In this document: positions 1 through 64,000 of the stretch, piece after piece | Position numbering within the stretch: the first letter of the stretch is position 1 | Layout of the letters: the number at the start of each line of letters is the position of its first letter | Source: Gammaproteobacteria bacterium | Lineage (GTDB): Bacteria; Pseudomonadota; Gammaproteobacteria; Ga0077554; Ga007554 | Reading direction: 5' to 3' | Assembly (NCBI GenBank): GCA_040183005.1 | Contig: JAMPIW010000009.1 | Span: 50,876-114,875 of the forward strand | DNA length: 64,000 nt | Notes under the pieces: generated by a model | The model's input: only the letters and a program-made list of their open reading frames with translations | The model's database searches: none | Told to the model about the DNA's origin: nothing | Program-made: the position numbers and the translations under genes

Positions 1-624
1 TCGATGATGCTGATCGTGATCTCCGGGCTCAACGTAGGCATGGTGCTGGGCCTGCAAGGCTATAATACCCTGGTGGATTTTGGCTCCGAGGAATCCTTAG
101 GCCAGTTGGTTGCCCTGTCACTGGTGCGTGAATTGGGGCCGGTTGTGGCGGCGTTGCTGTTCGCCGGGCGCGCCGGCTCAGCATTGACCGCTGAGATCGG
201 ACTGATGAAGGCCACTGAGCAGCTCTCGGGGATGGAGATGATGGCGGTCGATCCACTCAAGCGTGTGATCGCGCCCCGCTTTGTTGCCAGCATTATTTCC
301 ATGCCGCTGTTGGCCGCAATGTTCAGTGCGGTGGGTGTTCTGGGCGGTTACTTTGTCGGTGTCGGCCTACTCGGTGTGGACAGTGGAGCGTTTTGGTCGC
401 AAATGCAGTCCAAGGTCGATCTGTATGACGACATCCTTAACGGCGTGATCAAGAGTGTTGTGTTCGGTTGTGTGGCGGCCTGGATCGCGGTTTTTGAAGG
501 TTACGACGCAGTACCGAACACGGAAGGTGTGAGCCGCGCTACCACCCGCACCGTGGTGCATACGGCGTTTGCCGTGCTGGGGCTGGATTTCATATTAACC
601 GCGCTGATGTTTGGGGACGAATAA
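1..624 (+). CDS. mlaE: Phospholipid ABC transporter permease MlaE, 5' end outside window
   Basis: ORF 4-624 (206 aa) has no in-window start, is hydrophobic and permease-like, and lies directly upstream of an mce-domain gene as in mlaFEDCB. Confidence 0.8.
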
Positions 625-625
625 G

Positions 626-1120
626 ATGATGCAGAAAAGAACCATGGAAATCGGAGTGGGCGTGTTCGTTGCGGTGGGCATTGCCGCACTGGTGATGCTG
701 GCCATGAAGGTCAGCAATCTGGCCGCTTTTGCCAACCAGCAGGGCTACGAAGTCACTGCCCGGTTCGACAATATCGGCGGGTTAAAGGAGCGCTCGGCGG
801 TAACGGTGGCGGGTGTGCGCATTGGCCGGGTGAAGTCGATCGTGTTCGACGACAAGGACTATGAGGCCGTGGTCACGATGAACATCGAATCCCAGCATGA
901 CCGGTTGCCCGCCGATACCTCGGCAAGCATTTTAACCGCAGGGCTGCTGGGCGAGCAATATGTGGCGCTGGAGCCGGGTGGCGACGAAGCCTTCCTGAAG
1001 CCGGGTGGAGACATCAAACTTACCCAGTCGGCGATCATTCTGGAAAAGATGGTGGGTCAGTTCTTGTTTGACAAGGCTGCCGGTGGTGATGGGAAAAAAG
1101 AAGAAGGAGCCGTGCCGTGA
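626..1120 (+). CDS. mlaD: MlaD (mce-domain periplasmic substrate-binding component)
   Basis: N-terminal TM helix followed by an mce-like domain (GGLKERSAVTVAGVRIGRV). ATG at 626 preferred over the TTG at 611 in the track. Confidence 0.8.
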   Translation: MMQKRTMEIGVGVFVAVGIAALVMLAMKVSNLAAFANQQGYEVTARFDNIGGLKERSAVTVAGVRIGRVKSIVFDDKDYEAVVTMNIESQHDRLPADTSASILTAGLLGEQYVALEPGGDEAFLKPGGDIKLTQSAIILEKMVGQFLFDKAAGGDGKKEEGAVP

Positions 1121-2493
1121 TGCGGGCCGGGTTGGCGGGACTGGCGGGATTGCTGGCGTGTGCCAATGTGAATGTGGCTGCGGCAGCGGAAACCGTGCCG
1201 CTGACACTGGAGCAGGCAACGGCACGTGCCTTGCAAACGGACCCGCGCGTCACCGAACGCCAGCGCCTTGTCGATGCCGCGCAAGCATTGCTTACAGAGG
1301 TGAACGGCAACGAGGGCTGGCGGTTTGACGCCAATACCTTTCTTGCGGTGTCACCGGGCGCTAACGGCAATATATTCAAGGGCGGCGACTGCGCCCCCGG
1401 TAGCTGCACCCTGCGCACCGATAGATATGAGTTGAGCAATGGCTTTTCGCCCTGGGTCAATTTGCAGATGACCATTCTCAAACCCCTGTACACCTTCGGC
1501 AAAGTCGAAAATTACGCTGCTGCCGCGCGCGCCAATATCGAAGTCAAGGACAACGATGTGCGCCTGCAACGCGCCACGACAGTGCTGGATGTAAAGCGTG
1601 CCTACTATGGTTATCTGGCGGCGCGTGACGCACGGCTGTTTCTGACAGATGTTAAGGAGCGCGTTGCCAAGACCATCGATCTCGCCAAGAGATTGCTGGA
1701 TGAGGGGCAGGGCGATATCAGGCAGGCCGATATATTCGCGCTCCAGACTGCGCATTCGCTGGTGGGCAGATACATAGCCCAAGCCGCAGGCATGGAAAAA
1801 GTCGCCAACGATGGGTTGAAGGTGCTCACCGGCGTAGCTGCTCATGATGAGATTCAGCTTGCCGACGACGCCTTGGCCCCGGTGCTGTTGCCTGAAGCCA
1901 AATTGCCCGACCTTCAGGGTCAGGCTTTGGCCAATCGGCCTGAGATGAAGCAGGTGGATGCAGGCTTGCGCGCGCGCCGCTCCCTGGTGGAGGCGCGCCA
2001 GGCAGACAAGTTACCGAACGTGTATGCCGGTGTGGCGGGGGTACTTTCTTATTCTCCTAACCGTGACAATCTCAAAAACCCGTACATCTATGATCCTTTC
2101 AACACCGCTGGTTTGACGCCGATGATCGGTCTCCAGTGGGCTTGGCAGCCGCGAGCGCAGGACGCGAAAGTTGCACAAGAGCAGGCGGAGTTGAATGCGT
2201 TGCTCGCCAAGTCGGATTTTGCCCGGCGCGGTATTCCATTCCAGGTGGCGGAGCAGTATCACCAGATGCAGGCGGATTATACGGCCGTGCGGGAGTTGAG
2301 TGAAGGCAGTCGCAATGCGCGGCGCTGGATGATCGGGCGTTATGCGGACTTTGAGGCCGGCCTTGAAACGGCGGACCGGGTCATCGCCGCCTTCCAGGGG
2401 TATGTGTTGGCACAGACCGACTATATCAAGACAGTATATGATTACAACATGCATGTGGCACAATTGCGCAATGTAACCGGAGCGGATGAATGA
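1117..2493 (+). CDS. TolC/OEP-family outer membrane efflux protein
   Basis: 458 aa with signal peptide, then the typical OEP N-terminus LTLEQATARALQTDPRV and coiled-coil-like repeats. Start overlaps the mlaD stop by 4 nt. Confidence 0.65.
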   Translation: MMRAGLAGLAGLLACANVNVAAAAETVPLTLEQATARALQTDPRVTERQRLVDAAQALLTEVNGNEGWRFDANTFLAVSPGANGNIFKGGDCAPGSCTLRTDRYELSNGFSPWVNLQMTILKPLYTFGKVENYAAAARANIEVKDNDVRLQRATTVLDVKRAYYGYLAARDARLFLTDVKERVAKTIDLAKRLLDEGQGDIRQADIFALQTAHSLVGRYIAQAAGMEKVANDGLKVLTGVAAHDEIQLADDALAPVLLPEAKLPDLQGQALANRPEMKQVDAGLRARRSLVEARQADKLPNVYAGVAGVLSYSPNRDNLKNPYIYDPFNTAGLTPMIGLQWAWQPRAQDAKVAQEQAELNALLAKSDFARRGIPFQVAEQYHQMQADYTAVRELSEGSRNARRWMIGRYADFEAGLETADRVIAAFQGYVLAQTDYIKTVYDYNMHVAQLRNVTGADE

Positions 2494-3119
2494 GAAAATT
2501 AATTGTTGTTATGATGTTGCTAGGTATGGTGGGGTTTGTGCCAGCGGGCATAAGCGCCAACGTGCCTCAGTCGCCGCCGGACATGGTGAAACAAACCGCC
2601 GACAGCATGCTTGCCAAGCTTAAAGACGAGCGGACGGTGATACGTAAGGATCCAAGCCGGATTTACGACTTGGTCAGCAGTATCGTTCTGCCGCACTTCG
2701 ACTTTGAGCGTATGTCTTCATGGGTACTGGGTAAGCATTGGCGCACCGCCACTCCGGCGCAGAAAAAGCGCTTCAGCGAGGAATTCCGCAATCTGCTGGT
2801 GCGTACCTATGCTGCCTCGTTGACTGAATATACAGATCGCAAGATTAACTACCTGCCATTTCGCTCCGACCCTAAGGATACCGAGGTGGTGGTGCGTACT
2901 GAGGTGGCACAGCCGGGCGCCGCGCCGATCCCTATCGATTACCGGCTTGCCCTCACTGGTGACGAGTGGAAGGTGTACGATGTCTCCATCGACAGCGTCA
3001 GTCTGGTGACAAACTACCGCACTACATTTTCCAATCAAATCCGGCAAGAAGGGCTGGACAAACTTATCGAAAAACTCGCTGCGCGCAACGAGAAATCCAG
3101 CGCCCCTTCCGCCAAATGA
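2490..3119 (+). CDS. mlaC: MlaC (Ttg2D-family periplasmic phospholipid-binding protein)
   Basis: 209 aa with signal peptide and toluene-tolerance Ttg2D-like sequence. Overlaps the upstream stop by 4 nt. Confidence 0.8.
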   Translation: MRKLIVVMMLLGMVGFVPAGISANVPQSPPDMVKQTADSMLAKLKDERTVIRKDPSRIYDLVSSIVLPHFDFERMSSWVLGKHWRTATPAQKKRFSEEFRNLLVRTYAASLTEYTDRKINYLPFRSDPKDTEVVVRTEVAQPGAAPIPIDYRLALTGDEWKVYDVSIDSVSLVTNYRTTFSNQIRQEGLDKLIEKLAARNEKSSAPSAK

Positions 3120-3415
3120 GCGACGTTGAGATCAAACCGTTAGGGGATGGCAATTTTTTTCTGTCCGGCGTGCTGACCTTCGACACCGTACCCGCCCTGT
3201 GGCGCCAGAGCGCCGCGCAGTTTAACAATGCTGATGCACTTACGCTGGACTTGCAGGGGATTACTCATACCGATAGCGCCGGTCTTGCCCTGCTCATAGA
3301 GTGGATGCGTGCCGCCCACAGCCGGAACAAAACCATTGCCTTCAGAAATATCCCTCCCCAAATGCTGGCTATCGCCAAAGTCAGTGGCGTGGAGCAGATC
3401 CTCCCGCTTTTGTAG
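3116..3415 (+). CDS. mlaB: MlaB (STAS-domain protein)
   Basis: About 99 aa STAS-like sequence (LTLDLQGITHTDSAGLALLIEW). ATG at 3116 overlaps the mlaC stop. Confidence 0.65.
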   Translation: MSDVEIKPLGDGNFFLSGVLTFDTVPALWRQSAAQFNNADALTLDLQGITHTDSAGLALLIEWMRAAHSRNKTIAFRNIPPQMLAIAKVSGVEQILPLL

Positions 3416-3471
3416 CGGTGTGGGGGGTTATTAAGTTCCAGGTTCAACGCCATGCTCTTTATATGTTTGAT

Positions 3472-4792
3472 CAGAAGTGTCCGGTAATTTAATTGAATAG
3501 ATTCAATTGGTTATTGTCTTTCTGCATGCTCATTTGCGTCTCCGCATTTTTAAGTAATTGATCGAGTGGCGTTTTCTCGAAAAGAGTCAGGCTCAAAATC
3601 TGTAGGATTGTGTAAAGCGAAGCCTCGGTATTGAGCCGCTTTTTCACGATGGCGACCAAGACGTAAACCGCGATGGCGATCCATATTTGCGTCTTGACTG
3701 CATTCTCGGTGGTGCCATAGAACCGCTTGATTCGAAGATGCTGTTTGATCCACTTGAAGAATAGCTCGACCTGCCAGCGGCAACGATAAAGCTGAGCGAT
3801 GGTCAGCGCAGGCAGGTCGAAGTTGTTGGTCAGAAAGACCAGAAACCTGTCGTGTTCGGCATCGTAGAACTTGATGCGTCGCAGGTGCTGCGGGTAATCC
3901 TTGCTGGCCTTGCGAGCAGTCAATGCAATGGTCTGGTCGCAGCGCAGTCCAGTGGACTTGTCCACGGTGCGAGAGTAGACGCGACGAAAGAGCAGATTGG
4001 ATTTGCCACGGATGACAAAGAACGCCTGTGCTTGATGCAGGGTGAACCAGCGAGCGAAGTCGGTGAAGCCACGATCCATGATGTAAAAGCTGCCGGCTTC
4101 GGGTATCAGGATATCGAGCACATTGACCTCGTGCATCTTGCCATCGCTGATGTGGATGAAGGTTGGAATGTTGCCGCGCAGGTCGAGCAGCGTATGCATC
4201 TTGACGGCAGCTTTGGTGGAGCGGAAGCGTGCCCACGGAAAGACGCTCAAGCACAGGTCGATGGTCGTGGTATCGAGTGCGTAGACCGTCTGTTCCAGTT
4301 CGACCGCAAAGCTGTCGCTGGCGTAAAGCTTTCTGGCGGTCTGGATTAAGCTCATCGCGAAATCCGCGTAGATGCGACAGTCGCGTTGCTCGTTGGCATC
4401 GGCCAGCGTGCTCTTGGCGATGTTGCCTCGTATGCCCAAGTGATAGAGCTTGGCTTGGTGGGCGCGCAGACAGGTTTCGATGTCGCGCAGGCTTTCGCGG
4501 TAAGTCAGCTGCGCGAACGCCATGCAGAGAAATTGATCGAGATGCGAAAAAGTCTTGGTGGGATATTTGGAAGGGTAGCGCTGCACGCAGCGACGGAATG
4601 TGTGAAGGGGCAAATGCTCCATGAGTTGTGCGAACACCAACTGGCCTGAATACATGACGGAAACTCCTGGGGGGAAAGCCCCAGTTTCCCAAAAAATTCA
4701 CGTTCAAGTCGGTGACACCCCTAAACACACACTTTCCTATTCAACATCATCATGTTATATAGCCGTCTTTGCGAAATTGCCGGACACTTCTG
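3472..4792 (-). mobile_element. IS4-family insertion sequence, copy 1 (1321 bp)
   Basis: 17-bp terminal inverted repeats CAGAAGTGTCCGG.../...CCGGACACTTCTG. Flanked by the 9-bp direct repeat ATGTTTGAT at 3463-3471 and 4793-4801. Nearly identical to the copy at 60763-62083. Confidence 0.85.
3489..4655 (-). CDS. IS4-family DDE transposase (DUF4372-type N-terminus)
   Basis: 388-aa ORF with N-terminus MYSGQLVFAQLMEHL...DQFLCMAFAQLTYRESLRDIE typical of IS4/DUF4372 transposases. Identical to the second copy except one residue. Confidence 0.85.
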   Translation of the reverse strand: MYSGQLVFAQLMEHLPLHTFRRCVQRYPSKYPTKTFSHLDQFLCMAFAQLTYRESLRDIETCLRAHQAKLYHLGIRGNIAKSTLADANEQRDCRIYADFAMSLIQTARKLYASDSFAVELEQTVYALDTTTIDLCLSVFPWARFRSTKAAVKMHTLLDLRGNIPTFIHISDGKMHEVNVLDILIPEAGSFYIMDRGFTDFARWFTLHQAQAFFVIRGKSNLLFRRVYSRTVDKSTGLRCDQTIALTARKASKDYPQHLRRIKFYDAEHDRFLVFLTNNFDLPALTIAQLYRCRWQVELFFKWIKQHLRIKRFYGTTENAVKTQIWIAIAVYVLVAIVKKRLNTEASLYTILQILSLTLFEKTPLDQLLKNAETQMSMQKDNNQLNLFN

Positions 4793-4841
4793 ATGTTTGA
4801 TACAATAATCAAAATTGGTATACGAAAGCAGAGGGCTTCAA

Positions 4842-5087
4842 ATGCAGGCAGAGGATATCAAACGTCTTATTGAAGCGGGGTTGCCCGATTGCCAGGCACA
4901 GGTTAAGGGTGATGACGGCGTCCACTTTGAGGCGGTGATCGTTTCGGGCGCGTTCGAGGGCAAGGGTATGCTTGCTCAGCATAAGATGGTCTATGCCACG
5001 CTGGGTGACCTCATGCATTCGGCGATTCACGCCTTGTCCATGCGCACGTATACCCCACAGGAGTGGGAAAAGATACGAACGCAGTGA
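4842..5087 (+). CDS. ibaG: BolA-family protein IbaG/YrbA
   Basis: BolA-like sequence about 81 aa from the ATG at 4842 with an AGAGGG RBS. Conserved position between mlaB and murA. Confidence 0.75.
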   Translation: MQAEDIKRLIEAGLPDCQAQVKGDDGVHFEAVIVSGAFEGKGMLAQHKMVYATLGDLMHSAIHALSMRTYTPQEWEKIRTQ

Positions 5088-5153
5088 TGAGGCGTGGCTC
5101 CGGCAACAGCCGGAGTGAATTTACTACCTACCTATCTTGTTATGACTCTTTAA

Positions 5154-6425
<1,272 letters not shown>

Positions 6426-6546
6426 CAAATTATTACCCTCACCCCAACCCTCCCGCAGACAGGAGAGGAGGAGCGCGTATCATCTGTTTCTGTTATTGTG
6501 CGAATTTTAAAGATCGAATCGACTGATCCCTAAGCCCCGGCACCTT

Positions 6547-7197
6547 ATGAACACCACACTCACCATCGCTCTCTCCAAGGGGCGCATCTTCAAAGAGACG
6601 CTGCCGTTGCTCGCGCATGCCGGCATCGTGCCGGTCGATGATCCCGACACCAGCCGCAAACTCATTCTCGACACCAACCATCCCGAGATCAAACTCGTGA
6701 TCATTCGTGCTTCCGACGTGCCGACCTATGTGGAATACGGCGCCGCCGATGTGGGCGTGGCGGGCAAGGACGTATTGATGGAGCATGGCGGTGATGGCTT
6801 GTACGAGCCGCTGGATCTGAAAATCGCGTGCTGCCGGTTGATGCTGGCGGGTCCCGCATCGGGGAAAAATAGCGAGGCGCGCATGCGTATCGCCACCAAA
6901 TATGTCGCCTCCACGCGGCGTTATTTCGCCGCACAGGGCAAGCAGGTGGAGATCATCAAGCTCTATGGCTCGATGGAACTCGCGCCGCTGGTGGGGCTGG
7001 CGGATCGCATCGTCGATGTGGTGGACACCGGCAATACGCTGCGGGCCAATGGCCTGGAGCCGCTTGAGCATATCGCCGACATCAGCTCGCGCCTCATCGT
7101 CAACAAGGCATCCATGAAGATGAAGCATGCCGCAGTTAAAACCTTGATCGAGCGTATTGGAGAGGCGGTCGCCGCCAAAGAAAAAAAGAGGGTGTGA
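6547..7197 (+). CDS. hisG: ATP phosphoribosyltransferase (short form)
   Basis: 216 aa with the HisG-short N-terminus [13 protein letters not shown]. Confidence 0.9.
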
Positions 7198-7200
7198 GCC

Positions 7201-8505
7201 ATGGTTGATATCCAGAGATTGAATACAACACAAGCGGAATTCTGGACGCAGCTCGAGCAGCGCCTGGCCTGGGAGAGCGTCTCCGATGAGGCGGTAACAC
7301 GCACCGTGCGTGACATTCTGTCCGATGTGCGTATGCGAGGCGATGCAGCGGTGATTGAATACACCAACCGCTTCGACCGGATGAGCGTGGCACACTTTGA
7401 TGAGCTGGAGATACCGCAGTCAAGCTTGCGGCAGGCATTGGGGAGAATCCCCGGCGCACAGCGCGAGGCGCTGGAGTTTGCCGTCTCCCGGCTGCGCGCC
7501 TACCATGCGCATCAAAAGCAGGAATCGTGGTCGTATACCGAAGCCGATGGCACTGTGCTCGGCCAGCAGGTGACGGCATTGGAGCGCGTCGGACTGTATG
7601 TGCCCGGCGGCAAGGCGACTTATCCTTCCTCTGTGTTGATGAACGCCATTCCCGCCAAGGTGGCCGGCGTGTCGGAGCTGATCATGGTGGTGCCCACGCC
7701 GGATGGTCAGGTGAATGATCTGGTGCTGGCGGCGGCGGCGATTGTTGGTGTGGACCATGTGTTTGCCATTGGCGGTGCGCAGGCGGTGGCGGCGCTCGCC
7801 TATGGCACGCAAAGCGTACCGCAGGTGGACAAGATCGTTGGTCCGGGCAACATCTATGTCGCCACTGCCAAGGGCATGGTGTTCGGCACGGTGGGTATCG
7901 ACATGATTGCCGGTCCCTCGGAGATCCTGGTGATCTGCGATGGCCTCACGGACCCGGACTGGATCGCCATGGATCTGTTTTCGCAGGCCGAGCATGACGA
8001 GGATGCGCAATCGATCCTGGTGTGTCCCGATGCCACCTATCTTGATCAGGTGCAGACCAGCATCAACCGCCTGCTGCCGACCATGGAGCGCGCCGCCGTG
8101 ATTGAAAAGTCACTCGCCTCGCGCGGCGCGATGATTCTCGTGCGCGATTTGGACGAGGCTGTTGCCGTCGCCAACTTCATCGCCCCTGAACATCTGGAAC
8201 TGTCAGTAGCGGACCCTCAGGCGATGGCTGCGCATATCCGCCATGCCGGGGCAATTTTCATGGGGCGCTATACCGCTGAGGCGGTGGGTGACTATTGCGC
8301 GGGCCCCAACCACGTGCTGCCCACCTCGCGCACGGCGCGGTTCTCCTCACCGCTTGGGGTATATGATTTCCAGAAGCGCTCCAGCCTGATCATGTGTTCG
8401 GCGCAGGGCGCGTCTGATCTGGGCAAAACAGCGTCGCTGCTGGCGCGCGGCGAAGGCCTCACAGCCCATGCGCGTTCGGCGGAATACCGGATCACCTCGA
8501 AATGA
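7201..8505 (+). CDS. hisD: Histidinol dehydrogenase
   Basis: 434 aa with HisD motifs. Next gene in his-operon order. Confidence 0.95.
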
Positions 8506-9629
8506 GCGCAAAACCTGCCGTGAGCGGTGACCAGGAGTTGGGGGGCGGTATGACATCAGATCGCGTAAGCCAATGGATACGCCCGCAGATCCGTGCCTTG
8601 TCGGCCTATCATGTGCCTGATCCGGGGAACCTGATCAAGCTCGATGCCATGGAGAATCCTTATACCTGGCCGCAGCCGCTGGTTGATGAATGGCTGGAGA
8701 CGTTGCGTCATGCCAGCCTCAACCGCTATCCCGATCCCCAGGCGCAGATTCTCAAGGCGCGCCTGTGCGAGGTGTTGGATATACCGCAAGGGATGGATAT
8801 CCTGCTTGGCAACGGCTCGGATGAGCTGATCCAGATGATTGCCATGGCGGTGGCTGCACCAGGGCGTACTGTGCTGTCGCCAGAACCCAGCTTTTCCATG
8901 TACCGCATGATTGCCGCCTTCACCGGATTTGAGTACATCAGCGTGCCGCTGAATGCGGGCGATTTCAGCCTGGATATGCCGGCAATGCGCGACGCGATAG
9001 CCCGCCATCAGCCCGCCGTGGTGTTTTTGTCTTATCCCAACAATCCCAGCGGTAATTTGTGGAATGCCGACGAGTTGTGCGAGCTAATCGCCGCCGCGCC
9101 TGGCTTGGTGGTCGTGGACGAGGCCTATAACGCCTTCGCTGATGGCACATTCATGCCGCGTCTGGCGGACTTTGACAATCTGCTGGTGCTGCGCACCCTG
9201 TCCAAAATGGGCCTGGCTGGCTTGCGCCTGGGCGTGCTGGCCGGAGCCAAAGCATGGCTGGACGAGTTTGACAAGATACGTCTGCCGTACAATATCGGCG
9301 TACTGACGCAGACGAGCGCGGAGTTTGCCTTGCGCCATTATGATGTGCTCGAAGCCCAGGCTGCGCAGATCCGCGCCGACCGCGAACAGCTTCTGGCGCG
9401 GATGCGCGCCCTGAACGGCATCACCGCCTATCCCAGCCGCGCCAATTTTATCCTGTTCCGCGTGCCCGCCGGTCGCGCACCAGAGATATTCGCGGCGATC
9501 AAGGCGGACGGCGTACTGATCAAAAGCATGCACGGCGCAAGTCCGCTGCTCAACGACTGCCTGCGGGTGACGGTGGGCACGCCGCAAGAGAATGAGGCAT
9601 TTCTGGCAGCGTTGGCCAAGGCGCTTTGA
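8502..9629 (+). CDS. hisC: Histidinol-phosphate aminotransferase
   Basis: 375 aa class-II aminotransferase. Overlaps the hisD stop. Confidence 0.9.
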
Positions 9630-9712
9630 TGTTTGTCACAGAGGCGCAGAGATTACAGAGAAAACTTTTGAATTCATCTGTGGCATGAAGAAATAGATAC
9701 CGGAGAAGATCA

Positions 9713-10306
9713 ATGACCGACCGCAAGGCTACTGTCAAACGCGACACGTTGGAGACCCGCATCGAGGCGACGGTAAACCTGGATGGCACAGGCGCGTCGC
9801 ATTTTCAGACCGGCGTGCCGTTCCTCGACCACATGATGGATCAGATCGCGCGGCATGGCATGATTGACATCGACATCCAGGCCGAGGGTGATCTGCATAT
9901 TGATGCCCACCACACTGCTGAGGATATCGGCATTACACTGGGCCAAGCGGTAGCCAAAGCCGTAGGTGACAAGCGTGGCATTCGCCGTTACGGCCATGCC
10001 TACGTGCCGCTCGACGAGGCGTTGTCTCGCGTGGTCATCGATTTTTCCGGCCGCCCCGGCCTGGAATATCACATTGATTTTCCCCGCGCGCGCATCGGCG
10101 ACTTCGACGTCGATTTGTTTCGTGAGTTTTTTCAGGGCTTCGTCAACCATGCCCAGGTGAGCTTGCACATCGACAATCTCCGCGGCCGCAACGCCCATCA
10201 CATTGCCGAAACCGTGTTCAAGGCCTTCGGCCGTGCCGTGCGCATGGCGCTTGAGCTGGACCCGCGCATGCAGGGCATAATGCCGTCCACCAAGGGGAGT
10301 CTGTGA
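9713..10306 (+). CDS. hisB: Imidazoleglycerol-phosphate dehydratase
   Basis: 197 aa with IGPD metal-binding histidines ([12 protein letters not shown]). Confidence 0.9.
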
Positions 10307-10481
10307 CCACCCCGAGCCAAAATGTAGGGTGGGTTAGCGTTTTTTGCGTAACCCGCCAAGCGTTGCGCAGCAACACGACGCATTGTTCAATGAGCGCCCC
10401 TTGTGCCCTTCGGATAAACTCAACCTATGTTTGGTATAAGTAAGTGCAGTTCGAGTCTATGACCACTCCGAGTTATCCTGC

Positions 10482-11132
10482 ATGACCACCGTTGCAGTCA
10501 TTGATTACGGCATGGGTAATCTGCGTTCCGTTGCCAAAGCGCTGGAACACGTTGCCAGTGCGGGTACAACGGTAGAGGTTACTGCCTCGCCAGAGCGCAT
10601 CCTGCAGGCCGACTGCGTGGTTTTCCCTGGGCAGGGTGCGGCACGCGATTGCATGGCAGAGCTCACGCAGCGCGGACTGGTGGATGTGGTAAAAGAGGCC
10701 GTGCGCAGCAAACCGTTTCTTGGAATTTGCATGGGCCTGCAAGTGCTGCTGGAATCCAGCGAGGAAAATGGCGGCACAGTGGGCCTGGGCATTCTGCCGG
10801 GCAGCGTGCGGCGCTTCCCGGATGGCATGGTTGATCCCCAGTCGGGCGACGCGCTGAAGATCCCTCACATGGGCTGGAACCAAGTGCATCAAACAATACC
10901 GCATCCCTTGTGGCAAGGTATACCCCAAGACAACCGTTTTTATTTCGTGCATAGTTACTATGTTGCGCCCACAGAGTCGGACCAGGTCGCGGGTGTTACG
11001 CATTACGGCACCGATTTCGTCTGCGCCATGGCGCGCGGCAATGTCTTTGCAGTGCAATTTCATCCCGAAAAAAGCGCGGGGGCGGGGCTTGCCCTGCTCG
11101 CCAATTTTCTGGATTGGGATGGATGTGTGTAA
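10482..11132 (+). CDS. hisH: Imidazole glycerol phosphate synthase, glutamine amidotransferase subunit
   Basis: 216 aa class-I GATase containing GICMGLQ. Confidence 0.9.
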   Translation: MTTVAVIDYGMGNLRSVAKALEHVASAGTTVEVTASPERILQADCVVFPGQGAARDCMAELTQRGLVDVVKEAVRSKPFLGICMGLQVLLESSEENGGTVGLGILPGSVRRFPDGMVDPQSGDALKIPHMGWNQVHQTIPHPLWQGIPQDNRFYFVHSYYVAPTESDQVAGVTHYGTDFVCAMARGNVFAVQFHPEKSAGAGLALLANFLDWDGCV

Positions 11133-11217
11133 AGTGTGCGGGGCTCTAAGGCTCACCCTGCGAAATTTTGGATAATAAATTTTTTTAAATTTTTTCTGTC
11201 CCCGTGAGGAAGCTATC

Positions 11218-11952
11218 ATGTTGTTGATCCCCGCCATTGACCTGAAAGATGGCAAATGCGTGCGTCTGCGCCAAGGGCGCATGGAAGATGACACCGTCTT
11301 TTCCGATGACCCGCTCGCCGTCGCCGGGCGCTGGGTGGACGCGGGCGCGCGACGTCTGCATCTAGTGGATCTGAATGGCGCCTTCGCCGGTAAGCCGGTT
11401 AATGCCGATATCATCCGGCTCATCGCGCAAACCTACCCCGACGTGCCGATCCAGGTGGGTGGCGGCATTCGCGACGACGACACCATCCAGGCCTATCTGG
11501 ACGCGGGTGTCAGTTACGTGATTCTCGGTACCAAAGCGGTCAACACGCCGCACTTCGTGGGTGATGTGTGCCGCGAGTTCCCCGGCCATATCATCGTCGG
11601 CCTGGACGCCAAAAACGGCAAGGTGGCGATAGATGGCTGGTCCAAACTCTCCAATCACGATGTTATTGATATCGCCCAGCGCTTTGAAAAAGATGGCGTC
11701 GAGGCGATTATCTATACCGATATCGGCCGTGACGGCATGCTGGGTGGCGTGAATATCGAAGCCACTGTCGAACTGGCGCGGGCCATATCGATTCCGGTGA
11801 TCGCCTCCGGCGGCATCACCAACCTGGAAGATATTCGCGCGCTGTGCGCGGTCGCGGAAGAAGGCATCATGGGGGCGATTACCGGCCGCGCCATCTATGA
11901 AGGCACGCTGGATTTTGTCGAAGGACAGAAACTGGCGGACGAGTTGAGCTGA
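11218..11952 (+). CDS. hisA: ProFAR isomerase
   Basis: 244 aa beginning [17 protein letters not shown]. Confidence 0.9.
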
Positions 11953-11953
11953 C

Positions 11954-12733
<780 letters not shown>

Positions 12734-12891
12734 TCCAAAAAAACCGCGTTCTGTCTGGGGCCGCTGGTGTTGCTCATGCGGGTTTCTCCAGAAAGGAACG
12801 ATCGTGACGGCCCCTTTCTATTCTTCCCCTTGTTAATCTCTGGGTTATGAAGATTAACATCCGGCGCAATAAAGCGTGACGCGCTTTCTTA

Positions 12892-13491
12892 TCACTCCCT
12901 CTGCTTCCCCCCGATCCTGTCTTCCTCCCCCCTGACCAAACGCTGGATATTGCCGCGGTGGCGCCATAACAGCAAGGCGCTCATTACCGTCGTCATGGCG
13001 ATCAGCTCGGGCGCGGGACGTATCAGCCATACGTACACCGGGGCGAGGAGCGCCGCGCTCAGTGCCGCGAGCGAGGAATAACGGAATATCTTGGCCACCA
13101 ACAGCCAGGTAGCGAGCGCTGCCAGCCCGACCATCCACGACATCCCCAACAATACACCGAGCGCCGTCGCTACCCCCTTGCCGCCACGGAAGCCAAAGAA
13201 GACGGGGTAGAGATGCCCGAGGAAGGCGGCGATGCCCGCCAGTGCAAGAGTTGCGTCGTCCATGCCCAGCGCACTCGCAGCAATCATGGGGACAACTCCC
13301 TTGAGCATGTCCCCAAGCAGCGTCAGCGCGGCAGCCTTCTTGCCGCCCAGCCGCAGCACATTGGTTGCGCCAGGGTTGCCCGAACCTTGGGTGCGTGGAT
13401 CGGGTAACCCCATGATCTTGGAGGTGATGATGGCGGTGGATAAAGAGCCCAGCAAATAGGAAAAAACGATCAGGGGAATGGCGGCGGTCAT
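12892..13491 (-). CDS. plsY: Glycerol-3-phosphate acyltransferase PlsY
   Basis: 199 aa membrane protein with the PlsY motif GSGNPGATNVLR. Confidence 0.9.
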   Translation of the reverse strand: MTAAIPLIVFSYLLGSLSTAIITSKIMGLPDPRTQGSGNPGATNVLRLGGKKAAALTLLGDMLKGVVPMIAASALGMDDATLALAGIAAFLGHLYPVFFGFRGGKGVATALGVLLGMSWMVGLAALATWLLVAKIFRYSSLAALSAALLAPVYVWLIRPAPELIAMTTVMSALLLWRHRGNIQRLVRGEEDRIGGKQRE

Positions 13492-13500
13492 GGGATATTA

Positions 13501-13765
13501 GAGCCTGTCTGTGAATAAATCATCCCTGCGACGGAGGCCGGTTTTGCGCAGGGCAAGGAAGGCTGAGCGTAGTGTGCTTGTTGCACATGAGTGAAGCGTG
13601 ACGCCGCACTGCGCAAAACCGACCCCGTCCCTTCGGGTTGCGCCCCAAAACACGCCATGCGGCGTTGCTCGCCGCTTATTTGGAACAACCAAACTGCGCA
13701 GCTCGCGCCTTGCCTGGCGTGTTTTGGGGCAGCAACGCAGGGATGATTTATTCACAGATAGGCTC
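13501..13765. repeat. MITE-like element with 30-bp terminal inverted repeats
   Basis: GAGCCTGTCTGTGAATAAATCATCCCTGCG at 13501-13530 is the reverse complement, with one mismatch, of 13736-13765. The two arms enclose about 205 bp of GC-rich noncoding DNA. TTA sits on both flanks. Confidence 0.55.
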
Positions 13766-13905
13766 TTAGTGTAGTATGTGAACCCGAATGCTTCATAAAT
13801 TCGGGTTAGGTCTCTTAAAAATCGCATTCATGCTTTTTTTAAGATCACCCTATATCGAGAGCCTCCGATTTACCCAGAGATCTCTGCCAAAGATTGTTTT
13901 TGTAA

Positions 13906-14277
13906 TTGCGGACGTATTTCATGGACATTATATATCTTCGCGACCTGCGGATCGAGACCGTTATCGGCATCTATGACTGGGAACGGCGCATTAAACAAAC
14001 CCTCATCCTCGACATCGAAATGGCGACGGATATCCGCAAGGCCGCGCAGACAGACAGCATCGAAGACACCCTTAATTACAAAGCTGTGGCGAAGCGCCTC
14101 ATCGAGTTTGTCGGCAACAGCGAATTTCAGCTGGTCGAAACGCTGGCTGAGCGCGTTGCTGAAATTGTGCTGAACGAATTCAATGTGCCCTGGCTACGCC
14201 TGCAAGTCAACAAGCAGGGTGCGGTGCGCGGCGCGCGCGATGTCGGTGTGATTATCGAGCGCGGCGAGCGAGATTGA
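13906..14277 (+). CDS. folB: Dihydroneopterin aldolase
   Basis: 123 aa beginning MDIIYLRDLRIETVIGIYDWER. Confidence 0.9.
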   Translation: MRTYFMDIIYLRDLRIETVIGIYDWERRIKQTLILDIEMATDIRKAAQTDSIEDTLNYKAVAKRLIEFVGNSEFQLVETLAERVAEIVLNEFNVPWLRLQVNKQGAVRGARDVGVIIERGERD

Positions 14278-14278
14278 C

Positions 14279-14773
14279 ATGTCGCGCGTCTATATCAGCA
14301 TCGGCAGCAACATCGAGCGCGACACCAACATCCGCTCCGGTGTCGCTGCGCTACGCGAGCATTTCGGCGACCTGACTCTGTCCACCGTGTATGAAAGCAG
14401 GGCGGTTGGCTTTGAGGGTGATGACTTCTATAACCTGGTGGCGGGGTTTGATACAGAGCAGGGCGCCATCGCCGTCAACGGCATCCTGCGCGATATCGAA
14501 CACCGCCATGGCCGGGTGCGTGGCGGCTCGGGGTTCAGTTCCCGCACGTTGGATCTGGACCTGCTGCTGTATGACGACCTTGTAAGCCACGAAAACGGCC
14601 TCGCATTACCGCGCGGCGAGATCACCAAATACGCCTTCGTGCTGTGCCCGCTGGCGGAAATCGCCGGGCAAATGCGCCATCCTGTCAACGGCGCGAGTTA
14701 TGCGGATCTGTGGCAGGCGTTTACCCTGAAGGGGACAAGCCAAACGTTATGGCCGGTCAACTTCCAGTGGTGA
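14279..14773 (+). CDS. folK: HPPK (6-hydroxymethyl-7,8-dihydropterin pyrophosphokinase)
   Basis: 164 aa beginning MSRVYISIGSNIERD. Confidence 0.9.
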   Translation: MSRVYISIGSNIERDTNIRSGVAALREHFGDLTLSTVYESRAVGFEGDDFYNLVAGFDTEQGAIAVNGILRDIEHRHGRVRGGSGFSSRTLDLDLLLYDDLVSHENGLALPRGEITKYAFVLCPLAEIAGQMRHPVNGASYADLWQAFTLKGTSQTLWPVNFQW

Positions 14774-14814
14774 GCTGTGTTCTCTTCACGACATAGACAT
14801 AGGTAAACAAGGAA

Positions 14815-15405
14815 ATGGCTGACAAAAACATATCAACCCAGGAAAAATGGGACACTATCTATAGCAGCGCCGAAAAACAGCCGAAAATTGCGTCGGAGGT
14901 GTTGCGCGAAAACCAGCACCTGTTGCCCGCCTCCGGCAAGGCACTGGACTTTGCCTGCGGTTTGGGCGCAAACGCCCTGCTCCTCGCCGCACAGGGGCTG
15001 GAGACCCATGCCTGGGATATCTCTGAGGTCGCCGTTACGCGCCTGTCGGAAGAAGCCACAGCGCGGGGTTTACACATCCATGCCGAAGCCCGTGACTTGG
15101 TGGCGCAGCCACCGGAGCCCGAGAGCTTCGATGTGATTGTATCCTGCCATTTTCTTGAACGCCCGTTGAACCCGCATCTACTCGCGGCGCTGCGGCCTGG
15201 CGGGCTGCTGTTTTACCAGACCTTCACGCTTGAGAGGGTAGACGGCGCAGGCCCGCAAAACCCCGAATTCCGTCTGCATGAAAATGAGTTGCTGACGATA
15301 TTTCCCGGCCTGCGGGTATTGGTCTACCGTGAAGAAGGGTTGGTGGGTGACACGCAACGCGGCTTCCGCAGCAGGGCGATGCTGGTGGCGCAGAAGCGTT
15401 CATGA
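14815..15405 (+). CDS. Class I SAM-dependent methyltransferase (TehB-like)
   Basis: 196 aa with SAM-binding motif LDFACGLGANALLLA. Confidence 0.7.
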   Translation: MADKNISTQEKWDTIYSSAEKQPKIASEVLRENQHLLPASGKALDFACGLGANALLLAAQGLETHAWDISEVAVTRLSEEATARGLHIHAEARDLVAQPPEPESFDVIVSCHFLERPLNPHLLAALRPGGLLFYQTFTLERVDGAGPQNPEFRLHENELLTIFPGLRVLVYREEGLVGDTQRGFRSRAMLVAQKRS

Positions 15406-15451
15406 AGCAGCGGTCAACGGCGATTTTAGGTTAAACCTAAAAAATTCAGCT

Positions 15452-15583
15452 GTCCACGAAAGTCACGAAAAAACACGAAAATATTCAAATACATATCGCG
15501 ATTTTACTTGCCACCCATCTGGTGAATTACTGAAGCAATCCATGCTTTTGTTTTATTTCGTGAATTTTGTGTTTTTCGTGGAC
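15452..15583. repeat. CACGAAA-iteron inverted-repeat element, copy A (degenerate)
   Basis: Each arm carries three 9-bp CACGAAARN units (left arm GTCCACGAAAGTCACGAAAAAACACGAAAATA; right arm is the imperfect reverse complement). A perfect 10-bp GTCCACGAAA/TTTCGTGGAC stem closes the two ends, with about 70 bp between them. Confidence 0.5.
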
Positions 15584-15600
15584 AAAAAGCGGTTTTAAGG

Positions 15601-16275
15601 TTAAATGCTCTTTAAATCCAGACACCTTGCAATTACTTGGGCATCAAACTCCCGTAGATGAGGGATCACGCCCAGCAGCGGCGCGCTGATGCGTTCGCGC
15701 AGGGCGTCGATATTTTCTTGCAGTTCCGGGAATTCAGGGCATGCACTGTTCGCCACCCAGCCCGCCAGCGGTACGCCCTGCCGGACAATGCTCTCGCAGC
15801 TCAATAAGGCGTGGTTCAGGCAACCCAGGCGCATTCCTACGACCAGGATCACCGGCAGGCCGAGCGCTTGGGCGAGATCGGCGATTGTTTCGCGCTCATT
15901 GAGTGGCACCCGCCAGCCGCCCGCGCCTTCAACCACTACATAATCAATGCGTTGTGCCATATCATCAAAGATTGCCTTGATGGGCGCAATGTCGATGCGC
16001 TGTCCCAGCCGCTTGGCAGCAATATGCGGTGCGATGGGCGCGGCATAGGCATAAGGGTTGATCTGTGCATAGGGCAGGTGAAGGGTGGCGTGACGTTGCA
16101 GGACCAGCGCGTCGCCGTTGCGCAAACCCTCGGCTGTCTCAAGACATCCGGCAGAAACGGGCTTCATCGCGGCCGTAGTGTAACCTTGCGCCGCCAGCGC
16201 CGCCAGCACGCCCGCTGTCACCCAGGTTTTACCCACGTCGGTGTCGGTGCCGGTGATGAAGAAGCCGCGTGTCAT
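15601..16275 (-). CDS. bioD: Dethiobiotin synthetase
   Basis: 224 aa containing GTDTDVGKT (P-loop). Confidence 0.9.
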   Translation of the reverse strand: MTRGFFITGTDTDVGKTWVTAGVLAALAAQGYTTAAMKPVSAGCLETAEGLRNGDALVLQRHATLHLPYAQINPYAYAAPIAPHIAAKRLGQRIDIAPIKAIFDDMAQRIDYVVVEGAGGWRVPLNERETIADLAQALGLPVILVVGMRLGCLNHALLSCESIVRQGVPLAGWVANSACPEFPELQENIDALRERISAPLLGVIPHLREFDAQVIARCLDLKSI

Positions 16276-17192
16276 TAAGGATTGCGCCGTGGCGGGAAGG
16301 CGACTTTGAATACCCCTGGCTCCTCGGATTGCTGCGGCGTGGCGGCGTGTTCCGGTGCCCAGGCATGGCCGTAAACCACTTCATACGTGGCAGGCAGCAG
16401 GCCGTCGCGCCGGTAATATTCGTAAGCGGCGGCGAGCGAGCGTAGGTGCGTCTTGCCCGTCAGGCCGCGTGAGCGCCCGGCAGTGACGTTGTGCGCGCCG
16501 ATGGTTTTGAGATCGCGCATCAGACGCTGAATATCCGGATAGGTCAGCGTGAAGTTTTCCACGTCCATCACTGGCGTAGTGAGCCGCGCGCGCATCATGG
16601 CATCACCGATGTCATGCATGTCGATAAAGGTGTTGACGTGATTGAAGCCATCCACGGCTTTCCAGCTGTGGCGCAATTCCTTGAGCGTGTCTGGCCCAAA
16701 AGTGGTGAACATCAACAGGCCGCCCGGTTTCAGCACGCGGCGGAACTCGCGCAAGGTGTTGTCCAGGTCATTGCACCACTGGATGGTGAGGTTGGAGAAG
16801 ATCAGATCGGCACAGCCATCCCCAAACGGCAGGCGCTCGGCGTCGCCACACACCAGCGCCGGTGTTTTCTGCCAGGGTAGCCAGGATGAATTATGGCGGC
16901 GTGTTTGCAACAGCATGTTGAACGCCAGATCCATGGCGATGATGCGGGATTTTTTATAGCGGCGCGCCAGTGCGGCAACGCCATGGCCGGTGCCTGCACC
17001 GATATCGATGATGCACTCAGGGGCAAGCTTTACCAGATCGAGCCGTTCCAGCATGCGATTTCTCACTTCGGCCTGCAGCGCTGCTGCTTCGTCATAATGG
17101 GAGGCGGCGCGGTCAAATGAGGCGCGCACCAGGCTTTTATCGAGCAGGAAGTCGCTTGTATTATTATCTGATTTGTTCATATAAAAATTCAT
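16275..17192 (-). CDS. bioC: Malonyl-ACP O-methyltransferase
   Basis: 305 aa SAM methyltransferase placed between bioH and bioD. Confidence 0.85.
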   Translation of the reverse strand: MNFYMNKSDNNTSDFLLDKSLVRASFDRAASHYDEAAALQAEVRNRMLERLDLVKLAPECIIDIGAGTGHGVAALARRYKKSRIIAMDLAFNMLLQTRRHNSSWLPWQKTPALVCGDAERLPFGDGCADLIFSNLTIQWCNDLDNTLREFRRVLKPGGLLMFTTFGPDTLKELRHSWKAVDGFNHVNTFIDMHDIGDAMMRARLTTPVMDVENFTLTYPDIQRLMRDLKTIGAHNVTAGRSRGLTGKTHLRSLAAAYEYYRRDGLLPATYEVVYGHAWAPEHAATPQQSEEPGVFKVAFPPRRNP

Positions 17193-17940
17193 CCACTACT
17201 GCAAAAAAATCATCGGGGTGTGACAAAAACGGCGCGTGAGCCGCCCCCTTGATAACATGCCAATGCACGTTGGGCCAGATTTCCTTGATATCCAATGCTT
17301 CCGCAAGCGGCACAAGGGCATCGCGCTGACCGAATACCAACTGCACCGGACAGCCAATCTCGCGCAAGCGGGGACGCAGATTCGCATCACGCAAAATTGC
17401 AAGGCCGCTGCGCAATGTTGCCGGCGGGGGCGGGCTGTGGCGTGATGCCAACTCACGCAAGGAACGCAGCGTTTCGCTGCCGCGCCCGCTGCCCAGCGTT
17501 TGCAGCGCCAGAAACCGCTGCAAGGTATCGTGATAATCCTGCTCCAGCATTTGGGTAAAGGCTTCCAGCACCTGCAATTCCATGGCATGCGGCCAATCGC
17601 CGCTGCGCACGAATTGCGGACTGCTGGCGACCAGAATCAGACCCTCTACCCGCTCGGGATGTTCGATGGCGAGCCGCATGGAAACCATCCCTCCAAGCGA
17701 CCACCCCAGCCACACGGAACGCGACGGTGCTACCGCCGCAACCGCTGCCGTCAGCGCATCCAGATCAAAATCACCGTCGATGGCCGCGCTGCGCCCATGC
17801 CCCGGCAGATCAATGAGCGTAACGCGGAAGGCCGATGCCAGACGTTGGGCGGTTTCTTTCCAGATGTCCGCATGCAGGCCCCAGCCGTGCAGCAACACGA
17901 TGTCCGGCCCCGCACCTAGGGTCTTTACATACAAACTCAC
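17164..17940 (-). CDS. bioH: Pimeloyl-ACP methyl ester esterase (alpha/beta hydrolase)
   Basis: 258 aa with HGWG and GWSLGG motifs. Operon context. Confidence 0.8.
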
Positions 17941-19085
17941 AATAACTCCGCCAGCGCGTCCAGCAGCCGATCCACCTGTGCTTCGCTGTGAGCCGCAGAG
18001 AGCGTGATGCGCAGCCGTGCGCTGCCTTGCGGGACTGTGGGAGGGCGAATGGCGCTGATGAGGATGCCACGCGCCATGAGCGCATCGCTTAACGCCACCG
18101 CGCGCCCTGCATCGCCGATTATTAGCGGCTGGATCGGTGTCGCTGATGCAGGCAGCGCCAGCCCCAACCGCTCCGCCCCGTCACGAAACCGCGCGATCAA
18201 GGTGTGCAAATGCGTGCGTCGCCAGTCTTCCTCTTGCACCAGCCGGAGACTGACTCGCGTCGCCTGCGCAATGGCGGGTGGCAGCGCGGTGGTGTAGATG
18301 TAAGTGCGGGCACGCTGAATCAGGGTTTCGATGAGTTCTTCGCTGCCTGCCACAAACGCACCGAAGGTACCGAAGGCCTTGCCAAGCGTACCCATCAGAA
18401 TTGGCACTTCATCCACGCCCAATCCGAAGTGCTCCACTACCCCTCCACCGTGCGCACCCAGCACGCCCAAACCATGGGCGTCGTCGATCATCAACGCTGC
18501 ATTGTGTCCGTGGGCGATGGTGGCAAGTGCGGGCAGTGGCGCGATGTCGCCGTCCATACTGAACACACCATCGCTTACTATGAGTCTTGTTTTGGAGCAG
18601 TCTCCCGCCACACACCGCTCCAGCGCCTCCATATCATTGTGAGGATAACGCCGCAGGCGCGCCTGCGACAGCAATCCGGCGTCGATCAGCGAGGCATGGT
18701 TGAGACGATCTTCAAACACGGCATCACCCCGGCCCACCAGTGCGCTAACCACGCCGAGGTTGGCCATATACCCCGTGGAAAACAGCAGGGCGCGCGGCCT
18801 GTGGGTGAACGCCGCCAGTTCTTCTTCAAGTGCATGATGAGCGGCACTGTGCCCACTCACCAGATGCGCCGCGCCGCTACCCACACCGTACTCGGCGGCA
18901 CCCTGTTGCAATGCGCCGATGACGTCGGGATGATTGGCAAGCCCCAAGTAATCATTGCTGCAAAAGGACAGATAGCGCCGCCCCTCAACCACCACCTCCG
19001 CACCCTGTGGACTCTCCAGCACCCGGCGTGTGCGATAGAGATTAAGCGCCCGTTGTTGCTCCAGCCCAGTGGCCAGGGATTTCAT
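17937..19085 (-). CDS. bioF: 8-amino-7-oxononanoate synthase
   Basis: 382 aa PLP-dependent enzyme in the bio operon. Confidence 0.9.
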
Positions 19086-19137
19086 GATTTAGCCACAGAG
19101 CACACAGAGGTCACGGAGAAAACGTTCTTGAGATTGA

Positions 19138-19947
19138 TTAACAAACTCTGTGTCCTCTGTGGCTAATGTCTAAGGTAATTTCTGCTTCCATAAACGTGAC
19201 AGCATACCCTGAGAGAAGCACGCGGTCAGCTTTCACCTCGCAGGCGATGTTACCGCCACGCCTGGAAACCTGCTTGGCGCTCAGGGTGTTCTTACCAAGT
19301 TTATTGGCCCAATACGGCGCAAGTTCACAATGAGCGGAGCCTGTGACGGGGTCTTCGGGGACACCGTATTTGGGCGCAAAGAAACGGCTGACAAAATCGA
19401 CATCCATGCCGGGCGCGGTGACAATCACGCCACGTAAATCAAGCTGGCTCAGCAAGGTATGGTTTGGCGCTATTGCACGAACCGTCGCTTCGCTGTCGAA
19501 CACGGCCAGGTAATCGTCGGCTGACAACACCTCGACGGGCCGCTGGCCGAGACCTTCAATTAATGCCTCTGGTATAGCGCATGGTCTTGGCGGGAGGGAG
19601 GGGAAGTTCATCTCCAACAGATCCCCCTTTCGCCTTACGACAAGATCGCCGCTACGTGTCTCAAAGGGGATGGACTGCTTGGAATAGCCAAGAATTTCAA
19701 AAATGACATGGGCCGTTGCCAGAGTTGCGTGGCCGCAAAGATCAATTTCCTTGACTGGCGTAAACCAGCGCAGGTTGAACCCCTTTGCAGAAGGCACAAA
19801 GAAGGCCGTCTCGGATAAATTGTTTTCCCCCGCAATGGCTTGAAGAAGACCGTCGTCCAACCAGCTTTCCAAAGGGCATACGGCAGCCGGATTTCCCTCG
19901 AATACACGGGATGCAAAGGCGTCTACTTGGTATTGTTTGATTTTCAT
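19138..19947 (-). CDS. PhzF-family isomerase-like protein
   Basis: 269 aa with PhzF/YddE-like motifs (FEGNPAAV...LSETAFF). Confidence 0.75.
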   Translation of the reverse strand: MKIKQYQVDAFASRVFEGNPAAVCPLESWLDDGLLQAIAGENNLSETAFFVPSAKGFNLRWFTPVKEIDLCGHATLATAHVIFEILGYSKQSIPFETRSGDLVVRRKGDLLEMNFPSLPPRPCAIPEALIEGLGQRPVEVLSADDYLAVFDSEATVRAIAPNHTLLSQLDLRGVIVTAPGMDVDFVSRFFAPKYGVPEDPVTGSAHCELAPYWANKLGKNTLSAKQVSRRGGNIACEVKADRVLLSGYAVTFMEAEITLDISHRGHRVC

Positions 19948-19973
19948 ATCCAGTGGCTTGTGGGGTGGAATCT

Positions 19974-20501
19974 CTACGGTAGAGACCGCTTTTCCAAAAC
20001 CTCGACTTTGAGTCCGGCATGTTTTGGGATGCCGACTCCCGCCGACAGCGGATAGTCCATTACGGTATCTGTTTTTTGATACCCGCGCCTCAGATAAAAA
20101 GAAATGAGTTCACTTCTTGAGGACACAACAACCATGATGAACTTCTCGGAGCTGAAATTTGCGCTCGCATATCTTTCCGCATGAGCAAGCATTTGCTTTC
20201 CCGCGCCAACCCCTTGCAGTGCTGGGCTAACCGCGAGCATACCAATGTGGCTATTGCTGCCGTCTTTCTCGACATGAACACAAGCCACAATTTCTGATCC
20301 CTTAAGGCCGACAAGAATAATGGAATCTGGCTTTGATACCATTGCCTCGATTTGACCAACACTCGTTCTGCCACCTGACACCAAATGGGATTCATGAGTC
20401 CAGCCAGACACGCCTGATTCCGGGCGATATGCTTTGTTGACGAGCTGTGCTATTGCATCGGCATCTGACTTACTGGCTGTGCGGAATGTATCAATGCTCA
20501 T
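19974..20501 (-). CDS. GNAT family N-acetyltransferase
   Basis: 175 aa with an acetyl-CoA-binding-like segment (LAVSPALQGVGAGKQML). Confidence 0.7.
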   Translation of the reverse strand: MSIDTFRTASKSDADAIAQLVNKAYRPESGVSGWTHESHLVSGGRTSVGQIEAMVSKPDSIILVGLKGSEIVACVHVEKDGSNSHIGMLAVSPALQGVGAGKQMLAHAERYASANFSSEKFIMVVVSSRSELISFYLRRGYQKTDTVMDYPLSAGVGIPKHAGLKVEVLEKRSLP

Positions 20502-20526
20502 ATGTTGATTTGCGGTCTAGCTATTA

Positions 20527-20844
20527 TTAGACGTTGGCATCCGTAAAACGACTGGCTATGGACTCCAGCAGACGCTTCCCATGAACAACAGCCACCACCA
20601 ATATCCGCTTTTCTTCGATACAATACACAAGCCGATAACTGTACACGAACCGCTCCCTGATGTTTTCGTTACCAAGCTCAGGCACTACCCGGCCGATATG
20701 TGGGAAATCTGCAAGGGTTCTGGATACCGATAATATTTTTGACACCACCGCTCGCGCGTAAAATACAGAATCTCGACTGATAAACCCCGCAATTGCTTCG
20801 ACATCCTCAGTTGCTTCAGGTGACCACTCTATTCTGTGGTCCAT
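20527..20844 (-). CDS. RelE/ParE-family type II toxin
   Basis: 105 aa with RelE/ParE-like sequence. Overlaps the upstream small antitoxin gene by 16 nt. Confidence 0.75.
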   Translation of the reverse strand: MDHRIEWSPEATEDVEAIAGFISRDSVFYARAVVSKILSVSRTLADFPHIGRVVPELGNENIRERFVYSYRLVYCIEEKRILVVAVVHGKRLLESIASRFTDANV

Positions 20845-21017
20845 TTGCTCAGCCGCTTTTCAACTTCTTCTTGTGTTATGACGCCTTCGGACTCCGCCCT
20901 GGATATGCCCCGCTGAATTTTTTCCAAGACGTAAAGATGATACTGAACGTCTTCAACCGTGCAATCCTCGGGCAGGTTTTCAAGTAGCCCCCGTACCTTC
21001 TCCTTCGCTGCGTTCAT
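20829..21017 (-). CDS. Putative antitoxin partner of the RelE/ParE toxin
   Basis: 62 aa acidic protein immediately upstream of and overlapping the toxin gene. Confidence 0.6.
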   Translation of the reverse strand: MNAAKEKVRGLLENLPEDCTVEDVQYHLYVLEKIQRGISRAESEGVITQEEVEKRLSKWTTE

Positions 21018-21196
21018 TTTGACCTCCGATAGTTATGCTTCATTGAGTCACCAATAAATTCATCAGGCACTGGAGGGCCAAGAGCAAAAACGGGCACAGA
21101 CGCCACTAAAAGAGCGGCCATGGTAACCGTATGAGTGGAGATATACACCAATCAAGCCCCCCTGACGACCTGTCCGGCTTGTTACAAATTGATTGA

Positions 21197-21559
21197 TTAG
21201 GCTGCCTGCAGCATAAACTCAACCTTCACTGCCTTATATGGAAATTCAATACCACCATCAGCGGTTCGGGTGAGGATGCCTGCCTTCAGCAGTGCGGTCA
21301 CGTCGCCTTGAACTGCCTTTACATCGCGGCTGACTCGCCTTGCCGCCTCTCGGATTGATACCGGGCCTGCACCGCATAGGGCTTTGAGTAGTTCCCAACG
21401 CTTGGCCGTGAGCACCTGCCAGAGTAGTTCAGGAATGGCAAAGGCGATATGTGCCGTGCGATCTGTGCGGCCTGTCTTCATGGCCCGCGAAGCGTCAGTG
21501 AGCGTTTCTGCCAGAGAGCGCACTTCAAGAACGACCGTTTTCATGATTCCACCTCGCAA
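21197..21559 (-). CDS. HTH-domain putative transcriptional regulator/antitoxin-like protein, orphan
   Basis: 120 aa with predicted HTH (VSIREAARRVSRDVKAVQGDV). No partner ORF adjacent. Confidence 0.45.
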   Translation of the reverse strand: MRGGIMKTVVLEVRSLAETLTDASRAMKTGRTDRTAHIAFAIPELLWQVLTAKRWELLKALCGAGPVSIREAARRVSRDVKAVQGDVTALLKAGILTRTADGGIEFPYKAVKVEFMLQAA

Positions 21560-21606
21560 TGTCGGCGTTGAAGTTGGCCATCAATTGATCTGGGCCGGAG
21601 ATTGCT

Positions 21607-22635
21607 CTAACTATTATTATTAACAGCCGCACGCCGCTGCTGTGTATCACCACGCGGCCTTAGGTTGAGGGCTTCCAGCATTTTCAGGTCGTCTTCTACC
21701 TGGCGTCCCTTGGTGGTGAGGTAATCGCCGATCATCACGCCCGATGCGCCGGCCATGAAGATCATGGCCTGCATGTCGCCGAGGAACTGGCGTCCGCCTG
21801 CGATGCGGATCTCCGCTTTCGGCAACAGGTAACGGAACACCGCTATCGCCTTGAGAATATCCATGGGCTGCATGGGTTCGCGCTCACCCATGGGAGTGCC
21901 GGCTTGAGGGTTAAGAAAATTCAGGGGCACGGATTCCACTCCCAACTCACGCAGTGTCAACGCAAGTTCAACACGCTGATCGAGGTTTTCACCCATTCCT
22001 AAAATGCCGCCAGCACAGACGCGCAGGCCAGCCTTGCGTGCATGGTTGATGGTGTCGATGTTTTCCTGGTAGGTGTGGGTGGTGCAGACCTGGTCGAAAA
22101 AGCTCGGTGCGCACTCCAGGTTATGGTGGTAATTTTCCATGCCCATCCCCTTGAGCATGACCGCGGTTTCTTCGTCCAGCGCGCCAAGGCTGGCGCACCG
22201 GCCTATATCCGAGTGTTCTTTTAGCGTTGTGAAATATTCTTGCAACTGGTTGCGTTCCTTGGCGGAGCGCACGCCCCAGCCTTTGGACACCACGCCAAAA
22301 TCGCTGGCGCCCCAGGCACGCGCACGCTCGGCTTGCTCCACCAGTTTTTCGCTGGAAATGTAATTGTAGGCCGGAGCTGCCGTCTTGTGATGGGCGCTCT
22401 GGGCGCAGAACGAACAGTTTTCGGAACAATTGCCGGAGCGCACGTTGGAGATGGCGCACACCTCAACCTCGTTGCCGCGGAATGTCTTGCGGATGCGGTC
22501 GGCACCCGCCATAAGCCAGGGCAGGTAATCGTCTTCCAGGCGGATCATCCAGCGTCCTTCGTCGCCCGTTATATCCCCGCCCGCAAGAATGCGGGTGGTC
22601 AGGCTGTCGATGCGCTGATAGATTTCGTTGTTCAT
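21607..22635 (-). CDS. bioB: Biotin synthase (radical SAM)
   Basis: 342 aa with a Cys-rich radical-SAM region (CSENCSFC) and BioB-like sequence. Confidence 0.95.
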   Translation of the reverse strand: MNNEIYQRIDSLTTRILAGGDITGDEGRWMIRLEDDYLPWLMAGADRIRKTFRGNEVEVCAISNVRSGNCSENCSFCAQSAHHKTAAPAYNYISSEKLVEQAERARAWGASDFGVVSKGWGVRSAKERNQLQEYFTTLKEHSDIGRCASLGALDEETAVMLKGMGMENYHHNLECAPSFFDQVCTTHTYQENIDTINHARKAGLRVCAGGILGMGENLDQRVELALTLRELGVESVPLNFLNPQAGTPMGEREPMQPMDILKAIAVFRYLLPKAEIRIAGGRQFLGDMQAMIFMAGASGVMIGDYLTTKGRQVEDDLKMLEALNLRPRGDTQQRRAAVNNNS

Positions 22636-22733
22636 GGCGACTCTTTTCCTGTTTGGGTATGATGTGAAAGGATTTCTGTGAATATAGATATTAAAGGCAA
22701 CGCGATTCCTGTCAACCTAATGGCGCCCCAAAA

Positions 22734-23459
22734 GTGAACGACTGGTTAAATATTGCGCAATCCCTGCTATTTCCGCCGATCTGCGTCGTCTGCGGCGCCA
22801 AGGGCAGCCATGGCTTGGATCTCTGCTTGGGCTGCCGGGCGGAGCTGCCCTATCAAAAGCAGGCGTGCCAGCGCTGCGCCTTGCCATTGCACGGCATACA
22901 CAATGATGATGGGTGCAGCGTGGCATTATGCGGAAACTGCCTGAATGATTCCCCCGCCTATGACCGTGTTTTGAGCGTGTTCACGTACGCCAGCCCGGTG
23001 GATTACCTTATCCAGGATCTTAAATTCAATCGAAAACTCCACATCGCTCGCCTGCTGGGGGAGATCATGGCCGATCATCTGGAACAGAACGTGCAAATCC
23101 GGCCCGACCTGATTATCCCGGTGCCCCTGCATCGCGCGCGCTTGCACGAACGTGGCTATAACCAGGCCCTGGAGCTGGCGCGCCCAATCGCACGCAAACT
23201 CAACCTCCCGATTGACTACCTCGGTTGCGAGCGATCGCGTGCCACACCTGCACAATCAGATTTGCCAGCCAAAGAACGCCCATGCAATGTGAAGGGGGTG
23301 TTCAATATAACGGGCAGCTTCAAAGGACGCCATGTCGCCATTATTGACGATGTAATGACCACCGGTAGCACCGTCGAGGAACTTGCCACGGCGTTACGCG
23401 AGGCCGAGGCAAGTGCTATCGATGTGTGGGTATGCGCTCGCGCATCGTTAAACGATTGA
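22734..23459 (+). CDS. ComF/GntX-family phosphoribosyltransferase-domain protein
   Basis: 241 aa with N-terminal Cys-rich zinc ribbon (CVVCG...CLGC...CQRC) and C-terminal PRTase motif (VAIIDDVMTTGST). Confidence 0.75.
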   Translation: MNDWLNIAQSLLFPPICVVCGAKGSHGLDLCLGCRAELPYQKQACQRCALPLHGIHNDDGCSVALCGNCLNDSPAYDRVLSVFTYASPVDYLIQDLKFNRKLHIARLLGEIMADHLEQNVQIRPDLIIPVPLHRARLHERGYNQALELARPIARKLNLPIDYLGCERSRATPAQSDLPAKERPCNVKGVFNITGSFKGRHVAIIDDVMTTGSTVEELATALREAEASAIDVWVCARASLND

Positions 23460-23528
23460 CGCGACAAGATTGGGCGTACGATTGGGTTGTGTTATTCTTG
23501 GAAATTGTTATTAATGATGGAGAAATTT

Positions 23529-24092
23529 ATGACTTTGCGCCAAACCCTCGTTATTGCCCTGTTGGCCACCAGCACTAGTGCCTTGGCGGATGCCGTGGAC
23601 ATCAATCTGAGCGACAAAAGCGCCCAGTTGCGCTATTCGATGCCATTGGGGCGGGACAGCCTGGGGAAATCGGAATTAAATGCCGGCCTTCTCTATTCTG
23701 AGAATGGGAAGGGCATGATTGAGGCGGGCATGCAGGTAATGAATGAAGTAGGCGCCAATCTGCCTGGACTGACGGTCGGTGTGGGCCTCAAAGGCTTGGC
23801 CGCCTCCGTTTCAAAATATGATGCCGGTGCATTGGCGCTGGGTGGACAGGTGCGCTTTTCACCGCCGGTTGCCAAGCGCCTGGGACTTGTTGGCCAATTC
23901 TATTTTGCACCGAAAATTGTAACATTCGGCGATGCCGACCGATTTATCGAAACGGGCCTCCGGCTGGAATATGAAATATTGCCTCAGGCAACAGCTTATG
24001 TGGGTTATCGCAAAATCAGGTTTGGCATTGAAAACGGACCCGGTGCCACGCTCGATGAAGGCGCCCACGTGGGTGTGAAGTTCCTGTTTTAG
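23529..24092 (+). CDS. Outer-membrane beta-barrel protein
   Basis: Signal peptide (LLATSTSALA), alternating beta-strand pattern and C-terminal Phe. GGAG RBS before the ATG at 23529. Confidence 0.6.
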   Translation: MTLRQTLVIALLATSTSALADAVDINLSDKSAQLRYSMPLGRDSLGKSELNAGLLYSENGKGMIEAGMQVMNEVGANLPGLTVGVGLKGLAASVSKYDAGALALGGQVRFSPPVAKRLGLVGQFYFAPKIVTFGDADRFIETGLRLEYEILPQATAYVGYRKIRFGIENGPGATLDEGAHVGVKFLF

Positions 24093-24544
24093 AAAATTTC
24101 ACGGCTTTGCCGCTGGTTTGAGAACCTGCTAATGGAATAGTCGGACGATGACAGTCACCACCTTGATATCTGGTTATGGCGCATCGGCGCGGCGTGCCGA
24201 TGCCGGTGTGCGGCAGATTACCGCGCTGGCATCTGCACTGCCCCCCGCCCTTAACCGGCAAGTCCGGCAGCAAGTTCCTGCCGAGCAGGTGGTGGAAGGT
24301 GATGTCCTTGAGAAGCAGGGGCTATCCGGCGCTTATTCCGCAAGTTTTCACCAAACAGGCCGCTATACTAGGCCGACGAGCGGCGAAAGCATGATCGCAC
24401 GGCGCGCCGTGGCGGAATACTGGTCACTTTCCCTGATGGAGAGTGGCCGGATTACACCGCTTCACAGGATTGATGACTATGCCTGAGAGGCGTCTCACCT
24501 TACCTTTTTATTTCACCTTTTTATTTCCAACGTGTGGGGGAATT

Positions 24545-25282
24545 ATGAAAAAAAGCGGACGGATAGCAGTTGCTTTAATGATGTTGCCGGCAGGTTCGGC
24601 GTTTGCCTTGGGGCCGGTGGATCTTGACGTGCAAGTGGCGGGCTGGAAATCCAGCGTTTCAGGACAAACCCATACCAATTCCGCCCCGGACATCAACCTC
24701 AAGGATGACTTGGGGCTCAAGGATCAAACCATCGCCTTTGCCCGTGCCAGGCTGCATGTGATAGCACTGGGGAATCTCTACGTCGGGTATACGCCGATCA
24801 AATATGATGCGACCACCACACTCTCCAAAGGCGTCACATACGACAACACAACATTTGGTGCCGGCACTTCTTTGCAAACTGACGCGGAATTAAAAACCTA
24901 CGATGTGGGCTGGACGCTTACAGCGCTGGATGCAGGAATCGTCTCAGCCGAAGTTGGTGCAAACCTGAAATACATAGATGGCTCGGTCGCTCTGAAAGGC
25001 TCTTCCCAATCTGCAAGCGCCAGCTTCTCCGTCCCCGTCCCCATGCTCAAGGCCGTAGTGCGCGCCAGCATGCCTTTTGTTAAAGCAGAGGTCGATGGCA
25101 TGGGTATGGTCTATCAGGGCAATCATTTCTATGATGTCGCCGCCCAAGTCAAGCTAAGCCCTGTGCCGTTCTTTTATGTGGCGGGCGGATACCGCTATAT
25201 AGATGTGGAGCTGAAAGACGGCTCCAACAAGGCGACCATCAAAAACGCAGGTCCATTCCTGGCGATCGGGGCGGATTTTTAG
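24545..25282 (+). CDS. Outer-membrane beta-barrel protein, paralog of the upstream gene
   Basis: Signal peptide (MKKSGRIAVALMMLPAGSAFA), beta-barrel pattern and C-terminal Phe. GGGGGA RBS. Confidence 0.6.
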   Translation: MKKSGRIAVALMMLPAGSAFALGPVDLDVQVAGWKSSVSGQTHTNSAPDINLKDDLGLKDQTIAFARARLHVIALGNLYVGYTPIKYDATTTLSKGVTYDNTTFGAGTSLQTDAELKTYDVGWTLTALDAGIVSAEVGANLKYIDGSVALKGSSQSASASFSVPVPMLKAVVRASMPFVKAEVDGMGMVYQGNHFYDVAAQVKLSPVPFFYVAGGYRYIDVELKDGSNKATIKNAGPFLAIGADF

Positions 25283-25341
25283 CCCTACTGCGAACTCCGG
25301 GATGGGCCGCAGGATTGCAGGCGCGTCCCTCCCGGTTTTGC

Positions 25342-25494
25342 TTATTCGAACTGACGAACCACCAGTGGATGAACAAGAAACGCGACGATCAGCGCCAGTA
25401 TGTAATCTTTATAGGCAGTAAAGGCACTGACGCCATCACCGGGGCTGGTGATTACCACTAACCCTACTATGACTGCAAATATGATCTTTAACAT
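25342..25494 (-). CDS. Candidate small membrane protein (50 aa, two predicted TM segments)
   Basis: Below the track's 60-aa cutoff. Translates to MLKIIFAVIVGLVVITSPGDGVSAFTAYKDYILALIVAFLVHPLVVRQFE with a GGAG RBS 8 nt upstream. Confidence 0.3.
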   Translation of the reverse strand: MLKIIFAVIVGLVVITSPGDGVSAFTAYKDYILALIVAFLVHPLVVRQFE

Positions 25495-25677
25495 TTTAGG
25501 CTCCAGGGATAAAGGATAAGTTGTTTCTGTTGAGTCTATAGTGCCAAGAGTTGAAGGCTATTGCTGTGCGGGGCGTATCACTATAGTTGTGAACCATGAC
25601 GCAAAATGACAACAAGTGTCCTTTTTGGGCATAAAAATCCTCTTTTCAAAACACTTATGGCTACTGTTTAACCCGCC

Positions 25678-26697
25678 ATGCCATCCCCTAAGGTTCAACA
25701 CGTCGCCGCCGCCGTTGTAGTTAACAGTGCGGGCGAGGTACTGCTGGCGTTACGCCCACCCGAGGCGCATCAAGGCGGATTGTGGGAGTTTCCCGGTGGC
25801 AAGGTTGAGGCTGGTGAAGACATACGGTGCGCCCTTGCGCGGGAGCTGTATGAGGAACTGGGAATCACCGTCGAGACCGCCCGTCCGCTGATCCGGGTGC
25901 ATCATGATTATGCTGACAAATCCGTGCTGCTCGATGTATGGCGCGTCGATGCCTTTGCCGGGCAACCTCATGGTCGTGAGGGCCAGCAGATCGAGTGGGT
26001 TGCACCGGAGCGTCTCTTGGAGCGCGCCTACCCGGCTGCGAACTGGCCTATCGTAACTGCCGCGCGCCTGCCCCCTCTTTACTTGATAACGCCCGAGCCG
26101 CGTGGCGAGACAGGCGACTTTCTCCGTGCGCTCGAACAATCGCTGCTAGGCGGCCGTTCCAGCGCGTCGTGCGCCCACGGCACTTGCGCATCCCTGCGCG
26201 GCGGGATCCGGCTGGTGCAATTGCGCGCAAAGACCCTGGCGGGTGACGATTACAAACGTCTGGCGGAACAGTCGCTGCACCTGTGCCGACGCTATCAGGC
26301 ACAACTGGTGCTAAACGCCCCTTATAACCTTGCGCTGGAACTGGGTGCCGATGGAGTACATCTGGACAGCGCACGCCTGATGACGCTGGATGAACGTCCG
26401 CTGGCCCGGGATCTGTGGGTTGCCGCCTCCTGCCACAACGCTACAGAACTGGCCCACGCCTACCGCATCGGCGTTGATTTTGCGGTGGTCTCACCCGTGC
26501 TGGAAACCGCCAGCCATCCAGGTGCGCAGACCTTGGGGTGGGCCGGGTTGCGCGCGCTGACCGAGCAGACCACGGTGCCAGTATACGCACTGGGTGGGAT
26601 GACACCGGGCCATCTGCCCCAGGCTTGGGCGCATGGAGCGCAAGGTATTGCGGCAATCGGGGCGTTGTGGGGGAGTGACTGTAACCAGATAATGTAG
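25678..26697 (+). CDS. Nudix (MutT-like) hydrolase fused to a thiamine-phosphate synthase-like (ThiE/TenI) domain
   Basis: N-terminal Nudix box (GGKVEAGEDIRCALARELYEELGI) and a C-terminal TIM-barrel ThiE-like region. Confidence 0.8.
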   Translation: MPSPKVQHVAAAVVVNSAGEVLLALRPPEAHQGGLWEFPGGKVEAGEDIRCALARELYEELGITVETARPLIRVHHDYADKSVLLDVWRVDAFAGQPHGREGQQIEWVAPERLLERAYPAANWPIVTAARLPPLYLITPEPRGETGDFLRALEQSLLGGRSSASCAHGTCASLRGGIRLVQLRAKTLAGDDYKRLAEQSLHLCRRYQAQLVLNAPYNLALELGADGVHLDSARLMTLDERPLARDLWVAASCHNATELAHAYRIGVDFAVVSPVLETASHPGAQTLGWAGLRALTEQTTVPVYALGGMTPGHLPQAWAHGAQGIAAIGALWGSDCNQIM

Positions 26698-26724
26698 AGG
26701 GGGTGAACGTCTACACCGCGTCCC

Positions 26725-26931
26725 TCACTGCTTCTCCGTCTCTGGATCTTCAGGGGGCGTGTGTTCTTCGGTTGGGACGCGGTATGACTCGCTTGCCCAT
26801 TCGCCCAAATCGATGAGTCGGCAGCGTTCGCTGCAAAACGGCCGCCAGCGCTGCTCCGGCGTCCATTCCACGGCTTTGCCGCACGTGGGACAGGTGACAA
26901 CGGTTTTTTTCACCTGCGTCATATGGTGCAA
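26725..26931 (-). CDS. yacG: DNA gyrase inhibitor YacG (zinc-ribbon)
   Basis: 68 aa with CPTCGK...CSERC. Conserved position next to zapD and coaE. Confidence 0.75.
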
Positions 26932-27686
26932 CAGGTCAACTCAAAGCTCACGTTGTCCATGGTCTGCACTGGACGCTCGTCTATCCGCTGCTCCATGAAG
27001 CGCACCGTGAAGCGGTGCTTGCCGCCGCTGATCTCGGCGAAATAGGGGCTGTCCGCCGGCACGGTAACACGCACGATGTGACATGGGGGCGTCGGCTCCA
27101 GGGTTTTTTGGAAAAAACCGGCCTCGGCGACTTCCTTCGCCGGTGGGGCGCTATCACGGATCAGCCGCAGGATCAGGCTAATGGATTGCGCGATGGCGCT
27201 GAAGGGTTTGAGCCACAGCTCAAGCTGTTGCCTGCGCACTTCAGGGGGTTGTTGCAGCCAGTAGTGGTAAGCGGGGAGATCGAAATCGCACGTGCCACCA
27301 GGGATGCTGCTGCGCTGCCGGATACTGTTAAGAAATTCGTTCTGCCGCAATTCCTGGCCGACTTGACCCTTGCTGGCGTGCAGATGGTCGATGAGCCCAT
27401 CCATGTCACTGAGCAGCGAGCCTAGCCTTTGGCGGTCGACACTAGGATTTTGCTCCAGTCTTTCCAATACGGTAATTTGCCGCTCGAGCTCCTTCATGAC
27501 CTCGGTCTTGAGATCGGCGCGACTGAAAATGCTCAGTATTTCCAGAATGCTGTTGAGTGTCGCGCGACTGTCCCATACGGAGTTATTCGCCAGATGGACA
27601 TACGCCTGCTGAAACAGGAATTCGAGCCGCAAAAAGGTGCGGATCCGTTCGTTGAGTGGTTGTTCGTAAGTGATTTTTTTCTGCAC
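26919..27686 (-). CDS. zapD: Cell division protein ZapD
   Basis: 255 aa with ZapD/YacF-like N-terminus ([21 protein letters not shown]). Confidence 0.85.
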
Positions 27687-27857
27687 GGAAGATTACCGAT
27701 TCGCTAGTCATCGCCGGAGCTTAGGCACTATACCTGATAATTTGAATAAATAAACAGAGAGTGTAAAACATTAAGAATGATAGCGTAAAAAAATTATGAG
27801 GAAGTCGCTGCAAGGCGACATTCGGCAGCCGGAACCGGGCCTTTAACCGCGCGATTT

Positions 27858-28457
27858 TCAGGAATGTTTTAGATAGCACTGGTGTAGCTCCAGGACGTGC
27901 TGGTGCAGTTCTTCAAGCCCATCATCATTGACGATGATGTCGTCCGCAGCCGCCAGGCGCTGCTCTCTACTGACTTGGGCATGGATAATCGCGGCGATTT
28001 CTGCGTCCGGTAGGCCATTGCGCACTCTCACGCGCTGGTATTGCAGATCTTCGGGGGTGTCCACCACCAGAATGCGGTCCACCAGTTCGGTTTGCCCGGT
28101 TTCCAGCAGCAGGGGAATGGAGAGAATGCAGTAAGGAGTGGCGCTGGCTTCAATGTAGGCGATGCGCCGACGCATCTCGGCACGGATCAGGGGGTGCAGG
28201 ATAGCCTCAAGCTGCTTGCGGCGCGCAGCGTCATTGAACACGATGGCGCGCAGCCGTGCCCGGTCGAGTTGTCCGTCGCCATGCAGGATATCCGACCCAA
28301 AGGCGCTGACGATGTCCTGCAGCGCCGGTTGCCCGGGGATTGTCAGCTCGTGGGCGATCTTGTCGGCATCAATGACCGGCACACCCAATGCGGCGAAGCT
28401 GTCCGCCACGGTGGTTTTGCCGCTACCGATACCGCCGGTTAAGCCGATTTTGAGCAT
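27858..28457 (-). CDS. coaE: Dephospho-CoA kinase
   Basis: 199 aa beginning MLKIGLTGGIGSGKTTV. Confidence 0.9.
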   Translation of the reverse strand: MLKIGLTGGIGSGKTTVADSFAALGVPVIDADKIAHELTIPGQPALQDIVSAFGSDILHGDGQLDRARLRAIVFNDAARRKQLEAILHPLIRAEMRRRIAYIEASATPYCILSIPLLLETGQTELVDRILVVDTPEDLQYQRVRVRNGLPDAEIAAIIHAQVSREQRLAAADDIIVNDDGLEELHQHVLELHQCYLKHS

Positions 28458-28492
28458 AAGGGTCAGGAGTCATGTACAAATTTAACGATAGC

Positions 28493-29380
28493 TTATCCTA
28501 ATCCTGCCATGCCCAGGTAGGCCTGCATTATTTGCTCACCCCACATCAATGTGACCCATCCCGCCGCCGCGAGGTAAGGGCCGAAGGGGATGGGGGAATT
28601 CTTGTCGCGGCCGCGCAGCAGCACCAGGGAGATGCCTACCACCGCCCCCACCAGGGAAGACAGCAGAATCACTACCGGCAGCGCCTGCCAGCCCAGCCAC
28701 GCGCCGAACATGGCGAGGAGCTTGAAGTCGCCATACCCCATGCCTTCACGCCCAGTCAGCAGTTTAAAAGCCATATACACCGACCACAGGCTAAGGTAAC
28801 CGGCCATCGCGCCGATGATGCTGGCATAGCTGCTGGCAAACACGTTGAACAGGCTGAGGGCGAGTCCGCCCCACAGGAAGGGTAAAGTAATCGAGTCAGG
28901 CAGCAGGTGATGATCAAAGTCAATAACGCTCAGTGCAACCAGCGCCCATGTCAGCAATAGTGCCGCGCCCGCCGCCCATCCGAAACCGAACCGCCATGCC
29001 ACGGCGACGGAAAGCACGGCGGTGAAGGCCTCAATTATCGGGTAACGCGCGGAAATGCGCGCGCCGCATGACGAACACTTGCCCCGGAGCAGCAGATAGC
29101 TCACCACGGGTATGTTTTCCAGCGAGGTAATGGCGTGGCCGCAGTGCGGGCAGCGCGAGCGCGGTGCAGCCAGGTCGAAACGTTCCTGGGGTGGCGTACC
29201 CCTCGCTCCGCTCTCTCCAGCGCCGAGGAATTCCGCACACTCGGCACGCCACTGGCGCTCCATCATGATCGGTAGGCGGTGTATCACGACATTCAGAAAG
29301 CTGCCGATGAGCAGGCCTAAAATGCAGGCTATAACAATAAAGGCGGTGGGGCTGGCTTGCAGATAATCAATAATATTCAT
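28493..29380 (-). CDS. pilD: Prepilin peptidase / N-methyltransferase PilD
   Basis: A24-family sequence. Start trimmed to MNIIDYLQASP, giving about 295 aa; the longer track ORF would overlap pilC. Confidence 0.85.
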   Translation of the reverse strand: MNIIDYLQASPTAFIVIACILGLLIGSFLNVVIHRLPIMMERQWRAECAEFLGAGESGARGTPPQERFDLAAPRSRCPHCGHAITSLENIPVVSYLLLRGKCSSCGARISARYPIIEAFTAVLSVAVAWRFGFGWAAGAALLLTWALVALSVIDFDHHLLPDSITLPFLWGGLALSLFNVFASSYASIIGAMAGYLSLWSVYMAFKLLTGREGMGYGDFKLLAMFGAWLGWQALPVVILLSSLVGAVVGISLVLLRGRDKNSPIPFGPYLAAAGWVTLMWGEQIMQAYLGMAGLG

Positions 29381-29432
29381 AACCATCCAGGGTAAACAGT
29401 GTGCCGTCAGCAGGCAAAAAATATCACGACTC

Positions 29433-30665
<1,233 letters not shown>

Positions 30666-30670
30666 GATCT

Positions 30671-32395
30671 TTATACCGTAATTACCCGATTGATTTCCGC
30701 AAGGCTGGTCATGCCCTGCTTGATTTTTTTCAGCCCCGATGCGCGCAAGTCCGGGATGCCCTCCTTCTTCGCCTGATCGGCAATCTGCATGGAGTTACCA
30801 CCCGCCATGATGATTCGGCCCATAGCCTCGGAAATCGGCATGACCTGATAGATACCAACCCGCCCCTTATATCCCTCATTACACTGATCGCAGCCAACCG
30901 TGCCGTAGATCGTAAAACCCTCATCCAGATCCGCCTCCGTGAAACCCTCCATGAGCAAGGCCTCACGGGGGAGATCCACAGGTTTTTTGCAATGGCTGCA
31001 CAAACGCCGCGCCAGACGCTGAGCGATGATCAGCGACACTGCGGAGGCGATGTTGAACGGCGCTACTCCCATGTTGAGCAAACGGCTCAGGGTCTGCGGC
31101 GCATCGTTGGTATGCAGGGTAGACAGCACCATGTGGCCGGTCTGCGCTGCCTTGATGGCAATCTCGGCCGTCTCCAGGTCGCGAATTTCACCCACCATGA
31201 TGACATCGGGATCCTGACGCAAAAACGCCTTCAAGGCGGCGGCGAACGTCAGCCCCACCCTGGGGTTGACGTTCACCTGGTTGACGCCCGGCAGATTAAT
31301 TTCCGCAGGGTCTTCGGCGGTGGAAATGTTTCGGTCCATCGTGTTAAGTATGTTTAGCCCGGTATACAGCGACACGGTTTTACCACTACCGGTCGGGCCG
31401 GTCACCAGGATCATCCCGTAGGGCATGTGCAGCGCGTTCATATACAGCGCCTTTTGCTCCGGCTCATAGCCCAGCGCGTCGATGCCCAGCTTGGCGCTGG
31501 AGGGGTCGAGAATACGCAGCACGATCTTCTCGCCGAACAGCGTGGGGCAGGTGTTGACGCGGAAGTCGATGGCGCGGGTCTTGGAGAGCACCATCCTCAT
31601 GCGTCCGTCCTGCGGCACACGGCGTTCCGAGATATCCAGGCGCGACATCACCTTGAGGCGCGCGGACATTTTATTGGCCAGTGCAACCGGCGGGTTGGCG
31701 GCCTCGTGCAGCATGCCGTCCTGGCGGTAGCGGATGCGATAAACCTTTTCATAGGGTTCGAAGTGGATATCCGACGCCCCCTTATTGATCGCATCGAGCA
31801 GAATCTTGTTGATGAAGCGCACCACCGGCGCATCATCGACGTCCGGCCCGGTGCCCGCGTCCTTGCTCGCGTTATCGTCCTCGCTGGTAATGTCCAGATT
31901 ATCGAGATCGGCATCACCGATATCCGTAATGGCAGAGTCCTTCGCCTCCAACACCTTTTCGATTGCCTTGGCGAGCTTGTCTTCCTCGACCAGTACCGTC
32001 TCGGTATTGACGCTGGCATGGAACTTGATTTCATCCAGCCCCGCCAGATTGGTGGGGTCGGACACCGCAACGAACAGGCGATTGCCGCGCTTGAACAGAG
32101 GCAGCGCGTTATGCGCGCGGATCAGCTTTTCGCTCACCAGGCTGCTCGCCGCCATCTCCATATCCATGACGTTGATATCGAACAGCGGCACGCCGAACTC
32201 CACGGAGCCCGCCTGGGCGATAGCGTAGCTGTCCGCCAATTTGCTTTGCACCAGATGGCTGACGAACGCTATTTTGTTTTTCGTCGCATACTCCTGGGCC
32301 TTGAATACCTGGTCTTCGTTCAACAGGCCGTCGAGCACCAGGCGGCGCGCTAGGCCGCTAAGGCCGATATTGATACTGGATGCAGCCACACTCAT
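30671..32395 (-). CDS. pilB: Type IV pilus assembly ATPase PilB
   Basis: 574 aa GspE-family ATPase with Walker A GPTGSGKT and a tetracysteine motif. Confidence 0.95.
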   Translation of the reverse strand: MSVAASSINIGLSGLARRLVLDGLLNEDQVFKAQEYATKNKIAFVSHLVQSKLADSYAIAQAGSVEFGVPLFDINVMDMEMAASSLVSEKLIRAHNALPLFKRGNRLFVAVSDPTNLAGLDEIKFHASVNTETVLVEEDKLAKAIEKVLEAKDSAITDIGDADLDNLDITSEDDNASKDAGTGPDVDDAPVVRFINKILLDAINKGASDIHFEPYEKVYRIRYRQDGMLHEAANPPVALANKMSARLKVMSRLDISERRVPQDGRMRMVLSKTRAIDFRVNTCPTLFGEKIVLRILDPSSAKLGIDALGYEPEQKALYMNALHMPYGMILVTGPTGSGKTVSLYTGLNILNTMDRNISTAEDPAEINLPGVNQVNVNPRVGLTFAAALKAFLRQDPDVIMVGEIRDLETAEIAIKAAQTGHMVLSTLHTNDAPQTLSRLLNMGVAPFNIASAVSLIIAQRLARRLCSHCKKPVDLPREALLMEGFTEADLDEGFTIYGTVGCDQCNEGYKGRVGIYQVMPISEAMGRIIMAGGNSMQIADQAKKEGIPDLRASGLKKIKQGMTSLAEINRVITV

Positions 32396-32545
32396 ATGCT
32401 TTTAACGTCCTTCAATGGATTGCATATCCTGTATCGGCGGATGGGGGGATTTTTTTAGTGGCTGGCGAAAGGATTTGCTTTGGCGGGGGAGGTAATCAAT
32501 GGATCGCCGGGGTGCTGGGAGATTGGGCTTGCTTGTGGGGTGCCC

Positions 32546-32578
32546 ATAAAAAAGCAGGGTGGGCAATGCCCACCCTGC
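32546..32578 (-). terminator. Rho-independent terminator downstream of pilA
   Basis: On the minus strand, GCAGGGTGGGCA-TTG-CCCACCCTGC is followed by TTTTTT. Confidence 0.6.
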
Positions 32579-32606
32579 AGAGGTTACAGTTAAGCGAGGC
32601 CAGCTA

Positions 32607-33041
32607 TTAGCAGATCGCAGGAGAGGTAGTGCAGCTGCCAGTCGCAGTCCATGTAACACCATTTACAGAACTAAAAGCTGGGGTTAGAATATAAGTTTCA
32701 CCACTTAGGCCATTAGCGCTACGAGCTGTTGCTGTAATTACCCCAGCCGCTGAGGTAGCAACAGTAGCAACAAATTTAGTGGGATTCGTCGCCGCAAGAT
32801 CCGCTGGAACGCCATTTGTATTGCCAGCGCAAGCCGCTATCGGGGAAACCCCCTGATCCTGGGCGCATAACTCAACAGCTGTTTTGACTGCTTGGGTCGC
32901 CTGAACCACTTCAGTGAATTTCGCTTTTTTCGTATATTGCTGATATGCCGGAATCGCAATCGCCGCCAGGATGCCGATAATCGCTACAACGATCATCAAC
33001 TCGATCAGTGTAAAACCTTGTTGTGCCTTCTTCATGTTCAT
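32607..33041 (-). CDS. pilA: Type IV major pilin PilA
   Basis: Class III signal with [22 protein letters not shown] and a C-terminal disulfide pair. Confidence 0.85.
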
Positions 33042-33516
33042 GGTGTTTATCCTCGTTTGTTTGGGGTAAAAGTCTGTGGCGCCTGTCCTGATTTAATCAC
33101 TAGTCCTTTTGTGTGCTGCGCTTCCAGTGTCTGAGCGGTTCAAGCCAGACGCCTTGCCATGAATAAAGCAGGAGGCGTGCCAACTTTCGGCGGAAAGTGC
33201 GTACACAATCGAAATCAGTGTGCGGGCCATGCAAAAGTGTGATGTGCGTCACAAAAAAGCCGATGTTGGCGGGGTCAATCCGTAAAGCGGCGGACCCAGC
33301 AACATGCGGCTTGTGGGTCCTCTATGCTTGACCCAGCCTACATCATGCCGTTTTGGGTCAGAAAGTGACGAATAATGCCAATACAGTAAATATGGTTATT
33401 ATAATGTTTTGGTGGTTTCGTGCAATGCCTATTTTGAGTCAAGGAAGTTTGCCGCCCCGTTACTCCAAAATCATGCAGGGTGCGCGTCCCATGCACCCTG
33501 CACATTGCACTTTATC

Positions 33517-36120
33517 CTAAAACCGGCGACCGGACTCCGGCTCCAAAGGAGGCTGGAGCCGCCCGGCTTGTCGTGCCTGCACAGCTGCGCCAGCGCGCAG
33601 GCTGGTGTCGAAGCCGGTGGTGAAGTCAATGCCGCCGAGGTCGCTGTCGGTGAGGGTGACCAGCTTGGGTTGCTCCAGGGTGAGATAGCCGCCACAGGCT
33701 TCGCCGGGGTCGCAGATGATCTGGTTGTTGTTGGAGTCCGACCCGGCGATGACCTGGTAGGTACCCGCCACAACGCCAGTGAGGTTGTAGCGGTACTGGC
33801 CGCTGGCATTGACACCAACGGCAGCCTGCCTCATGACTTTGCCAGTAGCGGGGTCGATCAGCAGCACATAGTGATAACCGGCATCCGGGCTGGCGATGGC
33901 GCCTGGCCCGCCTACCTGCAGTGTGACACGCAGCGCCACGGTATTCGCGGAGGAGGTGAAGGTGAGGGTGGCAGCATACGCGCCGATAGCGAGGCCGCTA
34001 CGGTCTACCTTCACCGTATAAACACCCAGCTTGGTGCTGGGGTCAACGGATTTTTCCGTGACACTCAACCATGGGGCGTCATCCGTCGGTGCATTTACGC
34101 TGACTGCGCCACCGATGCTCCCGACAGCAAGGTCGATTTCTGTGGATACAAGGCCGAAGTTGAGAGTGGCGGGGCTGATAATCAGTGTTGGCTTGAGTGC
34201 ACTACTTTGGGCTGCCGAGACCGCCTTGTACGCATCTATCAACCCATGACCGTATTTATCATCACGCCCCGAATCGCCGATATCCTGGGTGATATCGCCC
34301 TGTATCAGAAACATATCAACGATATCCGGCGTCAATCCGGGATTCACCGCCTTCATCAAGGCAATCACACCCGCCACATGTGGTGTGGCCATTGAGGTGC
34401 CTTGCAGAAAGCTGTAGGTGTATTGGACAGTACCCCCCGTATCATCGCCGCGCGTACTGAGAATACCGTCGGGAAATCCATCCCCGTTGATATCTTTACG
34501 GCTGTCGCCACCCGGTGCGGCCACGTCGATATTCGCGCCATAGTTGGAGTAGTAGGCCAGCCCCTTGGCGGTATCCACCGCGCTCACCGAGATTACACCG
34601 GTGTAGGAGGCGGGATAGAAGGCGGTGCTGCTCGCCTCGTTGCCGGCGGCAGCCACGACGATCACGCCCTGCGCACGGGCCTTGGTATAGACATCCTGCT
34701 CAGCCTGGGAATAACCGCTGCCGCCCAGGCTCAGGTTGATGATGTCCGCGCGCTGATCGGGAACCTTGCCGGAATCATTGATTAACCCCGCCGCGTAACG
34801 CACCGCCTGGAGGATGTCATAGCTGGTACCTCCCAGTTTGCCGAGCGCGCGCAGCGGCATGGCCTTGGCGCCCCACGCCACCCCCGCCACTCCCTTGCCA
34901 TTATTGGTGGCTGCGGCGATGGTGCCCGTCACATGGGTGCCGTGAAAACTGCTGCCCGTCGGACCCTGGTCGCCGGGGTCAGCGGGATCGCTGTCGATGC
35001 CGTCACCGTCCAGGGCACTGGTTGGATTTTTGATGAAATCGTAGCCGGGGACGAGCTGGCCTTGCAGGTCTGGGTGGCCGAGCAACACGCCGGTATCGAT
35101 CACCGCAACGATCACGTTGCTGTTGCCGGTGGTGATATCCCAGGCCTGCGGCAGATTGATCAGCGGATAGTGCCACTGGCGGGAATAAGATTCATCGTTG
35201 GGAATCGCAGTGGCGGTGCGGATGTAGTTGGGCTCGGCATAGGCGACATCGGCGCGGCGGCGCAGGGCCTTGATGGCCTGGATTGTCTCGCGTTTGAGTT
35301 GGACTTGCTCGCTGGCAGGTGCCTGATTGAGCGGCACATCAGAGGTGGATATCCCCAGTGCCCGGCGCATCTGGCTGCGCTGCTGCACATCGCCCAGACC
35401 CAACAGTATGGGTCGGCCCGCCGCACCCGCTTTGGCTGCCAAGCCCAGCGCTTGGGCGCTACCAGCCGCGCCTTTGGCAACAGACGCATCGTCCTTGAAA
35501 CGCACGATGATCTCGCCCGGCACAAAATCGCTACCCAGCCGCAGCGAGGAGGCTTCCGCCTGGGACGAATTAAAGCCGATGGTGAGGGTATAGGTGGAGG
35601 CGGCACCGGTATAGGCAAAAACCTCGACATAATACGTGCCCGGCACAACCACTTTGATCGACTCGACCCTGGTTACATCTTCCGTGCTATCCACCAAGGT
35701 TCCGTTCTGGCTATAAAGATAGACATCCAGATCGTTTGCGGCAGGGTTCGACTCACCAATGCTGAGTGTAATGATCTGATTAGCCGCGAGTGTAACCTTG
35801 TAGAAGTCCGAGACATCTCCCCGCATTTGCGACCTACCCGGCATCCCTGCCCTCGGTTGATTGACATACCCCCCAATCGCCACTGGATTGCCGACTGGCT
35901 GGGCATGGTCGAAATCGTCATTCGGCGCATACGGTGCGGCGAGGTCATTGACATCGCTATCCATCGCCGTATACACCGCAGCGCTGATCGCACCGCTGAT
36001 CGCATAGGTTTTCTCCGCTGGTGATGGAGGCGTGCCACCACCACCGCCCCCACCACACCCGCTCTGCGCGGCGGCAAGGACGACTATCACACTAAAGAAA
36101 AATCGCCGCCAAATTTTCAT
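33517..36120 (-). CDS. S8 subtilisin-family serine peptidase, predicted lipoprotein with extra N- and C-terminal domains
   Basis: 867 aa with lipobox LAAAQSGC. Catalytic triad motifs VIDTGV (Asp), HGTHVTGTIAA (His) and GTSMATPHVAG (Ser). Confidence 0.85.
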   Translation of the reverse strand: MKIWRRFFFSVIVVLAAAQSGCGGGGGGGTPPSPAEKTYAISGAISAAVYTAMDSDVNDLAAPYAPNDDFDHAQPVGNPVAIGGYVNQPRAGMPGRSQMRGDVSDFYKVTLAANQIITLSIGESNPAANDLDVYLYSQNGTLVDSTEDVTRVESIKVVVPGTYYVEVFAYTGAASTYTLTIGFNSSQAEASSLRLGSDFVPGEIIVRFKDDASVAKGAAGSAQALGLAAKAGAAGRPILLGLGDVQQRSQMRRALGISTSDVPLNQAPASEQVQLKRETIQAIKALRRRADVAYAEPNYIRTATAIPNDESYSRQWHYPLINLPQAWDITTGNSNVIVAVIDTGVLLGHPDLQGQLVPGYDFIKNPTSALDGDGIDSDPADPGDQGPTGSSFHGTHVTGTIAAATNNGKGVAGVAWGAKAMPLRALGKLGGTSYDILQAVRYAAGLINDSGKVPDQRADIINLSLGGSGYSQAEQDVYTKARAQGVIVVAAAGNEASSTAFYPASYTGVISVSAVDTAKGLAYYSNYGANIDVAAPGGDSRKDINGDGFPDGILSTRGDDTGGTVQYTYSFLQGTSMATPHVAGVIALMKAVNPGLTPDIVDMFLIQGDITQDIGDSGRDDKYGHGLIDAYKAVSAAQSSALKPTLIISPATLNFGLVSTEIDLAVGSIGGAVSVNAPTDDAPWLSVTEKSVDPSTKLGVYTVKVDRSGLAIGAYAATLTFTSSANTVALRVTLQVGGPGAIASPDAGYHYVLLIDPATGKVMRQAAVGVNASGQYRYNLTGVVAGTYQVIAGSDSNNNQIICDPGEACGGYLTLEQPKLVTLTDSDLGGIDFTTGFDTSLRAGAAVQARQAGRLQPPLEPESGRRF

Positions 36121-37117
36121 AATAGTTCCGATACCCCAGCAGGTGTGCAGCCTTCAACGCCAACTCAATACACCACCTGGTTCCGCCCCCCTCTTTGGCC
36201 TGATACAGCTTGGTATCGGCGCATTCAAGGATGGCTTCCACTGACTGCGGCCCTTGCTCCGCACCACTATAGAAACAGACACCGAGTGAGGCAGTGACGG
36301 AAAGGTTACCCGCAGCGGTTTTGACTGGCCGCTGATCGATAGCGCGCAGGATACGCTCAAAGAGCGCGGGGTTGGATTGGTTAGCATCCGCGCAATACAT
36401 GATCACCGCAAACTCCTCTCCACCCATGCGCACCACAACATCGGTTGGGCGCACTGCGCGGCGCAGACGATTGGCGACGGCCACCAGTACCTCGTCGCCC
36501 ACCGCATGTCCATAGCTGTCATTCACGGCCTTGAAGTGGTCGATGTCTGCGATAGCAAGGTAAATGGCGCCGCCACGCGTGGCGGTTTCCAGCATCAACG
36601 CTTCCAGATGGGTGCGCATATAACGCCGGTTGCCAAGACCGGTGAGCGGGTCCGTGGTCGCCAACTCTTCCAGACGCAGGTTGTGAGCGGCCAGGTTCTG
36701 GGCAGTTTCAAACAGCGTATTCTGCAACGCAGCAATGCGCCCGGCGGCATGGAGGCGCGCGGCGAGCTCCCGTTCATCGACGGGCTTTGTCAGATAGTCA
36801 TCGACACCGCGCTCAAAGGCAAGCACGAGATTCTCCACGCCCTCCTTTGCGGTAAACAGGATGACGGAGGTATAGTGGTTGCCGGCCTCATCCTGCTGAC
36901 GGATGTGATTGGTGAGTTCCAGGCCATCCATCTCAGGCATCACCCAGTCCGCCAGCACGACATCGGCGGGGCGATGCGCCAGCAGTGTCAGCGCCTCACC
37001 GGCGGAGCTGGCCGTACGGACATCGCGATAACCGCTATTGGCAAGCGCGACGCATACGGCCTCGCGGCCAAGATGCATATCGTCTACCACGACGATGGAG
37101 AGATCGTTGTTGATCAT
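36092..37117 (-). CDS. Response regulator with REC and GGDEF (diguanylate cyclase) domains
   Basis: 341 aa with receiver Asp region (VVLADWVMPEMDG) and RMGGEEF in the C-terminal domain. Confidence 0.85.
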   Translation of the reverse strand: MINNDLSIVVVDDMHLGREAVCVALANSGYRDVRTASSAGEALTLLAHRPADVVLADWVMPEMDGLELTNHIRQQDEAGNHYTSVILFTAKEGVENLVLAFERGVDDYLTKPVDERELAARLHAAGRIAALQNTLFETAQNLAAHNLRLEELATTDPLTGLGNRRYMRTHLEALMLETATRGGAIYLAIADIDHFKAVNDSYGHAVGDEVLVAVANRLRRAVRPTDVVVRMGGEEFAVIMYCADANQSNPALFERILRAIDQRPVKTAAGNLSVTASLGVCFYSGAEQGPQSVEAILECADTKLYQAKEGGGTRWCIELALKAAHLLGYRNYYENLAAIFL

Positions 37118-37305
37118 AACTGGCTGGCTCGCTTGAGAAACGTGCTAAGTATAGACCGATGAGGCTGGGTTCGCCTCCCGCGCGCGGCATCTGACGCATC
37201 ACATGCACAGCCGGTCAGCGCATGGGAAGCAACCCATTTTCACTTTAAGATACAAAAATTACAACAGCGGGCCTTGCTATGGCAAAGAACGGTAGATAAG
37301 TTCAT

Positions 37306-38343
37306 ATGCGCGAAATAGACGGTTCACACGGTGAGGGCGGTGGGCAGTTGATCCGCACGGCGGTGGCCTTGGCTGCGATATCGGGGACAGAGGTCTTGAT
37401 ACGCAACGTCCGCGCAAGACGCGCCAATCCCGGCTTGGCCGCGCAGCATGTGGCCGCCGTGCGGGCGGTAGCCGCGCTGTGCGACGCCCAGGTGAACGGC
37501 CTGCAAGTGGGTTCCCAGGAGCTGACTTTCCGGCCCGGGCGGCTGCATGGCGGCAGCTTTCACTTCGACGTAGGCACGGCAGGAAGTCTTACCCTGGTGC
37601 TGCAGGCTGTGCTCCCAGCGGCAGTGGCCTGCGGTGAGACGGTTCACCTGCGGCTGACTGGCGGCACCGACGTGAAGGCCGCACCACCTCTGGATTATCT
37701 GTGCCATGTATTACTGGCCCTGCTGACACACATGGGGCTGCAAACCCGCGTGATGGTGCTCAGGCGCGGCTATTATCCGCGCGGCGGCGGGGAGATCGAG
37801 ACGGAGATACTCCCAGTGACCGCCCTGCATCCACTGGTGCTGGACACACCCGGCCCTCTCGAAGCGATCCGGGGCATCGCACACATCGCCAATCTGCCGG
37901 GCCACATCGTCGAGCGCATGAAACAGGCGGCGCTGCAGGAAATCATGGGATTCCCTGACGCACACATAGAAGGCCGGGGGCTGGGGCGGGACGATGCCAT
38001 TGGACAAGGCGGGGCCGTGGTGCTGTGGGCAAAGACGGCCCATACCCTATTGGGTGCCGCAACAGTAGCCGAACGCGGCGTGCCCGCCGAACGGCTAGGC
38101 GAGGAAGCAGGACGGGCACTGCGCGCCGAGATCCAGAGTGGCGCAACCCTGGACATTCACACTGCGGACCAGATGCTGATCTATCTGGCCATGGCGCACG
38201 GTCCCTCGCGCTTCCTTGTCCGCACCCTCTCCTCCCATGCGCAGACCACGATATGGCTGCTGGAACAGTTCCTGCCGGTGCGCTTCGTGGTAACGCCAGC
38301 GGGGGAGCTGACACGCGTTGATGTCTATCCCTCGGCCACATAA
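37306..38343 (+). CDS. rtcA: RNA 3'-terminal phosphate cyclase
   Basis: 345 aa containing IDGSHGEGGGQLIRTAVALAAISG. Confidence 0.85.
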   Translation: MREIDGSHGEGGGQLIRTAVALAAISGTEVLIRNVRARRANPGLAAQHVAAVRAVAALCDAQVNGLQVGSQELTFRPGRLHGGSFHFDVGTAGSLTLVLQAVLPAAVACGETVHLRLTGGTDVKAAPPLDYLCHVLLALLTHMGLQTRVMVLRRGYYPRGGGEIETEILPVTALHPLVLDTPGPLEAIRGIAHIANLPGHIVERMKQAALQEIMGFPDAHIEGRGLGRDDAIGQGGAVVLWAKTAHTLLGAATVAERGVPAERLGEEAGRALRAEIQSGATLDIHTADQMLIYLAMAHGPSRFLVRTLSSHAQTTIWLLEQFLPVRFVVTPAGELTRVDVYPSAT

Positions 38344-38407
38344 GGGTACCTCTATAAATTCGATCAGGGCGCGAGGGCAAGGCGAAAATGGAGGCGCCAA
38401 TAATCTG

Positions 38408-39205
38408 TCACCTCTCCTCCCCTTTCGCCCTATCCCACAACGCATCCATCTCCTCCAGCGTAGCCTCCTGCGGCGTTCTGCCTTGCTCCCCAAGCAATGC
38501 TTCGATCCGCCGGAAACGCCGTTCGAATTTGGAGCAGGCCACACGTAGCGCGGCCTCGGCATCGATGTTGGCGTGACGGGCGAGGTTGACGGCGACGAAC
38601 AGCAAGTCGCCGATCTCATCCTCCATGCGCTCGGGCGGAGCGCCTTGTGCAATCTCGGCATGGATTTCCGCCGTCTCTTCCTCGAGTTTTTCCATAACCT
38701 GGTTAATATGCGGCCAATCGAACCCGACCGTTGCTGCGCGGTTTTGCAGTTTTGCAGCGCGTGTCAGACCGGGCAGGGCACGTGCTACACCATCAAGAAT
38801 GCTGGCAGGCCGATCTTCGGCCCGGGCGCGTTCGGCACGCTCGCCAGCCTTGTGCTCTTCCCAGGCCAGTGACTGATCGGCGGCGGATGCGATTTTCGCC
38901 TCGCCGAAGACATGTGGATGGCGGCGGACGATCTTGCCGATAATCGCGGCGACAACGTCATCAAAGTCAAACTGACCAGCCTCGCTCGCCACCTGGGCAT
39001 AGAACACCACCTGAAACAGCAGATCACCCAGCTCCGCACACAACTCATCCGTATCACCCTGCGCAATCGCATCTGCCACCTCGTAGGCCTCTTCAATGGT
39101 GTGGGGCACCAGGCTGGCGAAGGTTTGCTCGCGATCCCAGGGGCAACCATCCTTGGGATCACGCAACCGTGCCATAATGTCCAGAAGTTGATCTATATTG
39201 TTCAT
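38408..39205 (-). CDS. mazG: Nucleoside triphosphate pyrophosphohydrolase MazG
   Basis: Tandem MazG domains. Start set at MNNIDQL (ATG at 39205) with a GAGGAG RBS. Confidence 0.85.
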   Translation of the reverse strand: MNNIDQLLDIMARLRDPKDGCPWDREQTFASLVPHTIEEAYEVADAIAQGDTDELCAELGDLLFQVVFYAQVASEAGQFDFDDVVAAIIGKIVRRHPHVFGEAKIASAADQSLAWEEHKAGERAERARAEDRPASILDGVARALPGLTRAAKLQNRAATVGFDWPHINQVMEKLEEETAEIHAEIAQGAPPERMEDEIGDLLFVAVNLARHANIDAEAALRVACSKFERRFRRIEALLGEQGRTPQEATLEEMDALWDRAKGEER

Positions 39206-39267
39206 GCGCTCCTCATTTTTTATCGCAATAGGCCCGCGACTATTGTTTACTATTATCAGCCAATGCC

Positions 39268-40512
39268 GTGAGGAAAACATTTTTCATGCCCCCATCCCGC
39301 AAGAAACTCCTGGCCGCCACCGTCGTCGTGCTAATCCTCGGGGCGATGGCCTACTATTATCGCCAAAGCCAGGAGATGACCGTGGAAACAACGCCCGTCA
39401 AGCGGGGCGATCTGGTGATCACGGTCACCCCTACGGAAACTGGGACGGTGGATACTGACGCAACAGCTCTTGTGAAAGCTGAAATTGCAGCCCAGGTGAT
39501 CGAGGTCCGGGTGCAGGAAGGGAATGTGGTCAAGACCGGCGACACCCTGATGCGCCTTGATGCGGAGCAGGCACAGGCCAAGCTTAATCTGGCGCGTTCA
39601 GCGCTGGAAGCGACGCACTCCCGCCTCGCCTCGGCGCACATCGCGCTGCAAATGGATAAGGCGCGCACCGCCGCAGCGCTGGCGGAGGCCAAGGCACGGC
39701 TAGGCGACGCAACACAGAAATACGACAAGAAAAAACAGCTCTTCGACAAACGCCTGATCCCTCTCGGCGAGATGGAGACCAGTGCTGCCGAATTGGATGT
39801 GGCGCGAGCTGCGCTCAACACCGCTCAGGCGAACCTCCAGCAAGCAGGCGTACAGGAGCGGCAAGTCAAGACAGCGGAGGCCGATGTCAAGCAGCAGGAA
39901 GCCTCGTTGCGCGTGGCACAGTTAAACCTGGATTACACCACGATCCGCACACCCATGAACGGCACGGTCATGGAAATACCTGTCAAGGCAGGCGAGCTGG
40001 TCCAGCCCGGCACGCCAGTGGCTCGCGTCACACGCATGAGCGGGCTTTATGTAAAGGCGCTGGTGGACGAAGTAGACCTTAGCCGGTTACGGCTCGGGCA
40101 AGCCGCCGAGATCAAATTCGATACCCTGCCCGATAAAAAATTCAGCGCCACCCTATTTGAGATTTCGCCTGGCGTGTCCGTGGAAAAACTCAAGAGCCGC
40201 AACGTCACCGTGAAGCTGCGCCTGACCGATCCGCCCCCCTTCCTCCGCCCCGGCATGTCCGCCGATGTGGAAATCATTGTGAACACGCTCAAGAACATAC
40301 TCTACGCCCCCGCCCAGACGATCATGTCCAAGGATAAGGAACACTACGTCTATGTGATCGAGGGCGGCAAGGTTGCCAAACGCGTCATCACCCTCGGCCA
40401 GTCAAACTGGGATTCCACTGAGGTGCGCAAAGGACTCAGCGAAAACGAGCGGATCATCACCTCGCTCGATCAGGAAGGGTTACAACCCGGCGTGCGCGTG
40501 CGGCAGAAATAA
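39268..40512 (+). CDS. HlyD/MacA-family periplasmic adaptor subunit
   Basis: 414 aa with N-terminal TM segment, coiled-coil and beta-barrel regions. An alternative start at 39286 is possible. Confidence 0.8.
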   Translation: MRKTFFMPPSRKKLLAATVVVLILGAMAYYYRQSQEMTVETTPVKRGDLVITVTPTETGTVDTDATALVKAEIAAQVIEVRVQEGNVVKTGDTLMRLDAEQAQAKLNLARSALEATHSRLASAHIALQMDKARTAAALAEAKARLGDATQKYDKKKQLFDKRLIPLGEMETSAAELDVARAALNTAQANLQQAGVQERQVKTAEADVKQQEASLRVAQLNLDYTTIRTPMNGTVMEIPVKAGELVQPGTPVARVTRMSGLYVKALVDEVDLSRLRLGQAAEIKFDTLPDKKFSATLFEISPGVSVEKLKSRNVTVKLRLTDPPPFLRPGMSADVEIIVNTLKNILYAPAQTIMSKDKEHYVYVIEGGKVAKRVITLGQSNWDSTEVRKGLSENERIITSLDQEGLQPGVRVRQK

Positions 40513-40533
40513 CGCCCAATAAGCAGGTTTGTG

Positions 40534-40689
40534 ATCCACGAAAAACACGAAAGGCACGAAAACATGGGCAAGGTTGTTGGCGCAACAATGCGCCTGGGTT
40601 TGCTAGTCAACTTCAGCTGCTATCCGAAAGCAACCGTCGAACGGATTGTGCTATGGAGCTTTTTCGTGCCTTTCGTGTTTTTCGTGGAC
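40534..40689. repeat. CACGAAA-iteron inverted-repeat element, copy B
   Basis: 29-bp arms ATCCACGAAAAACACGAAAGGCACGAAAA at 40534-40562 and TTTTCGTGCCTTTCGTGTTTTTCGTGGAC at 40661-40689, an inverted repeat with one mismatch. Each arm is three 9-bp CACGAAA units; the spacer is 98 bp. Confidence 0.6.
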
Positions 40690-40718
40690 GGCGCATAACA
40701 TCAAAGAAGAGATTAAAA

Positions 40719-41432
40719 ATGTCCGGCGCCCCCCTCATTCAGCTTAACGATGTCACCAAAGTGTATGTCACGGGAGCGATCCGCTATGAGGTGCTCAAGG
40801 GCATCAGCATCGAGGTGCGCCGAGGCGAATATATCGCCTTAATCGGCGCCTCCGGTTCCGGCAAATCCACCCTGCTGAACATCCTCGGCTGCCTGGATGT
40901 GCCCACCTCTGGCCATTACCGCCTCGAAGGAGAAGAAATATCGGCCAAGAGCGACACGGAGCTGGCGCACATCCGCAACCGCTTTTTCGGCTTCGTGTTC
41001 CAGTCATTCAACTTGTTGGGGCGCTACACCGTCGCCGAGAACGTGGCATTGCCCATGGTCTACCACGGACTGGGCCGCCGTGAACGCCTCGACAAGGCCA
41101 AGGCGCTGCTCGCCCGCGTCGGCCTCGGTGAGTTCACCGGCCATTATCCGTCGGAACTGTCAGGAGGGATGCAGCAGCGCGTGGCCATCGCCCGCGCCTT
41201 GGCCAATAATCCGGCAGTGCTGTTCGCCGACGAACCCACCGGCAACCTGGACAGCAAGACCGGCATGGAGATCATCTCGCTGTTCGAGCAACTCAATGCA
41301 GAGGGCACGACGCTGGTGGTCGTCACCCACGATACGCGGGTGGCACAACACGCGCGGCGCGTGCTCACACTGGCCGATGGGCGTATGCTCACCGACAAGC
41401 AGAATTCAATCACGGAACTGACGGGAGCATAA
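40719..41432 (+). CDS. ABC transporter ATP-binding protein (MacB/LolD-type)
   Basis: Walker A GASGSGKST, signature LSGGMQQR and Walker B LFADEPTGNLD. Start set at MSGAPLIQLN. Confidence 0.85.
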   Translation: MSGAPLIQLNDVTKVYVTGAIRYEVLKGISIEVRRGEYIALIGASGSGKSTLLNILGCLDVPTSGHYRLEGEEISAKSDTELAHIRNRFFGFVFQSFNLLGRYTVAENVALPMVYHGLGRRERLDKAKALLARVGLGEFTGHYPSELSGGMQQRVAIARALANNPAVLFADEPTGNLDSKTGMEIISLFEQLNAEGTTLVVVTHDTRVAQHARRVLTLADGRMLTDKQNSITELTGA

Positions 41433-41437
41433 GCGCC

Positions 41438-42640
41438 ATGAATCCGTTCGAGCACCTGCGCATCGCCTTCGACGCCTTGCTCGCCAACAAGATACGCGCC
41501 TTCCTGACCATGCTCGGTGTCATCATCGGCGTGGCCTCGGTGATCATGCTGGTCGCCATCGGCGAGGGCGCCCAGACATACATCCGCAAGGAATTGATGG
41601 GCATCGGCACCAACCTGCTGATCATCGTCCCCGGCAAAACCGAAACTACCGGCATGGGCCGCATGCCGTCAGGTATACAAAAAATCACTATCGCCGATCT
41701 ACGCGCGCTGGAAAAACGCGCCACCCTGCTTAACGGCCTGAGCGCGGTAGTCGTCAGCAACGCCCCAGTCAAATATCAAAACCGCCTGCGCAATGTCGAG
41801 ATCATCGGCACCGACCAGAATTTTGAACAGGTACGCAATCTGCATGCGGAAATCGGCTCGTTCATCTCCAAGGCCGATGTCGATGCGCAGCGCCGCGTGG
41901 CGGTGATCGGCCGCACTGTCAGGAAGGAGCTGTTCGGCGAGGCCAACCCTCTGGGACGCACCGTCAAGATCGGCGAGACCAAGTTCCGCGTCATCGGCAT
42001 CATGGAAAGCAAAGGCGTCACGCTGGGCATGGACATCGACGATCACGTCTTCATTCCGGTGGAGACCGCCCAGGCAATCTTCGACCAGGATGGCCTGACC
42101 AACATCCTCACCCAGGCCATCAACGAAAACACCGTCGAGCGCGCCAAGGAGCAAATCAAGGCCATCATGATCCAGCGCCACGCAGGCGAAGAAGACTTCA
42201 CCATCATCAGTCAACAGGCCATGCTCTCCACCATGCAGACCATCCTGACCACCTTCACCTATGTCCTGGGCGGCATCGCCAGCATCTCGCTGCTGGTCGG
42301 CGGCATCGGCATCATGAACATCATGCTGGTATCGGTGCGCGAACGCACCCGAGAGATCGGCCTGCGCAAGGCCATCGGCGCCTCGCAACGCGACATCCTG
42401 CTGCAGTTCGTCATCGAGTCCGTAACGCTCTCGGTAATCGGCGGCATCATCGGTATCCTGTTCGGCGCCGGCGTCGCCTACGGCGCCAAGGCTGCCTTCC
42501 CGGTACTGCCCGTCGATGTGAGTGCCTGGTCGGTGGCGCTGGCCTTCACCTTTGCCTTTTTTGTCGGCGCCTTCTTCGGCATTTACCCTGCCATGAAAGC
42601 GGCGCGGCTTAATCCCATTGAGGCGTTAAGATACGAATAA
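41438..42640 (+). CDS. ABC transporter permease (FtsX/MacB-type)
   Basis: 400 aa with MacB_PCD and FtsX-like organisation and four predicted TM segments. Confidence 0.85.
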   Translation: MNPFEHLRIAFDALLANKIRAFLTMLGVIIGVASVIMLVAIGEGAQTYIRKELMGIGTNLLIIVPGKTETTGMGRMPSGIQKITIADLRALEKRATLLNGLSAVVVSNAPVKYQNRLRNVEIIGTDQNFEQVRNLHAEIGSFISKADVDAQRRVAVIGRTVRKELFGEANPLGRTVKIGETKFRVIGIMESKGVTLGMDIDDHVFIPVETAQAIFDQDGLTNILTQAINENTVERAKEQIKAIMIQRHAGEEDFTIISQQAMLSTMQTILTTFTYVLGGIASISLLVGGIGIMNIMLVSVRERTREIGLRKAIGASQRDILLQFVIESVTLSVIGGIIGILFGAGVAYGAKAAFPVLPVDVSAWSVALAFTFAFFVGAFFGIYPAMKAARLNPIEALRYE

Positions 42641-42658
42641 CACGGGAGGAATACTCCA

Positions 42659-42877
42659 ATGCGAGATTGGCTTGAGCCACACCTGTTCGGCGTACTGCTG
42701 GGCATTGAGATTATGTGGGTAGCGGGTTTTCTGGCGGTATTTGTGATCTATTTCGCGATCAGACTCAAGATCAAAAAAGATAAAAAAATGCGGGACAAAA
42801 GCCTACGCAAGGACAAAGCCCCAAGGAAGATTAGAGCAAATCCTCAGTCCTGCTTTTTTTCAGGGCGCGGCTCATAA
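42659..42877 (+). CDS. Candidate small membrane protein
   Basis: 72 aa with one hydrophobic segment then a Lys/Arg-rich tail. GGGAGGA RBS. Confidence 0.4.
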   Translation: MRDWLEPHLFGVLLGIEIMWVAGFLAVFVIYFAIRLKIKKDKKMRDKSLRKDKAPRKIRANPQSCFFSGRGS

Positions 42878-43350
42878 GACGGTTTTGACCACCAGAAATA
42901 CCGCGAAGCCGCATGCTCCCAGCGTGACAAGACTCCATACTCAAAGGCCTGCTCAGGGTCGGCATATCGCCCCATAGCAGTATTGTGCTTGTAAAACCCG
43001 AACTTTCTATAAAATCTCTGCTTGTCGGGCGGGGCCGTAAGGTAAACCTTGCCAAAGGGAAGCTTCGCCAGAAGCGCCTCCATCAACACGCTGCCAACCC
43101 CCATGCCCTGATACTCTATGGCTACCACAACATCAAATACGGTAGCGTAATACACCCCGTCCGAGGTCGCGCGGGCTGCGCCGATCAGCTGGATATCGTC
43201 ATAGGCAAAGCACGAAACATAGCTGTTCTCAAACGCCCGTTGTATATCAGGCGGATCTCTCTTGGCAAACGGTGCTTTTTCAAATATTTCGGCCAGGCGC
43301 GCCCAGTCCACGCCATTCCTGTCGTGCACAACTAAAAATCTGCTGCCCAT
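42844..43350 (-). CDS. GNAT family N-acetyltransferase
   Basis: Start set at MGSRFLVVHD (ATG at 43350) with a GGAGGTG RBS. Contains QGMGVGSVLMEAL. Confidence 0.7.
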   Translation of the reverse strand: MGSRFLVVHDRNGVDWARLAEIFEKAPFAKRDPPDIQRAFENSYVSCFAYDDIQLIGAARATSDGVYYATVFDVVVAIEYQGMGVGSVLMEALLAKLPFGKVYLTAPPDKQRFYRKFGFYKHNTAMGRYADPEQAFEYGVLSRWEHAASRYFWWSKPSYEPRPEKKQD

Positions 43351-43512
43351 GTAACACCTCCGTGTGGTGAACACCGCTGCCCCAGTAATCCATACTATAT
43401 CCGCAAGCACTTGTCAACTTACTTTCCGCTGACCCGCGAGCAAAAAATGATTGACAATCATTCTCATTTGCATTTATAAATAACATCAGGTTATTACACC
43501 GGGTGATTGATC

Positions 43513-52929: not shown

Positions 52930-53439
52930 TTATTTCTCCACTGCCTTGCCCATCGCACTCAAGCGCCGCAATATCCCCTGTATCACGTCGCGGCGCATGT
53001 CGCGGTACAGCAGGTCTTCCTCCGCACCCTTGGCCAGCACATCGGCCTGGCTGAAGGAGACTGCGCGCTCCAGGCTCACGGTTTGCGTGGCTTGCAGTGG
53101 CTTACCCGCCTGATCATTAACGTCGAAGGTAACCGCGTAGTGCAACTCAAACTCACTCGCCGCACCGGCCGCCCCCACCGATAGGACGCGGCGGCTCTTG
53201 TCTTCGTTGAATACTGTCAGGATCGCTTGCGCCTGCTCCCGGTCCTCGGTGACTTTCACCCCGGCGCTGCCCAGCGCACGGCGCAGCTCAGACAACAATA
53301 CCCCACTGGCATTGGCGCCCTGCACATACGTCACCGGCAAGGGCACGCTGACGCCCGCGCTGCCGCGCAACCTGAAGCCGCAGCCGTCCAGCGCCAACAG
53401 CGTGCAACCCAGCATCAGCACAACAAGCAAAAACCGCAT
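52930..53439 (-). CDS. lptE: LPS-assembly lipoprotein LptE
   Basis: Lipobox LALDGC and LptE/RlpB-like sequence upstream of holA. Confidence 0.75.
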   Translation of the reverse strand: MRFLLVVLMLGCTLLALDGCGFRLRGSAGVSVPLPVTYVQGANASGVLLSELRRALGSAGVKVTEDREQAQAILTVFNEDKSRRVLSVGAAGAASEFELHYAVTFDVNDQAGKPLQATQTVSLERAVSFSQADVLAKGAEEDLLYRDMRRDVIQGILRRLSAMGKAVEK

Positions 53440-53778
53440 TCTTATCACACACTCTTACTCATTAAACATGCTAAATGATATAATTTTAAGTTATTCAACA
53501 TTATGCCCACCCCAATAATACTTGACTAAATTAGTCGGTTTTATTAGTATGGTAGCGGGCTTGATAGGGCATAGGCCACCGTTTTGCCTTTACCCCACAG
53601 TCAAACAGATCATGTTGTAATATAGAGCATTTCCAGCCGTTCTCAAAATCGGTGCGTTGCACCCATGCTGTTCGCGGCCAATTCATCCATCACCCGGGAT
53701 TGACGGAAATTTGCGGCGGGCTGTAGTCCGACAGGCTGTATGTTTGACTGGCTACAGTCTGCGGATCAGGAGAGAAAC

Positions 53779-55215
53779 ATGAGCACAACGCTAGAGGCGT
53801 TAATCAACCGGCCTTACGAGTACGGTTTTGTCACCGACATCGAGTCCGACGCCATCCCCAAAGGGTTGAGCGAGGATGTGGTCCGGCTGATATCCAAAAA
53901 GAAAAACGAGCCGGACTGGTTGCTGGAATTCCGTCTCAGCGCTTATCGCCACTGGCTGACGATGACTGAACCCGTCTGGGCGAATGTCTCGCACGCCAAA
54001 ATTGATTATCAAAACATCATCTACTACTCCGCACCCAAGCCCAAGAAGAAGCTGGCGAGCATGGATGAGGTCGACCCTGAGCTGCTGCGCACCTTCGAGA
54101 AGCTCGGTGTGCCGATGCACGAGCGAAAAATGCTGGCGAATGTCGCGGTGGACGTGATTTTCGATAGCGTGTCAGTGACGACCACGTACAAGGAAAAACT
54201 GGCGGAAGTGGGCATCATTTTCTGCTCGTTTTCCGAAGCGGTGCAGCATCATCCTGAGCTAGTCAAACAGTACCTTGGCAGCGTCGTGCCAAGCGCGGAC
54301 AATTTCTTTGCGGCGCTAAATTCCGCCGTATTCACCGACGGATCATTCTGCTACATCCCGAAAAACACCAAGTGCCCGATGGACCTGAGCACCTATTTCC
54401 GCATCAACAACGCGGAATCCGGGCAATTTGAGCGCACCTTGATTATTGCCGAGGAGGGCAGCCACGTCAGCTATCTGGAAGGCTGCACCGCGCCGCGCTT
54501 CGACACCAATCAGTTGCATGCCGCGGTAGTAGAGCTTGTCGTGCTCGACAATGCGGAAATCAAGTATTCCACAGTGCAGAACTGGTACGCCGGCGACGAG
54601 AACGGGGTGGGCGGCATTTACAACTTTGTTACCAAGCGCGGCCTGTGCAAGGGCGTCAATTCCAAGATTTCGTGGACGCAAGTGGAAACCGGCTCGGCGA
54701 TCACCTGGAAATACCCCAGTTGCGTGCTGCTGGGCGACAACTCCATCGGCGAGTTTTATTCCGTGGCGCTGACCAATCATCATCAGCAGGCTGACACCGG
54801 CACCAAGATGATCCACATCGGCAAGAACACGCGCAGCCGCATCGTCAGCAAGGGCATCTCCGCGGGCCAATCGAACAATAGCTACCGCGGGTTGGTAAAA
54901 GTCGGCGCCAAGGCCGATGGCGCACGCAATTATTCGCAGTGCGACTCAATGCTGATCGGATCAGCGTGCGGCGCTCATACGTTCCCCTATATCGAGGTGA
55001 TGAACAGCACCGCCAAGGTTGAGCACGAGGCATCCACCTCGCGCATTGGCGAGGATCAGATGTTTTATTTCGCAAGCCGTGGCATTGGTGGAGAAGAAGC
55101 GGTTTCCATGATCATCAACGGCTTTTGCAAAGAGGTGTTCAACCACCTGCCGATGGAGTTCGCCGTGGAAGCCACCAAGCTGCTCGGTCTTAAACTGGAA
55201 GGAAGCGTCGGGTGA
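53779..55215 (+). CDS. sufB: Fe-S cluster assembly protein SufB
   Basis: SufB sequence. Start set at MSTTLEAL with a CAGGAGAG RBS. Confidence 0.95.
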
Positions 55216-56105
55216 TTAGCAGCAATAGCAAAGTGATTTTAGAAGTGCGCAATCTGTCGGCCTCCGTCGCAGGTATAGAGATCCTCAAGGGCATCAACCT
55301 CACGGTGCGTAGCGGCGAAGTACATGCCATCATGGGGCCGAATGGTTCGGGCAAGAGCACGTTTTCCAAGGTGCTGGCCGGCCACCCCGGTTATACCGTG
55401 ACCGGCGGCGAGGTGCTGTTCGAGGGACAAAATCTGCTTGAGCTGCCACCGGAAGAGCGGGCACGTAACGGCGTGTTTCTGGCGTTCCAATATCCAATAG
55501 AGATACCCGGCGTGAGCAATAGCGCCTTCTTGAGGCTGACCTACAACACCCAGCAGGCGCATCGTGGCGGCGAAGAGCTCGATCCGCTCGAATTCAATGA
55601 TTTCATACAAGAGAAGTGCAAGATCGTTGAGATGGACCCGAGCTTTCTCGACCGCAGCGTGAACGAAGGTTTTTCCGGCGGCGAGAAGAAGCGCAATGAG
55701 ATTTTGCAAATGGCCGTGCTGGACCCCAGGCTTGCGATCCTCGACGAAACCGATTCCGGGCTGGATATTGATGCACTACGTATCGTCGCCAGTGGCGTGA
55801 ACAAGCTGATGACGCCGGACAACGCCGTGATCATGGTGACGCACTACCAGCGCCTGCTCAATTACATTACCCCCGACTTTGTTCATGTCATGCGGCGCGG
55901 ACGTATCATCAAGACCGGTGGCAAAGAGCTTGCGCTGGAGCTGGAGACGCGCGGTTATGACTGGGTGGATGATGAGCATCAGAGCGCGGCCGATGCACAT
56001 GGACGTGCAAGCGCTGCGGGCCCAGAACACGCGGGAGCAGAGGCCGATGCACATGGAAGTGCAAGTGCCGCGGGCGCAGGACGCGCGGGAGCGGCCTCCG
56101 TATGA
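55212..56105 (+). CDS. sufC: Fe-S cluster assembly ATPase SufC with an unusual approx. 45-aa low-complexity C-terminal extension
   Basis: Walker [10 protein letters not shown], followed by a tail made of two 54-bp tandem units (55989-56096). Confidence 0.9.
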
Positions 56106-57445
56106 GCGCGGTGATGAAAGCGCCAGACGTGCGGGACGAGTACCTTGCCAGCCTGGCGCCGGACACTAACCCATTGGCCGGTCCCGGACCGGATTGGCTG
56201 AATGCGCTGCGCGCCGAAGCGGCGGCCTGCGTCAATTCACTGCCCTATCCCACGACACACGATGAAGAATGGCGCTTTACGGATTTTGGCCTGCTGCGCA
56301 AGACAGCCTTTGCGAGCGCTGCCGCTGACATCTCGCCTGAAGTGTCGTTGGCGGACATTGCGCCCTTCGTACTTCCCGAATCGGAAAAAAGCCGCCTGGT
56401 ATTCGTCAATGGTATTTACGCACCCCATCTTTCGGTCTGCGCTGGTCTACCGCAAGGCGTAGTGATGAGCAATCTGGCAGCAGGCCTGTCTTCGCACGAC
56501 GCCGTTATTCGCGCGCACCTTGCGCAACAGCTGGACTTTCACAACGAGGCGTTCGCCGCGCTTAACACCAGCCACATCCGCGATGGCGCGCTGGTACTGA
56601 TCGCAAAAGACACGGCATGCCCTGCGCCCATCCATTTGCTGTTTATTGCCACGGGAGCGACTGCAAACACGCCGCAGGCTAGCTACCCACGCTGCCTGGT
56701 TATTGCCGAAGCCGGCAGCACATGTGCGCTGATTGAAGATTATGTGTGCCTGAGCCCGGGAGTTTATTTTACCGACGCCGTGAGCGAGATCACGATTGGC
56801 GAAAATGCTTCCGTCGAGCATACACGCTTGCAACGGGAGTCTCACTCCGCCTTCCACATGGCCTATGGCGTAGCGGCCTTGGCGCGCGGCAGCAACTATG
56901 TGGCTCATAACATCGCTTTTGGCGCACGCATATCCCGCCATGACCTGCGCATTACGCAAAACGGCGAGGCTGCACAATGCACGCTCAACGGTCTGGCGTT
57001 GATTTCCGGGCGGCAAATAGCAGATACACATACCGTCATGGATCATGCAAAACCCAACGGCCAGAGCACGCAGCTTCACAAATGCATCGCGGATGGCGGT
57101 GCGCACGCGGTGTTCAACGGCAAGATTTTTGTGCGTAAAGACGCGCAGCACACCAATGCCGCTCAGCAAAGCCGCAACCTGCTGCTGTCCAACAAGGCGC
57201 GCATAGATACCAAGCCCCAGCTTGAGATTTTCGCCGATGACGTAAAGTGTGCGCATGGCGCAACCGTCAGTCAGCTTGAGACAGAAGAAATGTTTTACTT
57301 AAACAGCCGCGGACTGACCACGCTCACTGCGCGCAACCTGTTGATCTACGCCTTTGCCGAAGAGATTGTGGATAGGATCCCTGTTCCCTCGCTCATAAAG
57401 CAACTTAGCAAAACACTCTCAGAACAGATTCTGGAGCACACATGA
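56102..57445 (+). CDS. sufD: Fe-S cluster assembly protein SufD
   Basis: 447 aa SufB/D-family protein. Overlaps the sufC stop. Confidence 0.85.
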
Positions 57446-58701
57446 GTAACGCTCTTCACTCAAGTGAAAAAGCCTTGCAGGGCGGCTTGGACATTGGCCG
57501 TGTGCGCGCGGATTTCCCGATTTTGCAGCGCAGCATCCATGGCAAACCGCTGGTCTATCTTGATAACGCCGCGAGCAGTCAGATGCCGCAACAGGTGATT
57601 GACCGGCTGGTGCATTATCAGACCCACGAGCATGCCAATGTGCATCGTGGTGTGCATACCTTGAGCCAGCTTGCCACTACCGAATACGAAAACGCCCGCC
57701 ATAAGGTGATGAACTTTCTCGGGGCTGCAGACGCGCGTGAGATCATCTTCGTGCGCGGCACAACCGAGGGCATCAATCTGGTAATGCACGGCTATGGCCG
57801 CGCGTTTCTCAAAGAGGGTGACGAGATCATCCTCTCTGCAATGGAACATCATGCCAACATCGTACCTTGGCAAATGTTGCGCGACGAGAAGAAGGTTGTG
57901 CTGCGCATTATCCCTATGGACGACACGGGCGAGCTGCTGCTCGACGCGTATGAAAAATTATTCAACGCGCGCACCAAACTTGTCGCCATCACGCATGTCT
58001 CGAATGCGCTGGGCACCATCAACCCGGTGCATGAGATGATCGCCACCGCGCGCCAGCACGGCGCGCTGGTATTGCTCGATGGGGCGCAGGCCGCACCGCA
58101 CCTCCCCGTCAACGTGCAGGATCTGGATTGCGATTTTTATGTCTTCTCCAGCCACAAGCTGTGCGGCCCGACCGGCGTCGGCATCCTCTATGGCAAGGCC
58201 GCGTTACTGGAAAAAATGCAGCCCTACCAGGGCGGCGGCGACATGATCTTGAATGTCACCTTCGAGCGCACTACCTATAACGAGATACCGTACAAATTCG
58301 AGGCGGGGACGCCCGCGATTGCGGCGGGCATAGGGCTGGGCAGCGCTATCGACTATATCACTGGCATCGGTCTGGAGCGGATTGCCGCACACGAGCATGC
58401 GTTATTGAGCTATGCCACCGAAGCAGTGCGAGACATCAAAGGCCTGCGGATTATCGGTACGGCGGAGCATAAGGCTGCGGTGCTGTCATTCACGCTGGAT
58501 GAGATCCACCCCCACGACATCGGCACGATACTCGATCACCAGGGCATCGCCGTCCGCGCCGGGCATCATTGCGCGCAACCTGTAATGCAGCGCTTTGGTG
58601 TAGCTGCCACAGCACGCGCGTCATTTGCTTTTTACAACACGCTCGAGGAAGTGGATGCGCTGGTAGCGGGAATACATACCGTACAAAAGGTGTTTGCCTG
58701 A
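57442..58701 (+). CDS. sufS: Cysteine desulfurase SufS
   Basis: 419 aa class-V aminotransferase with a SufS-like active-site region. Confidence 0.9.
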   Translation: MSNALHSSEKALQGGLDIGRVRADFPILQRSIHGKPLVYLDNAASSQMPQQVIDRLVHYQTHEHANVHRGVHTLSQLATTEYENARHKVMNFLGAADAREIIFVRGTTEGINLVMHGYGRAFLKEGDEIILSAMEHHANIVPWQMLRDEKKVVLRIIPMDDTGELLLDAYEKLFNARTKLVAITHVSNALGTINPVHEMIATARQHGALVLLDGAQAAPHLPVNVQDLDCDFYVFSSHKLCGPTGVGILYGKAALLEKMQPYQGGGDMILNVTFERTTYNEIPYKFEAGTPAIAAGIGLGSAIDYITGIGLERIAAHEHALLSYATEAVRDIKGLRIIGTAEHKAAVLSFTLDEIHPHDIGTILDHQGIAVRAGHHCAQPVMQRFGVAATARASFAFYNTLEEVDALVAGIHTVQKVFA

Positions 58702-59156
58702 TGGATCCGCGCGAGCTCTACCAGGAAATGATTCTGGAACACAACAAAAAGCCACGCAATTTCGGTGTGATCGCGGAAGCCAACCGCCATGCGGAAGGCC
58801 ATAACCCGGTGTGCGGTGATCACATCACACTGCATCTGCACCTTGAAGGTGACCAGATTCAGGGTGTCAGTTTCGAGGGGCACAGTTGCGCCATCTGCAA
58901 GGCCTCGGCCTCGATGATGACTACCCAGGTGAAAGGAAAAACCGTCGCTGAGGCAGAAACACTGATTCAGGAGTTTCGCGACATGGTGACGGGCAAGCTC
59001 GACACCAAAACTCAACCCCACCACCTGGGCCGCCTGACGGTATTGGCCGGCGTAAGCGAGCTACCATCCCGAGTAAAATGCGCCGTTTTGCCTTGGCATA
59101 CCTTGCACTCTGCGTTTGTCGCGCAAGAGACCGCATCGACGGAAAAAGAGTTTTGA
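58701..59156 (+). CDS. sufU: SufU/IscU-like sulfur-transfer scaffold
   Basis: Start MDPRELYQEMILEHNKKPRNFG overlaps the sufS stop by 1 nt (TGATG). Conserved Cys residues. Confidence 0.8.
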   Translation: MDPRELYQEMILEHNKKPRNFGVIAEANRHAEGHNPVCGDHITLHLHLEGDQIQGVSFEGHSCAICKASASMMTTQVKGKTVAEAETLIQEFRDMVTGKLDTKTQPHHLGRLTVLAGVSELPSRVKCAVLPWHTLHSAFVAQETASTEKEF

Positions 59157-59160
59157 TACC

Positions 59161-59718
59161 ATGCCCAAAATAGCCGATATAGAAAAAACCCCGAACCCGA
59201 ACGCCATGCGCTTCGTCCTCAAGGAGCCTGTCACCCTGGGTGTCGCGCGCTCGTTCGAAAATGCCGGGCAGGCCGCAAATGATCCGCTGGCTAGCGCGCT
59301 GTTTGCCATACCCCATGTCACCAATGTGTTTTACGTGGACCGCTGGCTAACCGTAACGCAGGATGGCGAGGCCTACTGGGACAAGTTACTGATGGAGCTG
59401 GCGCCGCCCATTCGATCCGCCGAAGCAGCCACACCGATCTCAATGGATACGGACGGTACAACAGCGCATAAAACGCTGGTCGCCCCGGAAGACGAAGACC
59501 GCCTCGCGCGTATTACTGAGCTGCTGGATGAACGCATCCGCCCCGCCTTGCTGAGCGATGGCGGCGGACTCGAAGTGATGGAGTTTTCCGGAGACAAGCT
59601 TGTCATCCGGTATCAGGGAGCGTGCGGCACCTGCCCCAGCTCGCTTTCCGGCACGCTCATGGCCATCGAAAGCGTGATACGCACCATCGAGCCGGATATC
59701 GAGGTTATTGCGGTATAA
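59161..59718 (+). CDS. Nfu-type Fe-S scaffold (Nfu_N plus NifU C-terminal CxxC domain)
   Basis: Start set at MPKIADIEKTPNP. C-terminal CGTCPSS motif. Confidence 0.7.
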   Translation: MPKIADIEKTPNPNAMRFVLKEPVTLGVARSFENAGQAANDPLASALFAIPHVTNVFYVDRWLTVTQDGEAYWDKLLMELAPPIRSAEAATPISMDTDGTTAHKTLVAPEDEDRLARITELLDERIRPALLSDGGGLEVMEFSGDKLVIRYQGACGTCPSSLSGTLMAIESVIRTIEPDIEVIAV

Positions 59719-59802
59719 GCCTGCTTGTTCGTAGTGTGTTAAGTACCATCGTCCTATATCATTTCACCGGGCCGGCCCAGCGTAGCGTCGCTTTCGACCT
59801 CA

Positions 59803-60585
59803 TCACGCCGCCCGGTTCACGAAATGCCTCACATAGCGTGCATCCAGCCGGTCCCTGTCGAGCAGAATCAGCATGTCCGCTACGTTAATGTGTGGATCCC
59901 AGGCGGGTTCACCGCAGATTACCGCGCCGAGGCGCATATAGGCCTTGAGTAGGGGCGGGGTGCTGGGCGTGGCCGTTATGTCATGCTGAAACAGATCCAG
60001 ACCCGGCACAGCTAACCGGGGTGTGGCGCGCCAGGCATCGGGGCCGAGGTGGTTGTCGCGCAGGTAGTGATAAGTCGCCGCGACCTTTTTCACGCCCATG
60101 CTCATGGGGATGCTGGCGCAGCCCATCATGTAATCGAAGTTGTTGATGTCCATGTAACGTGTGAGTCCTGCCCATAACAGCCCGATAGTGCTGCCATTGC
60201 GGTAGTTGGGGTGGACGCAGGTGCGGCCCACTTCCATGATGCGCGCGGGCATGGTGAGGATGTTGCTCAGGTCAAACTCGGTTTGTGAATAAAAACCACC
60301 GGCTTCGATGGCCTGGGTGTCGGTGAGAATCCGATAGCAGCCTGCCACCTGATCGTTGTTGAGGTCGCGCACCAGCAAGTGCTGGCAGTAGGGATCAAAG
60401 CGGTCGCTTTCCATGCCGGGCTGTTTGCACGAAATACGCGCGCCCATCTCCTCGACAAACATCTGATAACGCAGGCGCTGGGCGGCTTCGATGTCTTTTT
60501 TCGAGATTGCCAGGCCAACATGCAGGTGATGTCCCTGGTGTGATTCGATTTCAAAAGATTGGTTTTGTAGCGCAGCCAAAGCCAT
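59803..60585 (-). CDS. GNAT-fold N-acyl amino acid synthase-like protein (exosortase/OlsB-like type)
   Basis: 260 aa. AAQRLRYQMFVEEMG plus downstream motifs resemble the Acetyltransf_5 / TIGR03694 family (from memory). Confidence 0.55.
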   Translation of the reverse strand: MALAALQNQSFEIESHQGHHLHVGLAISKKDIEAAQRLRYQMFVEEMGARISCKQPGMESDRFDPYCQHLLVRDLNNDQVAGCYRILTDTQAIEAGGFYSQTEFDLSNILTMPARIMEVGRTCVHPNYRNGSTIGLLWAGLTRYMDINNFDYMMGCASIPMSMGVKKVAATYHYLRDNHLGPDAWRATPRLAVPGLDLFQHDITATPSTPPLLKAYMRLGAVICGEPAWDPHINVADMLILLDRDRLDARYVRHFVNRAA

Positions 60586-60762
60586 GACATGAACTCCTCA
60601 TTTTAGTTTAAGGCCGCGCACGCAGCATTCATGTATACCTGTGTATCCTGGCAAAGGATGGCGATTTTGTGTTACGGGGCCATAACGGAATGATGAATTT
60701 TTCTTTACAGCGCGGTGTGACGTTGGACTAAACACACTGGAGTAAATGTTAATATTCTGATT

Positions 60763-62083
60763 CAGAAGTGTCCGGTAATTTAATTGAATAGATTCAATTG
60801 GTTATTGTCTTTCTGCATGCTCATTTGCGTCTCCGCATTTTTAAGTAATTGATCGAGTGGCGTTTTCTCGAAAAGAGTCAGGCTCAAAATCTGTAGGATT
60901 GTGTAAAGCGAAGCCTCGGTATTGAGCCGCTTTTTCACGATGGCGACCACGACGTAAACCGCGATGGCGATCCATATTTGCGTCTTGACTGCATTCTCGG
61001 TGGTGCCATAGAACCGCTTGATTCGAAGATGCTGTTTGATCCACTTGAAGAATAGCTCGACCTGCCAGCGGCAACGATAAAGCTGAGCGATGGTCAGCGC
61101 AGGCAGGTCGAAGTTGTTGGTCAGAAAGACCAGAAACCTGTCGTGTTCGGCATCGTAGAACTTGATGCGTCGCAGGTGCTGCGGGTAATCCTTGCTGGCC
61201 TTGCGAGCAGTCAATGCAATGGTCTGGTCGCAGCGCAGTCCAGTGGACTTGTCCACGGTGCGAGAGTAGACGCGACGAAAGAGCAGATTGGATTTGCCAC
61301 GGATGACAAAGAACGCCTGTGCTTGATGCAGGGTGAACCAGCGAGCGAAGTCGGTGAAGCCACGATCCATGATGTAAAAGCTGCCGGCTTCGGGTATCAG
61401 GATATCGAGCACATTGACCTCGTGCATCTTGCCATCGCTGATGTGGATGAAGGTTGGAATGTTGCCGCGCAGGTCGAGCAGCGTATGCATCTTGACGGCA
61501 GCTTTGGTGGAGCGGAAGCGTGCCCACGGAAAGACGCTCAAGCACAGGTCGATGGTCGTGGTATCGAGTGCGTAGACCGTCTGTTCCAGTTCGACCGCAA
61601 AGCTGTCGCTGGCGTAAAGCTTTCTGGCGGTCTGGATTAAGCTCATCGCGAAATCCGCGTAGATGCGACAGTCGCGTTGCTCGTTGGCATCGGCCAGCGT
61701 GCTCTTGGCGATGTTGCCTCGTATGCCCAAGTGATAGAGCTTGGCTTGGTGGGCGCGCAGACAGGTTTCGATGTCGCGCAGGCTTTCGCGGTAAGTCAGC
61801 TGCGCGAACGCCATGCAGAGAAATTGATCGAGATGCGAAAAAGTCTTGGTGGGATATTTGGAAGGGTAGCGCTGCACGCAGCGACGGAATGTGTGAAGGG
61901 GCAAATGCTCCATGAGTTGTGCGAACACCAACTGGCCTGAATACATGACGGAAACTCCTGGGGGGAAAGCCCCAGTTTCCCAAAAAATTCACGTTCAAGT
62001 CGGTGACACCCCTAAACACACACTTTCCTATTCAACATCATCATGTTATATAGCCGTCTTTGCGAAATTGCCGGACACTTCTG
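60763..62083 (-). mobile_element. IS4-family insertion sequence, copy 2 (1321 bp)
   Basis: Same TIRs as copy 1. One SNP relative to copy 1 (3659 A versus 60950 C). Flanked by the 9-bp direct repeat ATTCTGATT at 60754-60762 and 62084-62092. Confidence 0.85.
60780..61946 (-). CDS. IS4-family DDE transposase (copy 2)
   Basis: 388 aa, identical to copy 1 except L to V at one position. Confidence 0.85.
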   Translation of the reverse strand: MYSGQLVFAQLMEHLPLHTFRRCVQRYPSKYPTKTFSHLDQFLCMAFAQLTYRESLRDIETCLRAHQAKLYHLGIRGNIAKSTLADANEQRDCRIYADFAMSLIQTARKLYASDSFAVELEQTVYALDTTTIDLCLSVFPWARFRSTKAAVKMHTLLDLRGNIPTFIHISDGKMHEVNVLDILIPEAGSFYIMDRGFTDFARWFTLHQAQAFFVIRGKSNLLFRRVYSRTVDKSTGLRCDQTIALTARKASKDYPQHLRRIKFYDAEHDRFLVFLTNNFDLPALTIAQLYRCRWQVELFFKWIKQHLRIKRFYGTTENAVKTQIWIAIAVYVVVAIVKKRLNTEASLYTILQILSLTLFEKTPLDQLLKNAETQMSMQKDNNQLNLFN

Positions 62084-62241
62084 ATTCTGATTTTTTTTGA
62101 CAACGAACCATCCCGGCAATTATCGTACCGGCTGCTCATTGATGGATGATCCTGAAAACGGCAGGGAGCATCCCAATACACTATTTCTTCAGATAACCAC
62201 CGGCGAGGGATCGTCTTTATGAAAAAGACAGAAAAAATCCC

Positions 62242-64000
62242 ATGCCCCACGCCGTTTCCGCTTCTTCTGATGTAGACACCGGCCTTGCCTGTGTAGTACT
62301 GCTGGCCCGATTTTTCGGGCTACCCATCGATCCCAATCAACTTCAGCATCAATTCGGCCAAACCGGCCGGCTGTTCGACGCCACGGACATCCTGCTGGCG
62401 GCTAAGCATCTGGGCCTCAAGGCCAAGGCGATCGAAAGCAATTGGGCGCGCCTTGCGGACACCCCGCTGCCCGCCATCGTCCAGCACCACGACGGGCATT
62501 ATTTCATCGTCGCCAAGATCGACGGCGACAAGGTGCTAATCCAGGACCCCCTCGAACAGCGCCCCCTCATCCTGCCGCGCGAAATCTTTGAAAAGGCCTG
62601 GTGCGGAAAACTGATTCTTTTCACGCGCCGCGCCAAGCTGGCCGAAGGCGGGGTCGGCAAATTCGATTTCACCTGGTTCATCCCGGCCATTATCAAGCAC
62701 CGGCGGCTGTTTGGTGAGGTGCTGATAGCCTCGTTCTTTATCCAGTTGTTCGCGCTGGTGACCCCGCTGTTCTTCCAGGTGGTCATCGACAAGGTGCTGG
62801 TGCACAAGGGACTGACCACGCTGGATGTACTGCTATTCGGGCTGGTGGTGATTTCGCTGTTCGAGGTGGTGCTTGGCGGCTTGCGCACCTACCTCTATTC
62901 CCACACCGCGCATCGCATTGATGTCAGTCTGGGGGCCAAACTGTTCCGGCACATGCTGGCCCTGCCGCTGGCCTACTTCGAGGCGCGGCGGGTCGGTGAC
63001 ACCGTGGCCAGGGTGCGGGAACTCGAGAGCATCCGCCAGTTTCTCACCGGCTCGGCCCTCACCGTGGTGGTGGACGCCTTCTTCACGGTGGTCTTCATCG
63101 CCGTGATGTACTACTACAGCCCACTGTTGACATGGATTGTGCTGGGGTCGATTCCCCTGTACGCGCTGCTTTCAGTGCTCGTGACGCCGGTGCTGCGCGC
63201 CCGCCTGCACGAAAAGTTCAACCGCGGTGCGGAGAATCAGGCCTTTCTCGTCGAATCCATCAACGGCGTGCAGACCCTCAAGGCGATGGCCGTCGAACCG
63301 CAGATGCAGCGCCGCTTTGAGGAGCAACTGGCCGGTTATGTGCGCGCCGGATTCCGGGCCGACATGCTGGGCAATACGGCAAGCCAGATCGCCTCCCTGA
63401 TCAATAAGCTCGTCATTGCGGCCACGCTGTGGTTCGGTGCCCATCTGGTAATCGAAGGCAGCCTGAGTGTGGGGCAGTTGGTCGCCTTCAACATGCTGGC
63501 GGCGCGGGTCAGCGGCCCGGTGTTGCGGCTGGTGCAGCTCTGGCAGGATTTCCAGCAGGCCGGCATTTCCGTGCAGCGGCTCGGCGATATCCTTAACGCC
63601 CACCCCGAGCCAGGCTACAACCCCAACCGCGCCACCCTGCCCGCCTTCGCGGGGCGCGTCATAATCGACAACATCACCTTCCGCTACCGGCCGGATACGC
63701 CCGAAGTGCTGCGCCGCGTCTCCCTCGACGTGCAGCCCGGCGAGGTCATCGGCATCGTCGGCCGCTCGGGTTCCGGCAAGAGCACGCTCACCAAACTCAT
63801 CCAGCGCCTGTATGTCCCGGAAAGCGGGCGGATACTCATCGACGGGGTAGACCTCGCCATGGTCGAGCCCGCCTGGCTGCGCCGCCAGATCGGCGTGGTG
63901 TTGCAGGAAAACATGCTCTTCAACCGCACGGTGCGCGACAACATCGCCTTGGCGGACCCCGGCCTGCCGATGGAGGCGGTGATCGAGGCGGCCAAACTCG
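62242..64000 (+). CDS. Type I secretion system ABC transporter (HlyB-like) with N-terminal C39-like domain, 3' end outside window
   Basis: Open frame from the ATG at 62242 to the window end. Has a C39-like domain, six-TM region and Walker A GRSGSGKST. Not in the track because there is no stop in the window. Confidence 0.8.
   Translation, partial: MPHAVSASSDVDTGLACVVLLARFFGLPIDPNQLQHQFGQTGRLFDATDILLAAKHLGLKAKAIESNWARLADTPLPAIVQHHDGHYFIVAKIDGDKVLIQDPLEQRPLILPREIFEKAWCGKLILFTRRAKLAEGGVGKFDFTWFIPAIIKHRRLFGEVLIASFFIQLFALVTPLFFQVVIDKVLVHKGLTTLDVLLFGLVVISLFEVVLGGLRTYLYSHTAHRIDVSLGAKLFRHMLALPLAYFEARRVGDTVARVRELESIRQFLTGSALTVVVDAFFTVVFIAVMYYYSPLLTWIVLGSIPLYALLSVLVTPVLRARLHEKFNRGAENQAFLVESINGVQTLKAMAVEPQMQRRFEEQLAGYVRAGFRADMLGNTASQIASLINKLVIAATLWFGAHLVIEGSLSVGQLVAFNMLAARVSGPVLRLVQLWQDFQQAGISVQRLGDILNAHPEPGYNPNRATLPAFAGRVIIDNITFRYRPDTPEVLRRVSLDVQPGEVIGIVGRSGSGKSTLTKLIQRLYVPESGRILIDGVDLAMVEPAWLRRQIGVVLQENMLFNRTVRDNIALADPGLPMEAVIEAAKL

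Follow-up and report, generated by a model that had tools for sequence, protein, structure and literature searches.

A probable IS5-type MITE family of uncultured Gammaproteobacteria, found upstream of plsY, and the conserved fold of its core

Described miniature elements and the anatomy of the plsY-site element

The IS5-derived MITEs of bacteria and the Tourist MITEs of eukaryotes (PIF/Harbinger, PHIS) are the described systems closest to the element analyzed here, which lies between plsY and folB in a 64-kb stretch of gammaproteobacterial DNA (64,000 nucleotides, referred to below as the window). The likeness covers its small size (267 bp) and lack of any gene, its terminal inverted repeats (TIRs) of about 30 bp, the outer bases of which resemble IS5-family ends, its dispersed copies and deletion derivatives, and a core unrelated to a transposase gene. 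TWA and C-TNA-G duplications have been reported for the IS5-related PHIS superfamily (PMC4482050), and the three-base TNA/TWA flanks of the present element, preceded by C/T and followed by G/A, are of the same kind (PMC4482050). The element differs from these MITEs in that the duplication is identical in only half of the copies and in that the fold of the core is conserved across subfamilies with different ends.

The Tn3-derived inverted-repeat miniature elements (TIMEs) of Pseudomonas and its relatives are about 250 bp long and carry long terminal repeats, which are of the Tn3 type and 38-39 bp in length, along with 5-bp duplications (PMC4133298). Although the size and the long terminal repeats are similar here, 5-bp direct repeats were found in only 0-1 of 22 copies, and the ends of the sister subfamily described below match those of the IS5 family and not those of the Tn3 family. 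REP/BIME sequences and RAYT-mobilised REPINs are also extragenic, hairpin-forming, multi-copy repeats with compensated stems, but REPINs are pairs of REPs of about 25 nt lacking long terminal repeats and TNA flanks, whereas the present element has 30-nt IS5-related ends and a 205-bp core, and shows no similarity to the E. coli repeats. The Rickettsia palindromic elements (RPE) and the QMITEs of Coxiella are palindromic repeats tolerated in or beside genes, as is one of our copies (locus L022); unlike them, the present family shows no systematic in-frame insertion, its net insertion being 268 bp and its open frames occurring at chance level. The Correia elements of Neisseria (CREE/NEMIS) form long hairpins which are cleaved by RNase III and alter the expression of neighbouring genes. 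The present element resembles them as a palindromic MITE close to genes, of the kind co-transcribed with them, but Correia elements measure 100-155 bp and have a TA duplication and different repeats, whereas here the core has three helices and only 3-4 of 22 copies are flanked by TA at both ends.

The original prediction described a GC-rich, non-coding core with further inverted repeats, enclosed by 30-bp TIRs with one mismatch, between the divergent genes plsY (minus strand) and folB (plus strand). The gene context and the repeats were both recovered, and the features of the region are as follows.

12892-13491, minus strand: plsY (PF02660), a neighbouring gene outside the element; 8 nt separate its ATG from the A-side element end
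13498..13500, no strand: left flanking TTA, read from the sequence as a putative copy of a 3-bp target-site duplication
13501..13530, plus strand: left terminal inverted repeat GAGCCTGTCTGTGAATAAATCATCCCTGCG, found by repeat search; its outer 9 nt resemble IS5-family ends
13531..13629, plus strand: hairpin A, with a long stem, an internal loop and an apical stem-loop; covariation in helix 2
13630..13636, plus strand: central mini-hairpin and junction (CCCTTCGGG region), helix 5; invariant columns in alignment A2
13637..13735, plus strand: hairpin B, resembling the reverse complement of hairpin A, with a stem sequence that differs by compensated changes
13736..13765, minus strand: right terminal inverted repeat, with one mismatch relative to the left arm
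13766..13768, no strand: right flanking TTA, read from the sequence as a putative copy of the target-site duplication
13921-14277, plus strand: folB (PF02152, 118 aa), the divergent gene on the other side, starting 154 nt beyond the B-side element end

The repeat search in the window gave 31-nt arms (13500-13530 and 13736-13766, 97% complementary), which are the predicted 30-bp repeats with an outer A/T added; A13500 could belong either to the duplication or to the inverted repeat. The sole mismatch places G13507 opposite T13759 (...CCTGTC... on the left, ...CCTATC... on the right in reverse complement). The 31-mer has no second occurrence within the 64-kb window, where 0 matches are expected from shuffles, and the MITE is present there in a single copy. 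The G+C content of the core is 61.5%, as compared with 39.5% in the remainder of the plsY-folB spacer and 56.8% in the window, and two inner inverted repeats with 19-nt arms were detected in it (13536-13554/13606-13624 and 13642-13660/13712-13730). With a length of 267 bp, the element is of MITE size (short, less than about 600 bp). Stop-free frames are no commoner in it than in random or random-palindromic sequences of equal composition: most of the copies carry one of 88-90 codons, but so do 28-92% of the random and random-palindromic trials. Since open frames are thus as frequent as chance predicts, and three does not divide the net insertion of 268 bp, a translated, in-frame element of the RPE type was rejected.

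The predicted single-strand fold consists of an outer stem of about 36 bp bearing two hairpins of about 90 nt and a tiny central hairpin. It is alike for both strands of the element, and the folding energy of the whole element is -174.5 kcal/mol as RNA (z = -15.4) and -104.2 kcal/mol as DNA (z = -14.5). When the right half is reverse-complemented, it can be aligned with the left half, and the alignment extends to the loops of the inner hairpins; the inner stems differ by compensated changes.

Dispersed copies, target sites and empty alleles

In the species-representative genome collection, a 20-mer taken from the TIR matched 26 loci. These belong without exception to three MAGs of uncultured Gammaproteobacteria, Ga0074134 (about 18 loci), NC_groundwater_614 (6) and ND4_Bin_8 (3-4), and many of the matches form inverted pairs with a spacing of about 225 nt. 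Scanning of metagenomes yielded matches in the source metagenome of Ga0074134 as well as single copies with 94% (L053) and 71% (L028) identity, while the metagenome matches in L033, L037, L043, L044 and L048 were discarded as chance matches in unrelated, partly coding DNA. Using BLAST and nhmmer, 23 non-redundant complete copies were identified, together with truncated copies, internal-deletion derivatives and solo TIRs. The pairwise identity between copies ranges from 88 to 98% (median 93%), and the terminal-repeat arms covary within copies; no two copies are identical, which was counted against the MITE reading and gives no sign of current activity. The original prediction had left the existence of further copies to be checked: more than 20 are dispersed in the three MAGs and the source metagenome, the window itself holding one. 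Comparison with phage records and E. coli genomes revealed no similarity, no tRNA-like gene was found in the element, and the literature searched offered no description of this MITE family.

Decay products were observed at L004 7060-7097, L015 478-525, L021 6450-6480 and L026 2274-2309; their forms include a hairpin of about 60 bp made up of the two terminal repeats alone (L004), other internal deletions and solo repeats. For some loci, the MAG and the metagenome assembly of the same population show different deletions (L017/L042, L019/L045, L025/L050), which suggests either polymorphism or trouble in assembling the palindrome. Many copies lie at contig ends, and the MITE thus breaks assemblies in this clade. 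At one genomic site, two MAGs carry the element in opposite orientations (L001 1575-1841 and L005 5860-6126), the two copies showing 253/267 identities when one is flipped and 168/267 when they are colinear. This may reflect more than one insertion into a single TAA, or else inversion combined with homogenisation. Since the L001 copy is most similar to a paralogue from the same genome (97.8%) and not to the L005 copy, independent insertions into one TAA are at least as likely as an in-place inversion.

The presence of the element between plsY and folB is polymorphic. The spacer is devoid of it in L055, L056 and L073, and measures 124-125 bp in two relatives, the PlsY proteins of which are 95% and 93% identical to that of the window. 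The empty spacer reads ...ACTACACTAAAATATCCCATG and, just before plsY, ...ACATACTACACTAAAATATCCC-ATG; on the plsY strand, the filled site of the window reads ...ACTACAC-TAA-[element]-TAA-TATCCCATG and, up to the plsY start, ...ACATACTACAC-TAA-[GAGCC...GGCTC]-TAA-TATCCC-ATG. A clean TAA duplication at this site needs an ancestral A-run two bases shorter than that of both empty alleles, and the length of this run varies in the relatives (1 A in L058, 4 in L055 and L073). The same plsY start codon is called in the relatives lacking the element, and the MITE is dispensable for plsY and folB. More than 20 dispersed copies together with empty sites in relatives point to a mobile element and not to a local regulatory palindrome.

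In L058 (PlsY 93% identical), where the MITE is also absent, the spacer contains another palindromic insertion of about 170 bp (about 2310-2480) with the imperfect inverted ends TGCTGTGTCACAAAGC / GCTTTATGGCACAGTA. The spacer of the window contains a further 26-28-bp hairpin (AACCCGAAT...ATTCGGGTT, 13779-13806), which is absent from L055 and L073 and is a second small palindromic insertion. In view of the L058 insertion and of this extra 26-bp hairpin, the plsY-folB spacer is a place where small palindromic elements settle. In contrast to these insertions, the palindrome at 13813-13844, with 15-nt arms (TCTTAAAAATCGCAT / ATGCTTTTTTTAAGA), is shared by the spacers of L055, L058 and L073, in which it is conserved.

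Possible effects on plsY expression were also considered. No sigma-70-like promoter was found anywhere in 13350-14000, and an outward promoter inside the terminal repeat was rejected. The element contains weak terminator-like hairpins, one of them on the plus strand, and the repeat end offers only AGG (..ACAGGCTCT) as a weak, putative Shine-Dalgarno sequence. An upstream mini-ORF coupled to plsY, running from an ATG in the repeat to a TGA overlapping the plsY ATG, exists in the window and in none of the other copies, and was dismissed as a coincidence.

The flanks were analyzed in 22 copies oriented by means of their asymmetric core. They read T-N-[AGAGCC...GGCTCT]-N-A, with position -2 occupied by T in 22/22 copies and position +2 by A in 20/22, and show a preference for a pyrimidine at -3 and a purine at +3. 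When GAGCC...GGCTC is taken to be the element proper, TNA stands on each side, and this is the sole register with direct-repeat support. The Y-T-N-A-R pattern matches the PHIS-type duplications (PMC4482050). TNA is identical on both sides in 11 copies, including TTA/TTA in the window and one TGA/TGA, while in 9 of the 22 copies the middle base is complementary (TGA/TCA, for example), which extends the palindrome. The possible target-site duplication that the original prediction saw in the TTA on both flanks of the window element fits this pattern. A TNA duplication may later have been "corrected" within the palindrome, or another mechanism may be at work. An exact duplication could not be read from the L012/window and L002/window pairs, which are too diverged or have the site occupied by another element.

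Conserved fold, sister subfamily and IS5-family ends

When searched without the repeats, the core matched unannotated intergenic sequences in plasmids of Azotobacter chroococcum, Pseudomonas aeruginosa and Halomonas. These sister copies are full elements of equal length and architecture, with a different terminal repeat (CTA followed by GGGTCTGTTGACGTTTTGACGC), and they sit in CTAG, TTAG and CTAA. Their core is about 70% identical to that of the window element in the BLAST-aligned part, and the identity is 60-63% over the whole element in alignment A2, which contains 20 copies (15 close ones, L028 and four of the sister subfamily).

RNAalifold predicted 96 pairs on alignment A2, 54 of which show at least one double compensatory change. 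These changes affect 16 of the 23 pairs of helix 2 (hairpin A) and 12 of the 28 pairs of helix 6 (hairpin B). Paired cells amount to 97.8%, as against 36-44% when the partners are slid by 1-3 columns, and 0/500 shuffles reach any of the five measures, in a shuffle control that ignores the relatedness among the sequences. The junction sequences (GCGACGG..., CCCGTCCCTTCGGGTTGC and GCAACGC) are invariant across the subfamilies, whereas the helices vary. The fold of the core is kept by compensatory change between subfamilies with different IS5-family ends; no report of this was found in the literature on IS5-type MITEs, and to our knowledge there is none. The compensation is almost exclusively from one Watson-Crick pair to another and symmetric on both strands, which a DNA palindrome undergoing gene conversion or template switching would also give. 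No Rfam 15 family matched any of the subfamilies, the only scores being sub-threshold ones with miRNA precursors (generic hairpins).

The sister TIR GGGTCTGTTGACGTTTTGACGC is identical at 20/22 positions to the ends of an IS5-family IS present in the same A. chroococcum strain (L067). Ends of this type also occur on 862-bp ISs in Aeromonas caviae (L069, 2501-3362) and P. avellanae (L070). The ISs bearing them encode a 249-aa transposase scoring 268 bits on NF033580 ("IS5 family transposase"), and their interior is unrelated to the MITE core. In L069, the flanks of the IS (2470-2500 and 3363-3375) are mutually reverse complementary (GATTGC ... GCAATC) around CTAG; judging from this sequence, the Aeromonas IS may have inserted into a palindromic target or another repeat.

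The TIR of the window element is more distant: its outer 9 nt (GAGCCTGTC) agree with the IS5-family ends (GGGTCTGTT / GGGGCTGTT) at 6/9 positions, and the inner part of the repeat is unrelated. GRRBCTGTY is common to the window TIR and to the sister and IS5-family ends, and this outer motif alone is shared (GAGCCTGTC vs GGGKCTGTT). The IS5 link of the window element rests mainly on the homology of its core with that of the sister subfamily. Partner ISs were searched for using tblastn with IS5-family transposases in the window and all the loci, BLAST with the TIR on plasmids, and a TIR pattern scan on viral contigs; no IS with the window subfamily's own TIR was found in the window, about 70 fetched loci, the PLSDB plasmids or IMG/VR. 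The check for an autonomous IS with matching TIRs, suggested along with the original prediction, was thus positive in the case of the sister subfamily, which has IS5-family counterparts, and negative in that of the window subfamily's TIR. The only IS in the window is the following.

3458-4794 and 60749-62095: insertion sequence of about 1.3 kb in two copies, with inverted ends (...ATCAGAAGTGTCCGGTAATTT)

It encodes a 388-aa transposase of the IS4 family (NF033592), and since its ends are unrelated to those of the MITE, it was rejected as a partner.

Start-proximal insertions and the possible nature of the element

An element end was found 2-12 nt upstream of a start codon at 8-9 of the 23 loci. 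The genes, distances and ends involved are as follows.

lolD-like: 2 nt, A-side end
pgsA: 3 nt, A-side end
trkA: 3 nt, A-side end
dnaB: 4 nt, A-side end
holC: 4 nt, A-side end
rsxG: 7 nt, A-side end
plsY: 8 nt, A-side end
dsbC: 11 nt, B-side end
mupP/gph-like: 12 nt, B-side end

The eight starts other than that of plsY were checked against NCBIfam profiles, and all of them except that of mupP/gph begin at residue 1-6 of the best full-length models of their families. Of the intergenic TNA or YTNAR sites in the window, only 9-12% are found at 16 nt or less from a start codon, and relative to this baseline the start-proximal copies are about fourfold in excess (binomial probability about 1e-4). 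All 7/7 cases at distances of 8 nt or less involve the A-side end (nominal p = 0.016); read-through transcription in these seven cases would copy the strand without the weak plus-strand terminator-like hairpin. Copies do not always have the same orientation with respect to their neighbouring genes, those of P. aeruginosa and L022 being reversed. Target preference, selection, and tolerance via RNA folding and RNase III processing are candidate causes of the excess, the last of which is suggested by likeness to the Correia elements.

In L022, the copy at 2377-2644 has its B-side end (2364-2377) in the 5' end of a mupP/gph-like HAD phosphatase gene, the product of which lacks the first 6-15 residues relative to the family profiles. 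An ATG in the terminal repeat (ATG ATT TAT TCA CAG ACA GGC TCT) is in frame with this gene; from its sequence, the element may have taken the place of the gene's 5' end, and its ATG may serve as the start codon.

In our view, 13501-13765 is very probably a non-autonomous MITE of the IS5 / PIF-Harbinger type inserted upstream of plsY. The non-autonomous transposable element proposed in the original prediction finds support in the multi-copy, dispersed occurrence of the sequence, its absence from the same spacer in two relatives, its TNA-type flanks and the IS5-family ends of its sister; the sequence is neither single-copy nor conserved in place, and the MITE reading stands. The two alternatives put forward at the same time fared less well: the structured sRNA locus has no Rfam match, and the regulatory palindrome for plsY/folB is at odds with the relatives lacking the element at this site. 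The MITE is ordinary selfish DNA and represents a new family, carried by uncultured Gammaproteobacteria, of a well-known kind of element. In the putative mechanism, a DDE transposase of the IS5 family / PIF-Harbinger type would bind and cut at the TIRs of about 30 bp. This enzyme would be provided in trans by an insertion sequence located at another place in the genome and itself ending in GAGCCTGTCTGTGAATAAATC. Insertion would occur into Y-TNA-R sites, as presumed for the TTA that reads TAA on the plsY strand and precedes the plsY start by 6-8 nt. The core of about 205 bp, a hierarchical palindrome in which a long outer stem carries two hairpins and a mini-hairpin, would not have come from a transposase gene, and the lineage would have kept it while its ends changed to suit different IS5-type transposases. 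If transcription reaches plsY from upstream, the element would form a tightly folded leader of 270 nt, the closing stem of which would bring the flanks together; this long perfect duplex would probably be a substrate for RNase III, and the predicted cleavage may explain why insertions beside start codons are tolerated.

What counts against the MITE reading, besides the lack of an IS with the window subfamily's own TIR in the sequences searched and the TNA identical on both sides in only 11 of the 22 copies, is the fold, since a cut-and-paste DDE mechanism has no obvious need for a strongly conserved internal structure. A reading that we hold to be unlikely is that the four-way-junction core is a functional module, either an RNA insulator or processing cassette or a DNA structure promoting transposition, which lets the MITE settle, without lethal effect, 2-8 nt upstream of the starts of essential genes (plsY, pgsA, dnaB, holC, trkA) and has been kept across gammaproteobacterial orders while the TIRs were exchanged for those of different IS5-family transposases; by analogy, an RNA module of this kind might be a fold cleaved by RNase III that keeps its own flanks together. 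It is very improbable that we are dealing with a mobile palindrome transposed in folded, single-stranded form by an enzyme other than a DDE transposase (HUH/RAYT-like or a tyrosine recombinase) which recognises the conserved junction, the TIRs mattering as a stem. Such an enzyme would fit a fold conserved beyond what a DDE MITE needs (54/96 pairs, 97.8% of cells, invariant junction), the lack of any autonomous IS with matching ends in the window, the roughly 70 loci, PLSDB and IMG/VR, and the half of the copies without an identical duplication, where the flanks extend the palindrome instead. However, the sister ends are IS5-family DDE ends (20/22, in the same strain) with an outer motif common to the window's, the TNA / Y-TNA-R flanks fit IS5/PHIS targets, REP-like features and similarity to E. 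coli repeats are absent, and the arms of an inverted repeat can co-evolve by gene conversion or template switching in the absence of selection on the fold.

That the sequence is, or has become, a structured RNA, be it a leader acting in cis, a cassette for processing or insulation, or an sRNA gene, with a fold kept for RNA function and only secondary mobility, is, if anything, still harder to credit. The very stable fold predicted on both strands, the strong covariation across subfamilies 60-70% identical and the verified starts lying 2-8 nt from the same A-side end in the 7/7 close cases all argue for it, whereas the absence of Rfam matches and of any promoter-like site in or near the element, the strand-symmetric, Watson-Crick to Watson-Crick compensation expected of a DNA palindrome, the orientation to genes varying in the P. 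aeruginosa copy and L022, and the functioning of the same gene without the element in relatives argue against it. The probability of a locus-specific regulatory palindrome of the plsY-folB region (operator or bidirectional terminator) is close to nil: its position between divergent genes and its weak terminator-like hairpins would suit that role, but the same sequence is present at more than 20 unrelated loci, the empty spacers of the closest relatives contradict it, and the conserved part of the spacer is the other palindrome, at 13813-13844. If the spacer does hold a true regulatory palindrome or bidirectional terminator, the latter is a better candidate than the MITE.

For annotation purposes, the MITE should be masked as a repeat and not labelled as a promoter element, an sRNA or a plsY/folB operator. 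Two of its traits are worth following up, the compensated core fold across subfamilies and the approximately fourfold excess upstream of starts, including those of essential genes. If the fold does make start-proximal insertions harmless, the family would be a natural transposon lowering the cost to its host through RNA structure, and would provide a ready test system for translation initiation beside a very stable helix.

The window contains other palindromic repeats. The element at 49190-49387 is also MITE-like, with 34-nt inverted arms starting with GAACCTGTTCACG and TCA on both sides; its end GAACCTGTT has the IS5-like outer motif common to the repeat of the plsY-site MITE, and it has relatives in L004, L014, L032, L038 and L042. 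An inverted repeat at 19089-19166 has 21-nt arms (TTAGCCACAGAGCACACAGAG) 36 nt apart, and no further copy of it was seen in the fetched loci. The 154-bp element at 40535-40688 has perfect 28-nt inverted arms (TCCACGAAAAACACGAAAGGCACGAAAA), a partial copy at 15543-15583 and relatives in L021 and L046. It occupies an intergenic site that holds a plsY-type MITE in the MAG Ga0074134 (L002), so that the two lineages carry different elements between the same pair of genes.

Follow-up and report, generated by a model that had tools for sequence, protein, structure and literature searches.

The biotin genes of the window (the whole 64-kb stretch of DNA that was analysed) lie on the minus strand, where bioB is split from bioF, bioH, bioC and bioD by five extra genes. 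The order is bioB, an HTH gene, a 62-aa ORF overlapping parE, a GNAT acetyltransferase gene, a PhzF-like gene and bioF, followed by bioH, bioC and bioD, which reach down to 15601:

21607..22635, minus strand: bioB, the upstream boundary gene (TIGR00433, 377 bits)
21525..21605, minus strand: tumE remnant, its final 27 codons, lacking a start codon and aligning to positions 660-740 of the related contig L086
21197..21559 as an ORF, 21197..21544 from the likelier start, minus strand: HTH gene, TumA-like winged HTH of the HVO_A0114 family (PF25212, E 1.7e-25)
20829..21017, minus strand: 62-aa ORF, putative antitoxin, overlapping the start of parE by 16 nt
20527..20844, minus strand: parE, ParE/RelE-family toxin gene (PF05016, E 1.7e-16, 61 bits against a cut-off of 23)
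19974..20501, minus strand: GNAT acetyltransferase cassette ORF (PF13673/PF00583)
19138..19947, minus strand: PhzF-like (YddE-type) isomerase cassette ORF (PF02567, E 2e-59, 202 bits)
17937..19085, minus strand: bioF, the downstream boundary gene (TIGR00858, 501 bits)

The bioB-to-bioF interval is 2.5 kb long, with intergenic gaps of 25-62 bp, apart from the 179 bp that separate the HTH gene from the antitoxin ORF, and its low GC content (0.48-0.50 across about 19600-21200, against 0.58-0.64 in bioF, bioH and bioC) is a foreign composition. The first-pass annotation had described the inserted ORFs as co-oriented, closely spaced genes for a PhzF-like protein, a GNAT, a RelE/ParE pair and an HTH protein, all on the minus strand, and ORF coordinates, gap lengths and profile matches agree with it.

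Comparison with other bio loci places bioB within 250 bp upstream of bioF in about 70 of 80 gammaproteobacterial bioF loci, homologues of the five inserted genes in none of those 80, and bio genes beside PhzF homologues in none of 80 metagenome loci. The window BioB is a Type II-like biotin synthase (best solved relative 8VDW, 321 bits; E. coli 1R30, 188 bits), and in all three loci with a BioB of this type (L003, L017 and L060) bioB adjoins bioF. Linkage of the inserted genes to bio genes is seen in one narrow clade only and in none of the 80 bioF and 80 PhzF loci compared, and the recurrent linkage to biotin operons across taxa that marks accessory bio genes does not appear in these sequences. 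The counts bear out the earlier claim of an insertion and indicate that the five-gene block is not an ancestral arrangement; a conserved, biotin-linked ancestral order, which the first-pass annotation had named as the outcome fatal to its claim, did not emerge.

The source is a metagenome-assembled genome and the GC of the insert differs from that of its flanks, as might be expected of a chimera of assembly or binning. Yet a Logan contig from run SRR19360587 is the same as the window at every base from the antitoxin through ParE and GNAT to the start of PhzF, spanning the ParDE-GNAT-PhzF joints, and five more contigs, from different runs, carry inserted genes together with bioB or bioF, their flanks collinear over up to 9 kb. 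PhzF, usually with GNAT, also lies between bioB and bioF in contigs from four other runs or assemblies. Because of the base-identical contig and these independent ones, the interruption is not taken for an assembly artefact, and a chimera is scarcely credible.

Six contigs, at 88-96% nucleotide identity to the window and including L086, L094, L096, L097 and L098, form a set of close relatives. PhzF adjoins bioF in all six, and the stretch from bioB to PhzF varies. The order is bioB-tumE-HTH-GNAT-PhzF-bioF in L086, with tumE intact; bioB-ORF192-attC-HAD-GNAT-PhzF in L094, where ORF192 is of unknown function and HAD is a hydrolase; and bioB-TPR-PhzF-bioF in L097 and L098, which carry a TPR protein alone and no GNAT. 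L096 has antitoxin-ParE-GNAT-PhzF-bioF, as in the window, with an 8-bp frameshifting duplication at the start of GNAT. GNAT is thus present in most close relatives, the segment upstream of it is exchanged among them, and positions 21166-20523 of the window stand in place of 94 bp of L086. These haplotypes show that modules upstream of PhzF have been exchanged between close lineages. What had been called a single cassette resolves into an array of modules that differ in history, PhzF being constant, GNAT mostly so and the rest exchanged.

The PhzF-like protein matches TIGR00654 as well (121 bits against a cut-off of 76), and its closest solved relatives are the uncharacterised proteins 1s7j and 4dun (about 240 bits), with true PhzF, 1u1v, at 59 bits. 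No phz genes lie beside it, its neighbours being bio genes and cassettes, and an exact look-up found no record of the window protein. It thus has the PhzF-family domain, and neither close likeness to true PhzF nor a phz operon context. Integron-borne homologues end in EAEIAF*, with the stop codon overlapping the R'' box of an attC; the window gene has lost this natural stop codon and reads through for 10 codons. At least 21 of 79 PhzF homologues carry GTTRRRY about 32 nt before the ATG, in a leader that aligns to that of the window, and a covariance model places 34 attC sites, all on the gene strand, in 15 of 80 PhzF-homologue loci. A GNAT homologue with 79% identity is the first cassette beside an integron integrase (TIGR02249, 498 bits) in L088-L093, where the attC of the cassette reads GTCTAAC...GTTAGGC. 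The GNAT was also considered as a GNAT/RHH-type toxin of a toxin-antitoxin system and rejected, being a solitary single-gene cassette in integrons and matching no equivalog.

PhzF, and perhaps GNAT, might instead have been recruited into the biotin operon as working members, acting for instance on an intermediate of the pathway. Such a role would account for the constant place of PhzF directly upstream of bioF in all six related contigs, with all else upstream of it variable. The gene is also intact and 90-93% identical among them, although among such close relatives this conservation may reflect recent common ancestry. Against it stand the two surveys already given (none of 80 PhzF-homologue loci adjoins bio genes, and no PhzF or GNAT homologue occurs in the 80 bioF loci), the uncharacterised nature of the nearest solved PhzF-like relatives, and the frameshifting duplication in the L096 GNAT. 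Nothing ties PhzF or GNAT to biotin synthesis, and recruitment is considered very unlikely.

The ParE match covers positions 1-88 of the 89 in the PF05016 profile, and the protein is 84-87% identical to proteins of unrelated taxa. The 62-aa putative antitoxin matches no Pfam or NCBIfam family even at E 5; the pair, of 62 aa and about 104 aa, nevertheless recurs in Nitrotoga metagenome-assembled genomes (L082 and L083) and in L096. A toxin signature and an overlapping small upstream ORF conserved with it are therefore both present, as in a type II toxin-antitoxin module of the ParE/RelE family, and membership of that family suggests that the pair probably acts as an addiction or stabilisation module. 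Toxin-antitoxin cassettes are a regular feature of sedentary chromosomal integron arrays such as the Vibrio superintegron, where they are thought to stabilise the array. The window pair resembles them in being a ParE/RelE-type pair that appears to be a cassette; unlike them, it sits where there is no integron platform and attC is lost, and a second toxin-antitoxin system (tumE-tumA) has decayed to the antitoxin only. Two further features describe its surroundings:

20539..21047, minus strand: ParDE cassette-homologous block, 86% nucleotide identity to positions 1830-2338 of Nitrotoga L082
21050..21166, minus strand: spacer forming the left end of the replacement segment with ParDE, outside the Nitrotoga cassette match (21047-20539), no attC found

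The Nitrotoga match begins 2 nt past an attC at L082 1765-1828 (22.1 bits). In the window the segment is flanked by 117 nt and 18 nt without a match to the Nitrotoga cassette and, as it replaces 94 bp of L086, it appears unlike a clean attC x attC insertion. GNAT, PhzF and ParDE all have homologues elsewhere that are cassettes of genuine integrons, with matching ends and leaders.

The HTH gene had been regarded as an orphan. Directly upstream of it, and overlapping it by 20 nt, lies the 27-codon 3' remnant of tumE, which corresponds to the 3' end of the intact 98-aa TumE (PF20126, E 1.3e-15) of L086; positions 364-659 of L086 are absent from the window. The likelier start of the HTH gene is an ATG at 21544, preceded by GAGGTGG. 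Plasmid homologues of the HTH gene commonly adjoin or overlap a DUF6516/TumE gene, and the pair is intact in L086. The window HTH protein is thus no orphan but a TumA-like antitoxin, the partner of a deleted TumE toxin; of a TumE-TumA system the window holds the adjacent DNA-binding partner and no complete tumE (DUF6516, PF20126). Members of the TumE-TumA superfamily are reported to have DUF6516 predominantly downstream of the partner (Durairaj et al. 2023, PMC10584680). As in described systems, the intact TumE of L086 overlaps a small DNA-binding partner, which the window keeps; in contrast to them, the toxin gene is upstream of its partner, the partner is an HVO_A0114-type wHTH, and the window toxin is deleted.

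Other searches bore on the insert as a whole. Against 72,556 plasmids its DNA gave weak matches to PhzF alone (66-72% identity), and no source element was found there; an Rfam scan of 15000-23500 returned nothing meaningful; and the five inserted proteins are not tied to a known defence system, since a PADLOC scan gave generic wHTH similarity only. The stop codons of bioB and parE carry a 14-nt direct repeat; the idea that it marks a target-site duplication was set aside, the repeat being, taken alone, at chance level.

Four junctions delimit the modules:

21605..21611, minus strand: J1, GTTAGAG, which overlaps the bioB stop codon, resembles a degenerate integron core site and bounds all variable DNA on the left
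20515..20521, minus strand: J2, GCTAGAC, at the 5' boundary of the GNAT cassette, a core site in degenerate form
19971..19985, minus strand: J3, a collapsed attC, TCTCTAC C GTAGAGA, 3' of GNAT and also the 5' boundary of the PhzF cassette
19161..19167, minus strand: J4, ATTAGCC, right edge of the inserted DNA

Homology of the window with L086, L094 and L097/98 ends at AATAGTT|AG, that is at J1, where L094 carries an exact GTTAGGC. At J2 an exact G|TTAGAC stands in both L086 and L094, ahead of the leader found in the window, CCGCAAATCAACATATG, and the GNAT of the L087 cassette array has G|TTAGACCGCAACAACACATG at its 5' boundary. At J3 R''-like and R'-like boxes lie side by side with the hairpin interior absent: the window is homologous to the L088 GNAT cassette up to GGTCT(A)AC, after which 50 nt of attC interior are missing, and L097/98 have an exact G|TTAGAC at this position. 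J4 reads GTTAGCC in L086, L096 and L097. The exact core site G|TTRRRY occurs at none of the four window junctions, which are one-off variants of it (GTTAGAG, GCTAGAC, GT-AGAG and ATTAGCC), with exact GTTRRRY sites at the corresponding junctions of relatives (J1 in L094, J2 in L086 and L094, J3 in L097/98). Mapped in this way, the breakpoints of the variable slot appear to fall on integron core-site motifs (GTTAGRC). Exact GTTRRRY has a frequency in the window of 0.625 per kb per strand, and any argument from enrichment is post hoc, since the motifs at the junctions came to notice once the breakpoints were already mapped. The presence of GTTAG is owed in part to TAG stop codons.

Searches for attC sites used a covariance model (R1) built without any bio-locus sequence from 14 sites of one GC-rich type, so that divergent attCs could be missed. 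In a held-out test it matched L094 662-729, inside the bioB-PhzF slot, at 29.1 bits (E 3e-5). There was no R1 match within the 64-kb window, the best in 18900-21800 with filters off being 4.6 bits (E 3.2), and a tblastn search of the window with an IntI protein returned nothing better than E 1.7; an adjacent intI gene belongs to a complete integron, whereas a CALIN does not require one. Because the window has neither an attC, an exact core site nor an integrase, the link to integrons rests on the relatives and on boundary homology. With a probability of about 0.65, the bioB-bioF insert is read as an integrase-less, largely fossilised array of integron-type cassettes at a non-att genomic site. 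The toxin-antitoxin pair, which the first-pass annotation had found unusual in a cofactor-biosynthesis operon, loses its oddity if the genes are taken as integron-type cassettes, and the lone antitoxin finds its place there without special pleading.

The same absence of attC and integrase from the window would fit an ordinary horizontal insertion by illegitimate or homologous recombination, in which breakpoints spare the flanking genes and GTTAG is a by-product of stop codons. The spacers are short, hence tolerated breakpoints are constrained; the ParDE segment resembles a replacement with extra DNA; and two unrelated lineages, L014 and L050, have other single genes between bioB and bioF. Left unexplained, however, would be the matches of GNAT, PhzF and ParDE to integron cassettes, each exact from the core site on, the significant attC that L094 has in the slot, and the exact GTTRRRY on three independent junctions, and an insertion of this kind is thought unlikely.

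Two further features bear on the site of insertion and on transcription:

19089..19166, minus strand: 78-nt hairpin with 21-nt arms, a 95% complementary inverted repeat ending 3 nt before the bioF ATG
22688..22715, minus strand: candidate sigma-70-like promoter upstream of bioB, TTGACA-16-TAATAT, 10 of 12 matches, a consensus match only

The hairpin has a minimum free energy of -35.8 kcal/mol (z = -5.7). It is absent downstream of integron-borne PhzF genes, and a similar CACAGAG hairpin follows bioB in L007, a locus without cassettes; the 78-nt hairpin probably represents the original spacer between bioB and bioF, into which the insertion took place. The empty site may be reconstructed as ...AATAGTTAGCCACAGAGG..., an ancestral spacer backed only by the similar hairpin in the more distant L007. 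As an attC the hairpin was rejected, with its GTT/AAC boxes at the outer stem end (the reverse of an attC), no covariance-model match and a counterpart in L007, and as a multicopy REP-like repeat likewise, no further copies being present in the window. Within the insert, counts of terminator-like sites and promoters are no different from those of shuffled sequence, and no BirA-type operator is recognisable by eye upstream of bioB. Because the cassettes are co-oriented, closely spaced and have no recognisable promoter of their own, they are probably read from the bioB promoter; with all genes in one orientation and a predicted promoter upstream of bioB, co-transcription with the bio genes is plausible. 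To reach bioFHCD, transcription from this promoter would have to cross the cassettes.

The array may have begun, by analogy with integrase-mediated attC x attG recombination, with DNA entering the original spacer between bioB and bioF; the proposed G|TT entry site overlaps the bioB stop codon and would have stood at the foot of the conserved hairpin. Since every relative has PhzF, this gene was probably the earliest to settle. GNAT and further modules sit upstream of PhzF and, as the comparison of relatives shows, have been swapped between close lineages. The arrival of new modules upstream of PhzF is not predicted by the simplest attG model. In the window the array was presumably remodelled by deletion of tumE, leaving its TumA-like HTH partner, and by the arrival of parE with its small antitoxin, and it would now be frozen, all attC hairpins having been lost and every junction core site mutated. 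Signs of decay in the window are the lack of attC, the juxtaposed R''-like and R'-like boxes after GNAT, and the tumE remnant.

In experiments, integron integrases insert cassettes at GWT genomic sites, where the cassettes are expressed if near promoters, and attC hairpins are readily lost by replication slippage, a proposed route to domestication (Loot et al., 10.1101/2022.09.11.507474). The classes for comparison are cassettes at non-att sites (attG) and integrase-less SALIN and CALIN clusters (10.1101/2022.09.11.507474; Cury et al. 2016, PMC4889954). The window shares with these its co-oriented ORFs, junctions that appear to lie at G|TT, the lack of an integrase nearby and a position downstream of a predicted host promoter, and its relative L094 retains an attC in the slot. 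It differs in lying between two genes of an essential biosynthetic operon and in a content that varies among lineages 88-96% identical; unlike in CALIN and SALIN clusters, every attC is gone, so that attC-based tools would not call the window array as either. On their right, attG hotspots are reported to have a CRGM motif; at the expected offset in the window no clear one is seen (CACA at positions 6-9, CAGA at 8-11). Another parallel is the aadB cassette, which, in the account cited by Loot et al. (10.1101/2022.09.11.507474), occupies a secondary site in RSF1010/pRAY with a promoter just upstream. There too a promoterless cassette was captured outside an integron where a resident promoter can express it, although aadB as so described is one resistance cassette, plasmid-borne and with an intact attC, and the window holds several non-resistance cassettes in a chromosomal operon.

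Well-resolved natural examples of domesticated cassettes are scarce, since the end state escapes attC-based tools, and here a close series of haplotypes runs from an attC-bearing array through to a fully attC-less one, within an essential operon for a vitamin, where the promoter and the genes downstream limit what can insert. More tentatively, and less probably than not, the bioB-bioF spacer with its hairpin foot (AATAG|TTAGCCACAGAG...) may naturally serve as an attG hotspot, an operon-embedded cassette platform with its integrase elsewhere or acting in trans and the bio promoter as cassette promoter. Cassettes would then be repeatedly loaded and unloaded, with selection for bioFHCD expression filtering the surviving cassettes and orientations, and the locus would be a mini-integron without its own integrase, at an active stage in L094 and a fossil in the window. 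The bioB-bioF locus supplies a concrete target sequence for tests of attG recombination.

The five extra genes that the first-pass annotation described between bioB and bioF on the minus strand are present as it described them, since ORF positions, family matches and a drop in GC content (down to 0.48-0.50 over GNAT and ParDE, where the bio genes have about 0.6) all agree. Family assignment is solid for four of the five; the 62-aa ORF has no family match in a profile search, and is found elsewhere too, again paired with and upstream of this ParE-family toxin.

Gene order at the bio locus
21607-22635, minus strand: bioB
21197-21544/21559, minus strand: HTH gene, PF25212 (HVO_A0114)
20829-21017, minus strand: 62-aa ORF, overlapping the ParE-family toxin gene by 16 nt
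20527-20844, minus strand: ParE-family toxin gene
19974-20501, minus strand: GNAT acetyltransferase gene
19138-19947, minus strand: PhzF-like gene
19085 down to 15601, minus strand: bioF, bioH, bioC, bioD

The earlier reading of this block as an insertion was also right. A BioF scan with one genome per species yielded 80 loci (58-72% identical), in about 70 of which bioB ends no more than 250 bp upstream of bioF, and none of the 80 holds a homologue of any inserted gene; no empty bioB-bioF site was found in the same genus. In each of the three loci with a BioB of the window's type (L003 of Ca. Tenderia, L017 and L060; 73-79% identity), bioB adjoins bioF, while identity to BioB in most of the 80 bioBFHCD loci is 32-39%. 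Judged by its best solved relative, 8VDW of Veillonella (321 bits, versus 188 bits for E. coli 1R30), the window bioB is Type II, the anaerobe-type 4Fe-5S form, unlike the usual gammaproteobacterial type; by eye, VSKGW stands where E. coli BioB appears to have Cys97. The comparison suggests that bioB was replaced in place in some lineages. In two lineages the bioB-bioF gap holds another single gene, for a signal-peptide OMP-like protein in a Cellvibrio MAG (L014, 5863-6474) and a methyltransferase in a Thioalkalivibrio MAG (L050, 8043-8813), and by analogy with these unrelated gammaproteobacteria the joint may tolerate insertions more generally.

From sequence comparison, the content of the bioB-bioF spacer is best read, with a probability of roughly 0.65, as a largely fossilised array of integron-type cassettes that lacks an integrase and shows toxin-antitoxin turnover. 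Cassette capture of this attG/CALIN type is already known, and on this reading the locus is a further example, whose chief value is as a natural series documenting cassette domestication inside an essential operon. Close relatives, located by protein searches and then context look-ups, have flanking genes 88-96% identical to those of the window.

Gene order in close relatives
L086: bioB - tumE - HTH - GNAT - PhzF - bioF
L094: bioB - 192-aa ORF - HAD hydrolase - GNAT - PhzF
L097/L098: bioB - TPR protein - PhzF - bioFHCD
L096: antitoxin - ParE - GNAT - PhzF - bioFHCD (window-like order)

PhzF beside bioF is invariant in these relatives, and all DNA from bioB to PhzF is exchangeable. Relative to L086, the window lacks 296 bp (L086 364-659) with the promoter region of tumE and 72 of its codons, keeping the last 27 codons of tumE (21525-21605), and 644 bp with the ParE pair (21166-20523) replace 94 bp. 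The HTH gene is thus not the orphan it had been called: on comparative grounds it is a TumA-type antitoxin outliving its toxin, the deleted tumE, because plasmid homologues of the PF25212 HTH commonly adjoin or overlap a DUF6516 gene and the tumE-HTH pair is intact in L086 (PF20126, E 1.3e-15). The DUF6516 protein is TumE, a toxin that targets translation and has been validated by experiment (PMC10584680). Left alone, the TumA-like HTH could have been kept as a regulator or as a shield against incoming tumE. The ParE pair, intact in the window and in L096, is probably an addiction module. In L096, an 8-bp tandem duplication (TGAGCATT, about 500-530) frameshifts the GNAT ORF directly after its ATG and 6 bp are inserted in frame in the antitoxin gene (about 110-120), changes that may represent cassette decay or sequencing error.

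Breakpoints between shared and unshared DNA coincide with GTTAG-type motifs, and exact GTTRRRY core sites occur in the window at just 0.625 per kb per strand.

Junction motifs (arrow, position of the junction)
21605-21611, after bioB: AATAGTT↓AG...; exact GTTAGGC in L094
20515-20521, before GNAT: GCTAGAC in the window; G↓TTAGACCGCAAATCAACATATG in L086 and L094
19971-19985, before PhzF: GT-AGAG in the window; G↓TTAGAC in L097/L098
19161-19167, after PhzF: ATTAGCC in the window; G↓TTAGCC in relatives

L086 (1118-1193) and L094 (1375-1450) have in common a 76-nt non-coding relic, absent from the window, that immediately precedes the GNAT core site. Its final bases are AG[C/A]TAAC ATTCG[A/G] GTTAGAC, in which 6 nt separate an R''-like box from an R'-like one, and it looks like another collapsed attC.

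Elsewhere, GNAT, PhzF and ParDE have homologues in cassettes. A GNAT homologue 79% identical to the window's forms the cassette nearest to an integrase scoring 498 bits on TIGR02249, bounded by G↓TTAGGC...ATG on the 5' side and the attC GTCTAAC...GAAC GTTAGGC on the 3' side, and another, in locus L087, lies within an attC array and shares its leader with the window. Downstream of the window GNAT, cassette homology continues up to the R'' box and is followed directly by an R'-like box, so that the attC interior is gone and a 15-nt palindrome, TCTCTAC C GTAGAGA, is left. None of 80 metagenomic loci with PhzF homologues (71-84% identity) has bio genes beside PhzF; at least 21 of 79 homologues carry GTTRRRY some 32 nt ahead of the start codon, followed by a leader that aligns with the window's, and many end in EAEIAF and a stop that overlaps R'' of a GC-rich attC. 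In the window lineage this stop is lost, the ORF is 10 codons longer, and an R'-like box comes directly after. The ParDE block (21047-20539) matches a Nitrotoga module from 2 nt past an attC; in that MAG (L082, 1765-2420) the attC (22 bits), the ParDE homologue and a GC-rich attC-like palindrome precede a Cupin_2 gene, in what looks like part of a betaproteobacterial cassette array with a cassette 86% nucleotide-identical to that of the window gammaproteobacterium.

A covariance model of 14 attC sites, drawn from integron and metagenome loci only, was tested on held-out sequence. It matched L094 at 662-729 (29.1 bits, E 3e-5 to 2e-4), in the part of the bioB-GNAT slot that separates the 192-aa ORF from the HAD gene, and also three sites in L087, the Nitrotoga attC, and 34 sites in 15 PhzF loci, all on the gene strand and some of them training sequences. 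The 64-kb window gave no match (best score 4.6 bits, E 3.2, with filters off on 18900-21800), so that the window array does not count as attC-bearing while the 96%-identical relative L094 does at the same place; nor does the 64 kb encode an integron integrase.

Two features sit poorly with a cassette array: the ParDE segment is a replacement and no clean insertion, with 117 nt and 18 nt of other DNA to which no source could be assigned, and new modules enter on the upstream rather than the downstream side of PhzF. A direct repeat of 14 nt, TAATAATAG[T/C]TAGA (20516-20529 and 21606-21619), falls exactly on the ParE-stop/GNAT-leader and bioB-stop junctions, bracketing the HTH-ParDE block. By itself the repeat is at chance level, but its position is suspicious, and it may be either a trace of recombination or a coincidence.

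The inserted DNA runs as far as G↓TTAGCC, which supplies the first base of a hairpin 78 nt long (19089-19166) with 21-nt arms (MFE -35.8 kcal/mol, z = -5.7); 3 nt separate this hairpin from the bioF ATG. When the sequence to the left of the bioB junction is joined to that on the right of the junction after PhzF, the reconstruction reads AAT AGT TAG CCACAGAG...GGCTAAATC ATG, in which the bioB stop overlaps the hairpin foot. Because the more distant, cassette-free L007 has a similar CACAGAG hairpin directly after bioB (about 2200-2350), filling its bioB-bioF spacer, and integron-borne PhzF genes have none, the hairpin is interpreted as the native spacer, with G↓TT at the hairpin foot as the putative entry point. 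This is consistent with integrase action at genomic attG sites, which have the consensus GWT (10.1101/2022.09.11.507474), although the fit to their extra CRGM motif is imperfect. Cassettes inserted at attG are expressed if near promoters, and attC sites are readily lost through replication slippage (10.1101/2022.09.11.507474).

Some 50 nt ahead of bioB there is a sigma-70-like promoter, by consensus match, and promoter-like and terminator-like sites show no excess inside the insert. With inserted and bio genes all co-oriented and closely spaced, the cassettes would ride on the bio transcript and bioFHCD expression would need read-through of them, a requirement that would explain why the cassettes seen are only co-oriented and terminator-free. 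The hairpin between the last cassette and bioF is built of CACAGAG-type repeats; its 3' arm, ending so close to the bioF ATG, would cover any ribosome-binding site, and possible roles include mRNA processing or stability and translational control.

Follow-up and report, generated by a model that had tools for sequence, protein, structure and literature searches.

The locus described here raises the question of whether c-di-GMP signaling, a surface protease and type IV pili are tied together by gene order. Within the window, a stretch of 64,000 nucleotides of gammaproteobacterial DNA, three co-oriented genes that encode a response-regulator diguanylate cyclase, a large subtilase precursor and a pilin follow one another, and the first two overlap as read. 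An earlier note on this DNA had taken the arrangement to suggest that cyclase and protease are translationally coupled and that c-di-GMP co-controls the protease and the pili. The reading that we favor, and consider likely though far from assured, is that the locus is a probable two-gene operon from an ancestral arrangement, to which a pilA gene with its own putative promoter was joined by rearrangement and in which the overlap arose from the shortening of a G run. Because the pilA neighborhood is thereby assigned to a rearrangement and the overlap to one missing G, the locus is an ordinary, lineage-restricted cyclase-protease pair, and nothing in it points to a regulatory mechanism of a new kind.

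Gene layout and domain content

The positions given in the earlier note for the cyclase gene and for the gene of the 867-aa protein agree exactly with the list of open reading frames, and its domain calls, REC-GGDEF and S8 subtilase, are borne out by Pfam.

36092..37117, reverse strand: REC-GGDEF response-regulator gene, 341 aa as read (ORF list, Pfam)
33517..36120, reverse strand: S8 subtilase precursor gene, 867 aa (ORF list, Pfam)
32607..33041, reverse strand: pilA, type IVa major pilin (Pfam N_methyl and Pilin, NCBIfam matches)
26919..32395, reverse strand: pilB, pilC, pilD, coaE and zapD, a housekeeping block now joined to the S8 3' end (Pfam)

The 341-aa cyclase contains Response_reg at residues 8-122 (E=5e-25) and GGDEF at residues 153-312 (E=3e-41). 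Its active-site motif is GGEEF, in agreement with the GG(D/E)EF pattern, and five residues before it stands an RxxD I-site (RPTD-VVVRM-GGEEF) whose R223 and D226 are invariant in the orthologues; the receiver residues D12, D13, D57, T89 and K111, invariant in 35 orthologues, are likewise present. PleD, DgcR and WspR are the closest solved cyclases (PDB match), and in NCBIfam the protein scores below every equivalog cutoff (233 versus 474 for PleD, 170 versus 500 for DgcR). The window ORFs scanned near the cyclase include neither Wsp-type chemosensory genes nor a kinase. Judged by its sequence, the protein is an orphan response-regulator diguanylate cyclase of the WspR/DgcR architecture.

In the 867-aa protein Pfam annotates PPC at residues 104-168, a Fervidolysin_NPro-like domain at 250-298, Peptidase_S8 at 334-626 (PF00082, E=1.4e-57) and BACON_2 at 646-733. 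Together with an AlphaFold model (pLDDT 81) whose fold matches subtilases, this confirms that extra beta-rich domains flank the pro- and catalytic domains at either end, the N-terminal one lying between the predicted lipid anchor and the propeptide.

36055..36120, reverse strand: signal peptide and lipobox-like AAQSG/C (Cys22), then a poly-Gly linker (alignment, pattern test)
35575..36009, reverse strand: N-terminal beta domain, residues 38-182, including the PPC-type domain (Pfam PPC, AlphaFold strands 39-182)
35224..35526, reverse strand: propeptide, residues 199-299, alpha/beta like the fervidolysin/I9 prodomain (Pfam PF22148, secondary structure)
34207..35208, reverse strand: subtilisin catalytic domain, residues 305-638 (Pfam, structure matches)
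33610..34188, reverse strand: two C-terminal beta sandwiches, residues 645-736 and 750-837, Ig-like or BACON/PapD-like

Membership in S8 is evident from the catalytic residues D342, H396 and S576 and the oxyanion residue N494, all invariant across 106 homologues; no specific NCBIfam family for the protein was found. Among solved structures, its catalytic domain comes closest to those of 5yl7, AprV2/BprV and StmPr1, with 36-43% identity. Foldseek with the whole model recovered the catalytic domain only, and a separate model of residues 640-840 returned generic Ig-like, BACON and PapD-like matches that give no functional clue. The lipobox that had been ascribed to the protein stands in part: the S8 family alignment shows Cys22 and the Gly linker to be conserved, and Gly at -1 and Ser at -2 fit the PS51257-type pattern [LVI][ASTVI][GAS]C, but the Gln at -3 is non-canonical. 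It is because of this Gln that the window clade fails a pattern passed by 84 of the 106 family members, and that lipidation is uncertain and only predicted.

A shortened G run behind the overlap

The 29-nt overlap at 36092-36120 is indeed present in the sequence, but it is not conserved, and it exists only because a G run is one base short.

36186..36191, reverse strand: G run of 6, the frameshift site that gives the overlap (DNA alignment with three relatives)
36165..36167, reverse strand: TGA stop of the cyclase in the family reading frame, 44 nt upstream of the S8 ATG

In the DNA alignment the run is an unbroken 7 in the relative L004, the same stretch with an A inside in L001 and L007, and 6 in the window. 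Adding one G yields a 317-aa cyclase that ends in …EGGRNQVVY*, with its stop at 36167-36165 and a 44-nt gap to the S8 ATG; removing one G reproduces P0246, a near-identical protein of 320 aa from another sample, which is the same through residue 310 and corresponds to 5 Gs. The three relatives with DNA read, L001, L004 and L007, all have a cyclase of 317 aa and gaps to S8 of 27, 43 and (in L004) 197 nt, and no relative has an overlap, the gaps being either these or 0-4 nt. Within the 90% identity cluster of the cyclase, six of the eight members measure 316-317 aa, one more is the 320-aa protein and the window protein is the sole one of 341 aa; the matches listed in the homologue search span 90-93% of the 341-aa query, so that no listed homologue reaches its 24-residue tail. 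The last 30 residues of the protein lie outside the family reading frame, and the C-terminal end of its GGDEF domain, as read, is not intact, with …AKEGGGTRW… in the window versus …AKxxGRNxV in the orthologues. G311-R312 is invariant in the latter, and the window protein as read has lost R312 because of the frameshift.

Translational coupling through the overlap, as the earlier note had it, is thus not supported, the overlap being a one-base frameshift peculiar to this assembly where relatives have gaps. The short run reflects either an error of sequencing or a genuine mutation, and in the second case other residues stand in place of the invariant C-terminal GRN motif and the last strand of the cyclase. 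A pseudogene flag from NCBI on the frameshifted cyclase was considered and ruled out, the gene being deposited as a 341-aa protein (MEQ6342999.1, exact look-up). The case shows that a single homopolymer indel can mimic an overlapping, translationally coupled gene pair.

The junction with pilA

It is correct that pilA comes directly after the S8 gene in the same orientation, following a 475-nt gap and leading into pilB, pilC, pilD, coaE and zapD. The gene encodes a type IVa pilin (N_methyl E=6e-11, Pilin E=2e-7 in Pfam; methylation motif G/FTLIE), with a GC3 of 0.42 versus ~0.7 in neighboring genes.

33580..33600, no strand: synteny breakpoint, the three closest relatives ceasing to align at the nucleotide level at ~33592-33593
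33467..33502, reverse strand: terminator-like hairpin with a perfect 10-bp GC-rich stem, a 9-nt loop and TGATTTT, 15 nt past the S8 stop
33167..33182, reverse strand: sigma-54-like -24/-12 element TGGCACGCCTCCTGCT, which precedes the pilA ATG by 126 nt
32554..32578, reverse strand: strong intrinsic terminator after pilA, 11-bp stem with 9 GC pairs, then TTTTTT

The break falls ~75 nt before the S8 stop, inside the last ~25 S8 codons, and the C-terminal tails differ in the alignment. The hairpin, which the terminator scanner missed because of its loop limit of 8 nt, stands out moderately from shuffled sequence: the surrounding 71 nt fold at -23.1 kcal/mol (z=-2.2), and 7 of 200 shuffles fold as well. 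The element TGGCACGCCTCCTGCT departs from TGGCAC-N5-TTGCW by one mismatch; some four such matches are expected per window, so that it is not significant by count, and it gains weight from its position upstream of pilA. Neither pilA nor pilB lies alongside S8 in any of the 82 other S8 loci, the three closest relatives included; in L066 a PilB-like ATPase, 36% identical, is found ~3.5 kb from S8. The lack of any such neighbor elsewhere, the synteny break, the hairpin and the sigma-54-like site speak together against the proposed link of cyclase and protease to pilA. No repeat or IS element was found at the junction, and the GC content is continuous across it.

The cyclase-protease pair in relatives

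The linkage in relatives divides into a part that holds, cyclase and S8 being kept together in the nearest relatives, and a part that does not, namely S8 with pilA. The pair is confined to relatives whose S8 reaches 67% identity or more, the gap measuring 0-197 nt, and was seen in every such relative with a readable upstream region; in ~75 S8 loci of greater distance no cyclase orthologue adjoins. The gap is 4 nt in L084 and 197 nt in L004, where the spacer has a repeat-element insertion, and in L002 the cyclase is internally deleted, S8 is intact and the stop of the remnant abuts the S8 ATG.

The cyclase orthologue normally lies between rnt and grx. Nine contexts were sampled, from nine lineages that all keep the backbone rnt-cyclase-grx, and the slot after the cyclase is empty or holds S8, an M6 metalloprotease, RlmL or a 186-aa protein; the two cases with S8 probably go back to one evolutionary event, as do the two with M6. 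In L169 cyclase and M6 overlap by 11 nt. Upstream in the window, rnt is replaced by rtcA-mazG, and downstream grx-asnB is replaced by pilA, so the cyclase-S8 pair stayed linked through rearrangement of both flanks. As a negative control, 80 loci with unrelated REC-GGDEF genes (591 kb) contained no S8 or M6; these came from a metagenome contig scan with the cyclase alignment and are, among the matches listed, 29-46% identical paralogues and no orthologue contexts. Co-orientation, close spacing and conservation in the nearest relatives make co-transcription plausible, and on the grounds of spacing and conservation the two genes are probably co-transcribed. We searched the literature for an operon of cyclase and subtilase, and no paper of relevance turned up.

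With regard to the signal itself, c-di-GMP controls some PilB-type ATPases, and the tandem 24-residue MshEN motif has been given as RLGxx(L/V/I)(L/V/I)xxG(L/V/I)(L/V/I)xxxxLxxxLxxQ, plus a relaxed form (PMC5013675). A regular-expression search of the window PilB found no strict or relaxed match, the best stretch agreeing at 8 of 11 specified positions. Of the window ORFs scanned, none is a PilZ gene, and a c-di-GMP-I or c-di-GMP-II riboswitch was likewise not found, no Rfam family reaching its gathering score anywhere in the window. With neither PilZ gene nor riboswitch found, with S8 persisting beside an internally deleted cyclase in L002 and with the ~75 S8 loci that no orthologous cyclase adjoins, the c-di-GMP control of the protease that had been suggested is not supported.

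Discussion

The favored reading, a probable operon disturbed by rearrangement and by a shortened G run, may be laid out as follows. The ancestral order would have been amidohydrolase, rnt, REC-GGDEF, variable slot, grx and asnB; two rearrangements would then have replaced both flanks, the second one setting pilABCD-coaE-zapD behind the S8 3' end, with pilA keeping its own putative sigma-54-type promoter. By analogy with WspR and DgcR, an unlinked kinase might phosphorylate D57 and lead to dimerization, upon which GGEEF would make c-di-GMP and RxxD would confer product inhibition. A shared transcript would have cyclase and protease appear together. The S8 precursor would be exported by Sec and presumably lipidated at Cys22, and Gly at +2 would direct it to the outer membrane. 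Its N-terminal beta domain and propeptide may hold it as a zymogen until autoprocessing frees the catalytic domain with its two Ig-like domains, which could degrade proteins at or beyond the cell surface. Seen in this way the locus itself matters little, with cyclase, subtilase precursor and pilin cluster each of a standard type, the precursor in spite of its several domains, and brought together by rearrangement.

The alternative that survives best, which we nonetheless regard as rather unlikely, is that the variable slot behind the rnt-linked cyclase simply collects accessory genes, the pairing being devoid of regulatory or functional meaning. This would account for the unrelated genes that occupy the slot from lineage to lineage, for an intact S8 beside a cyclase that is deleted (L002) or frameshifted (the window), and for the many S8 loci that lack the cyclase, about half of the other S8 loci having a PrcB_C partner instead. 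It is harder to reconcile with junctions as tight as those of an operon (0-4 nt in L002 and L084, the M6 overlap in L169), with two unrelated secreted proteases in the same slot, with the control loci free of either, and with a pair that outlived two flank rearrangements.

A more far-reaching idea, which we hold to be improbable, is that the rnt-linked REC-GGDEF group is the dedicated partner of an exchangeable secreted protease and that its 3' G run is a slippage switch that would turn the cyclase off and leave the protease unaffected. In different lineages the rnt-linked cyclase has S8 or M6 directly behind it, and the two genes range from overlapping by 11 nt to lying 44 nt apart, except for one 197-nt spacer. 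If true, such a c-di-GMP/protease cassette would tie extracellular proteolysis to the switch to surface-attached life; secreted proteases of two classes behind one cyclase orthologue are in any case a testable hint of a coupling between c-di-GMP and extracellular proteolysis.

We give still less credence to assembly artifacts, whereby the G-run length would be a sequencing error in an intact gene and the pil junction at ~33.55-33.59 kb a chimeric join. The sequence comes from a MAG contig 182,569 nt long, the G run takes three states among near-identical sequences (6 Gs, 5 Gs and an intact frame equivalent to 7 Gs), and the break lies exactly at a gene end; however, the junction shows neither repeat nor compositional step, the S8 ORF comes to a clean end ahead of the hairpin, and the run is shortened in two independent assemblies, which fits a real polymorphism equally well. 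Finally, the translationally coupled cyclase-protease tied to pilA is very improbable and, by comparison of sequences with relatives, already largely refuted: the co-orientation of the three genes, the overlap as read, a catalytic domain ~40% identical to the AprV2/BprV proteases with their fimbriae-dependent secretion (PMC3480457) and the control of some PilB-type ATPases by c-di-GMP (PMC5013675) are outweighed by a frameshift unique to the window assembly, a pilA neighborhood absent from all other S8 loci, a synteny break, a hairpin and a separate promoter-like site between S8 and pilA, a PilB devoid of the MshEN motif and a protease with its own Sec/lipoprotein-type signal.

Comparison with known systems

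WspR of P. aeruginosa, DgcR of Leptospira and PleD of Caulobacter share with the window cyclase a receiver, a helical linker and a GGDEF domain with GG(D/E)EF and an RxxD I-site, and are also its best NCBIfam matches; unlike them, it falls into a separate orthologue group, which is linked to rnt and made up of proteins of 315-317 aa. In the P. aeruginosa-type pil cluster, pilA is sigma-54/PilSR-dependent and divergent from pilBCD. The window resembles that cluster in the order pilB-pilC-pilD-coaE and perhaps in the sigma-54-like element upstream of pilA, but its pilA is co-oriented with pilBCD, and the window ORFs scanned include neither pilS nor pilR.

For the protease, the nearest counterparts are the secreted subtilases AprV2/AprV5/BprV of Dichelobacter nodosus, Pro21717 and StmPr1, whose catalytic domains are 36-43% identical (target TM-scores ~0.85) and which, like the window S8, are pre-pro-enzymes with C-terminal extensions; they differ in being described with a signal peptide and not as lipoproteins, and no domain ahead of the propeptide is reported for them. 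In D. nodosus, type IV fimbriae are needed for optimal secretion of AprV2/BprV (PMC3480457), a dependence whose genomic counterpart here is one unconserved pilA adjacency. We considered a similar need for type IV pili in the window and rejected it, because there is no conserved linkage and the protease has its own lipoprotein-type signal.

Dentilisin of Treponema denticola (PrtP with the lipoproteins PrcB and PrcA) likewise has a lipoprotein-type S8 precursor, and the lipidated N-terminal part of PrtP lies upstream of the activation cleavage site (PMC8167434). The accessory domains differ from those of the window S8, which reaches 142 bits versus a cutoff of 300 for NF033595 (dentilisin PrtP) with the catalytic region alone aligned, and is thus no equivalog. 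An HMM built from 33 downstream PrcB_C proteins and searched over 83 S8 loci found no PrcB_C gene in the window, L001, L002, L004 or L007, so that this clade lacks a dentilisin-like S8-PrcB module; across the family, 41 of the 83 loci have a PrcB_C gene as the next one downstream, in the same orientation. PrcB was reported to lack homologues beyond oral Treponema (PMC8167434). The lipoprotein-type S8 family is large, unnamed and widespread in environmental Gammaproteobacteria and Desulfobacterales, and the S8/PrcB_C pairing in about half of it extends the dentilisin-like pairing of protease and PrcB well beyond oral spirochetes.

Gene layout of the locus

The locus is ordinary and its members are of known kinds: an orphan REC-GGDEF response regulator (hereafter the cyclase), an S8 subtilase precursor and a set of type IV pilus genes, whose presence and domains the earlier note had described accurately according to the ORF list and Pfam.

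Features of the locus (ORF list and Pfam domains)
36092-37117, minus strand: REC-GGDEF cyclase, 341 aa (Response_reg and GGDEF)
33517-36120, minus strand: S8 subtilase, 867 aa (PPC 104-168, fervidolysin-type prodomain 250-298, Peptidase_S8 334-626 with E=1e-57, BACON_2 646-733)
32607-33041, minus strand: pilA (N_methyl and Pilin)
30671-32395, minus strand: pilB (T2SSE and MshEN-family N-domain)
29433-30665, minus strand: pilC (T2SSF)

The Pfam scan of the window ORFs places pilD, coaE and zapD downstream of pilC. The source is a contig of a metagenome-assembled genome, 182,569 nt long, which encodes the proteins MEQ6342998-MEQ6343000. In the cyclase the receiver pocket is complete (D12, D13, D57, T89 and K111), GGEEF is accompanied by an RxxD I-site, and the score stays under every NCBIfam equivalog cutoff; structurally the protein is closest to PleD, DgcR and WspR, by analogy with which it would operate through phosphorylation-driven dimerisation and product inhibition. 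Since no kinase gene was found near it among the Pfam-scanned window ORFs, it is regarded as an orphan response regulator.

Several other elements of the window deserve mention. Nearly the entire window lies between two IS4-type copies of 1,324 bp (DUF4372 plus DDE_Tnp_1 transposase; 3471-4794 and 60762-62085) that share their orientation and are 99.9% identical. The stretch 44000-48000, probably a small mobile island, is low in GC (0.44-0.50 versus about 0.58); within it lie an IS66-family transposase (44728-46179) and two ORFs with no Pfam match (46691-47476 and 47961-48836). A 271-nt MITE-like element with terminal inverted repeats of ~31 nt (13498-13768) is 96% identical to L007:3359-3629, at a different genomic position, L007 being one of the three closest relatives whose DNA was read (L001, L004 and L007). 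A further element of ~190 nt that matches its own reverse complement (49190-49377) has copies at L007:14963-15083 and L004:6846-6908, one copy sitting within the spacer between the cyclase and S8 genes of L004. Finally, an N-acyl amino acid synthase/autoinducer synthase-like GNAT gene (59803-60585) lies near a C39-peptidase ABC exporter (62242-64000) that continues past the window end.

The overlap between the cyclase and S8 genes

The 29-nt overlap of the two ORFs in the window ORF list, which the earlier note had taken to imply translational coupling, is present in the sequence but unconserved and, to judge from aligned DNA, is a one-base frameshift peculiar to the window's assembly. L001, L004 and L007, whose S8 proteases share 78-80% identity with that of the window, have a cyclase of 317 aa that ends in …GGRN(R/Q)VV(F/Y)* and stops 43, 197 and 27 nt, respectively, before the S8 ATG. 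Alignment of the junction DNA reveals that one base is missing from the window's purine run (CAAAG-AGGGGGGCGG versus CAAAGAGGGGGGGCGG in L004; in L001 and L007 the corresponding G run is interrupted by an A), and adding a single G makes the overlap vanish, yielding a 317-aa cyclase (…EGGRNQVVY*) whose TGA, at 36167-36165, lies 44 nt upstream of the S8 start. At the protein level, the length of 341 aa occurs within the 90% identity cluster only in the window's deposited cyclase, MEQ6342999.1, six members having 316-317 aa, and among the matches listed in the homologue search query coverage is 90-93%, none reaching the 24-residue tail. P0246, a near-identical cyclase of 320 aa from another sample, equals that of the window through residue 310, and removal of one G from the window sequence reproduces exactly its odd C-terminus. 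The G run at 36186-36191 is thereby found in three states among near-identical sequences, namely an intact frame, six Gs (window) and five Gs (P0246, Logan assembly), a variation that is either a polymorphism caused by slippage or an artefact of sequencing. Among 35 cyclase orthologues R312 is invariant, and the frameshift abolishes it; the overlap therefore stems from a sequencing error in the homopolymer or else from a genuine mutation, one that probably impairs the cyclase, rather than being a conserved coupling device.

Conservation of the cyclase-protease pair

Eighty S8 loci were obtained by scanning one genome per GTDB species, and three more via context look-ups. When the S8 loci are searched by tblastn with the window proteins, L001 (which shares its contig with L005), L004 and L007 are the only ones in which an orthologous REC-GGDEF gene directly adjoins the start of S8. 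More was learnt from the contexts of the cyclase: its orthologues (55-68% identical) usually share a backbone of amidohydrolase, rnt (RNase T), cyclase and a variable slot, after which come grx and asnB in the opposite orientation.

Content of the slot downstream of the rnt-linked cyclase, by locus (cyclase context look-ups)
Empty: L171
186-aa protein of unknown function: L168, L170
rlmL: L166, L167
M6 metalloprotease: L085 (41-nt gap), L169 (11-nt overlap)
S8, then further genes: L084 (cyclase stop and S8 ATG 4 nt apart)

The M6 genes directly downstream of the orthologous cyclase (L085:6990-9059 and L169:3053-5071) encode metalloproteases of the immune inhibitor A type with a signal peptide. 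As S8 or M6 genes occur in none of 80 unrelated REC-GGDEF loci (591 kb), the presence of two protease classes in one slot is not background, even if it represents about two independent events only. What remains of most interest at this locus is that the gene following one and the same cyclase orthologue encodes, depending on the lineage, a secreted protease of one or the other of two unrelated classes.

The cyclase has also decayed twice, by the window's frameshift and by a 779-nt internal deletion in L002 (S8 67% identical), and S8 is intact both times; in the L002 remnant (6839-7000), 53 aa long, the receiver N-terminus is joined to the last 17 residues of GGDEF, and the stop abuts the S8 ATG. 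Gene order thus read suggests that the pairing is real and tight, confined to S8 proteins sharing 67% or more identity with that of the window, and that the two genes probably form a co-transcribed unit.

The pilA junction and the proposed c-di-GMP link

The linkage to pilA, part of the earlier argument for a common function, does not recur: neither pilA nor pilB adjoins S8 at any other S8 locus searched by tblastn, L001, L004 and L007 included, the nearest approach being a PilB-like ATPase (36% identical) about 3.5 kb from S8 in L066. Nucleotide homology with the three closest relatives runs continuously through the MacB-type ABC transporter genes, mazG, rtcA (absent in L007), the cyclase and S8, and ends at ~33592, where S8 still has about 75 nt to run to its stop; past this point the aligned protein tails diverge. 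The relatives have a 125-aa remnant ORF 3' of S8, then grx and asnB; all three, like rnt, are missing from the entire window. From this break and the missing flank we infer that a genome-specific rearrangement joined the pilABCD-coaE-zapD block to the S8 3' end, a chimeric assembly being less likely, and the adjacency to pilA would accordingly be lineage-specific. The 475-nt S8-pilA spacer holds, 15 nt past the S8 stop, a perfect 10-bp GC-rich hairpin followed by TGATTTT (71-nt stretch, -23.1 kcal/mol, z=-2.2) and, 126 nt upstream of the pilA ATG, a sigma-54-type element (TGGCACGCCTCCTGCT) that is not significant by match count alone and plausible by its position. The pilA gene, which has an atypical GC3 of 0.42 and a strong terminator of its own, also appears to have its own promoter.

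Nor is c-di-GMP-linked control of protease and pilus functions borne out: the c-di-GMP-binding MshEN motif (PMC5013675) is missing from the window's PilB in its strict and in its relaxed form, no PilZ or FimX-type gene or histidine kinase occurs among the window ORFs scanned with Pfam, and Rfam detects no riboswitch in the window. Any regulatory logic in the narrow cyclase-protease unit would be hypothetical. In a Nitrospirae relative, the region downstream of the S8-PrcB_C pair includes, at a distance of 2.5 kb, a stand-alone PilZ-domain gene (L003:12082-12417), a single case that may be coincidence.

The S8 protease and its relation to dentilisin

A search of 5.8 billion proteins returned S8 relatives in the thousands; more than 100 of these, from Gammaproteobacteria, Desulfobacterales and Nitrospirae, are full-length and 51-57% identical. 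The full-length homologues share a signal peptide ending in Cys and followed by a Gly run, an N-terminal beta domain, a propeptide, a catalytic domain in which D342, H396, S576 and N494 are invariant, and two C-terminal beta sandwiches. The AlphaFold model (pLDDT 81) agrees with this layout and, together with Pfam PPC and BACON_2, confirms the extra beta-rich domains at both termini; residues 640-840 modelled alone (pLDDT 83) match generic Ig-like, BACON, S-layer and PapD-like folds. The reported lipobox is of non-canonical form: the family signal peptide has the expected Cys and Gly run, but the window's clade carries Gln at -3 and fails a PS51257-like pattern met by 84 of 106 relatives, and lipidation of the window's S8 is predicted as likely. 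Tandem paralogues of the family occur in two genomes (L029:7001-12463 and L033:6311-12310).

No NCBIfam model claims the protein, and the nearest solved catalytic domains, at 36-43% identity, are those of the secreted subtilases Pro21717, gliadinase Bga1903, AprV2/BprV and StmPr1. Across the wider family, no neighbour is better conserved than a PrcB_C-domain protein of ~170 aa, encoded directly downstream on the same strand at 41 of 83 loci (L003, L008 and L010-L017 among them) and fused to the protease in an Anaeromyxobacter genome (L079:2711-5254). This arrangement is reminiscent of dentilisin, whose acylated subtilase PrtP is stabilised by the lipoprotein PrcB and loses its lipidated N-terminal fragment through cleavage on activation (PMC8167434). 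The window's own clade, unlike dentilisin, lacks a PrcB_C partner. The frequency of this neighbour across the S8 loci indicates that the dentilisin-like pairing of a protease with PrcB is widespread outside spirochetes.

Follow-up and report, generated by a model that had tools for sequence, protein, structure and literature searches.

Inverted 9-nt arrays in a gammaproteobacterial exporter operon are probable MITE-like derivatives of a GxxExxY nuclease cassette

Two inserts with inverted arrays of 9-nt units

The 64-kb window, which is the whole stretch of DNA analysed here, contains two inserts that carry inverted arrays of short iterated units (Table 1). Copy A is positioned in an exporter operon, among genes encoding a MacA/HlyD-type adaptor, a MacB-type ABC ATPase, and an FtsX-type permease, and separates the adaptor gene from that of the ATPase. 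Copy B (15452-15583) is located between two convergent genes, bioD and a gene encoding a 196-aa methyltransferase.

The arms of copy A are 28 nt long, 100% complementary to each other, and separated by 98 nt. The CACGAAA units repeat with a period of 9 nt from positions 40537, 40546, and 40555 in the left arm and, on the reverse strand, from 40662, 40671, and 40680 in the right arm. An earlier sequence-only reading of the locus described almost perfect 29-bp arms, each of three 9-nt units, around a 98-bp spacer. The number of units and the length of the spacer agree with the measurements, whereas the arms are 28 nt long and their complementarity is complete. The same reading noticed copy B as a degenerate relative between convergent genes, and the two copies indeed share their layout, with degenerate units in the arms of copy B. 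The two-unit sequence CACGAAANNCACGAAA has seven matches in the window at no more than one mismatch, compared with 0.03 expected, and all seven are in copies A and B.

The left arm of copy A is identical to that of intact cassettes at loci L064 and L164 of public genomes and of a related copy at locus L045. Outside the arms, the left tail is not conserved in related copies, whereas the tail GACRRYGCRTAACATCA on the right is common to L099, L116, L164, and L133. The right tail is unpaired in the minimum free energy fold and includes the sequence GAAGAG (40706-40711), which lies inside the inserted DNA, 7 nt 5' of the ATPase ATG.

The folding prediction proposed together with the sequence-only reading places both copies far below their shuffled sequences. 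Copy A has an RNA folding energy of -79.7 kcal/mol (z -5.4; z -6.3 when folded as DNA), and copy B of -49.2 kcal/mol (z -4.9). Neither copy contains an intrinsic terminator composed of a GC-rich hairpin and a T-tract, the stems being followed by GACGGCG and GACAAAAAG, or a sigma-70-like promoter. A scan of the whole window against Rfam gave no matches.

Table 1. Features of insertions A and B, in coordinates of the window
Feature	Positions	Strand	Description
Whole insertion B	15419..15601	+	~183 nt, from methyltransferase gene (stop 15403-15405) to bioD (minus strand, stop 15601-15603)
Left arm, copy B	15452..15480	+	GTC-CACGAAA-GT-CACGAAA-AAA-CACGAAA; one unit at 10-nt spacing
Core, copy B	15481..15555	+	75 nt; no coding remnant detectable by translation or GxxExxY HMM
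Right arm, copy B	15556..15583	+	TTTCGTG-AA-TTTTGTG-TT-TTTCGTG-GAC
Right tail, copy B	15584..15601	+	AAAAAGCGGTTTTAAGGT; tail type common to L045, L083, and L053
Whole insertion A	40513..40715	+	203 nt, from adaptor stop TAA (40510-40512) to ATPase ATG (40719); defined by empty sites
Left tail, insertion A	40513..40534	+	CGCCCAATAAGCAGGTTTGTGA; outside arms, missing from empty sites
Left arm, copy A	40535..40562	+	TC-CACGAAA-AA-CACGAAA-GG-CACGAAA-A; three 9-nt units
Core, copy A	40563..40660	+	98 nt; ATG GGC beside left arm, then 3' end of GxxExxY gene, stop codon lost
GxxExxY / PF13366 C-terminal remnant	40582..40653	+	ATMRLGLLVNFSCYPKATVERIVL; local HMM and DNA alignment to 3' ends of L164 and L064
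Right arm, copy A	40661..40688	+	T-TTTCGTG-CC-TTTCGTG-TT-TTTCGTG-GA
Right tail, insertion A	40689..40715	+	C-GGCGCATAACATCA (conserved family tail), then Shine-Dalgarno-like GAAGAG

Empty sites in relatives

Copies A and B are lineage-specific insertions without counterpart in close relatives. All four orthologous exporter operons that were compared lack insertion A. Their adaptors are 93, 73, 71, and 67% identical to that of the window, and the distances from the adaptor stop codon to the ATPase start codon are 3, 0, 1, and 0 nt, respectively. The empty site reads cagaaaTAA-AAA-ATGtcc and the filled site cagaaaTAA-[203 nt]-AAA-ATGtcc. According to this comparison, 203 of the 206 nt of the gap between the adaptor and ATPase genes are inserted DNA, which bears out the earlier description of an element that fills the gap. 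The 93% relative with the empty site (L204) is from the same MAG (assembly CAMTYI01) as L045. The window itself has ~68% nucleotide identity to a Methylobacter MAG, which, with close homologues labelled 'Gammaproteobacteria bacterium', tentatively suggests a Methylococcales-like gammaproteobacterium. The A-type copy at L045 is 76% identical to copy A and has a similar deletion junction, at an unrelated locus.

Site B is empty in L211 and L212, in which BioD is 92% identical and synteny is kept. The two stop codons are separated there by the 8 nt AGCAGCGG, compared with 195 nt in the window. Insertion B replaced the last two codons of bioD (KSISS* to KSI*), and the new TAA comes from the insert. 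The region around copy B (15436-15602) is 94% identical over 167 nt to positions 7246-7412 of L045, on the opposite strand, and the flanks are not homologous.

A GxxExxY gene remnant in the core of copy A

Frame +1 of copy A reads ATMRLGLLVNFSCYPKATVERIVL. A local HMM of 124 profile positions, built from six intact arm-bracketed GxxExxY genes, matches window positions 40513-40695 with E = 3.6e-11 over profile positions 89-124, and there is no second match anywhere else in the 64-kb window. The 55-aa translation of the core had no match in Pfam or NCBIfam by hmmscan, the fragment being too short. As DNA, the core aligns to the last ~100 nt of the intact genes of L164 and L064, the arms of which are identical to those in the window. 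The ATG adjacent to the left arm is kept, codons ~3-97 are missing, and the last ~24-36 codons remain. The stop codon is lost, with CTA TGG in copy A as opposed to CTA TAA or CTC TGA in the intact genes. The C-terminus of the remnant, CYPKATVERIVL, is identical to those of L164, L186, and L133, which belong to the clade with GTC/CACGAAA arms. The catalytic core (E, D, ExK, and QxxxY) is gone, and the remnant comprises C-terminal strands only.

Because the DNA aligns to the 3' ends of intact genes and codons ~3-97 are missing, copy A is an internal-deletion derivative of a GxxExxY cassette, with a pseudogene fragment rather than a gene. The identity of the remnant was tested in two ways: the similarity of the core to GxxExxY persisted in an unbiased search, and the insert is missing from relatives. 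No intact GxxExxY cassette is present within the 64-kb window.

Arms and gene of the intact cassette

The intact cassette is ~450 bp long and is composed of a left array of three CACGAAA-NN units, a ~125-aa GxxExxY gene, and an inverted array on the right. A scan of public genomes for the three-unit arm identified at least 120 loci, distributed over more than 10 phyla, so the repeat is conserved far beyond the two sites in the window. The arm loci listed include Verrucomicrobiota, Planctomycetota, Acidobacteriota, Methylococcales, Gallionellaceae, Spirochaetia, Kiritimatiellae, Lentisphaeria, Desulfobacterales, Chloroflexota, Armatimonadota, Bacteroidota, and others. Complete genomes with the arms include Methylomicrobium lacus NZ_CP169217 (L099), OW818642 (L027), and Methylotuvimicrobium buryatense 5G (L016). 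At L027 and L092, the same arms surround complete ~125-aa ORFs that end with GLLANFGSHPKAIVERIIL. The arm-bracketed intact ORFs belong to TIGR04256 'GxxExxY' / PF13366 PDDEXK_3 (E ~1e-40).

Against circularity, 81 GxxExxY loci were fetched by protein similarity alone, as relatives 60-90% identical to one query. In nearly all of these loci, arrays of 9-nt units are present, with + orientation upstream of the gene and - orientation downstream of it. By strict criteria, a 3x 9-nt-periodic array is present within 150 nt downstream of 63 of the 78 genes and within 90 nt upstream of 45, compared with 2 of 205 control segments. At least one arm is near the gene in 73 of 74 cases, and the modal architecture is '+ gene -'. 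When the arm-bracketed ORFs are considered instead, 44 of 63 are GxxExxY genes and one, at L024, encodes DUF4926. Those remaining are either spurious or belong to the host and lie between neighbouring elements, and other recurrent cargo genes were discarded as candidates on this basis. No transposase-like ORF was found between widely spaced arms in about 290 loci.

The units occur in the variants CACGAAA, CACGGAA, CGCGAAA, CACAGAA, and CACTGAA, which are concordant across both arms of a gene. The unit type and the outer triplet (GTC..GAC or AAC..GTT) track the NJ tree of GxxExxY proteins. In the clade of the window, the arms form the 5'UTR and 3'UTR of the gene, whereas in other lineages they are translated. 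A translated left arm, ATGAAC-CACGAAA..., gives M-N-(H-E-K)n, and the right arm of the CGCGAAA clade encodes ...NFRDFRG* with the stop codon within GGTTAA. Since the arms are conserved whether they are coding or not, the constraint acts on the nucleic acid. The arms and the gene are inherited as a unit, a cassette.

Arm pairs without a gene are many and gene-bearing pairs fewer. In the first 120 loci, 61 arm pairs show no trace of the GxxExxY gene and enclose 8-300 nt of unrelated non-coding DNA. Because most arm pairs are of this kind, not every gene-less pair is a simple deletion derivative.

The conserved tail GTTAAAAA follows the right arm in the AAC..GTT lineage, where the next ORF on the same strand begins 15-24 nt further on in 38 of 66 cases. 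The tail and the spacing suggest a general design or placement of the cassette that spares the downstream gene from silencing.

The GxxExxY protein

The AF2 model of the GxxExxY protein has a pLDDT of 93.7, and the protein is confidently predicted to have a Cas4/RecB-like PD-(D/E)XK nuclease fold. Residues E31, D71, E81-x-K83, and Q95-xxx-Y99 are invariant. No homologue was found in the PDB by sequence search, and comparison with libraries of defence-system and phage proteins gave only marginal matches, none of which was convincing.

The family PF13366/TIGR04256 comprises 22,094 representatives at 50% identity (E <= 1e-3), or 7,257 at E <= 1e-10; all 8000 scored candidates of the family search passed. 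A survey of PD-(D/E)XK proteins from 2012 lists the function of the GxxExxY family as 'Unknown' and reports multiple transfers (PMC3424549). The searchable literature, outside which subscription journals largely lie, holds essentially nothing on the family and no description of the GxxExxY / PDDEXK_3 / PF13366 cassette architecture.

Constraint on the arms

In paired arms, the heptamers are almost invariant or complementary, and so are the three outer positions. Covariation of the NN spacers is partial: they are complementary in 40-72% of cases, as opposed to 26-55% in shuffles. A strong covariation of the spacers, which was suggested by eye, gave way to this partial one upon quantification. 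Of the positions in 50 stems whose transcriptional orientation is known, 85% form Watson-Crick pairs, and the mismatches comprise 48 G·U versus 58 A·C (p = 0.38). The lack of preference for G·U argues against selection on a helix in sense-strand RNA. The data fit a strand-symmetric constraint at the DNA level, in which the ends are recognised as DNA or the arms are copied from one another.

Movement and target sites

A-type and B-type copies are both present at unrelated loci of a related genome. It follows that gene-less derivatives themselves have moved, recently and in both subfamilies. Copy A is without the whole catalytic core, which suggests mobilisation in trans.

The insertion points are gene boundaries: directly after a stop codon (site A in the window, and L092 between the genes for PDH E1b and E2), between the genes for an ABC ATPase and its permease (L111), or at the last codons of bioD (site B). 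No common sequence is shared by the targets at the adaptor/ATPase junction, the 3' end of bioD, PDH E1b/E2, and downstream of hrcA. Over 94 arm pairs, 20 target-site duplications were observed and 22.1 expected, which is no excess. Site A is compatible with a 5-bp duplication, AATAA/ATTAA, with one mismatch, and site B with a small replacement rather than a duplication. The candidate duplications TTAAA/TTAAA at copy B and TGAT in L045 were dropped, as the empty site is without TTAAA and the general test was negative. The true ends of the element are not sharply defined, because the tails outside the arms differ between subfamilies. Phages were also rejected as major carriers, the arms being rare on IMG/VR contigs (15 pairs and one cassette in 754 kb of matching loci).

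Consequences for the exporter operon

The ancestral junction TAAAAAATG implies that the adaptor and ATPase genes would have been translationally coupled. Insertion A would replace this coupled stop/start junction with 206 nt that include a perfect 28-bp mRNA stem. The ATPase gene can probably still be translated, because the insert brings its own Shine-Dalgarno-like sequence 7 nt upstream of the ATG. The stem may shift the ratio of adaptor to ATPase. The insertion is dispensable, since relatives are without it. The odd 206-nt gap in the exporter operon is accounted for by a recent insertion.

As an observation on annotation, an in-frame ATG at 40653 stretches the ATPase ORF across the right arm, whereas the orthologues start at the position equivalent to 40719. 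The annotated end of bioD is affected as well, the gene being two codons shorter through insertion B.

Discussion

Copies A and B are very probably non-autonomous MITE-like derivatives of a small mobile GxxExxY nuclease cassette. A REP/MITE-like element was among the readings offered earlier from the sequence, and it is supported by the lineage-specific insertions, the homologous copies at non-orthologous loci, and the wide distribution of the arms. In the proposed mechanism, the arms would be cis-acting ends, recognised as DNA by the nuclease of the cassette itself, and the nuclease, encoded by an intact cassette at another place in the genome, would act in trans to mobilise copies that have no gene. 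This mechanism is put forward tentatively, as a possibility that falls somewhat short of probable. The action in trans would be analogous to that of RAYT proteins on REPINs. The protein-binding site array considered in the sequence-only reading may apply in this restricted form, in which the array would serve the element as its recognition ends rather than a host regulator as its operator.

A more far-reaching proposal, which is on the doubtful side, is that GxxExxY cassettes form an unrecognised class of minimal autonomous mobile element of ~450 bp, with a single 125-aa nuclease and ends made of iterated arrays. To our knowledge, there is no precedent for a Cas4-like nuclease of 125 aa as the sole transposase. 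If the proposal is true, the cassettes spawn gene-less copies in REPIN-like swarms, and start, stop, and Shine-Dalgarno signals that they carry themselves allow them to reside in operons with little polarity. A lifestyle would then be assigned to ~22,000 protein clusters of function listed as unknown.

The lack of such a precedent speaks for a different arrangement, in which the arms are ends moved in trans by an unrelated transposase and GxxExxY is their commonest passenger, perhaps with a role in defence or addiction. The cassette at L024, in which a DUF4926 ORF takes the position of the nuclease gene, the preponderance of arm pairs without a gene, and the N-termini of downstream ORFs, which suggest that many cassettes reside in restriction-modification-like operons, point the same way. 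However, the about 290 loci contain no transposase-like ORF between widely spaced arms, GxxExxY is the sole recurrent cargo across more than 10 phyla, and the arm unit type tracks the GxxExxY phylogeny, which would not obviously be expected of a promiscuous passenger. A passenger role of the nuclease is unlikely, though it is the main alternative to the proposed mechanism. It is improbable that GxxExxY is a free-standing homing endonuclease that recognises arm-loop-arm hairpins, its gene entering empty ones when double-strand breaks are repaired through the 25-28-bp homology of the arms. Both insertions in the window entered sites free of arms, which indicates that the arms arrive with the element; in addition, the target sites share no common sequence and gene-less copies also move.

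The remaining readings assign the arrays to the host. If the arrays were kept as a long mRNA stem, serving as an RNase III site or exonuclease barrier that tunes operon expression, the very stable 28-bp stem in the operon transcript and the typical position of the insertions, in operons, oriented like the downstream gene and with its start 15-24 nt further on, would find an explanation. There are precedents, in Correia and ERIC elements, for MITEs that are co-transcribed and then processed by RNase III. Nevertheless, G·U pairs are not in excess over A·C in the sense orientation, the covariation of the spacer dinucleotides is only partial, no Rfam family matches, and copy B is located between convergent genes. 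Close relatives have the same operon without the insert, which is therefore not needed for operon function. Selection for an mRNA stem is thus quite improbable. The sequence-only reading had proposed an mRNA stem-loop that sets differential expression; this is plausible as a side effect of residence in an operon, but not as the force that conserves the arms. It is scarcely credible that the repeat arose by chance, acts as an ordinary intrinsic terminator, or serves the host as an operator or iteron array to which a regulator or replication protein binds. Iterated short units in inverted arrays do look like operator architecture, but these arms are found at hundreds of unrelated loci across many phyla and are missing from orthologous sites, and no regulator or rep gene adjoins copy A or B. 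A single terminator hairpin is contradicted by the lack of a T-tract at either copy, together with that of a sigma-70-like promoter, and chance by the number of matches in the window. Plasmid-type iterons, which are direct repeats of 17-22 bp next to a rep gene or origin, were rejected on similar grounds: the units here are 9 nt long, inverted, and in a chromosomal operon, with no rep gene nearby.

Several known systems come close to the two copies and the GxxExxY cassette. In REPIN/RAYT systems (REPtrons), REP palindromes accompany a transposase-like gene of the HUH-Y1 type that has inverted REPs on both sides (PMC3337134, PMC8266576, PMC3733652). The likeness is one of analogy, not membership: many short gene-less inverted-repeat units coexist with few copies that bracket one small nuclease-type gene, the repeat type co-varies with the protein lineage, and the sites are intergenic or within operons. 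In contrast to the HUH-Y1 fold of RAYT, GxxExxY has the Cas4/RecB-like PD-(D/E)XK fold. REPs are imperfect palindromes of 20-40 nt with a GTAG or CGTC tag, whereas the arms here consist of three tandem 9-nt units and are not self-complementary. REPs are also lineage-specific, and the CACGAAA unit is common to more than 10 phyla. The inserts share with MITEs their size (203 nt and ~183 nt), the absence of an intact ORF, and the terminal inverted arms. There are two copies within the 64 kb, relatives have empty sites at both positions, and homologues occur elsewhere in L045. As MITEs do, copy A goes back to a longer coding element that has identical ends, whereas copy B holds no detectable remnant of one. 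The only gene of the parent cassette, however, encodes a nuclease-fold protein and not a recognised transposase. The system is thus a MITE in behaviour and REPIN/RAYT-like, yet it fails the defining features of both, because it lacks both a recognised transposase and self-palindromic tagged REPs, and its protein does not have the HUH fold.

Correia/NEMIS elements of Neisseria, ERIC/IRU of enterobacteria, and RUP/BOX resemble the copies in being non-coding, 100-200 nt long, and located within operons, with long terminal inverted repeats, long RNA stems, and presence/absence polymorphism among relatives. Their sequences are unrelated to those described here, in which the arms are iterated 9-nt units, the parent is a ~450-bp cassette with a nuclease-fold gene instead of an IS with a DDE transposase, and a consistent TA or other target duplication was not found. 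Mobile insertion cassettes (MICs) and cargo-carrying MITEs similarly have IS-like inverted ends around a gene other than a transposase. However, the ends of MICs are shared with a known IS that supplies the transposase, whereas none was found for the GxxExxY cassette in about 290 loci, and one cargo family dominates GxxExxY cassettes.

Free-standing homing endonuclease genes of the PD-(D/E)XK type, such as that of I-Ssp6803I, are likewise very small selfish nuclease genes with a restriction-endonuclease-like fold. The insertion sites of GxxExxY are, in contrast, heterogeneous and arm-free before insertion, gene-less derivatives move, and homing genes have no iterated flanking arrays. Compared with nucleases of the Cas4/RecB family, GxxExxY is half the size, has no CRISPR or helicase context, and differs in its cysteine pattern. 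Gene cassettes of integrons also combine small promoterless ORFs with an imperfect palindrome (attC) and often spare downstream expression. An attC cassette was ruled out by the arms on both sides of the ORF, by the tails, which are GTTAAAAA or GAC... with no GTTRRRY core seen, and by the dispersed insertions, as opposed to arrays at attI.

The bracketing of GxxExxY genes by iterated inverted arrays appears to be undescribed as far as the searchable literature extends, with subscription journals largely outside it. A family of 22,094 clusters is now linked to a conserved DNA architecture and to insertion polymorphism. The question of its function becomes testable, by the binding or cutting of 3x CACGAAANN arrays by GxxExxY proteins and by the mobilising of marked mini-cassettes.

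The arms also have practical consequences for sequence databases. They break short-read assemblies, and many members of the GxxExxY family sit on contigs of 0.5-2 kb. A contig of a public short-read assembly (L001) begins at window position 40662, within the right arm of copy A, as would fit an assembly break caused by the repeat. Translation of the arms also yields spurious protein extensions rich in His/Glu/Lys or in Phe/Val, and arm-encoded extensions are displayed by the database proteins P0139 and P0140.

Start codon of the ABC ATPase

The longest open reading frame of the ABC ATPase gene spans positions 40653–41432 of the window, and its first ATG (40653) is located inside the element, the insertion that separates this gene from the adaptor gene. 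The long reading frame continues in frame across the right arm, the downstream array of 9-nt CACGAAA units (MELFRAFRVFRGRRITSKKRLK-MSGAP...). However, comparison with orthologous operons places the start of the ATPase orthologues at the equivalent of position 40719. Therefore, the 22-residue N-terminal extension that results from initiation at ATG 40653 is an annotation trap.

Only one public contig encodes an identical ATPase. This contig, L001 (Logan SRR19360587), corresponds to positions 40662–42311 of the window and begins within the right arm. Many members of the GxxExxY family, the genes of which are enclosed by arms in the cassettes, are on contigs of 0.5–2 kb. The arms apparently cause breaks in short-read assemblies.

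Cargo and neighbours of the cassettes

The sole cargo other than GxxExxY that was seen is at locus L024 (positions 5093–5433), where CACGAAA arms enclose a 79-residue DUF4926 reading frame that runs on the opposite strand; its assignment is a weak Pfam match (E = 3.8e-5). Many cassettes (metagenome loci L132, L142, L150, L157, L175, L184, and L195) have a reading frame beginning with MEKMKMHSPNLT... or MNKIDQKDINNAAWAA... no more than about 20 nt downstream, and at one locus an HsdS-like reading frame of 384 residues is positioned between cassettes. These downstream and intervening reading frames, which were judged by eye, suggest that GxxExxY cassettes may often reside in restriction-modification operons.

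Other arrangements of the arrays

In contrast to the inverted pairs, CACGAAA arrays at four loci (L084, 3783–3955; L010, 5415–5625; L062, 105–414; and L023, 669–1212) are organized head-to-tail on a single strand with regular spacing, an alternative layout of this unit. The spacings are 37, approximately 95, and approximately 260 nt, and the hosts are a Prevotellaceae MAG, an uncultured gut bacterium (UMGS1058), and a Cloacimonadota MAG. The arm pairs of L085 (278–600) and L113 (3192–3475) contain a second widespread repeat, which translates as PKLELGNE, AWERG, or SLGTS, and their interiors look like one repeat family nested in another. At L064 (4604–4800), a separate hairpin of the variant unit CACGGAA immediately follows an intact CACGAAA-type cassette; a single Gallionella genome therefore has two unit types next to each other.

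Other features of the window

The window contains several repeats besides the CACGAAA arrays. The segment bounded by 31-nt inverted repeats and the 300-nt direct repeat are probably an IS element and a partial copy. The inverted repeat at 13500–13766 is another MITE-like palindromic element, and that at 49190–49387 is a third, of different sequence.

Additional features of the window and their positions
Feature	Position	Description
RNA 3'-terminal phosphate cyclase gene (RtcA)	37306–38343	TIGR03399, E = 2.6e-121; upstream of exporter operon
300-nt direct repeat	3458–3757 and 60749–61048	98% identical, 57 kb apart
31-nt inverted repeats	60751–60781 / 62065–62095	bound ~1.35-kb segment opening with second copy of 300-nt repeat
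Inverted repeat, 31 nt	13500–13766	97% complementary; 205 nt between arms; sequence unrelated to CACGAAA arms
Inverted repeat, 34 nt	49190–49387	88% complementary; 130 nt between arms
Tandem duplication of 51-nt unit	55988–56092	88% identical; 54-nt spacing
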